32,000 nucleotides of DNA from Candidatus Jordarchaeales archaeon (GTDB taxonomy: Archaea; Asgardarchaeota; Jordiarchaeia; Jordiarchaeales; Freyrarchaeaceae), in contig JAWAHN010000001.1 of assembly GCA_038889235.1 (NCBI GenBank), positions 764,499 to 796,498 of the forward strand, read 5' to 3'. Under the pieces are notes generated by a model, which was not told where the DNA came from, searched no databases, and was given only the letters and a program-made list of their open reading frames with translations. This document shows, piece after piece, positions 1-32,000 of the stretch (positions within the stretch are counted from its first letter, which is position 1; every line of letters starts with the position of its first letter). Both the position numbers and the translations under genes were made by a program.

Positions 1-395
1 ACTGTGATCGTTTTCACCTTCGAACAAAGTTTGGTCATCGTAGACTTTGTAACCAAGCCCACCAATTCGTCTTTCTCTACCACAGGGAGACCCGATATCT
101 TTTTTTCTATCATTATTTTCGCTGCGTCTACAACATCCAGTTCGGGAGGAATCGTTATCGGATTAAGAGTCATGGCGCTTGAAACATGTATGCTCGACGC
201 TTGGAGAGTCCCTATTCTACTAGAACCCAACCTGTCAAGTATGTCCCTCTCCGTTAGTATGCCGACAAGCTTCCCGTTATTCAATACTAATAGGCGGGAA
301 ACTCTGTTTTTCACCATTAACTCTATTGCGAAGGAGAGAGAGGCGTCTTTATCAACAACGATAAGGTCTCTAGTCATAACCTCCTTGACTAACAA
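1..395 (-). CDS. CBS-domain protein (runs off the window start)
   Basis: Hand translation of the minus strand from TTG at 395 (SD-like GGGTGA upstream): MLVKEVMTRDLIVVDKDASLSFAIELMVKNRVSRLLVLNNGKLVGILTERDILDRLG...HVSSAMTLNPITIPPELDVVDAAKIMIEKNISGLPVVEKDELVGLVTKST. This is a tandem CBS pair with no stop before the window edge. Confidence 0.9.
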   Translation of the reverse strand, partial: MLVKEVMTRDLIVVDKDASLSFAIELMVKNRVSRLLVLNNGKLVGILTERDILDRLGSSRIGTLQASSIHVSSAMTLNPITIPPELDVVDAAKIMIEKKISGLPVVEKDELVGLVTKSTMTKLCSKVKTIT

Positions 396-526
396 GAAAG
401 TTCACCCTTGTAAGTAAACATTTTTTTCGATATTCCTTGAACAAAGTTTTTATTAAAATCTTTTGAAAGACAACGGACATGTTGTGTTTTTATACGCTTT
501 GTAAGCAACTCTTAAGGGGAGTATGG

Positions 527-2971
527 ATGACCTTATGGTCAAACTATGTCTATGGAGCTTTAATCATAACTTTACTAACCTTCTGTGTTTTATATGTAAG
601 AGCGAGAAAAACTTATGTGGGAAGTTTCAGTAAGGGGGTGTACTACAAGCACTTTAAATGGGTTTTAGCGGCAGCTCTTAAAGTTGCCTACCTACCTATT
701 CAAACAGCCCATAAAGGTGACAAGGGAGGCGAGCAGCAGTTCTTCCATCATTTCCAGCATTTTGTATCAATGTGGCAAGAAATAGATGAGGCAAGCTACG
801 AGTTGAAAGTAACTGGAAAAGAGGTAGCAGTATTCTTCCACATTTTTGGTAAAAGTCTTTCGTTGTCTAGGGCTGCTAAAAAATTAAAGAAAAACATATT
901 GTCTGTTAAGACGAGTTTAGAGACACGTTTTCCAGGACTTGTTCTTTCACCCATAACGTCAGACGAAGTTAAGGAAGTCTTTAAGTTGCATCATGGAAGA
1001 CCGGTCTCTGCTAAGAAAAAGATATTGAACGTAAAGCTCCCCGACGGAGAAAATAAGATCTGTGTTTTAATGCTTACAAAAAATGTTGATCAGTTCCATG
1101 GTGGGATAAGTCAGATAGATATGCTCGCCAGAAGTCTCATTCAGCTTGACGCTAATGTTAGCTTTGTGGTTTGTTTTAAACCTATAAAGAAAAAGTTTCT
1201 ATTGAAACACAATAAAGATGATCAAGTGCAGGCTGAAAAAGCAACAGGGTTGTGGAATACGTCATGTTACGTATTACTTGAGTTAACTAATGATGATGAG
1301 CTGGAGCTTAAAGTCTTACGACTTAAAAACATTCTATCAACAGTTTTTTCTGGTCCGACAGAAAAACCCGAGATAAAGGTGTTGCGAGGACGTACCTTAA
1401 AGAGAAAATATTATACTCTTTCGATGAGAGGATTTTTAGGAAAATCGTTTGAAATTACAAGCATAAAACTTTCAGCATTGACAGCTTTACCCGGAAAAGG
1501 AGTACCGGGTTTAAACTTAAGGGTCAAACCAGAGTTTAACATACCCCCTGAAAAACTGCTTCAGGGTGACGGTGTAAGAGTGGGATATGTCGTGTTTGAG
1601 GACAAAAAACTTTTCCCGTTTAACCTCAAACTAGAGCAGCTCAGAAAGGGTGTAGCGGTACTTGGAGCCATAGGTAGCGGAAAAACGCGAATGGTTATGA
1701 AGATTGCTAAAGATGTTATCGCCAATCACAAAATACCCGTACTTATATTTGAGAGCAAAGGAGAGTTCGCTTCCCTCATAAAGGAACTACCACCTGACGT
1801 ACTTGCCAAAACAATTATCTTGAGGCCAGGAAGCCCTTACGCGCCCTTAAAAATAAACTTATTTGACCCGGGCGACATGATCCCCGAGGAGTACGCTCGC
1901 CGTCTTTTCGGGTTACTCAGTGCTATTTTTCGTTCCCTGTTTAGAGAGGATAGTGAATTGACGGTTCAAATGGCGAGGGTACTAAACGAAGTACTCTTCG
2001 AAACTTTAAGAAGAGAAGAAACTAGAAGCATTGAAGGCTTCCTTCGAGTTCTAAAAGAGTATGCCAAGCGAGAAACACAAATTCCAAATGTATTGAGCAC
2101 GATCAATGCCTTAGAAGCAAGAATGAATATTTTCCTTAGAGGTATTCTTGGAGAAATATTTAATACCAAGAAATCTAATGTGAACATAGAGGACCTATTA
2201 GGAAACATGACTATAATAGATTTCAGTTACCTCTTTTCAAACGGAGGAAGCAAAGAAGATGCACAGTTGATAATGAATCTAGTGATGCTGCACGTTTTTC
2301 AAGCAGGGTTAAAGAGAATGAACGTAAACACTCTGTCACATTTGGTCATCGTTGACGACGCAAGATTCTTGATTCCAGAAGTCTTCGTAAGGCGTAGCAC
2401 AAGTGACACGACTGCAATCGAGGACATGATTACGCTTGAAAGAGGAAAGGGGCAGGGGCTGATACTTGTTTGCCAAGACCCTTCAGTGTCACGGATAGCA
2501 CTTGCAAATTGTAACACAAGGATAATTTTTAGGCTTTCATTTAAATCCCAATCCGAGGAAGAGTTCATTAGAATGTCGCTTAACCTTCCAGAGGAACAAA
2601 GAGAGTTCCTCCTAACACAGCCCAACCGTTCAGCGATAGTAAAAATCCCGGAGTTTCCGCACCCGTTCCCGATAGTAACAGAAGAATACGATATTATAGA
2701 AGTACCCCCAACAGTTATAGAAAGACACAACAAAACATATCACCCATATCTTTTCGGTGAAGAAGAAATTGATGTTGACAAGTTCCTAGAATGGATGGTG
2801 AGTGTAGGGCCTGTAACTTTTGAGGATGTGGCAAGGCAGATGAAAATTAGCATGAGCAATGCTATAAGAACTATAAGAGAGTTAGAAAGAAAAGGGTATG
2901 TAACAACAATGGAAAATGGACTGATCTTCATAAGGGATTCTTATAAAACGGGCGGTTTACATAGTTCCTAA
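527..2971 (+). CDS. Membrane-anchored HerA/FtsK/VirB4-superfamily P-loop ATPase (DUF87-like) with C-terminal winged-helix domain
   Basis: N-terminal hydrophobic helix (YVYGALIITLLTFCVLYV), Walker A GAIGSGKT (1664-1687), Walker B LVIVDDA, family motifs CQDPS and ALANCNTRIIFRL, C-terminal wHTH-like FEDVARQMKISMSNAIRTIRELERKGYV. Start moved from 479 to ATG 527, which follows a GGGGAG SD-like element. Confidence 0.8.
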   Translation: MTLWSNYVYGALIITLLTFCVLYVRARKTYVGSFSKGVYYKHFKWVLAAALKVAYLPIQTAHKGDKGGEQQFFHHFQHFVSMWQEIDEASYELKVTGKEVAVFFHIFGKSLSLSRAAKKLKKNILSVKTSLETRFPGLVLSPITSDEVKEVFKLHHGRPVSAKKKILNVKLPDGENKICVLMLTKNVDQFHGGISQIDMLARSLIQLDANVSFVVCFKPIKKKFLLKHNKDDQVQAEKATGLWNTSCYVLLELTNDDELELKVLRLKNILSTVFSGPTEKPEIKVLRGRTLKRKYYTLSMRGFLGKSFEITSIKLSALTALPGKGVPGLNLRVKPEFNIPPEKLLQGDGVRVGYVVFEDKKLFPFNLKLEQLRKGVAVLGAIGSGKTRMVMKIAKDVIANHKIPVLIFESKGEFASLIKELPPDVLAKTIILRPGSPYAPLKINLFDPGDMIPEEYARRLFGLLSAIFRSLFREDSELTVQMARVLNEVLFETLRREETRSIEGFLRVLKEYAKRETQIPNVLSTINALEARMNIFLRGILGEIFNTKKSNVNIEDLLGNMTIIDFSYLFSNGGSKEDAQLIMNLVMLHVFQAGLKRMNVNTLSHLVIVDDARFLIPEVFVRRSTSDTTAIEDMITLERGKGQGLILVCQDPSVSRIALANCNTRIIFRLSFKSQSEEEFIRMSLNLPEEQREFLLTQPNRSAIVKIPEFPHPFPIVTEEYDIIEVPPTVIERHNKTYHPYLFGEEEIDVDKFLEWMVSVGPVTFEDVARQMKISMSNAIRTIRELERKGYVTTMENGLIFIRDSYKTGGLHSS

Positions 2972-4215
2972 GTTAAAGATTTCTCCTTAATGTAACGGGC
3001 ATATGCCTTCTTAAGAGCTTCTATTGCCGGAAGTTTTTCGCCAGCAAGGAAGGACAACATTGCTTTTCCGCCCGTGCTAATGTAATTTATTTTCGGCGAA
3101 ATATTGTACTTCTCTAGGACTTCAATTGTGTGACCTCCTCCGGCTAGGGAGAAACCTCGCGACTCGGCTATAGCGTTGAAGAGCTCCTTTGTTCCCTTAC
3201 TAAACCGTTCGTCCTCGTAAACTCCAGCCGGACCATTCACCACTATTGTTCCTGCTTCATGCAAGATCTTCGTAAAACACGTGATGCTCTGCTCACCCAA
3301 ATCTTTTACTTGAGCATTCTGAGGAAGAGAGTCGATGTCAACCTCCACTCGTTCACCGTTCAAGTCTACGGCAAAATCAGATGGAAGCACTATTTTATCA
3401 CCGAAATCGTTCATTAAGCCGCGTATTTTGTCAAAATACTCCGGCACGCCCTTAGAAATTAACAGCCTTTTATTAACTTCCCCTACATCAATTCCCTTTG
3501 CCGCTGCAAAAGCAACTGCTAAAAGTCCTGCTATCAGTAGTTTGTCAGCAATATCTTTTCTCAAAACGTTTTCTGCAACCTTAAAGCTGTCGTCGATTTT
3601 CGATCCTCCAAGGAGGTACACGCAGGGTCGCTTGGGGTTATTCATAACACTTGAAAGAACGTTTACTTCAGATTCCATCAGCCTTCCTGCCGCCGACGGA
3701 AGAACTTCAGTAAAAGCAACAAGCGATACATGGTCACGGTGCGCTGCTGGAAAAGCATCATTGACAAAAAAGTCAGATACTGCAGAGAGACTTTTAACTA
3801 AATTCGTCTTTAATTGCTCACTGATCTTTTTAACTTTCGTTTCCTCACCAACAAACCTAACATTTTCAAGAAGGAGAATCTCGGAAGGTTTTAAGTTCTT
3901 AATAGCGGAAATCGCTTTATCCCCGCAAACATCGTCAACATACTTAATGTTAATGCCAAGAAGCTCGCTTGCAGTTTCAGCGTGACGTTTCAGCGGCACG
4001 AAGTCACTTTCTCCCTCTCGACCTTGATGCGAAAGAGCCACCACTTTTGCACCTTTCTCTGCAAGTTCAATTAAAGTTTCACCATGACGCTTTATCTTAA
4101 AAGTTTCTTTAAGTGAACCCGTCTCTGGGTCTATAGGTGAATTTATATCTATTCTAACAAGGACAGTTTTACCGTCAAAGTTAAAATCATCTAACGTAAA
4201 AAACTCTTTGCCCAT
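2968..4215 (-). CDS. pgk: Phosphoglycerate kinase
   Basis: Motifs VRIDINSP, SHQGR, LLLENVRF, FVNDAFPAAHR, LGGSKIDD, NGPAGVYE, GGGHT, ISTGGKA. Confidence 0.97.
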   Translation of the reverse strand: MGKEFFTLDDFNFDGKTVLVRIDINSPIDPETGSLKETFKIKRHGETLIELAEKGAKVVALSHQGREGESDFVPLKRHAETASELLGINIKYVDDVCGDKAISAIKNLKPSEILLLENVRFVGEETKVKKISEQLKTNLVKSLSAVSDFFVNDAFPAAHRDHVSLVAFTEVLPSAAGRLMESEVNVLSSVMNNPKRPCVYLLGGSKIDDSFKVAENVLRKDIADKLLIAGLLAVAFAAAKGIDVGEVNKRLLISKGVPEYFDKIRGLMNDFGDKIVLPSDFAVDLNGERVEVDIDSLPQNAQVKDLGEQSITCFTKILHEAGTIVVNGPAGVYEDERFSKGTKELFNAIAESRGFSLAGGGHTIEVLEKYNISPKINYISTGGKAMLSFLAGEKLPAIEALKKAYARYIKEKSLT

Positions 4216-4331
4216 GAGAAAACCTCCTCACCCAGAGACTGGGTGATTAAGGATTCTTCACTATTTAAAAATTTTTTCAAAACATAAAGAAGTGAAGAAG
4301 GAGGAAGTGAAAGCTTACGGAGGGATGAACA

Positions 4332-5468
4332 ATATTTCTCGCTTCAACGGGAATAGGAAGCCACCCTATAGGAGATTTTAGAAAAATAGTTGGAGACATA
4401 CTTTCATCTGGAACAAAAATCCCTTATATGCCTCAGTCGGTAAATGACAACATGATATATCAGTTCCACAACGTCATACCAGGATTACTACTCGAAGGCG
4501 GAAATGTATTCCTAGATTTATCCACGATAGAGAAGGTGAAGAACTTTAATAACTATAAGGGGGAGCTGAGACTAAAAGACATGCACCTACTACCGTCAGG
4601 AATGTTTCTAAAACGAGAATTCATAGAGGGGCTTCACGTTCTTCAAGAGGAGCTAGAAGTTAGCAAACCGAACATTTGGGGCGTAAAAGGAGAGATAACT
4701 GGACCGATGACGGAGGCATACAGCATAACTGTGATTCCCAAACGCAGTAAGGCGATACATGACGATGAAATTTTTGACGTTATTGTTAAAACAACATGTG
4801 AGGTAGCCGTATGGCTCTCATCGAAGATAGCAGAAATTACCAGGAAAGTGGTGGGTAAAGACGGAGCGGCTATCTTGTTTGTGGACGAACCTCTTCTCCC
4901 CCTAGTCCTCAGAGAACATGATGCCAATGAAGTTAAGGAGGCGCTAGAGCGCGTTCTTAAAAAAATTAAATGTAAAAAAGGAGTGCACGTATGCGACGAA
5001 CCAGCCTCTGTTGCCGACATGATACTCGAACTCGGAGTAGATTACTTCTCATTTGACATGAAAAAGTATCCTAAAACACTGGAAATTATTGATAGGGAAA
5101 GACTTAAACAACATATCGCAGAGGGAAAAGGATTTGCCTTCGGCGTGACGCCAAACACGCCAGAATCCATAATGGATGAGGGAACATTGTACAAGGCATA
5201 TAAAAGAGAAGTAAATATTGAAGAGTTCCTTCCAACACCCCATGAAATAGCTAAAACCCTGACCAGTAATTTGGAGAAAGTTAAGGAAGAAGTTAACTTA
5301 GAGGACCTCGTTATGGGGTCACTCTTAACACCACAATGTGGTTTCAGAAGCTTCACTGTACCAAACCCCGAAGAGGGGGAAAAGATTGTCAGAATTCTCC
5401 TAGAAAGACAAGAAAAAGCAGCACAAATAATCCGTGAAAAATATGGAATTCATAAAGAAAAAGCTTAA
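4332..5468 (+). CDS. Cobalamin-independent methionine synthase catalytic-domain ('core'/truncated MetE) family protein
   Basis: Putative Zn ligands GVHVCD (HxC) and TPQCG, plus FVDEP. The frame stays open upstream of ATG 4428 to 4329 and encodes the family-like N-terminus FLASTGIGSHP...IPYMPQ. Probable start is ATA 4332 (see findings). Confidence 0.75.
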   Translation: MFLASTGIGSHPIGDFRKIVGDILSSGTKIPYMPQSVNDNMIYQFHNVIPGLLLEGGNVFLDLSTIEKVKNFNNYKGELRLKDMHLLPSGMFLKREFIEGLHVLQEELEVSKPNIWGVKGEITGPMTEAYSITVIPKRSKAIHDDEIFDVIVKTTCEVAVWLSSKIAEITRKVVGKDGAAILFVDEPLLPLVLREHDANEVKEALERVLKKIKCKKGVHVCDEPASVADMILELGVDYFSFDMKKYPKTLEIIDRERLKQHIAEGKGFAFGVTPNTPESIMDEGTLYKAYKREVNIEEFLPTPHEIAKTLTSNLEKVKEEVNLEDLVMGSLLTPQCGFRSFTVPNPEEGEKIVRILLERQEKAAQIIREKYGIHKEKA

Positions 5469-5491
5469 CATTCTTTCTTTTCTTAATTTAG

Positions 5492-6745
5492 TTAAGCCCC
5501 ATATTTTTTAGACAGCCCTAAGTAATCAATTAGTATTGGCATTAGGAAGCGCGCTTGCACTCTGCCAAGCCCGCCTTTAGCGCACTCCCTTTCACCAAAA
5601 CGCTTAACATCGTCGGTTCTGACACCCGGACCAGCTATGACTACGGGCACAGGATCACCAGTATGTTCTCTAACAGATACTGGAGTGGTGTGATCAGCTG
5701 TCAAGACGATGTACGTAGTGTTTAAGTCCACATGATCCAGAAGGAAGCTGACAAGCGCATCAGCTTTCTCTATCATGTACACTTTTTTCTTTACATCTCC
5801 ATCGTGGCTGGCATTGTCAGCTCCCTTTATGTGCAGGAAAACCAAGTCGTATTCACCCAAGAGTTTTAGCGCAGCGCGCCCCATAGCGATAGTGTCTGTA
5901 TCGAAGCTTCCAGTAACTCCTTCAACTTCAACTACATCCATTCCAGCGGCTTTACAAACACCTCTAACTAGGGCGTTCGCTACTATACAGGCCGCCCTTA
6001 AACCATAAAGCTCTCTAAGAGACGGCATCGACGGTAGTTTCCCAGCTCCTCGAAGCAAAAGTATGTTCGCTGGGAGTAGGCCTCTTTTCTCTCTTTCAAC
6101 ATTAAGGGGATGGTTTCTGAGAACTTCATAGGAGTAACGCGTAAATTCGTTGACTATGCTTGCAGTTTTTCTAGCTTCAAAGCTAGAGTCCAGTGGAGTA
6201 GCCTCAAGAACTCTTTCTTTCTTATGTGGGTCAGTATCCGAAACCATGTGTGACAAGCCCGGCCCTTTTAACACCACAACACACCTATGTTCAGTGGTAT
6301 GCTTAACAACGATTCTAACGTCGTGAAAAAGATTTGAGCGAAAACCGTTAAGCGCCTCTGCCAATTTATCTCCCTCGGGGATTATTCTGCCGGCACGACG
6401 ATCGACAACGACCATGTCGTTGTTAACAGTAGCGAAATTAGCCCTAAAAGCCACATCTTCACTATTTACCTCAATTCCCGCCCCTAACGCTTCTAGCCCC
6501 CCTCTCCCCCTATAGACCGCGTAAGGATCATATCCAAAAAGGGATAAGTGCGCAACGTCACTTCCTGGGGGTATACCAGGAGAAATTATGTCAAGTATTC
6601 CACAGACTCCTATTTCAGCCAGTTTGTCCATTCCAGGTTTAAAAGCAACTTCAAGAGGTGTTAAACCATTTAATGAGGGAACCGGTCTGTCTGCCATTCC
6701 ATCGACAACAATAAAAATTATGTTTTTCTTTTCAGACAAAACCAT
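5492..6745 (-). CDS. apgM: 2,3-bisphosphoglycerate-independent phosphoglycerate mutase, archaeal type
   Basis: Motifs DGMADRP, PGSDVAHLSLFGY, GRGGLEALG, HIKGADNASHDG, TADHTTPV, HTGDPVP. Start placed at ATG 6745 after GAGGAGTG. Confidence 0.93.
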   Translation of the reverse strand: MVLSEKKNIIFIVVDGMADRPVPSLNGLTPLEVAFKPGMDKLAEIGVCGILDIISPGIPPGSDVAHLSLFGYDPYAVYRGRGGLEALGAGIEVNSEDVAFRANFATVNNDMVVVDRRAGRIIPEGDKLAEALNGFRSNLFHDVRIVVKHTTEHRCVVVLKGPGLSHMVSDTDPHKKERVLEATPLDSSFEARKTASIVNEFTRYSYEVLRNHPLNVEREKRGLLPANILLLRGAGKLPSMPSLRELYGLRAACIVANALVRGVCKAAGMDVVEVEGVTGSFDTDTIAMGRAALKLLGEYDLVFLHIKGADNASHDGDVKKKVYMIEKADALVSFLLDHVDLNTTYIVLTADHTTPVSVREHTGDPVPVVIAGPGVRTDDVKRFGERECAKGGLGRVQARFLMPILIDYLGLSKKYGA

Positions 6746-6897
6746 CACTCCTCTATAACTTCTCGTATATTGGTTCCCGCGACCCAAAATTAAAATTTAA
6801 TTCTCGTTGTTTTATGGGAACGACATTCCAAGAAATCACACTAAAAATAAACAACAAAGATTTAAAATAAATGTATTCAACGTGTGGTGACGATTGA

Positions 6898-8196
6898 TTG
6901 GACGTGAAGGCGATGGTTGAGAATGAAGAAGGGTTAATAGAAAACTACAACAGAGTGCTGAGAGACTTATCCCCAAACTTACCTGAAAGAGTGTATATAT
7001 GGGATGAAACTTTAAGGGATGGAGAACAAACGGCAGGTGTTTTCTTAACAATCGACGAAAAAATAGAGATAGCCAAACTTCTAGACGAAGTTGGGGTAAG
7101 TATTATCGTTCCAGGCTACCCCGCAGTCTCAAAAACGGAGAAGGAGGCTGTTAAAAGAATAGCTGGAGAAAACCTGGACAATAGCATAGTAGCAGCCCCA
7201 GCTAGACCTAAAAAGGAAGACATAGATGCATGCTTGGAGTGTGACGTGAAAGAAATACCGATATTTATGCCGACAAGTAGAATACTGTTGAAATACTCGT
7301 TAAACATGCAACTCCAAGAAGCAGTAGAAATGCTCTCAGACGCCATAGCGTATACACTCGACCACGGTGTGAAGGTGGATTTCGTAGCTGAAGACGCAAC
7401 ACGGGCAAAAATGGAAGACCTAATTTACATAACCAAAAGAGCTGTAGAAGAAGGAGCGAGAAAGGTAATAATCGCAGACACCGTTGGTGTAATGCACCCC
7501 CTCTCAATGAAGTATTTAATACGCAACTTGCGTGAAGCACTTAAGGGGGCACAAGTGGGGTTAGCGGTCCACTGCCATAACGACCTCGGACTAGCTACTG
7601 CTAACACGTTAGCAGCTGTTGAAGAAGGAGTAATTTACCCACATACATGTGTAAATGGCTACGGTGAAAGAGCAGGAAACGCCGCTTTTGAAGAAGTAGT
7701 TGTTGCATTAGAAATATTCTATGGAGTGAAAACAGGGATAAAGCTAGACAAGATATATGAAGTCTCACAGTTCGTGGAAAAGTGCTTCGCAATACCCCTA
7801 CCATTCCATAAACCCCTAGTTGGCGAAAACGCATTCACACATGAGAGCGGCATCCATGTTAAAGCACTCTTGCAACACAAACTGACATACCAACCAATAC
7901 CACCAGAAGCTATAGGTAGACAAGCTGAGTACCTACTAGGTAAATTTACGGGCAGCAACATAGTGCACCATATACTAAAAAGCAAGGGAATAGAAGTTGC
8001 AAGAGAACAACTCAGAGAAATAGTCGAAAAAATAAAAGAACTTCAGGAAAACAAAGGCAAAATAGTGGCCAGAGAAGCATATTCAAAGATAAAACAATTG
8101 ATGAAAGAAATTAGAAGAAGTGTGACTGAAAGAGAACTACTAGAAATAACTAACGAATTGCTACAGAAAAGAGGGGTAAGCGAACTAATCAGCTGA
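6898..8196 (+). CDS. LeuA/AksA/CimA-family (DRE-TIM) 2-oxoacid:acetyl-CoA condensing enzyme, lacking the C-terminal allosteric domain
   Basis: Motifs DETLRDGEQ, EDATR, IADTVG, HCHNDLGLATAN, NGYGERAGNA, AFTHESGIH. 432 aa, too short for the LeuA regulatory domain. Substrate cannot be determined from sequence. Confidence 0.85.
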   Translation: MDVKAMVENEEGLIENYNRVLRDLSPNLPERVYIWDETLRDGEQTAGVFLTIDEKIEIAKLLDEVGVSIIVPGYPAVSKTEKEAVKRIAGENLDNSIVAAPARPKKEDIDACLECDVKEIPIFMPTSRILLKYSLNMQLQEAVEMLSDAIAYTLDHGVKVDFVAEDATRAKMEDLIYITKRAVEEGARKVIIADTVGVMHPLSMKYLIRNLREALKGAQVGLAVHCHNDLGLATANTLAAVEEGVIYPHTCVNGYGERAGNAAFEEVVVALEIFYGVKTGIKLDKIYEVSQFVEKCFAIPLPFHKPLVGENAFTHESGIHVKALLQHKLTYQPIPPEAIGRQAEYLLGKFTGSNIVHHILKSKGIEVAREQLREIVEKIKELQENKGKIVAREAYSKIKQLMKEIRRSVTERELLEITNELLQKRGVSELIS

Positions 8197-8317
8197 AACC
8201 TACACCTTCTAAAGGTTAATAACGCTCAATCCTCGCCACAGAATTTCTCCCAAAACTAAAACAGGAAGAAAGAATCCCCTTTAATCTAAAAAATCACAAA
8301 AATGGAAAAAGCGAAAG

Positions 8318-8331
8318 GAAAAAGATAAATA
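8318..8331 (+). promoter_or_regulatory. BRE/TATA promoter of the tRNA gene
   Basis: GAAAAAGATAAATA ends about 33 nt upstream of the tRNA 5' end. Near-identical elements lie at 11001-11014 (+) and 13886-13902 (-). Confidence 0.6.
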
Positions 8332-8364
8332 GCCTCCTTCTCTGAAAGAATTCTTGGAACCCAC

Positions 8365-8534
8365 GGGGGCGTGGTCTAGATATCGGGCAGCTGAAGCCCC
8401 GATAGGGGAGCCTGGTATGAGCCCGATAGGTCCTCCTGTCGGGGTATAATTCCTGCCTGGGGCGCAGAGCGGTGTAGGGTATTCTACACCGTTAACGTAA
8501 GCGGTCCCGAGTTCAAATCTCGGCGCCCCCACCA
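8365..8534 (+). tRNA. tRNA-Pro(GGG) with three non-canonical introns and genome-encoded CCA
   Basis: Exons 8365-8379, 8411-8420, 8450-8467 and 8501-8534 join to GGGGGCGTGGTCTAGCCTGGTATGATTCCTGCCTGGGGCGCAGGCGGTCCCGAGTTCAAATCTCGGCGCCCCCACCA. Acceptor stem GGGGGCG/CGCCCCC, anticodon stem CCTGC/GCAGG, anticodon GGG at 8459-8461, T-arm CCGAG-TTCAAAT-CTCGG. Introns 8380-8410, 8421-8449 and 8468-8500 are all hairpins. Confidence 0.9.
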
Positions 8535-8684
8535 ACAATTTTCTTAATAAAAGTTTATCTTTACATAAGAATTCTGATTATAACAAGTTTTTAAATTGTT
8601 GTTTTCCTTAAGTTGGAGGAAGAAAAACATTAAAGTCTTCTTAGTTCGAGTTATTTTAAAGTAATTTTATATGGTGGGTAGCGC

Positions 8685-9725
8685 TTGGCTCGAAGCGCTG
8701 TTGTTTATCATTCAGAGTACCTTAATCACGGGGTTGATGACCATCCTGAGAACAGGAGGAGATTGGAAGTAGTTATGCAATTCTTGGAAAAAGAGGGAGT
8801 GTTAAGTGCTTCCCAGTTGAGGGTCGTTGAGCCCGAAAGAGCGAGCGTGGAAGATATTGCACTTAATCATGATTTAGAGTACATAGAGTATGTGCGTGTT
8901 CTTTCAGAGATAGGGGGTATGCTTGACCCGGATACTGTGGTCACTAAGGGTAGCTACGAGGTAGCTTTGAGGGCTGTGGGTGGCGGGATACTGGCGGCTA
9001 GACTTGTTGCTAGTGGCGAGTTCGCTAATGCTTTTGCTCTCGTTCGTCCACCTGGACACCATGCGGAGAAAGGTAGCGGACACGGTTTTTGCATATTTAA
9101 CAACGTGGCAATTGTCGCTCGTGTGCTTCTTAAGGAGGGTTTTAAGAAAATTATGATTGTAGACATAGACTGCCATCACGGTAACGGTACTCAGAATTCC
9201 TTTTACGATACCAGTGACGTTCTTTATCTGAGTCTTCATCAGTGGGGTATTTATCCTGGAACCGGTTGGTTGGAGGAGGTTGGGTGCGGAGAGGGTGAAG
9301 GATACACCGTCAATATTCCGCTTCCTTCGGGGACAGGGGATCAGGAGTACCTCTATGCGCTCGAGGAGATAATGGTGCCTATAGCGGATGACTATGCACC
9401 AGAGTTTATGCTGGTATCGGCTGGGTTTGACACGCATTACTCTGACCCTATAACTTCCATGAGTCTCACTTCTCGTGGTCACCGTAAAATAGCAGAAGTC
9501 ATCCTCGATACCGCGAAGAGAAAATGCGGTGGAAGGGTGGTTTTTGTCTTAGAGGGAGGGTATAGTCTTTCAGCAATACCGAAAAGCATAGCTAATATTC
9601 TATGCCTCATGGCTGGGGTGGATAAAGAGTGGGACGATAAAAAAGTTGAGGGTGTAGGGTTAGAGAAAGTCAAAAAGCGAGTTGAGGAAGTAAAACAGGT
9701 CCTTAAACCCTATTGGAAATTCTAG
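8685..9725 (+). CDS. Zn-dependent histone deacetylase-family (HDAC/AcuC) amidohydrolase
   Basis: Intact motifs HPENRRR, RPPGHHA, GFCIFNN, DIDCHHGNGTQ, SLHQ, YPGTG, NIPLP, SAGFDTH..DP, LEGGY. TTG start. Confidence 0.95.
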   Translation: MARSAVVYHSEYLNHGVDDHPENRRRLEVVMQFLEKEGVLSASQLRVVEPERASVEDIALNHDLEYIEYVRVLSEIGGMLDPDTVVTKGSYEVALRAVGGGILAARLVASGEFANAFALVRPPGHHAEKGSGHGFCIFNNVAIVARVLLKEGFKKIMIVDIDCHHGNGTQNSFYDTSDVLYLSLHQWGIYPGTGWLEEVGCGEGEGYTVNIPLPSGTGDQEYLYALEEIMVPIADDYAPEFMLVSAGFDTHYSDPITSMSLTSRGHRKIAEVILDTAKRKCGGRVVFVLEGGYSLSAIPKSIANILCLMAGVDKEWDDKKVEGVGLEKVKKRVEEVKQVLKPYWKF

Positions 9726-9740
9726 TTGAAGGTGGTGTGA

Positions 9741-10934
9741 TTGAAACTATTCAGGATTGCAACAGAAGAAGAAATTAAATCGGGTAAAACAACAGATGTG
9801 TACTTCCTAAGAACTGTTGAAGTCTTAAAGAAAAAAGGTCTTGACGGAGTGAAGGTTACAGCTGAGGCGACAACTGGTTCATTGCCCAGGTCTTGGCCTT
9901 GGGCTGTGCTGGCAGGTGTGTCAGAAGTAGCACATTTGCTGGAGGGGAAAAACGTCGACGTTTATTCAATGCCTGAAGGGACCATTTTTAGACCGAGCGA
10001 CTACAAAGGGTTTCGAGAGCCTGTGATGGTTGTTGAGGGAGCCTACGGTGAGTTCGCTGTGCTTGAAACCCCTATGCTTGGACTCATATGTCAGGCTTCG
10101 GGGATAGCAACGTCTGCTGCAAGACTGCGCAAGCTTGCTCCAAACAAACTAATCCTTTCGTTCGGTATAAGACGAATGCACCCGGCAATCAGCCCTTTAA
10201 TAGACTACTGCTGTTACATAGGAGGGCTGGACGGAGTTTCCGGCGTTCTTGGAGCTGAGCTGCTAGGCATACAGCCAAGTGGAACTATGCCACATGCGCT
10301 TATAATAGTATTCGGCGACCAAGTTAAGGCATGGAAGGCTTTCGACGAAGTCTTGCCCGCCGAAGTTCCTAGGATAGCATTATGCGACACTTGGTTTGAC
10401 GAAAAAACTGAGGTAATAATGGCTGCTGAGGCACTTGGAAACAAGCTTTGGGGGGTACGCTTAGACACGCCGAGCAGCAGAAGAGGAGATTTCGCCGCAA
10501 TAGTAAGAGAGATCAGATGGGAATTAGATATAAGAGGCTACAAGAACGTCAAAATACTCGTTTCAGGCGGAATAGGGGAGGAAGAGATAAAGCAGCTTAG
10601 TGAAGCGGGAGTAGATGGATTTGGCGTGGGGACATGGTGCAGTAATTCTCCTGTAGTCGATTTCGCCCTCGATATAGTGGAAATTTCAGGAAGACCTGTA
10701 GCCAAGAGAGGTAAACTTGGAGGCAAGAAACAAGTTTGGAGGTGCAAGAAGTGTTTCATAGACGTGGTGAAGCCGGCAAAAGAGGAAACACCCCCAGAAT
10801 GCCCGAACTGCAAAACGAGAATGGAGGCGATGCTACAGCCGTTAATAAAAGGCGGGGAAATAGTGGCAGAGCTTCCATCACCACAGGAGATCAGGAGATA
10901 CGTTTTAGATCAACTATCCAGAGTAACCATCTAA
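9741..10934 (+). CDS. pncB: Nicotinate phosphoribosyltransferase, archaeal type with C-terminal Zn-knuckle
   Basis: Motifs TDVYFLRT, SFGIRRMHP, GTMPHALI, LCDT, GVRLDTPSSRRG, VSGG, GFGVGT, KRGKLGG. CKKC...CPNC near the C-terminus. Confidence 0.93.
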   Translation: MKLFRIATEEEIKSGKTTDVYFLRTVEVLKKKGLDGVKVTAEATTGSLPRSWPWAVLAGVSEVAHLLEGKNVDVYSMPEGTIFRPSDYKGFREPVMVVEGAYGEFAVLETPMLGLICQASGIATSAARLRKLAPNKLILSFGIRRMHPAISPLIDYCCYIGGLDGVSGVLGAELLGIQPSGTMPHALIIVFGDQVKAWKAFDEVLPAEVPRIALCDTWFDEKTEVIMAAEALGNKLWGVRLDTPSSRRGDFAAIVREIRWELDIRGYKNVKILVSGGIGEEEIKQLSEAGVDGFGVGTWCSNSPVVDFALDIVEISGRPVAKRGKLGGKKQVWRCKKCFIDVVKPAKEETPPECPNCKTRMEAMLQPLIKGGEIVAELPSPQEIRRYVLDQLSRVTI

Positions 10935-11000
10935 TTTTCCATAAAATAAATTAATTAGACTGAAAGTTATCTAACTAAAAATGTTCTCCAAAGTTACATA

Positions 11001-11014
11001 GAAAAAGATATAAG
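11001..11014 (+). promoter_or_regulatory. BRE/TATA promoter of the homocitrate synthase gene
   Basis: GAAAAAGATATAAG lies about 50 nt upstream of ATG 11065 and resembles the tRNA promoter. Confidence 0.55.
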
Positions 11015-11064
11015 TCTTAGTTAATCCTTGGCTCTGAGAGCTTGTCTCTACGACGTGAGAGAAA

Positions 11065-12480
11065 ATGAATAAGAAAGTTATTTTGCTAGATTCAACGCTA
11101 CGTGAAGGAGAACAGACTCCAGGTGTATCGTTTACTATCGAAGAGAAACTCGAGATTGCAAAAATGCTTGATGAAGTCGGCGTCGGCATGATAGAAGCAG
11201 GATCCCCCATGGTCTCAGAAGGTGTTAAGGAAGCGGTAAGGAGGATAGCAAACGAGTCTCTAAGAGCAGAAGTTATCGCTCACGTCAGAGCTGTTAAAGA
11301 GGACATAGACTTAGCTATCAATTGCGGAGTAGACAGAGTCGCCATATTCATGGGAACATCACCTATACATAGGATAGCAAAATTCAAGATGAGTGAGGAA
11401 GAAATAATCAGAAAAGTCGTTGACGCAATTGAATATGCTAAAGACCACGGGGTTAAAGTGAGATTTACTCCCGAAGATGCTACAAGGACTGAAAGAGAAT
11501 ACTTAGTTAAAATATGTTCGGCGGCCGTAGATGCAGGAGCGGATAGAATAAGCGTGGCGGACACCGTTGGAATAATGACCCCTGAAGGCATGTATGAACT
11601 TGTTTCATTTCTCTCCAGCAAACTAAAAGGCGCAGGCTTAGACGTCCACTGCCATAACGACCTAGGATTAGCAGTCGCTAACTCTCTTGCAGGAGTGAAA
11701 GCTGGAGCCAATGTCGTCCACGTTACAGTAAACGGTCTTGGTGAAAGGGCGGGTATAGCATCCCTCGCAGAGGTTGCCGTTGCCTTAAAAGTATTGATGG
11801 GCATAGATCCCGGAATAAAATATCACTTATTAACTGAACTCTCAAGCATGGTTGAAAGGTACAGTGGAGTATACTTGTCCCCACACACCCCGATAGTTGG
11901 AGTTAATGCCTTTTCTCACAAAGCAGGAGTTCACGTCGCAGCAGTTCTTGCAGACCCAAGAACATACGAAGCCTTTGACCCCTCAATTCTAGGCAGAAGC
12001 AGAAAGATAGTAGTTGACAGGTACGCAGGGAAACATGCCGTCAAAGCAAAACTGGACGAGTTAGGAGTAGAAGTAAATGACGAACAGCTAGAAAAAATAA
12101 CGAAGAAAATAAAAGAGCTTTCCGACAAGAAGAAGCGCATAGAGAATTCCGATATTCTATCCATAGCTGAGGAAGTTCTTGGAAGAAACATTAGCGGCGT
12201 AACACCTGAAGGTGTAATGGGAATCGTTCTAGTAAAAGTTGAGTCACACGTCTATACAACGAACATAATAAGGAAAATTATAAACATTCCAGGAGTAGAG
12301 AATGCTTTCGAAGTAAGCGGAGAGTATGACGTGGTGGTGTACGTTCAAGCGAAAAACATGAACGAACTAAACGAGTGTATAGAAGCTATAAGAAGCGTGA
12401 GAGGAGTCGAAAGAACAACTACTAAGATAGTACTGAAAAAGTTCGACGGACAAACAAAATACAAAAACCGAAGCCGATGA
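11065..12480 (+). CDS. Homocitrate synthase with C-terminal RAM (Lrp/AsnC ligand-binding) domain
   Basis: DSTLREGEQ (the Glu variant typical of homocitrate synthases), HCHNDLGLA, GLGERAG, HKAGVH. C-terminal ~12214-12440 GIVLVKV...IPGVENAFEVSGEYDVVV...IRSVRGVERTTT is a RAM/AsnC fold. A LysW operon in the same window fits this role. Confidence 0.85.
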   Translation: MNKKVILLDSTLREGEQTPGVSFTIEEKLEIAKMLDEVGVGMIEAGSPMVSEGVKEAVRRIANESLRAEVIAHVRAVKEDIDLAINCGVDRVAIFMGTSPIHRIAKFKMSEEEIIRKVVDAIEYAKDHGVKVRFTPEDATRTEREYLVKICSAAVDAGADRISVADTVGIMTPEGMYELVSFLSSKLKGAGLDVHCHNDLGLAVANSLAGVKAGANVVHVTVNGLGERAGIASLAEVAVALKVLMGIDPGIKYHLLTELSSMVERYSGVYLSPHTPIVGVNAFSHKAGVHVAAVLADPRTYEAFDPSILGRSRKIVVDRYAGKHAVKAKLDELGVEVNDEQLEKITKKIKELSDKKKRIENSDILSIAEEVLGRNISGVTPEGVMGIVLVKVESHVYTTNIIRKIINIPGVENAFEVSGEYDVVVYVQAKNMNELNECIEAIRSVRGVERTTTKIVLKKFDGQTKYKNRSR

Positions 12481-12528
12481 AGAGGACAATACCAGCAGAG
12501 TGGTTGGTTCCCTCATTTTAGTTTTTCT

Positions 12529-13806
12529 TCATGTTTTCCGTCTCGCTATGAATATACAGTTTTCATTTCCACGAGCAGCGCATTCAACTTCTTCAACAAC
12601 GTAAGGATACTCATATGTTGCCTCCAAAAGCCCTCTTATGACCCCCTTGAAGTTAAAACAAACAGGAATTTTATATATCCTCTTGGGGTGAACCATTATC
12701 GAATTCTTGACCCTCACCTTTATCATTGAAGGAGCGTTCCTCATATCTGGTTCCACAAGACCCCATCCAGCCAAGCTCACTGTCTCGAGGCCTCTAATAA
12801 AAAGCTCATCTTCTGAAAAGGGAAAAGTCTCTTTCAGACGACGTATGGTTCTATAAGCGGTAAGGTAACTGGCATTCTCTATGGCTGAACCTATTTCTTC
12901 TATTATATTTGACTCTATACCTTTCCTAACTATTTCGTGTAGGAATATTGCTGGTAGAAGGGTTATGCGCCCAAACTCACCTATCACTTGGCTCCTAATG
13001 TTTCCTTCAGGGTCCATTAAAACTGTTGTCTTCATAGAATCAAAAGAAGACAGTATATCATTTCCGATGAGCACCTCACGCTCTCTAAACTTCAGCGAGT
13101 AAGGGGTTGCTATGCGGACACACGGCAACCCAGCATTTTTTATTACAGTGATAAAGTTTTTCATTATTCCTTTATACTCAGAACTTCTAAGTTCTATTAC
13201 AGTATCAGCAATGTGCTCTGCAGTAGCCACAACACTACGTTCATGCATCTCTTTATTTAAAGAAGTGAAAAATAGGTCGTTTAATAGCTTAATTTTTGAC
13301 TTGATATCCCAAAGAAAGTGTAAACATCTGTCTGGGTCTCCCGTGGAGAAAATAGTTGTTGAGAACTGGTTGTAAATCCATGTGACTTTCATTTCAGGAT
13401 ATGGAATGCCTTTAAGCTTTTCATTTCTAAACTTTCTTATTACATACATTATGTGGTTCAGATCGTTCGTTTTTGAAACAATTTCGACATTTAAGTTAGA
13501 AGGAACAGACACGCCCATAGAGCTACTAAAAAGATCAATGTAAAACAGACGGTTTTCCTTTATAGCCTCGCCTGTAATTTCGGGGGCATAAAGTTGGGGA
13601 TAAGTTTGGGATGGAGGATCTGTAGTGATTAAAATAAGGGTTTCACCCCGTTCTAAAAGATTTAAACCCAACATTCCAAGTAAGGCTGAAGCGTCTTGGG
13701 AAGTACCACTATCACAAAGAATTAGGACTACTGAACCACGGGGGATGCCACCTCCACACAGGAAATCCAAACCCGCAATTCCAGTACTTGAAAGGTTTTC
13801 ATGCAA
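12529..13806 (-). CDS. KaiC/RAD55-like RecA-fold domain with degenerate nucleotide motifs fused to a C-terminal V4R domain
   Basis: N-terminal STGIAGLDFLCGGGIPRGSVVLI is KaiC/RAD55-like, but the Walker A position reads CDSGTSQD. The C-terminal GWG...PVCFNFKGVIRG...EVECAARGNENCIF is the V4R signature. Confidence 0.8.
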   Translation of the reverse strand: MHENLSSTGIAGLDFLCGGGIPRGSVVLILCDSGTSQDASALLGMLGLNLLERGETLILITTDPPSQTYPQLYAPEITGEAIKENRLFYIDLFSSSMGVSVPSNLNVEIVSKTNDLNHIMYVIRKFRNEKLKGIPYPEMKVTWIYNQFSTTIFSTGDPDRCLHFLWDIKSKIKLLNDLFFTSLNKEMHERSVVATAEHIADTVIELRSSEYKGIMKNFITVIKNAGLPCVRIATPYSLKFREREVLIGNDILSSFDSMKTTVLMDPEGNIRSQVIGEFGRITLLPAIFLHEIVRKGIESNIIEEIGSAIENASYLTAYRTIRRLKETFPFSEDELFIRGLETVSLAGWGLVEPDMRNAPSMIKVRVKNSIMVHPKRIYKIPVCFNFKGVIRGLLEATYEYPYVVEEVECAARGNENCIFIARRKT

Positions 13807-13885
13807 CCTTCTTCGCCACCTAAAAATTCACCTAAAAGATTTCAATAAAACATTTTTATCATCCAATGTTAACTATCTTTGTAAG

Positions 13886-13902
13886 TATTTATTTATCTTT
13901 TC
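13886..13902 (-). promoter_or_regulatory. BRE/TATA promoter of the KaiC-V4R gene
   Basis: The minus strand reads GAAAAGATAAATAAATA in the AT-rich gap between atpA and this gene, matching the other promoters. Confidence 0.5.
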
Positions 13903-13928
13903 CCATAGTTCTTTCGAAAAATGTAGTT

Positions 13929-13935
13929 AAAAAAA
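13929..13935 (-). terminator. Oligo-T tract downstream of atpA (putative archaeal terminator)
   Basis: T7 run on the minus strand about 24 nt after the atpA stop. Confidence 0.35.
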
Positions 13936-13958
13936 GTAAGTTTTGGAAAATAAACAAC

Positions 13959-15749
13959 TTAAATTGTTGATTCTACAACAAGATTCTTAAAGGACTCCTC
14001 CATTTTTTCAAGGAGGGTCTCTACGTATTCTTCAATTTTATCGTTAGGTACAACTTTCATGCGTGCAATTTCGTCTTTTACGGGAAGTTTTAGAATGTTC
14101 GATATTGGCACGCCCTTAGAAACGCTGTCTTGCATCATGTGATAGAATGTTATTATTGTCTTCAGCATCAAGTACGATTTTTTCGGGTCGCAAAACGTGT
14201 CGATAGGGTGAAGTGCTGACTGCTGCAGGAAGTCTTCTCTTATCATTCTAGCGGCTTCAAGAATTACACGTTCACTTTCTGGTAAGGCGTCCGGACCAAC
14301 TAACTGAACTATTTCTTTGAGTTCTTCCTCTCGTTGTAACAAGAACATTGCTTCTTTACGTAGCTCGGGGAACTCTGGGCTAACTTCACGCCTAAACCAG
14401 TCCTCTAAGTTTTCAAGGTAGAGACTGTAGCTTTGAAGCCAGTGTATAGCGGGGAAGTGCCTTCTACTTGCCAGGTCTTTGTTGAGCGCCCAGAAAACTT
14501 TGACTACACGTAACGTGTTAGTGGTAACTGGCTCACTGAAGTCTCCTCCAGGCGGAGAAACTGCTCCGCAAATCGTGACTGAGCCGTACCTCGGGTTATC
14601 TTCAGTGGACCCTAAAGTTATTACTCGGCCGGCTCTCTCATAGAACTCTGCGAGCCTAGACCCAAGGTATGCGGGGAACCCTTCTTCTCCAGGCATTTCC
14701 TCAAGACGCCCACTTATTTCGCGCAGGGCTTCAGCCCACCTAGAAGTAGAGTCAGCCATGAGAGCTACGTTGTATCCCTGGTCTCTAAAGTATTCTGCAA
14801 TCGTAATTCCAGTGTAAATTGACGCTTCTCTGGCGGCTACGGGCATATTGCTTGTGTTGGCGATAAGAACAGTTCTGTTCATTAGAGGCTCTCCGGTTCG
14901 GGGGTCTTCTAGCTTTGGGAAATCTTCCAAGACCTCGGTCATCTCGTTTCCACGTTCTCCGCAACCGACATATACTATTATGTCTGCAGATGCAAATTTA
15001 GCTAGTTGGTGCAACATGACTGTTTTGCCTGTTCCGAAGCCGCCAGGTATGGCTGCTGTACCGCCCATAGCTACGGGGAAGAAAGTGTCAATTACTCTTT
15101 GCCCCGTTATTAGTGGGACGGATGACTCCAACTTTTTCAGTACAGGCCTCGGCTGCCTTACAGGCCACTTCGTCATTAGTTTTACCTCTTGAGTCACTCC
15201 TTTACGAGTTTCTATTTTCGCTATGGTATCCGTAACAAGATATTCCCCCTCAGGGGCTATTTCAACTATTTTTCCTTCCACACCTACCGGGACTAATACT
15301 CTTATAGTCACAAGTCTCTTCTCAGGAACTTCACCTATTATCTGTCCTTGAACGACGTAATCACCTTCTTTGACAAGCGGAGTGAAATGCCACTTCTTGT
15401 TTCTGGGAAGAGCCTCCGCAACCGCTCCTCTTTTTATGAAGTCACCTGTTAGCTCCCTTATTCTAGGCAGGGGGCGCTGTATACCGTCAAAAATCTGGCC
15501 AATTAACCCTGGGCCAAGTTCCGCAGAAAGAGGCATTCCTGTTGCGATGACAGGTTCTCCCGGTCTTAATCCCGAAGTTTCCTCGTATACCTGTATTGTT
15601 GCCTTGTCGCCCTCAACCCTATTTACTTCCCCTATCAGTCTCTCTTCTCCAACCATGCAAACTTCGTACATTTGAACTCCTACAAGTCCTTCAGCCTCCA
15701 CAACAGGACCAGAAACCCTTACGATTCTTCCTTCCTTTTCTCTAGGCAT
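13959..15749 (-). CDS. atpA: A/V-type ATP synthase catalytic subunit A
   Basis: Motifs [21 protein letters not shown], Walker [50 protein letters not shown]. No intein. Start at ATG 15749 (MPREK) or upstream at 15758/15785. Confidence 0.97.
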
Positions 15750-15852
15750 TCGAATCATCTCCATCATCGGGAAATCTTCCACCATTTAGTGACATGGGCA
15801 TCCTTTTAAAAATTTGGCATGAGTCAGTTTTCTTGAAGAAAAAAGGTAACAT

Positions 15853-16191
15853 TTACCAAGTTGCCAGAACATTGTATGCCACCGTCCACAGGGTGATCCA
15901 GAGAAAGAGTGCAGTTATGATCCCAGAAGTGAAAAACGGAGACCACCCGCCAAGCTGTTGGGGGGTTATCTTCAAAATGATGCGCGAAAGAAGAAACGGA
16001 AGTATGAGAATCAAAGTTAACCCAAAAAGCGCTGCTATAGTGGAAGCTAGCGAAGGCCATATCAAGTCGAAGACGAACGAGTTAAGCACTGGTCTTATTA
16101 TGGTACTCACCACTGATGCGAGCACTGCTGTTGCGCTTCTAATCCACCACACTTTTTCTTTAGGAGGTTGCGCTTCCCATTTTTCCTTCAA
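15853..16191 (-). CDS. Small 3-TM membrane protein resembling the EMC6/Rab5-interacting protein family
   Basis: 112 aa with three hydrophobic segments. The C-terminal PFFTSGIITALFLWITLWTVAYNV aligns without gaps to human EMC6 as I remember it ([24 protein letters not shown]). The N-terminal W-I-R matches the EMC6 Y-C-R position. Confidence 0.65.
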   Translation of the reverse strand: MKEKWEAQPPKEKVWWIRSATAVLASVVSTIIRPVLNSFVFDLIWPSLASTIAALFGLTLILILPFLLSRIILKITPQQLGGWSPFFTSGIITALFLWITLWTVAYNVLATW

Positions 16192-16239
16192 CCTAGAAAG
16201 AAACCTCTTCGTATTATCACCTCCTTAGGAGGGGTCTTC

Positions 16240-18222
16240 ATGTCGGAAGCCATGTCCAACCTTGACATTGCAGTTATAATATCCGAGTTGAATAAAACGT
16301 TGATTGGCGGTAGGATACGTAACATTTACCAAATTAACAGAACTTTTATCTTTAAGGTCAAAGTTAGAGAGGAAGACTTTTACTTGCTTGTGGAGCCAGG
16401 TAGACGGATTCATCTTACGTGGTACGAGAGGGAGAAGCCAAAAATCCCTCCACCCTTCTGCATGGCTCTTAGGAAGCATGTGAGACATGGTAAGATCCTC
16501 TCTATTTACCAGCACGACTTTGACCGTATAGTTGTAATGGATGTCGGGTTTGCTGAAAACAAAGTTTCGCTAGTTTTTGAGCTTTTCGGAGACGGGAACA
16601 TCGTTTTACTTGACAGTGATAGGAAAATAGTTATCGCAGAAAAGTATGCCTCAATGAAGGACAGGGAGATTCTACCCAAAAAAGAGTACCTTTTTCCTCC
16701 CTCTAGAGGAAGGGACCCCCGAAACTTGACCTTTGAGGAGTTTAAAGAGATTTTAGCCGCAAACAAGGGGAAAGCCGCGGCCGTTCTCGTTAAAAACCTC
16801 AACATTGGAAGTATCCTAGCCGAGGAGGCGTGCGCAAGAGGGGGTGTCGAGAAAGGGAAGAACGTTAATGACCTTTCAGACGAGGAGACACAGGCATTGT
16901 TTAGGGCACTAATGGAGACGCTAAGTGAAGCCTTTGAGGGGAAGGTTAAACCTGGAATACTCTTCAAGGAAGAGAAGGCTTTCATTGCTTCTCCTATCAT
17001 GTTGAAAATGTACAGTGGAGGGGAGTTTTCGTGGAAGGAATTTGACTGTTTCAACAAGGCCGCAGACGAATTTTACTCTAAAATGGAAGAATTGAAAGTT
17101 GAAGAAGAGAAAATTGAAGAAAAACGCGAGAAAGAGGACAAAGTCCGGAGAATGATAGAAGCACAGAAAGAGGCACTTCAAAGAATGATGGAAGCAGAGG
17201 AGAAATACCGCAGATATGGGGACTTGTTATACGAGAACATCCACATTGTAAGCCAGTTGCTTGACGCTATACTTCTAGCCAGAAAGAAAAACTATTCATG
17301 GCAGGAAATAGAGGAGAAAATTAACTCTGTTAAGGACAAGGACCCGGCAGCGAAGATGTTCGTTGGAATAAAACCTCACGAGGGACGTGTACTGGTTAAG
17401 CTAAACGAGGAAGTGATACCCCTTGACGTGAAATTGACTGCCGTTGAAAATGCCAACGCTTTCTACGAAAAAGCAAAGGAAGCTATGGCAAAAGCTGAAA
17501 GAATAAGAAAAGCCATGAACGATATAATGGAGAGAGCTAAAGCTGAAAGAGAGACTAAAGAGGAGAAATTTAAGCTTAGGTTGAAGAAGAAAAAGAAGTG
17601 GTATGAAAAATACCGGTGGACGATCTCCTCCGACGGGTTCTTGATTCTTGGGGGAAAAGACGCCAAAAGCAATATTTCTCTCTATAAGAAGATGGAGCCA
17701 AACGACATATTTTTCCACGCCGATGTACACGGCGCCCCCGTGGTCATAGTTAAAACTGAGGGGAAAACCTGCCCCGAAACCACTCTCAAAGAGGCAGCAC
17801 AATTTGCAGTTTCTTATTCGAGGGCATGGAAGGAGGGGGTACTTCAAGCGGACGCGTATTGGGTTTATCCTGAGCAAGTTTCAGAAACACCGCCATCTGG
17901 AGAGTATTTACCTAAAGGCGGGTTGATCATCAGGGGGAAAAGGAATTACTTTCACAATGTGCCATTAGAGTTGGCTGTCGGTGTAATTAGTGAAAACGAC
18001 GAAATAAAAGTGATAGCTGGCCCACCGTCTGCTGTTTCTAAAAAAACACCGAATTTCGTCAAGATTAAACCGGGGAATATAGCCCAAGGAAAACTGGCGG
18101 AGGAAATAAGGAGAACTATAGCAAGTAAAGCCCCCCGAGAACTAGCTGAAATTATTCTAAAAATTCCGTTGAATGATTTTCAAAGCGTGCTCCCACCAGG
18201 AGGAGGAATAATTGTGGGTTGA
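16240..18222 (+). CDS. rqc2: Ribosome quality-control protein Rqc2/RqcH (NEMF/NFACT family)
   Basis: NFACT-N motifs IRNIYQ, PPPFCMALRKH, QHDFDRIV, ELFGDGNIVL; coiled coil; LDVKLTAVENANAFYEKAK; NFACT-R motifs WYEKYRW, LGGKDAKSN, FFHADVHGAP, EAAQFAVSYSRAW, SGEYLPKGG. Start corrected to ATG 16240 after AGGAGGGG. Confidence 0.93.
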   Translation: MSEAMSNLDIAVIISELNKTLIGGRIRNIYQINRTFIFKVKVREEDFYLLVEPGRRIHLTWYEREKPKIPPPFCMALRKHVRHGKILSIYQHDFDRIVVMDVGFAENKVSLVFELFGDGNIVLLDSDRKIVIAEKYASMKDREILPKKEYLFPPSRGRDPRNLTFEEFKEILAANKGKAAAVLVKNLNIGSILAEEACARGGVEKGKNVNDLSDEETQALFRALMETLSEAFEGKVKPGILFKEEKAFIASPIMLKMYSGGEFSWKEFDCFNKAADEFYSKMEELKVEEEKIEEKREKEDKVRRMIEAQKEALQRMMEAEEKYRRYGDLLYENIHIVSQLLDAILLARKKNYSWQEIEEKINSVKDKDPAAKMFVGIKPHEGRVLVKLNEEVIPLDVKLTAVENANAFYEKAKEAMAKAERIRKAMNDIMERAKAERETKEEKFKLRLKKKKKWYEKYRWTISSDGFLILGGKDAKSNISLYKKMEPNDIFFHADVHGAPVVIVKTEGKTCPETTLKEAAQFAVSYSRAWKEGVLQADAYWVYPEQVSETPPSGEYLPKGGLIIRGKRNYFHNVPLELAVGVISENDEIKVIAGPPSAVSKKTPNFVKIKPGNIAQGKLAEEIRRTIASKAPRELAEIILKIPLNDFQSVLPPGGGIIVG

Positions 18223-18235
18223 TACAAAACGTAAT

Positions 18236-18280
18236 GAAAAAATATTTAAGTAATTTTCAAGCTTTTAGACTCCTGTCTAA
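18236..18280 (+). promoter_or_regulatory. Putative lys-operon promoter (BRE/TATA) followed by an inverted repeat
   Basis: GAAAAAATATTTAAGTA at 18236-18252, then TTAGAC-TCCT-GTCTAA at 18265-18280. Confidence 0.45.
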
Positions 18281-18359
18281 GGAATCGCTATTTTCACTTG
18301 TCCTTGCAACGTTGGTTCTAAGTGAGCAAAAGATGCCCCCGTTTAGGAGGTGCTAGGTC

Positions 18360-18533
18360 TTGGCAAAAGGCAACTGCCCTGAATGTGATGCAGAAATAGA
18401 AATAGAAGATCCAGTCATAAGAGAAGTTGTAGAATGCCCTGACTGCGGTGCCGAGCTGGAAGTCGTTAAAATAGAAGGAGATAAGATCGAGTTCTCAGTT
18501 GTCGAGATCAAAGGAGAAGACTGGGGAGAGTAA
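18360..18533 (+). CDS. lysW: Amino-group carrier protein LysW (57 aa, absent from the ORF track)
   Basis: Hand translation from TTG 18360 after AGGAGGTG: MAKGNCPECDAEIEIEDPVIREVVECPDCGAELEVVKIEGDKIEFSVVEIKGEDWGE. Two CxxC motifs and the invariant C-terminal EDWGE. Confidence 0.97.
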   Translation: MAKGNCPECDAEIEIEDPVIREVVECPDCGAELEVVKIEGDKIEFSVVEIKGEDWGE

Positions 18534-18535
18534 AT

Positions 18536-19393
18536 TTGGTGATTACCATAGGAATAATATGTGACAGGGTACGCTGGGATGAAAAGGAGTTAATTAAGGC
18601 TGCAAGAAAACGCGGAGCTAAACCTATAGTAATAGATCAGAAAAACATAGTCTTAGACTTAACAGGAAGCGGAGACAACATACCTGAAGCAGACGTCTAC
18701 CTTCAGCGCAGCGTTAGCACGCTTAAAGGATTATATATAACGAAGATTCTCGAAGATAAAGGCTATATGGTAATAAACTCATTTGAGCCGTCCAGAATCT
18801 GTGCAGACAAACTTCTTACAACGCTGGCGCTGGTTAAAGCAGGCGTGCCTACGCCACACACACTAGTAGCATTTGATGTAGAGTCAGGATTAGACGCACT
18901 GGACAAGTTAGGTTACCCCGCGGTCATCAAACCGGTTATAGGGAGCTGGGGGCGGTTTGTAGCATTATTAAAAGACAGGCAGACAGCTAAATCCATAATG
19001 GAAGAAAGAGTGTTCATGGGCGCGCTTTACCAAACGTTCTACCTCCAAGAGTATGTGGAGAAGAATGGGAGAGACATAAGGAGTTTCGTTATAGGGGACC
19101 GCGTTGTAGCAGCGATATACAGAATCGCAGTTGGAGATGAGCTGAGGACGAACACTGCGCTAGGCGGACGAGCTGAGCCTTGTCCGATAACGCCAGACTT
19201 GGAAGAGCTAAGTTTGAAAGCCGCGGAGGCTGTTGGAGGCAACGGAGTATATGGTATAGACATATTCATCGGAGATAAGGGAATGATGGTTAACGAGGTA
19301 AACCATACTGTAGAATTTCACACAACGGTTCCCATTACTGGAATAGATATTCCAGGCTTAATTATAGATTACGTGTTGGAGAGGGTCAAATGA
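18536..19393 (+). CDS. lysX: LysX/ArgX ATP-grasp ligase (LysW-aminoadipate/glutamate ligase)
   Basis: Motifs DRVRWDEK, CADKLLT, KPVIGSWGR, YLQEYV, RDIR, TNTALGG, EVNHTVEF. Directly downstream of lysW. Confidence 0.93.
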   Translation: MVITIGIICDRVRWDEKELIKAARKRGAKPIVIDQKNIVLDLTGSGDNIPEADVYLQRSVSTLKGLYITKILEDKGYMVINSFEPSRICADKLLTTLALVKAGVPTPHTLVAFDVESGLDALDKLGYPAVIKPVIGSWGRFVALLKDRQTAKSIMEERVFMGALYQTFYLQEYVEKNGRDIRSFVIGDRVVAAIYRIAVGDELRTNTALGGRAEPCPITPDLEELSLKAAEAVGGNGVYGIDIFIGDKGMMVNEVNHTVEFHTTVPITGIDIPGLIIDYVLERVK

Positions 19394-20436
19394 GGGTTGG
19401 CGTGATAGGTGCTAGGGGTTATACCGGCGGCGAATTACTCCGGTTGCTTTGTATGCACCCAAAGGTTGAAGTAACCTATGTAACGTCAAGACAGTATGCC
19501 GGGAAACCTGTTGGAAGCGTCCACCCAAATCTAAGAGGACTGCTAGATCTTAAATTCGAAGACCTTAACGTCTCTAAAGCCGCAGAAAAATGTGACTGTG
19601 TCTTTATAGCAGTTCCACACGGAGCGTCCATGGACATTACACCACAATTACTGGAAGTAGGGTTAAAAGTCATAGATCTAAGCGCCGACTTCAGGCTGAA
19701 AAGCGAGGAGGAATTCAAGAAATATTACGGTCCGCACAAGAGACCAGACCTCCTCGGAAAAGCAGTCTACGGATTACCCGAGTTACACAGAAAGGAGCTG
19801 AGAGGGGCACGCTTCGTCGCATGCCCAGGCTGCATGGCTACAAGCGCCATAATAGGAGCTGCACCCGTCATTTCCTCGTTTAAAGTGGACTTAGAAAAAA
19901 TAGTTGTTGACGCTAAGATAGGTTCATCGGCCGCTGGACGCGAAGTGGACGAGTCAACACACCATCCTGAAAGGTCGGGCGTAATAAGGCCGTATAAAGT
20001 TGTTGGACATAGGCACACTGCAGAAATAGAACAAGAGCTCTCTGGTCTTATCGGACGAAAGGTCAAAATCGCTCTTTCAGCTCACGCCGTAGACGTTGTT
20101 AGAGGGATACTTTCCACAATACACTTCTTCCTGGACGAGAACGTTGACGAGAAAGACGTCTGGAAGGCCTTCAGGAACTTCTTCAACGAGTCACCTTTTG
20201 TAAGAATAGTTAAACAGAAGGTTGGCATTTACAAGCTCCCAGACCCTAAAGCGGTGATTGGTTCAAACTTCTGCGATGTGGGTTTTGAAATGGATGAAGA
20301 TAACTCAAGACTTGTTGTCTTGTCGGCAATAGATAACTTAGTTAAGGGAGCATCCGGACAGGCTGTTCAGTGTATGAACATAATGGAAGGCTGGGACGAG
20401 ACTCTTGGATTAAAGTTCCCGGGACTTTTCCCATAA
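19390..20436 (+). CDS. lysY: LysW-aminoadipyl/glutamyl-phosphate reductase (ArgC family)
   Basis: Motifs GARGYTGGEL, VIDLSADFR, AVYGLPE, ACPGCMAT, GHRHTAEIEQEL, DNLVKGASGQAVQCMN. Confidence 0.95.
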   Translation: MRVGVIGARGYTGGELLRLLCMHPKVEVTYVTSRQYAGKPVGSVHPNLRGLLDLKFEDLNVSKAAEKCDCVFIAVPHGASMDITPQLLEVGLKVIDLSADFRLKSEEEFKKYYGPHKRPDLLGKAVYGLPELHRKELRGARFVACPGCMATSAIIGAAPVISSFKVDLEKIVVDAKIGSSAAGREVDESTHHPERSGVIRPYKVVGHRHTAEIEQELSGLIGRKVKIALSAHAVDVVRGILSTIHFFLDENVDEKDVWKAFRNFFNESPFVRIVKQKVGIYKLPDPKAVIGSNFCDVGFEMDEDNSRLVVLSAIDNLVKGASGQAVQCMNIMEGWDETLGLKFPGLFP

Positions 20437-20449
20437 AGAGGGATGAAAT

Positions 20450-21253
20450 TTGATGATAACAGTAAAGTTAGGCGGAAGTATACTAGACCAAGATATAGGA
20501 CACATAGCTCAGGACGTTAAAGATCTAAGGGTAAAGAACGAAAAAGTGGTCATTGTCCATGGTGGTGCGAAAAAGGTTACGGATATTGCGGAAAGAATGG
20601 GAAAGGAGCAGAAGTTCGTGACTTCAGTCAGTGGTTTCAGGAGCAGATATACAGACAAAGAAACAGCTGAAATATACACTATGGTGATAGGGGGGCTTCT
20701 TAACAAGCAAATTGTTGCCTCGTTGATTAGAGAGGGTATTCCAACTGTGGGTTTAACAGGAATAGATGGAGTTATTTTTAAGGCTGAAAGAAAGGAGAAA
20801 ATAAAAATCAAAGAAGGAGGAAAAGTGCTCATAATAGACGGAGACTATACCGGGAAAGTTGTTGAAGTCAACAAAGAACTGGTAAGTAGTTTGATCAACG
20901 CGGGGTATGTACCCGTTATAGGATCTGTTGCGGTAAGCGAGAAAGGAGAGTTCTTAAACATAGATGGAGATAGAGCGGCTGCAAGCCTAGCTGGAGCTAT
21001 AGGATGCGATGTTCTTGTATTTTTAACCGACGTGCCAGGAGTCATAGAGGAAGGAAGCGTACTCGAGAGATTAAGCATGGAAGAGACGGAAAAAGTTATG
21101 GAAAAAATCGAGGGAGGAATGAAGCGAAAGGTCTTTGCAGCATTGGAAGCTATGAAAGCTGGAGTAAGAAAAGTTATAATTGCTTCAGGATTACGTCCTC
21201 AACCGATAACAGAAGCGTTAAAAGGAAAAGGGTGCACGGTGATTGAAAGGTGA
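20450..21253 (+). CDS. lysZ: LysW-aminoadipate/glutamate kinase (ArgB family)
   Basis: Motifs VKLGGS, VHGGA, SRYTD, LTGIDG, YTGKV, NIDGDRAAA, LTDVPGV, GGMKRK. Start TTG 20450 or ATG 20453. Confidence 0.95.
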   Translation: MMITVKLGGSILDQDIGHIAQDVKDLRVKNEKVVIVHGGAKKVTDIAERMGKEQKFVTSVSGFRSRYTDKETAEIYTMVIGGLLNKQIVASLIREGIPTVGLTGIDGVIFKAERKEKIKIKEGGKVLIIDGDYTGKVVEVNKELVSSLINAGYVPVIGSVAVSEKGEFLNIDGDRAAASLAGAIGCDVLVFLTDVPGVIEEGSVLERLSMEETEKVMEKIEGGMKRKVFAALEAMKAGVRKVIIASGLRPQPITEALKGKGCTVIER

Positions 21254-22431
21254 ACTTGAGTAGAGAGAAAATCATAGAAATTGAAGAAAAATACTTTGCA
21301 AAAACATACGCTAAGAGACCATTAGTTATAGTGCGGGGTAGAGGAGCTCTATTGTGGGATCTGAACGGACGCGAATACATAGACTGCGTTGGTGGACATG
21401 GAATATGTGTGGTTGGTCATTGCCATCCGAAGGTAGTTGAAGCAATAAAAATGCAGGCAGAAAAACTCATAACATGCCCCGGAATGTTTTATAACGATGC
21501 AAGGGCCGAGTTACTCGAAAAGTTAGTTAACATAGCTCCAAGAGGACTTAGCAGAGTTTTCTTGTCTAACAGTGGAGCAGAGGCCGTTGAGTGTGCCATT
21601 AAGCTTGCTAGAAAGTATACTGGTAAGAAAGGGATAATTGCCACAGTGCGGGGATTTCACGGAAGAACAATGGGAGCACTTTCGGCTACCTGGGAAGCCA
21701 AGTACAGAAAGCCGTTTGAACCACTTGTCCCAGGCTTTTCGCACGTGACATTCGGCGATGCTGAAGCTGTTAGGAAAGCCATAGATAGTGACACAGCTGC
21801 AGTAATAGTTGAGCCTGTGCAAGGAGAGGGGGGCGTACATGTAGCACCCGAAGGGTACCTCAAAGAGTTGAGAGAGCTGTGCGACGAAAAAGATGTTCTC
21901 TTGATATTCGACGAAGTGCAAACCGGGTTCGGTAGGACTGGCAGAATGTTTGCATGTATGCACTGGAACGTCACACCTGACATAATGGCCGTGGCAAAAG
22001 CGATAGCAGGAGGGATTCCAATGGGGGCTACTTTAGCGAGAGAGGACATCATGTTATCGTTGCAGGAGACAGAACATGGCTCAACTTTCGGGGGGAACCC
22101 TCTCGCATGCGCTGCGGCAAGCGCAACGATAGATGTTATAGTTAATGAGAAACTTCCCGAGAGAGCGGAAAAACTGGGAAGGCTACTTAAGGATAAACTA
22201 GAGGAAATTAAAGAGAGGTCGAAGATAGTTAGGGAGGTTAGAGGGCTAGGTTTAATGGTAGGCGTAGAGTTAAAGTTAAGGTGCAAGGAATATGTTCTAA
22301 AAGCCATGGAGAAGGGAGTCCTCCTCTTGACTTCAGGACTTAATGTAATAAGGTTGCTTCCACCGCTAGTGATAGAAGAAGAGCACATAGAAAAAGTTAC
22401 TCAAGTGCTATCTGAGGTACTGGTGGGATAG
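21250..22431 (+). CDS. lysJ: LysW-semialdehyde aminotransferase (class III PLP, ArgD family)
   Basis: Motifs SNSGAEAVECAIK, FHGRTMGALS, EPVQGEGG, FDEVQTGFGRTG, AKAIAGGIP, HGSTFGGNP. Confidence 0.95.
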   Translation: MNLSREKIIEIEEKYFAKTYAKRPLVIVRGRGALLWDLNGREYIDCVGGHGICVVGHCHPKVVEAIKMQAEKLITCPGMFYNDARAELLEKLVNIAPRGLSRVFLSNSGAEAVECAIKLARKYTGKKGIIATVRGFHGRTMGALSATWEAKYRKPFEPLVPGFSHVTFGDAEAVRKAIDSDTAAVIVEPVQGEGGVHVAPEGYLKELRELCDEKDVLLIFDEVQTGFGRTGRMFACMHWNVTPDIMAVAKAIAGGIPMGATLAREDIMLSLQETEHGSTFGGNPLACAAASATIDVIVNEKLPERAEKLGRLLKDKLEEIKERSKIVREVRGLGLMVGVELKLRCKEYVLKAMEKGVLLLTSGLNVIRLLPPLVIEEEHIEKVTQVLSEVLVG

Positions 22432-23481
22432 TTGGACGCAGTCGAGTTCCTCATAGAGTTTCTTAGGATTTACAGTCCAACGGGAGAAGAAGAAGGGGCG
22501 ACGCAGTTTCTTCTTGAAAGAATGCTGGACTTCGGTTTTAGGACTTACGTTGACAGGGTGGGTAACGTTATTGGTACAATAGGTGAAGGAAAACCTACGC
22601 TTCTTTTATGCGGACATATTGACACGGTTCCCGGCTTCATTCCAGTTAAATTAGTTGGAGATGAGCTTTTCGGACGTGGGGCAGTTGACGCTAAAGGACC
22701 ATTAGCAGCCATGATCATGGCTGCTAAGGATTTTGTGGGAAAAAGGCTTAATGGAACTGTGATAGTCGCAGGCGTCGTGGATGAGGAAGGAGAATCAAGA
22801 GGAATAAAGAACATTATAGTGTCTGGATTGAAGGCGGATTACGCCGTTTTTGGGGAGCCAAGCAATGGGAGGAATATAGTTATAGGTTATAAAGGGAACC
22901 TTCATCTCAAGGTGAAGGTTGAAACGAGGGCGGGGCATCCTGCTAGTCCAGCCACACGGAACGCCTCTGAAGAAATGATAAGCATATGGGAAATAATTAA
23001 AGAGATGCTTGTTGAGCACGAAAAAAAGGGCAAATTGAGAGTGCCATCCTGTTCTATACTATCCATGAAAGGAGACTTGAGTAAGGCGGAAATGGAAATA
23101 TCGATTAGAGTCCCATTTGGCGAAACGTGGTTAAGTTTATTTGAAAGGATAAGGCCGGTTGTCGAAGTAAAGGATGGTTTTAGTGAGCGGCAAGTTGAAA
23201 TAATAGACGCCGTAGACCCGTACGAAGCTGACAAGAAATCGCCACTTGTAGAAGCCTTCAGAAAGTCAATCAAAGAAGTTTATGGAGAAGAAGCAAGATT
23301 GCTGAGGAAAACCGGGACTGGAGATATGAACTACTATGGGAACTGGTTGAAGAGCGGGAACATCATCACCTACGGTCCGGGTGATCCGCAACTTGACCAC
23401 ACGCACGAAGAGAGGATAAATTTGAACGATTATTTAAGGTCAATAGAAGTTCTCAGGGGAGTTATACACGCCATGCTTTAA
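22432..23481 (+). CDS. lysK: LysW-lysine/ornithine hydrolase (M20 peptidase, ArgE family)
   Basis: Motifs SPTGEE, GHIDTVPG, GRGAVDAKG, VDEEGES, GEPS, GHPAS, TGTGDMN, YGPGD..LDHT. Confidence 0.93.
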   Translation: MDAVEFLIEFLRIYSPTGEEEGATQFLLERMLDFGFRTYVDRVGNVIGTIGEGKPTLLLCGHIDTVPGFIPVKLVGDELFGRGAVDAKGPLAAMIMAAKDFVGKRLNGTVIVAGVVDEEGESRGIKNIIVSGLKADYAVFGEPSNGRNIVIGYKGNLHLKVKVETRAGHPASPATRNASEEMISIWEIIKEMLVEHEKKGKLRVPSCSILSMKGDLSKAEMEISIRVPFGETWLSLFERIRPVVEVKDGFSERQVEIIDAVDPYEADKKSPLVEAFRKSIKEVYGEEARLLRKTGTGDMNYYGNWLKSGNIITYGPGDPQLDHTHEERINLNDYLRSIEVLRGVIHAML

Positions 23482-24380
23482 ATGCGCTCCTCCTTTTTTA
23501 GTTCTTTCTCCATTATTTTCTTCTTAAGTTCCATCACGAAATCTTCCTCAGTAGTCACTAAGGGGGGAATTACAGCTTTTGCAGGCTGAATCCAGTCAGC
23601 GGAAAGCCTTGCCTCTCCCAGCACTGCTGCCAATTTTTCGTATACCTCTCTTTCGAGATTTATGCAAAACTCAGAGAGCTCCCTTGCAGTAACTTTTCCA
23701 ACTCTCAATTCTCTTTCCACATTAAGCGAGGAACGAAGCTCCGTTTGCGGCGGAGGACCCATCCACTTGCTAGAGAAAATTAAGAAGCCAGAAGCCTTCC
23801 CTAGTTTCTTTTCGTCAATGCTAACTTCAACACGCCAGTTCCATTCAGCAAACCAGCTTTCGCTACTTAGCTTCTTTGCATATTCCCTAATCAGCAGTCT
23901 AAATAAGCTTCCCTCGGTTTTAACGGCCACCATCAGGTGGGTTTCACCGAGGATCCTCGCATTATACGACGAAAGAAGGTTCCTCTCAACCTCTTGGCGC
24001 AACTCTTTCAAGTTAGCTTCAAGGGGCGAGCTGACGAGACCCCCTTCCGCAAATCCTTCAATGCCACCCGTAGCAAAATTGTACTTTATTAAAGCACCAC
24101 AATTAGGACAACTATATTCTCCAACAGTTAGAACAAATGAAACTTCAATAAAGGGGTCAAGTATTAGTTTGTAATTACACTTTGGGCATGAAACCATAAT
24201 TACAACTTCATTAATTTTACTCCGCTTTTTCTCTCCTTCAACGCGTTTCTTAACTTCGGTGTAAAGATCACCGGGAACACCTATCATTTCTAGTCCGTCA
24301 AGAAAGTGTTTTTCGTCGCTGAGGACAAAACCCTTAACCAAATTTGTAAGAGACTGGTCGCTTATAGTCTCCTTTCCCAC
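23478..24380 (-). CDS. Hypothetical protein with CPKC/CPNC Zn-ribbon
   Basis: Open frame of about 300 aa from GTG 24380 (after GGAGGGG) with a CxxC-x22-CxxC pair. No family recognised. Confidence 0.65.
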   Translation of the reverse strand: MGKETISDQSLTNLVKGFVLSDEKHFLDGLEMIGVPGDLYTEVKKRVEGEKKRSKINEVVIMVSCPKCNYKLILDPFIEVSFVLTVGEYSCPNCGALIKYNFATGGIEGFAEGGLVSSPLEANLKELRQEVERNLLSSYNARILGETHLMVAVKTEGSLFRLLIREYAKKLSSESWFAEWNWRVEVSIDEKKLGKASGFLIFSSKWMGPPPQTELRSSLNVERELRVGKVTARELSEFCINLEREVYEKLAAVLGEARLSADWIQPAKAVIPPLVTTEEDFVMELKKKIMEKELKKEERI

Positions 24381-24593
24381 AATCCCCTCCACCCTTCTCC
24401 TAATATTGCAACATCTTGCCAAAAGGAGAATAGTTGCAAAGAATATTTTAAAGATTTCTAAGTTAACTTGAAGGATTAAAGAAGTAATCAACGAATTTCA
24501 ATGTAAGTGATTATTTATAGATTTGTGGTAAAAAGATTTTTAAAAGAACATGTTGAAGTCCAAATGTAGAGCTGTCAGAATTGGTGGTTTACT

Positions 24594-25343
24594 ATGAAAC
24601 ATGACTTCTCCAAATTAGAGGTAATAGGGGAAGGAAAGACAAAAATTGTACGGAAAATGGACAACCCGGACCTAGTTTTGCTAGAATTCAAGGATACAAT
24701 AACGGCACTTGATGGTGAAAAGAAGGATGTTATAATCGGGAAAGGGCATATAAATGCCAAGATATCTAGTTTCTTCTTTGAACTCCTTTCAAGTAAGGAT
24801 ATTCCCACTCATTATGTGTCATTTATTGAGCCGAGATACATGGTGGTTAAGCGGCTGAAGATGCTGCCAGTAGAGGTTGTGTGTCGAAACATAGCTGCCG
24901 GAAGTTTCGCTAAGAGGTATCCTGTGGAGGTAGGTAGCCGTCTCAAGTATCCGGTGGTCGAATACTACTTAAAGGACGATGCACGCCACGATCCGATGAT
25001 GAACGAAGACCACCTTGTGGTGTTGGGGATTACTCAATCCGTCGATGAGGTTAAGAAAATAAAGGAGTTGACCTTAAAGGTTAACCAGGTGCTTTCAGAG
25101 TTTCTCGACAGTAAAGGGATGACTCTTGTGGACTTTAAGTTAGAGTTCGGCGTGGACGCGAGTGGAAGCATCTATGTTGGAGACGAAATAAACGGGGATT
25201 CTATGAGATTATGGGACAAAGAGACTGGTAAATCACTTGACAAGGATGTGTATCGAAAGGGTGGAAACTTGAGAGAAGTTTTAAAGAGGTACATTGAGTT
25301 ATACAGACGGATTATTGGAACAGATCCGAAGATAGAGGTGTGA
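24594..25343 (+). CDS. purC: SAICAR synthetase
   Basis: Motifs EGKTK, FKDTITA, LPVEVVCRNIAAGS, KDDARHDP, LVDFKLEFG, DEINGDSMRLWD, LDKDVYR. Confidence 0.97.
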   Translation: MKHDFSKLEVIGEGKTKIVRKMDNPDLVLLEFKDTITALDGEKKDVIIGKGHINAKISSFFFELLSSKDIPTHYVSFIEPRYMVVKRLKMLPVEVVCRNIAAGSFAKRYPVEVGSRLKYPVVEYYLKDDARHDPMMNEDHLVVLGITQSVDEVKKIKELTLKVNQVLSEFLDSKGMTLVDFKLEFGVDASGSIYVGDEINGDSMRLWDKETGKSLDKDVYRKGGNLREVLKRYIELYRRIIGTDPKIEV

Positions 25344-25346
25344 CCG

Positions 25347-25610
25347 TTGGGAACATATGTGCTGGAGGTCATCGTGGAAAATAAACCTTCAGCTAAGGAT
25401 CCTGAGGGGGAAACAATAATGAGAGACTTAATGCACCGCAATGGCTTTAAAAACGTGAAAAAAGTTCGCACGGGAAAATACCTCAGAATAGAAGTTGAAG
25501 CAGAAAATAGAGAGCAGGCCAAGGATATTGTCTTCAAAATGTGCAACGACTTGAGAATATTCAACCCAGTAATCCACATCTGTAATATTAGAGAGGCAGA
25601 CATCAGATGA
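25347..25610 (+). CDS. purS: FGAM synthase subunit PurS
   Basis: 87 aa with DPEGETI, VRTGKY and NPVI; lies between purC and purQ. Confidence 0.93.
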
Positions 25611-26326
25611 AGGTAGCTGTCATACAGTTCCCGGGTTCAAACTGTGACTTGGACACTCTCCACGTGTTACGCAATGTTATAAAGGTTGACGCCGAGCTTG
25701 TTTGGCACAAGAATTTCAACTCGAGTGCATATGACGCAGTAATTCTACCCGGAGGATTTTCCTACGGTGACGCCTTGAGGGCAGGCGTCATAGCCGCATT
25801 TAGTCCTGCTATGAAGCACGTTAAGGAAATGGCTCGAGAGGGAAAACCGGTCTTGGGAATATGTAATGGTTTCCAAATACTTGTTGAAGCGGGAATATTG
25901 CCTGGAGCATTGCTAAGAAATGATAGTCTTACATTTATATGCAAGTGGGTCTACTTGAGACTTGAAACCAGTAGAACGGTTTTTACGCGCAAGGCAAAGG
26001 TGGGACAGGTTTTAGCGATGCCTATAGCCCACAATGAGGGAAAGTACTTCATTGACGAAAAAGGACTAAAGGAGCTGTATGAAAACGAGCAGATAGTGTT
26101 TCGATATTCTAATGATAAAGGTGAAGTAACTCCAGATGTTAATCCTAATGGATCCCTAGACAACATAGCAGGAGTATGTAACCTCGAGGGAAACGTGCTT
26201 GGATTGATGCCTCATCCAGAAAGAGCGGCTGAAACTATTCTAAGCCCATACGGAACAGAAGATGGACGATTAATTTTTGAATCAATGGTTGAATTCCTGA
26301 GGGAAGGGAGAAGTTGCCGCTCTTAG
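25607..26326 (+). CDS. purQ: FGAM synthase glutaminase subunit
   Basis: Motifs [44 protein letters not shown]. Confidence 0.97.
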
Positions 26327-28527
26327 GTGGGATCGAGGTAAGTCTTACAGATGAAGAAGTAGCACAGGTTAGAGAGATTTTAGGTAGAGAGCCAAACGCT
26401 GTCGAAGCAGGAATGATAGACGTCATGTGGTCTGAGCACTGTTCCTATAAATCTTCAAAAAGAGTCCTAAGAATGCTGCCGAGAAAGGGCGAAAGAGTTG
26501 TTGTTGGCCCAGGGTACGATGCAGGTGTAATAGATGTAGGAGACGGCTACGTGGCGGTTTTCAAAATAGAGTCACATAACCATCCTTCCGCACTTGATCC
26601 ATACAACGGCGCAGCTACAGGCATAGGAGGGATCGTAAGAGACATACTTTGTATGGGCGCAAGACCTATAGCATTGCTTGACTCGTTACGCTTTGGCTCG
26701 CTGAAAAGTCCTCATTCGCGATGGCTTTTGAAATACGTTGTCAAAGGTATAGCTGATTACGGTAATTGCATAGGAGTTCCAACTGTTGCTGGGGAAGTAG
26801 AGTTCGATGAGAGCTTTGAGAAAAATTGCTTAGTAAATGTGGCGTGCGTCGGTATAGCCAAACGCGATGAGTTAGTATTAGCCAGAGCGGATAGGCCGGG
26901 AGACATAGTTTTGCTCGTAGGAGGAGCTACGGGTAGGGACGGGTTGCATGGGGTCACTTTTGCTTCAAAAACTCTGTCAGAAAAATCTGAAGAAGATAGG
27001 GCCGCAGTGCAAGTGGGCGACCCCTTCACGAAAAAACTAGTTATAGAAGCTACTTTGGAGGCCATTAAGACAGGGTTCGTACATGGACTGAAGGATCTAG
27101 GAGGGGGAGGACTTACATGCGCTTCGTCTGAAATGGCCTACAAAGGCAGATGCGGAATGGAGATAGATGTTTCAAAGGTTCATCTTAGAGAGGAGGGAAT
27201 GACCCCCTTCGAAATAATGCTCTCAGAATCCCAGGAGAGGATGCTTTTCATAGTTGATCCTGCAGGTATAGATAAAGTAACTGCAGTGATGGATAAGTAC
27301 GAAGTTAAATGGAGTATTATAGGGAAAGTGATAAGGGATGAAGAAATAGTGGTTAAAAATGGTGATAAAGTCGTTGCACGTTTACCAACAAGGATTTTGG
27401 CTGATCCCCCAACTATTAAACGTAAAGCAAAGAAGCCGCAATATTTGGACAAGATTCTAGATGTTGAAACACCGCCTATGCCATCGAACCTATCTTCAAC
27501 TTTACTGAACCTTTTATCGTCAGAAAACATAGCAAGCAAAGAATGGGTTTACAGGCAATACGACCATGAGGTCGGAATTAGAAGTGTGGTGAAGTGCGGC
27601 GACGGAGATGCAGCAGTTCTAAGGATCATAGGAGAAGACAAGGGAATTGCCGTTACAAGCGATTGCAATTCCAAGCATTGCTATCTTAATCCATACCATG
27701 GAGGAGCCGGTGCTGTAGCTGAAGCTTGCAGGAACATCGTGTCAGTTGGAGCAGAGCCGGCAGCCATAGTTGATGGTCTTAACTTCGGAAACCCAGAGAA
27801 ACCAGAAATCTTTTGGCAGTTCAAGGAGGCCGTGCGAGGGATAGCAGACATGTGTAAAACGCTTAATCTGCCTTGTGTAGGAGGGAATGTTAGCTTTTAT
27901 AATGAGGATGAAGTGACCGGTAAAGCGGTGAAGCCTTCACCCATCATCGTTGCATTTGGTGTCGTTGAGCCCCTAAGCAGAGTGGTGACCATGCCATTCA
28001 AAGAGGCAGGAGACGAGGTCATGATAGTAGGCAAAACGTTTAGGGAAATGGGGGGTTCAGAATACTATTATGCTATTCACGGAATTGAGGGGGGCAAACC
28101 GCCCAAAGTTAGATTTGGGTTGGAGAAGAGATCACTGAAATTTGTGATGGAAGCTACGAGGAGAGGGTTACTTAAAGCCGTTCATGACTGTTCTAAGGGC
28201 GGTATGGCGGTAGCGCTGGCAGTAATGAGCATTAAGAGTGGCTTAGGAGTTGACGTCGACGTCGCGGCTGCTCCTGCAGAAAAGTTGCGGCTAGACGAGC
28301 TTTTATTCTCCGAGTCACATGCGAGGTTTATTATTTCAACTACCACTAAATTAGCTGAGGAGTGTTTCAAAATAGCTAAAAAATTTAGGGTTCCTCTATC
28401 TAGTATTGGTCGTGTAAATGATGATGGAAAGTTCATTCTTAAATTCAAAAATGAAAGAGTCTTGATGTGCGATGTGGACGATATGATTAATGCTTGGAAG
28501 GAGGGCTTCTCAAGGTTTATGGGGTGA
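26314..28527 (+). CDS. purL: FGAM synthase synthetase subunit
   Basis: Motifs [85 protein letters not shown]. Confidence 0.98.
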
Positions 28528-28528
28528 T

Positions 28529-29956
28529 TTGGTGATAGAGATTAAGGAAAGATGTGGAGTGATAGCCCTTTCAGCTCCTCATAAAAGTATTCAAGTTTCA
28601 AGGTACGCTTTTGACGGGCTGATGGCACTTCAGCATAGAGGGCAGGAATCGGCAGGAATTTACGTTTTCAACGGTAAAAGCATAGAGGGCTATAAGGGTT
28701 TGGGATTAGTTAGCGAGGTGTTTTCCACAAACATTCTATCGGGCTTAATTGGCAACGTAGCTATAGGACACGTGCGGTATAGTACAACTGCGAAAAGCGA
28801 TATAGAAAACGCGCAGCCATACCACTTCTCGTCGACGTATGCGAATTTTGCATTAGCTTTCAATGGAACAATATCTAATTTTTTATCCTTGAGAAAGGAG
28901 TTAGAAGAAAAAGGCCACGTATTTACCTCCAATAGTGACACCGAAGTTATAGCCCACCTAATAGCTTCTAACCTTCTAGAAGTTGAAGATTATATGGAAG
29001 CGCTCTCACTTGCAATGACACAGCTTAAAGGAGCGTACTCCATGGTTTTACTGACAGAAACAGGAGAAATCTATGCAGTCAGAGACCCGTTGGGGTTTAA
29101 GCCACTATGTTTAGGAGTTATACCTAAAAACGAGATATACGTTGTAGCTTCTGAAACAGCTGCCATCGACACGCTAAGCGGAGAATTTTTGAACGATGTT
29201 GCTCCTGGCGAAATCGTCAGGATATGTGAAGGCGAGGTTACCACTAAGAAGGCTGTAAGTCTCAACAGGCATGCGCGCTGTATGTTTGAGTTCGTTTACT
29301 TCTCCAGGCCTGACAGCGTATTCGACGGAATATCCATTTACAAGGCTAGGGAAAAATTAGGAAGAATTCTTTACAGACTGCATCCCGCAGAGGCCGATCT
29401 GGTTGTCCCCGTCCCGGACTCAGGGAGGTGTGCTGCAACAGGCTACTCTGAGGAGTCTGGGATACCCATAGCGGAGGGGCTAATGAAAAACAGATATGTG
29501 TGGCGGACATTCATTATGCCGACTCAATCTTACAGAGAAAACCAGGTTCGTTTGAAGTTTAACCCTGTAAAAAGTGTTGTTGAGGGGCGAGACATCGTTC
29601 TTGTCGACGACTCGATAGTGAGAGCTACAACTATTAAACGAATAGTGCATATGTTGAAAAAGGCAGGTGCCAAAAAAGTTCATGTGAGGATTAGTTGCCC
29701 GCCGATAATAGCAGCATGCTACATGGGGATAGACTTTCCAACTAGGCGTGAACTAATCGCCGCCAACTGCACCGTAAAGGAGATATGCAACTTTATAGAG
29801 GCGGACTCGCTTGGGTACATGACAATTGACGGCTTGCTTGAAGGTATAGGTCTTCCGGAAAACGAACTTTGTCTTGCGTGCCTCAATTGTAAGTACCCGA
29901 TAGAGGAGATAGATTTCGAACTTCTAGAGAAAACACTTGGAGGGGAAAGAAGGTGA
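28529..29956 (+). CDS. purF: Amidophosphoribosyltransferase, Fe-S type (canonical copy)
   Basis: Propeptide then ERCG, LQHRGQESAG, GHVRYST, NG, SDTE, ARDP-like VRDPLG, CMFEFVYFSRPDS, PVPDSG, KNRY, DDSIVR, CYMGID, LCLAC. Start TTG 28529 or GTG 28532, not 28490. Confidence 0.95.
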   Translation: MVIEIKERCGVIALSAPHKSIQVSRYAFDGLMALQHRGQESAGIYVFNGKSIEGYKGLGLVSEVFSTNILSGLIGNVAIGHVRYSTTAKSDIENAQPYHFSSTYANFALAFNGTISNFLSLRKELEEKGHVFTSNSDTEVIAHLIASNLLEVEDYMEALSLAMTQLKGAYSMVLLTETGEIYAVRDPLGFKPLCLGVIPKNEIYVVASETAAIDTLSGEFLNDVAPGEIVRICEGEVTTKKAVSLNRHARCMFEFVYFSRPDSVFDGISIYKAREKLGRILYRLHPAEADLVVPVPDSGRCAATGYSEESGIPIAEGLMKNRYVWRTFIMPTQSYRENQVRLKFNPVKSVVEGRDIVLVDDSIVRATTIKRIVHMLKKAGAKKVHVRISCPPIIAACYMGIDFPTRRELIAANCTVKEICNFIEADSLGYMTIDGLLEGIGLPENELCLACLNCKYPIEEIDFELLEKTLGGERR

Positions 29957-31302
29957 ATAGCGAAAGGTGCGGCGTCTTTGGAATATATGCTTTCGACGAG
30001 TGCTGGAATGTATCGAGGTTCATATACTATGGACTTGTCGCTCTTCAGAATAGAGGACAAGAAACTTGTGGCATGGCTGTTTTCGGCGAGAAGGGGTTGA
30101 AAGTTGTTAAAGGTAAAGGACTAGCCGAGGATTTCTTTACGGAAAAATCCTTAGAGGAAGTAAAGGGATGGGCGGGAATAGGACATGTAAGCCCTCTAGA
30201 ACCCCACTGCAATGAAAACATTCAGCCTGTCTACGTTGGCGACGGTGTTAGGGTTGCTTTATGCTATAATGGAAAGATCCTCAATTATAAAGAGCTATGC
30301 GAGGGCGAAATTAAGCCTGAAGAGGACGCTGTAGCGGTAGCCAACCTTCTAGCAAAAGAGCTTAAGCACAGTGACCCATTGGAAGCGATGGAAAGTGTAA
30401 TGGAAAAAATAAGAGGAGCATATTCGCTCATAGCTTTTACGGACAAAGGAGAGATGATTGTTGCGAGAGATCCTAAAGGGATTAAACCTTTAGTTATAGG
30501 AAGTTACGGGTTCGACCACGGCGCTGTTGCTTCAGAAAGCGCGGCCATAGACGTCATAGGAGCGGACTTGAAGGCAGACGTGAAACCTGGCGAAATCTAC
30601 GTATTCAATTCCTATTCTATCGATAGGAAAAGAGCCTTAAAGGACAGGGAAAGGCACTGCGCCTTCGAGTACGTCTACTTCTGTAGGCCTGACTCAATTA
30701 TAAATGGAAAGTCAGTTTACGAAGTGCGCATGAAAATTGGAGAATACTTGGCAGAAGAATTTCCGGTAGATGCAGATGTCGTGATAGGGGTTCCGGAAAC
30801 AGCCATACCTTTCGCTATGGCGTACTCCAACGCCACCGGAATACCCATCCACATGGGTTTTGTGAGAAGCGGCAGAAGTATGAGAACAGCTATAAGACCA
30901 ACACAGTTCGAAAGACTGGTTGGAGTGCAATTAAAGCTTAACCCAATAAAGAGTGCTATAAGGGGAAAGCGGGTAGTCCTAATAGACGATAGTGTTGTAA
31001 GAGGTACCACCACGAGAAACATAGTAAACATCATGAGGAACAAGATAGGAGCAAAAGAAGTGCATGTGAGAGTGGGAAGCTCAAGACTCATAGCTCCCTG
31101 CCCGTTCGGCGTGGAGGTCCCCGGAAAAGACGAATTGATAGCGGCTCATTTGACAGAGGAAGAGATAAGTAAAGTAGTCGGGGCAGATACTTTCGCTTGG
31201 CTATCCCTTGAAGGTATGGTTAAAGCCATAGGGCTTCCGAAGGATAAACTTTGCATGGGGTGCTTCACTGAGGAATATCCATATTTGGAGGAAGAGACAT
31301 GA
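29953..31302 (+). CDS. purF: Second, divergent amidophosphoribosyltransferase paralog
   Basis: ERCG, ARDPKG, CAFEYVYFCRPDS, DDSVVRGTT and LCMGC are retained. Glutamine-site motifs are altered (LQNRGQE, GHVSPLE). Confidence 0.85.
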   Translation: MNSERCGVFGIYAFDECWNVSRFIYYGLVALQNRGQETCGMAVFGEKGLKVVKGKGLAEDFFTEKSLEEVKGWAGIGHVSPLEPHCNENIQPVYVGDGVRVALCYNGKILNYKELCEGEIKPEEDAVAVANLLAKELKHSDPLEAMESVMEKIRGAYSLIAFTDKGEMIVARDPKGIKPLVIGSYGFDHGAVASESAAIDVIGADLKADVKPGEIYVFNSYSIDRKRALKDRERHCAFEYVYFCRPDSIINGKSVYEVRMKIGEYLAEEFPVDADVVIGVPETAIPFAMAYSNATGIPIHMGFVRSGRSMRTAIRPTQFERLVGVQLKLNPIKSAIRGKRVVLIDDSVVRGTTTRNIVNIMRNKIGAKEVHVRVGSSRLIAPCPFGVEVPGKDELIAAHLTEEEISKVVGADTFAWLSLEGMVKAIGLPKDKLCMGCFTEEYPYLEEET

Positions 31303-32000
31303 AAATCCTGTTAGTAGGGGAAGGAGCAAGGGAGCACGCGATAGCTGACGCTCTATCGAGAAGCACTTACAGCCCGCGAATATTCGCGGTAATGAAGCTC
31401 AGAAATCCAGGTATTTCTAGGATTTGCGAAGAGACAAGAGGTGAGGTTAAACTAGGCGACTCTACAGATCCCTCCTTTGTTGCTTCAATCGCAGAGCAGT
31501 TCTCAGTGGACTTTGTGTTCATAGGGCCGGAGGAGCCACAGTTCCACGGAGTTGCCGATGAGGTTGAAAATAGAGGGATTCCTTGCGTAGGCGCTAAGCG
31601 AGGTCCTTCAGAGATAGAGATGTCAAAGGCATTTATGCGCCGCCTTATGTGGAAATACAAGATACCCGGTAGGTTACGCTTTATGGCGTTCAAAAATATC
31701 GAAGACGCTGTAGCATACATTGAAGAGTACGCTGAAAGCATAGCTCTTAAACCAGCCAGACAGGCTGGAGGAAAAGGAGTTAAGGTGATCGCCGACCTGC
31801 AAGCATACTTGAAAAAAGAGAAAGAGGAAGTTAAGAAGAAACATGTTAGAAACATAGTAGAAGAGCACATGCGGCCGTACACCGACATTGAAGAGCGGAT
31901 TTTGATAGAACAAAAGGTCGAGGGGCCCGAATACACTCTTCAATGTTTTACGGATGGACGTGTTGTAAAACCACTTCCACTAGTGCAGGATAATAAAAAC
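31299..32000 (+). CDS. purD: Phosphoribosylamine-glycine ligase (runs off the window end)
   Basis: Hand translation from ATG 31299: MKILLVGEGAREHAIA...NPG...FIGPEEPQFHGVAD...EMSKAFMRRLM...KPARQAGGKGVKV...IEQKVEGPEYTLQCFTDG. No stop before 32000. Confidence 0.95.
   Translation, partial: MKILLVGEGAREHAIADALSRSTYSPRIFAVMKLRNPGISRICEETRGEVKLGDSTDPSFVASIAEQFSVDFVFIGPEEPQFHGVADEVENRGIPCVGAKRGPSEIEMSKAFMRRLMWKYKIPGRLRFMAFKNIEDAVAYIEEYAESIALKPARQAGGKGVKVIADLQAYLKKEKEEVKKKHVRNIVEEHMRPYTDIEERILIEQKVEGPEYTLQCFTDGRVVKPLPLVQDNKN

Follow-up and report, generated by a model that had tools for sequence, protein, structure and literature searches.

Archaeal tRNA genes with three introns have been known from the Thermoproteales since 2007, as described in PMC4090602, and one of them, tRNA-Pro(UGG) of Pyrobaculum islandicum, is interrupted at 25/26, 37/38, and 56/57 (Sugahara 2007, cited in PMC4090602). 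Among Asgard archaea, the complete genomes of Atabeyarchaeia and Freyarchaeia carry introns in 92–95% of their tRNA genes, often several per gene and at non-canonical sites (Valentin-Alvarado et al. 2024, PMC11291895). Supplementary Data 4 of that paper tabulates an orthologous isoacceptor, Freyarchaeia tRNA #21 Pro(GGG) at 1798836–1799053, with three introns. A more recent preprint (bioRxiv 10.64898/2026.10.13.758758) covers the Jordiarchaeia (Jordiarchaeaceae and Freyrarchaeaceae) and the Atabeyarchaeia. It puts the load of Jordiarchaeaceae at ~2.0–2.4 intervening sequences for each tRNA gene, about 2.2 in the present lineage, with as many as five in a single gene and a median insert of 22–23 nt; the inserts lie at non-canonical sites, often in the D-arm, and standard finders overlook them. 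The preprint gives (alpha-beta)2 EndA as the enzymatic background, with paired EndA paralogs in 44 of 60 genomes, and it reports that intron families shared across tRNA types, the mark of transposition in Thermoproteales, hardly occur in these Asgard lineages. Its text does not mention tRNA-Pro.

The gene described here occupies 8365–8534 of a 32,000-nucleotide stretch of DNA, analyzed at its full length and called the window below. We consider it very probable that this is a single-copy, functional tRNA-Pro(GGG) gene of the Jordarchaeaceae (Asgard) with three introns that are predicted to be spliced out enzymatically. The original prediction had named the Thermoproteales as context for such genes, a setting that falls away because the source organism is a hot-spring Asgard archaeon (class Jordarchaeia, Jordarchaeales); a Thermoproteales-type multi-intron tRNA spread by transposition is ruled out on the same ground. 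The gene shares with the Thermoproteales three-intron genes a mixture of bulge-helix-bulge (BHB) and relaxed motifs and an (alpha-beta)2 EndA with a specific loop. Unlike P. islandicum tRNA-Pro(UGG), it belongs to Asgard and not to Thermoproteota, has its introns at 15/16, 24/25, and 42/43, and leaves the canonical 37/38 site empty.

The Freyarchaeia gene is an ortholog from a sister family of the same class and shares sites 15/16 and 24/25. Its tabulated coordinates correspond to locus L013:1389–1606 of genome G006, where we read five intervening sequences, at 15/16, 24/25, 25/26, ~39/40, and ~58/59. Removing all five leaves a 77-nt tRNA-Pro(GGG) that ARAGORN calls and that is identical to the product described here at 70 of 77 positions. 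The published table therefore appears to omit two D-arm inserts, 24/25 and 25/26 (PMC11291895), which matches the claim in bioRxiv 10.64898/2026.10.13.758758 that D-arm inserts are systematically missed. The Freyarchaeia anticodon-stem intron lies at ~39/40 instead of 42/43, and the gene in the window lacks both the T-loop intron and the 25/26 intron of its Freyarchaeia ortholog.

The original prediction had left room for novelty in the set of intron positions. That suggestion did not survive comparison, as the same three positions occur in every family relative examined and the interruption of tRNA genes in this lineage is already published (PMC11291895; bioRxiv 10.64898/2026.10.13.758758). 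A three-intron tRNA gene in this lineage exemplifies a kind already known: the practice of interrupting tRNAs and the orthologous gene are both in print, which leaves little novelty. Among the heavily interrupted tRNAs of the class Jordarchaeia the gene is ordinary, and set against those that the preprint describes for Jordiarchaeia and Atabeyarchaeia, it differs in nothing of kind. The one contrast is that the preprint analyzes intron gains, whereas this locus shows a clear loss.

Architecture, splice motifs, and splicing enzymes

Joining 8365–8379, 8411–8420, 8450–8467, and 8501–8534 takes out inserts at 8380–8410, 8421–8449, and 8468–8500 and yields a 77-nt RNA that ARAGORN calls as tRNA-Pro(GGG). 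Its acceptor stem measures 7 bp and its anticodon and T stems 5 bp each, with D-loop AGCCUGGUA, anticodon loop CUGGGGC, a 5-nt variable loop, T arm CCGAG-UUCAAAU-CUCGG, and a 3' end of A73 followed by an encoded CCA; its D-stem contains a U13-U22 mismatch. All parts lie on the plus strand. Exon 1 (8365–8379, positions 1–15) supplies the acceptor 5' strand, U8, G9, the D-stem 5' strand GUCU, A14, and G15. Exon 2 (8411–8420, positions 16–24 with 17a) comprises the D-loop CCUGGUA and U22, G23, and A24. Exon 3 (8450–8467, positions 25–42) runs from U25 and U26 through the anticodon-stem 5' strand and the loop CUGGGGC, which holds the anticodon GGG and G37, to G39-G42; exon 4 (8501–8534, positions 43–73 plus the encoded CCA) contributes G43, the variable loop CGGUC, the T arm, the acceptor 3' strand, and A73. 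A split or permuted tRNA gene is ruled out, since the four exons are colinear within 170 nt of one strand.

Signals on either side of the gene are consistent with independent transcription of an archaeal tRNA gene. A TATA-like box, ATAAATA (8325–8331, plus strand), follows a purine-rich, BRE-like run ~34–40 nt upstream of the mature 5' end and is a candidate promoter element. Archaeal terminators are commonly oligo-T tracts, and the T-rich run TTTTCTT at 8539–8545 (plus strand) is accordingly read as a likely transcription stop. A scan for sigma-70 promoters and intrinsic terminators, models that are not relevant to an archaeon, returned nothing at the gene.

In the BHB geometry, exon bases that precede a 2-base overhang pair with bases of the intron 3' end in a 4-bp helix, and the 3-nt bulge on either side of this helix is cut after its second base (PMC4090602). 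At all three inserts, the junction pairs conform to the BHB or to the relaxed hBH/HBh' form, and the motif of intron 3 is weak when taken alone. Intron 2 (8421–8449, plus strand, 29 nt, site 24/25) scores as a full BHB core, in which GUAU at 8415–8418 pairs with GUAU at 8444–8447 in 4 of 4 pairs (two of them G-U), with bulges GAG and AAU and a 9-bp helix. In relatives, the 3' strand reads GUGC or GUAC and pairing still reaches 4 of 4. Intron 1 (8380–8410, plus strand, 31 nt, site 15/16) has a relaxed HBh'-type motif, with a central helix GUCU/GGGG of 3 of 4 pairs, bulges AGA and AGC, and a 7-bp helix UAUCGGG/CCCGAUA. Intron 3 (8468–8500, plus strand, 33 nt, site 42/43) is likewise relaxed, its central helix GCGC/ACGU having 3 of 4 pairs and bulges AGA and AAG; its strong 9-bp hairpin is offset by two unpaired bases. 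Two relatives have GCGC/GCGU at this place and thereby 4 of 4 pairs, through an A-to-G change.

The diagnostic value of these motifs differs. Motifs like those of introns 1 and 2 arise in 0.05% of random 20–40-nt placements in the window, whereas "3 of 4 pairs" alone arises in 15%, so that the intron 3 motif is no evidence by itself. The preprint bioRxiv 10.64898/2026.10.13.758758 gives the same caution about the relaxed motif class. On the points of structure, the original prediction was accurate: the identity as tRNA-Pro(GGG) is borne out by the ARAGORN call on the 77-nt product and by its colinearity with a compact tRNA-Pro; the three intron positions and their coordinates are exact and agree with the conservation of exons against introns; and motif scoring reproduced the full BHB core of intron 2 (GTAT 8415–8418 with GTAT 8444–8447, bulges GAG and AAT) as well as the relaxed motifs of introns 1 and 3 with 3 of 4 central pairs.

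Such a gene had also been said to need an endonuclease of broad specificity, and the genome encodes two EndA paralogs, both with PF01974/PF02778, whose typing fits that expectation. The alpha subunit (L001:1192–1779, plus strand; 196 aa) aligns with the catalytic EndA of Aeropyrum pernix (E = 4e-47), has preserved His in GPGIDHAP and Lys in SVRKK, and is gapless across the A. pernix specific loop, with K51 aligned to the conserved K44. The beta subunit (L002:1477–2061, minus strand, contig G000:C3; 195 aa) has Val at the position of the Methanocaldococcus catalytic His. The loop and its lysine are the basis of broad specificity, and an (alpha-beta)2 EndA with this loop has been reported across Asgard archaea (PMC5829648). 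The genome is thus predicted to supply an (alpha-beta)2 endonuclease, with the specific loop and lysine, capable of cutting at non-canonical sites. An RtcB gene lies at G000:C1:704115–705422 (PF01139 match, 600 bits). By sequence, the beta subunit stands nearer to the enzymes of Methanocaldococcus and Methanopyrus than to beta subunits from crenarchaea.

Conservation among orthologs and the 25/26 site

Orthologous genes were recovered from four relatives of the same family, hot-spring MAGs labeled Candidatus Jordarchaeum sp., Jordarchaeales, or Jordarchaeia archaeon, three of which bear the label of the same genus. They have the same neighbors, with an HMGL-like synthase gene upstream and a histone-deacetylase-family gene downstream; in the relative from another genus (G004), the synthase gene was not recovered beside the tRNA gene. 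An A/T box stands at the same upstream distance in all four and in the Freyarchaeia gene. A metagenome scan for further orthologs added no new distinct sequences.

The neighbors of the tRNA gene in the window are ordinary housekeeping genes. Homocitrate-synthase-like genes occupy 6898–8196 and 11065–12480, and a small zinc-ribbon LysW-like gene at 18349–18535 is followed by a run of same-strand ORFs (18536–23481); together, the LysW-like and homocitrate-synthase-like genes may represent a cluster for aminoadipate-type lysine or arginine biosynthesis.

Of the 77 exon columns, 75 are invariant across the five species of the family, compared with 42 of 93 intron columns (Fisher p = 4e-15), and the introns also vary in length. 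Exons 1 and 3 do not vary at all; the sole variable base of exon 2 is position 17 and that of exon 4 is position 59, so these two positions account for all exon variation. Positions 17 and 59 vary in tRNAs generally. Sites 15/16, 24/25, and 42/43 are all present in 4 of 4 family relatives. Within the introns, RNAalifold identifies compensatory changes at 7 pairs: five belong to the hairpin of intron 3, and the hairpins of introns 1 and 2 have one apiece, that of the intron 1 helix being a change from G-C to A-U.

An external reference is the tRNA-Pro(UGG) at L011, which belongs to another Asgard family and has no introns; it aligns with the spliced product without gaps over 77 nt in each. The U13-U22 mismatch might cast doubt on the junctions; the compact tRNA-Pro(UGG) has the same mismatch, and the two share the D-arm GUCU...GGUAUGAU with D-stem GUCU/UGAU. 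Viewed together, the comparisons, and not the motifs, constitute the strong evidence for the predicted exon/intron split.

The orthologs differ from the gene in the window in one respect. In 4 of 4 family orthologs (L004:1502–1695, L005:1501–1695, L006:1501–1695, and, on the minus strand, L007:1504–1689), a fourth insert of 20–25 nt lies exactly between U25 and U26, making U25 a one-base exon. The range becomes 20–29 nt when the Freyarchaeia gene is counted in, and the 25/26 inserts of two Jordarchaeaceae genera are clearly homologous in sequence. The insert is absent from the window, where the junction 8450/8451 reads ...GGGGUAUAAU/UCCUGCC..., precisely the joint predicted for splicing. Given the kinship labels of the relatives, this pattern is most simply explained by a precise loss of the 25/26 intron in the line of this species. 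Because the sequence at 8450/8451 is evidently functional in its joined state, the loss serves as a natural control for the splice prediction.

Proposed maturation of the precursor and competing readings

We propose that transcription from the gene's own TATA-box promoter would produce a precursor of ~180 nt in which local hairpins, forming as the RNA is synthesized, would present BHB or HBh'-like motifs at 15/16, 24/25, and 42/43. The (alpha-beta)2 EndA would then cut both ends of each intron, six bonds in total, and RtcB would join the four exons, after which RNase P and 3' processing would release the 77-nt tRNA with its encoded CCA. The cutting, the joining, and their order we infer from the conserved exon/intron partition, the motifs, and the presence of the enzymes.

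Run X4, a metatranscriptome library from sediment, contains a contig of 207 nt that spans 8278–8482, covering the upstream region and the gene through intron 2 in unspliced form, with a few differences from the window sequence. It may be a precursor transcript, a read-through product, or DNA carry-over, the last being suggested by its start, which lies upstream of the expected transcription start. A second RNA-library contig (X9) was rejected as a transcript of this gene, as it matches only 8499–8534 and derives from a different tRNA of another organism. Spliced joints were not seen in the RNA-library contigs matching the locus (X4 and X9), a 3% sample of the source study's raw metatranscriptome reads contained 0 reads on it, and the literature searched held no experimental proof of splicing in this lineage.

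Predicted folding complicates the proposed course. The minimum-energy fold is ~14–16 kcal/mol more stable than the fold presenting all three motifs, an advantage that it owes to possible pairing between introns 1 and 2 through their 3' halves (8396–8408 with 8435–8445; the 3' half of intron 1 is GCCCCGAUAGGGG). Of the intron structures, only the hairpin of intron 3 is kept in this fold, and similar pairing between introns 1 and 2 occurs in the predicted folds of some relatives. Thermodynamic folding was therefore rejected as support for the motifs, as the minimum-energy fold lacks those of introns 1 and 2. The competing fold may reflect a limit of prediction or may point to a role for folding in the course of transcription. 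Separately, introns 1 and 2 have the 9-nt word CCCGATAGG in common (p ~0.02). The idea that intron 2 arose by duplication of exon 2 together with the preceding 3' half of intron 1 was tried and rejected, as local alignment against shuffles gave p of ~0.015–0.025 in two species and no significance in three others.

A more elaborate evolutionary account would have one of four ancestral introns (25/26) precisely deleted and the two D-arm introns kept, with 3' halves that pair with each other and hide the motifs; taken as a whole, we regard it as unlikely. Were the competing fold real, maturation would need a fixed order of co-transcriptional splicing or tuning by temperature.

It is quite improbable that the gene is real with one or more junctions 1–2 bases away from those proposed, or with processing through other folds, such as ordered or co-transcriptional splicing imposed by the pairing of introns 1 and 2. 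The competing helix in the minimum-energy folds is one reason to entertain this. Others are that in the RNAalifold structure G9-U13 are paired with the intron 1 3' end plus C16-C17 instead of a clean bulge being formed, that the intron 3 hairpin is offset from the central helix, and that in this genome the intron 1 cut could fall one base earlier (8378/8379 with 8409/8410) without altering the product, since G8379 equals G8410. The relatives speak against such a shift, for their intron 1 ends in A, and only the 15/16 junction keeps G15, matching C48. Shifted junctions of introns 2 or 3 would alter the product and break stem pairs, and the product as proposed is already colinear with a compact tRNA-Pro.

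Far less credible is a precursor that retains its inserts, as an enlarged D-arm and anticodon stem, or a decaying tRNA pseudogene. Spliced RNA has not been observed, and bioRxiv 10.64898/2026.10.13.758758 speaks of "intervening sequences" and reports no RNA data. Against this, the exons are near-invariant as the inserts diverge in sequence and length, compensatory changes preserve the hairpins, the gene is single copy with a conserved promoter box, and the genome encodes a broad-specificity EndA and RtcB. Inserts of 31 nt in the D-loop and 33 nt in the anticodon stem are moreover incompatible with the tRNA L-shape. That the inserts are assembly or chimera artifacts of the metagenome bin has next to no probability: the assembly is a draft (8 contigs, estimated contamination 3.3%), but several DNA runs have contigs in which the stretch is unbroken, in one case at depth 86, and interrupted orthologs occur in the assemblies of four other species, in metagenome contigs from JGI, and in the closed genome from Freyarchaeia.

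Hidden tRNA genes and the value of the ortholog series

With enzymatic splicing of three introns as the preferred reading, the gene illustrates how archaeal tRNA genes escape standard finders. The original prediction had warned that such programs may miss it, and this is what happened: ARAGORN made no call on the unspliced locus (8365–8534) with or without its intron option, and none of the Rfam models matched it at gathering score. A Pro(GGG) decoder would thus score as missing from the genome unless the introns at 15/16, 24/25, and 42/43 were removed. A second copy of this tRNA-Pro(GGG) was not found in the assembly, which comprises 2.14 Mb in 8 contigs and is 95% complete with an estimated contamination of 3.3%.

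The rest of the genome conveys the same picture. About 46 tRNA genes are expected in an archaeon. Genome-wide, 13 were found by ARAGORN with one intron allowed and 12 scored above the cut-off of the Rfam tRNA model; at 95% completeness, most tRNA genes must be hidden likewise. A scan for T-arms with acceptor stems, using strict filters, gave 26 raw candidates, of which 9 remained plausible after a D-arm filter, figures that provide no tRNA census because T-arms are often interrupted. Within the window, other tRNA genes with an intact T arm were not found, and its large intergenic gaps hold the small LysW-like gene or nothing tRNA-like. The assembly's only intron-free, top-scoring tRNA is an Arg(CCG) at G000:C6:391–468; its contig measures 5.7 kb with a G+C content of 41.6%, compared with 47–51%, and may derive from a mobile element or a different organism.

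As a phenomenon, the three-intron gene adds nothing beyond the 2024 Freyarchaeia/Atabeyarchaeia paper and the 2026 Jordiarchaeaceae preprint, and its small added value is comparative. The six orthologs, with three, four, or five intervening sequences each, form a series for studying intron gain and loss, in which sites 15/16 and 24/25 are shared, 42/43 as against ~39/40 and 58/59 are lineage-specific, and 25/26 has been lost. On the more elaborate account judged unlikely above, the 25/26 loss would suggest that introns of Asgard archaea can turn over when a gene recombines with a reverse-transcribed copy of its partly spliced precursor. The same series also bears on the substrate range of Asgard EndA.

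Follow-up and report, generated by a model that had tools for sequence, protein, structure and literature searches.

The first two introns of a tRNA-Pro(GGG) gene in a hot-spring Asgard archaeon of the Jordarchaeum type share a short stem whose arms are swapped between the one and the other, and this relation is more than chance easily gives. Our preferred reading, which we hold tentatively and as somewhat short of probable, is that the relation was left behind by local copying between the two neighbouring introns, both of which were already in place, and that the pairing which the relation allows between them is a by-product. Under this reading, the core of intron 2 would be approximately the reverse complement of a circularly permuted intron 1, derived from a local copying event for which template switching, short-patch conversion or an RNA-mediated copy are the candidate mechanisms, and the cross helices would compete with the splice-competent fold and give it no help.

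The tRNA-Pro(GGG) gene and its splice motifs

Neither ARAGORN nor any of the Rfam models detected the unspliced gene anywhere in the window, that is, the whole stretch of 32,000 nt that was analysed. The gene was solved by hand from the archaeal bulge-helix-bulge (BHB) splice geometry and from its orthologs. In the geometry used, the last four exon bases enter the central helix and are followed by a 3-nt bulge that is cut after its second base; then come the inner intron hairpin, four intron bases that pair with the exon, and the second 3-nt bulge. The four exons obtained in this way (Table 1) join to a sequence of 77 nt, which ARAGORN calls as tRNA-Pro(ggg), and removal of the introns restores the cloverleaf here and in nine orthologs, as for archaeal BHB introns. 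The intron limits of the original prediction had to be moved outward, as its strings for introns 1 and 2 correspond to the inner hairpins only. Upstream of the gene, by about 35 nt, lies an A/T-rich stretch (8325..8331, plus strand) which we take to be a candidate TATA-like box. An open frame of 85 aa on the minus strand (8281-8538) spans the entire tRNA gene and is almost certainly no gene.

Table 1. Features of the tRNA-Pro(GGG) gene, the pairings between its introns, and the splicing enzymes of the genome (positions are those of the window unless a contig is named)
Feature	Position	Strand	Remark
tRNA-Pro(GGG) gene, encoded CCA, three BHB introns	8365..8534	+	joined exons called by ARAGORN
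Exon 1	8365-8379	+	
Intron 1, 31 nt, tRNA positions 15/16	8380..8410	+	boundaries yield same mature tRNA in five genomes
Intron 1 central helix	8375-8377 with 8405-8407	+	100% paired, five genomes
Intron 1 bulges	8378-8380 and 8409-8411	+	
Intron 1 inner hairpin	8381..8404, arms 8381-8387 and 8398-8404	+	7 Watson-Crick pairs
Exon 2, 10 nt, D-loop and 3' strand of D-stem	8411..8420	+	one variable site, five genomes
Intron 2, 29 nt, tRNA positions 24/25	8421..8449	+	in-silico splicing, five genomes
Intron 2 central helix	8415-8418 with 8444-8447	+	4/4 paired in 5/5 genomes
Intron 2 bulges	8419-8421 and 8448-8450	+	
Intron 2 inner hairpin	8422..8443, arms 8422-8430 and 8435-8443	+	9 pairs, one G-U
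Exon 3	8450-8467	+	
Intron 3, 33 nt, tRNA positions 42/43	8468..8500	+	hairpin 8470-8477 with 8484-8491
Exon 4	8501-8534	+	
T-rich stretch directly after CCA, putative terminator	8539..8546	+	read from sequence
Direct 9-nt repeat, spacing 24	8398-8406 and 8422-8430	+	intron 1 3' arm = intron 2 5' arm
Cross helix A	8396-8414 with 8427-8445	+	18/19 positions paired; minimum-free-energy fold
Cross helix B	8381-8388 with 8421-8428	+	8 perfect pairs; inverted repeat, 100%
EndA-domain ORFs and RtcB	G000:C1:1056473-1056727 (+), G000:C3:444309-444566 (-), G000:C1:704115-705422 (-)		

The motifs of introns 1 and 2 are of the relaxed HBh' type, with an outer helix that is almost missing. Intron 2 forms all four pairs of its central helix and intron 1 three of four (two of them G-U), hence its description as relaxed; 3-nt bulges are present at both sites of both introns, and the inner helices, of 7 and 9 bp, are paired in five genomes. 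In the motif of intron 3, as read from the sequence, the central helix has three of four pairs and there are two extra unpaired bases, so that this motif is relaxed as well. Across the five genomes of the family comparison, namely this one (G000) and four relatives (G001-G004), the local BHB structure is paired in 95.5% of cells, with both central helices at 100% and two compensatory pairs. The inner hairpin of intron 1 is paired in 100% of cells and has one compensatory exchange from G-C to A-U, and that of intron 2 is paired in 89%, one of its pairs appearing as G-C, A-U or A x C.

The enzymes required are encoded in the genome as two ORFs with an EndA domain (PF01974; 205 and 195 aa) and one RtcB (Table 1). 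The presence of two EndA subunits suggests a heteromeric endonuclease of the broad-specificity type. According to PMC5829648, non-canonical introns are cut only by the heteromeric and epsilon types of endonuclease, so the two EndA ORFs together with RtcB fit the enzyme types that such introns need. Each intron would be recognised through its own relaxed BHB motif, closed by the inner hairpin. Since the motifs of introns 1 and 2 have no base in common, each is separately cuttable, and the two-subunit endonuclease would cut each motif before RtcB rejoins the exons.

Two short similarities were observed in the gene besides the relation between introns 1 and 2. Intron 3 begins with a 6-nt copy (8468-8473) of the sequence across its own 3' splice site (8500-8505), that is, of its last base and the first five bases of the following exon, so its 3' arm is able to pair with the intron or with the exon. 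In addition, the 3' end of intron 2 (8442-8449) is similar to the end of the preceding exon (8413-8420).

The shared stem: chance, copying and age

That introns 1 and 2 have the same stem with swapped arms, as the original prediction had it, is confirmed by the direct 9-nt repeat of Table 1. Because both arms of this repeat have local partners, the one repeat generates both of the cross pairings. The reverse complement that had been described is cross helix B, exact over 8 nt (100%), and the other pairing, proposed for 8397-8406 with 8435-8444, does form at 10 positions, one of them a G-U. The extent of the latter had been underestimated, as it belongs to cross helix A, which runs without a break for 13 pairs (8396-8408 with 8433-8445) and, if continued into exon 2 beyond a single A x C mismatch, pairs 18 of 19 positions.

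The original prediction had already raised the possibility that such similarity is expected by chance for short GC-rich stems. Plain shuffles of introns 1 and 2 give P = 0.002 for the shared 9-mer, and a null that keeps both hairpins, permuting only the order and orientation of their base pairs, gives P = 0.005; when the full 167-nt gene is shuffled the value is only P = 0.03, which has to be read against the 18 genes examined and the many comparisons made across the whole scan. Those 18 recognisable pre-tRNAs come from a strict search for T-arm and acceptor stem, a relaxed search having returned 629 candidates that were mostly false, and the 9-mer is the longest internal repeat among them. 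It is not enriched in the genome as a whole (12 copies vs ~15 expected) and was not found in other tRNA contexts of the genome. Nor did a search of the genome's other tRNA introns find it, and blastn-short against the whole genome returned no further copy of introns 1-3.

The duplex between the two introns points the same way as the word. Measured against the hairpin-preserving null, it has P = 0.0005 in this genome and 0.001-0.05 in the four relatives, the five tests not being independent because the five genomes are kin. As a control we used 428 pairs of non-homologous real introns from these genes, which have a mean of -11.3 and a best value of -22.3 kcal/mol; intron 1 with intron 2 reaches -26.9, -24.1 and -23.5 kcal/mol in three genomes, beating all 428 controls, and -18.7 and -16.9 kcal/mol in the remaining two. 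The remaining intron pairs within these genes have common words of at most 6 nt. Finally, the genome was scanned, free of annotation, for pairs of hairpins with swapped arms. Besides the present locus, the scan returned tandem repeats within coding sequence and two further, unrelated loci, as against ~0.2 per shuffled genome. The scan tolerated one G-U, and its exact-complement version passes over this locus. A search by removal of intron subsets yielded many ambiguous ARAGORN-compatible products, some of them wrong for this gene, and our claims on other intron pairs are limited to the annotation-free scans. A side scan of the genome also brought up, as long direct repeats outside the window, CRISPR-like arrays with a repeat of 36-39 nt (contig C3 ~467.9-469.8 kb and ~2-3.4 kb, and C5 ~21 kb, all in minus-strand coordinates).

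Coincidence assisted by shared constraints is unlikely in view of these tests, although it keeps an appreciable weight. Two short GC-rich stems would here coincide, with the match partly forced: in intron 1, pairing with the D-stem requires the GG of the shared word; the hairpin of intron 2 inherited its CCC/GGG base, whose CCC the sister family has too; and the loop, rich in pyrimidines, lies opposite a helix strand rich in purines. In the sister family, intron 2 has its CCC...GGG ends and its C-rich loop while showing no relation to intron 1, and pyrimidines facing purines pair in three of four combinations, which explains most of the seemingly free loop pairs. After subtraction of the forced parts, the unexplained coincidence is nearer 5-6 nt. 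The absence of genome-wide enrichment, the P of 0.03 for the whole-gene shuffle with 18 pre-tRNAs examined, and the direct common word of only 4 nt in the outgroup G004 all agree with this explanation. It is harder to reconcile with the hairpin-preserving null, which in this genome assigns the word P = 0.005 and the duplex P = 0.0005, with the three genomes that surpass every real-intron control, and with the near absence of arm-swapped pairs from shuffled genomes.

If the two introns are related by copying, the orientation of the copy matters. We tried every rotation of intron 1, in both orientations, as an alignment to the core of intron 2. A rotated reverse complement fits this core along its length, matching 19 of 23 positions with a single gap; P is below 0.004 in this genome and 0.007-0.037 in the relatives, and this model is the best one in 5/5 genomes. 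Much of this match is supplied free by hairpin symmetry, so the antisense fit is weak evidence for a mechanism. Alternatively, the intron 2 core can be described as repeating, in inverted orientation and imperfectly over 19 bp, the 3' half of intron 1 together with the four bases that open exon 2. A tandem copy of the preceding 25 nt was considered and rejected, as TRF reported no repeat and the direct-copy alignment has P of 0.06-0.24.

The original prediction had instead taken the arm swap as a possible record of a same-strand event, in which a circle of intron 1 was reopened and reinserted nine positions downstream, beyond the 10 nt of exon 2, as intron 2. That the swap records relatedness is upheld insofar as it exceeds the usual similarity of short GC-rich stems, but its same-strand form is disfavoured and we regard it as highly improbable. 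The arm order is what permutation gives, the rotated intron 1 alignment has P = 0.017 in this genome, and circular tRNA introns are known from archaea and animals, according to PMC4090602 and PMC4536317. However, the same-strand rotation matches only at the shared arm of 9-10 nt, and its P rises to 0.06-0.67 in G001-G004, where the reverse complement is significant. A same-strand circle further predicts a purine-rich ligation junction in the loop of intron 2, whereas the observed loop is pyrimidine-rich and the junction is absent from it. There is also no other copy in the genome, the sister family has a 24/25 intron with the same ends and without the similarity, and a 2026 census (preprint 10.64898/2026.10.13.758758) detected no general route of copying, and hardly any reverse transcriptases, in Asgard genomes. 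It is also improbable, if less remote, that the hairpin core of intron 2 is strictly an antisense, circularly permuted copy of intron 1 placed in a neighbouring splice-competent site; such a copy could have come through cDNA of the intron circle or through template switching at the level of DNA.

The four orthologs of the family share the intron boundaries. Their mature sequence is identical in three of the four and differs at two bases in G003, and all other variation among the five genomes is confined to the predicted introns. Exact-pattern scans of metagenome and genome contigs found no orthologs beyond these four known relatives; the order and class contain 11 genomes only. A tree of the syntenic downstream gene has the form (G004,(G000,(G001,(G002,G003)))), and on this one-gene tree the genus ancestor would already have had the shared 8-mer. 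In G004, which belongs to another genus, a 7-nt reverse-complement match persists alongside a direct match that has decayed to 4 nt. The relation between introns 1 and 2 would date at least to the genus ancestor. G002 and G004 (loci L003 and L005) are not sisters on this tree and depart from the common 8-mer at the same two sites, by C to T in intron 1 and by A to G in intron 2; parallel changes, an exchange between the lineages or an error in the tree could each explain this.

The sister family of the same order extends the comparison. Its gene, spliced in silico, is also a tRNA-Pro(ggg) and has five introns, at 15/16, 24/25, 25/26, 39/40 and 58/59. Its intron 2, of 28-31 nt, has the same first four and last eight bases, and its hairpin cores are unrelated. 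The cross complementarity in the sister family, measured for intron 2 against the 3' half of intron 1 extended by four exon bases, amounts to -4 to -6 kcal/mol, which is no better than shuffles. Judging from these sequences, introns most likely occupied positions 15/16 and 24/25 already before the two families separated, and the likeness of introns 1 and 2 most likely arose or survived in one family only. The presence of introns at both positions in the sister family argues against the birth of intron 2 from intron 1.

The reading we favour, local copying between two introns already in place, accommodates this history. It also takes in the P of 0.002-0.005 for the 9-mer, the P of 0.0005-0.05 for the cross duplex in each of the five genomes, the duplex above all 428 control pairs in 3/5 genomes, and the 19/23 fit of the rotated reverse complement. 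Against it stand the decomposable nature of the similarity, the restriction to five related sequences, the multiple testing, and a locus at which no footprint of a mechanism was found, neither a flanking duplication nor a clean junction.

Intron positions also differ between the genes compared. In all relatives (L002:1502-1695, L003:1501-1695, L004:1501-1695, L005:1504-1689 (minus); L042-L045), exon 3 is the single nucleotide T25, flanked by introns at 24/25 and 25/26. The BHB motifs of these two introns overlap, so their joint formation is impossible, and the central helix of the 25/26 intron goes from three to four of four pairs once intron 2 is removed. The genome of the window has no 25/26 intron, and the junction is exact (8449/8450/8451), a precise intron loss. 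In the Jordarchaeum family the intron of the anticodon arm is at 42/43, as against 39/40 in the sister family, which could be sliding or independent gain, and the sister family additionally has the T-loop intron at 58/59.

Cross helices, folding and the order of splicing

As a duplex, cross helix A has an energy of -32.5 kcal/mol (RNAduplex); the underlying repeat has five G-U positions and one mismatch. In folds of the whole precursor under the nearest-neighbour model, its pair probability is 0.97-0.99 at 37-75 C, and that of cross helix B is ~0 in every predicted fold; helices A and B together would be a pseudoknot. Two motifs that lie 10 nt apart and share a stem thus leave the naked precursor predicted in a fold that hides both of them. 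The predicted occupancy of the cross fold varies among the relatives, from 0.65-0.96 in G003 and 0.3-0.5 in G002 to ~0 in G001 and G004. The local hairpin of intron 2 is itself rarely predicted, so the folds say little about the enzyme-bound state.

The original prediction had suggested that the competing helices enforce a splicing order or act as a folding switch. The topology of the nested helices speaks against an ordering role: either cross helix draws one arm from each of the two introns, so that its forming or melting would block or release both BHB motifs together and could impose no order. At most, then, such a helix is a possible on/off trap. A pseudoknotted variant that keeps the core of the intron 2 motif while holding the 3' end of intron 1 would, if it forms, make intron 2 the first to be spliced. 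The switch fares better in one respect, since cross helix A is a serious thermodynamic competitor in this genome, but the compensatory changes track the local hairpins and not the cross helix.

This is best seen at the pair 8426:8439, for which the likely state of the genus ancestor is A x C. The pair was mended to A-U here and to G-C in G002, and the local hairpin gains by either change, the cross helix by one of them only. Cross helix A retains an A x C mismatch in 4/5 genomes. It is paired in 85% of cells and has one compensatory exchange, and its covariation is no better than that of column shuffles (121-202 of 500). On the other hand, the 3' end of intron 1 finds its complement, at 8-9 of 10 positions and in 5/5 genomes, in the loop and distal 3' arm of intron 2, in G004 mostly within a 12-nt loop; the one A-U for G-C exchange in this complementarity is found in G003.

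It is in our judgement improbable that the pairing of the 3' end of intron 1 with the loop and 3' arm of intron 2 is deliberately maintained by selection, either as an on/off switch that keeps the D-arm introns unspliced or as a pseudoknot that makes intron 2 first, and in the latter case guards the small exon 2 against release by two simultaneous cuts. In favour of this reading, exon 2 measures only 10 nt. The predicted ensemble is dominated by the cross fold in this genome and in G003, and partially so in G002, and the complementarity is kept at 8-9 of 10 positions with its compensatory G-C to A-U change. However, the sister-family introns flank the same 10-nt exon without cross complementarity, the helix is predicted to be absent in G001 and G004, and its nested form would be unable to order splicing. 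The mismatch persists in four genomes at a place where the local hairpin was repaired twice. With covariation no better than in shuffles, no cross helix in the sister family and an occupancy that ranges from 0 to 0.99, the pattern is not that of a selected switch.

These same observations, namely the repairs at 8426:8439, the mismatch in 4/5 genomes and the unconserved dominance of the cross fold, favour a by-product of local copying. Two points weigh against it: the loop complementarity is kept in five genomes, which selection could explain too, and the near-total cross fold predicted here seems costly for something functionless.

Relation to known systems

Heavily interrupted tRNA genes are a hallmark of the Jordi- and Freyrarchaeaceae. 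The preprint 10.64898/2026.10.13.758758 gives 2.0-2.4 introns per tRNA gene in this family and D-arm introns that are missed by software; its text was found to contain neither this gene nor its intron relation, nor the string 'Jordarchae', the name 'Jordiarchaeaceae' being used. In our 2.14-Mb genome, RF00005 recognises 12 tRNAs only and the strict search 18, so that most tRNA genes must be interrupted, some of them in the T-arm or acceptor stem; the RF00005 count matches the intron-rich, software-missed genes of the preprint. In its short hairpin introns in D-arm and anticodon-arm positions, the gene resembles the multi-BHB non-canonical introns of the Thermoproteales and of the Freyr- and Jordiarchaeaceae. 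It also shares with the non-canonical introns of Asgard archaea and Thermoproteales a relaxed BHB at each junction, two endonuclease subunits, RtcB, and D-arm introns that finders miss. A practical question is raised by such genes, namely how multi-intron precursors with exons of 10 nt and 1 nt are processed without losing the small exons.

Sequence shared between introns at different positions is known from tRNA intron transposition in the Thermoproteales (Fujishima et al. 2010, as described in PMC4090602). The transposed introns described there occur in different tRNA genes as colinear copies with an identity above 70%. In contrast, the relation reported here lies within one gene, between neighbours 10 nt apart, involves the hairpin core only, and is permuted or antisense with no copy elsewhere in the genome; colinear copies of at least 70% identity in other tRNA genes were not found, and the introns do not form a transposed family of the Thermoproteales type. 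The census of 2026 (preprint 10.64898/2026.10.13.758758) concluded that introns were gained many times, with almost no copying between tRNA types, and left the route of arrival open. It compared only same-orientation copies between tRNA types, so an antisense or intragenic route lies outside its test. If true, the antisense-copy reading would be a route by which intron sequence spreads and would bear on how introns arrive.

With attenuators and the expression platforms of riboswitches the locus has in common four segments, two mutually exclusive pairings, and one pairing that hides processing sites. It differs from them in that there is no ligand, the alternative helix occurs in one family only, and covariation is not above controls. 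Comparable, too, are hairpins that, according to what Löytynoja and Goldman (in 2017) and Mönttinen and Löytynoja (in 2022) are said to have found, are created or kept by template switching in DNA replication. The likeness consists in the use of nearby sequence as an inverted copy, here the long imperfect inverted repeat 8396-8414/8427-8445. The repeat differs in having five G-U positions and one mismatch, and we treat the resemblance as a lead. The evidence comes from one locus in one family, which again makes it a lead and not a rule; if recurrent, a permuted or antisense relation within genes would indicate local templated copying as a source of intron hairpins. [quoted passage not shown]
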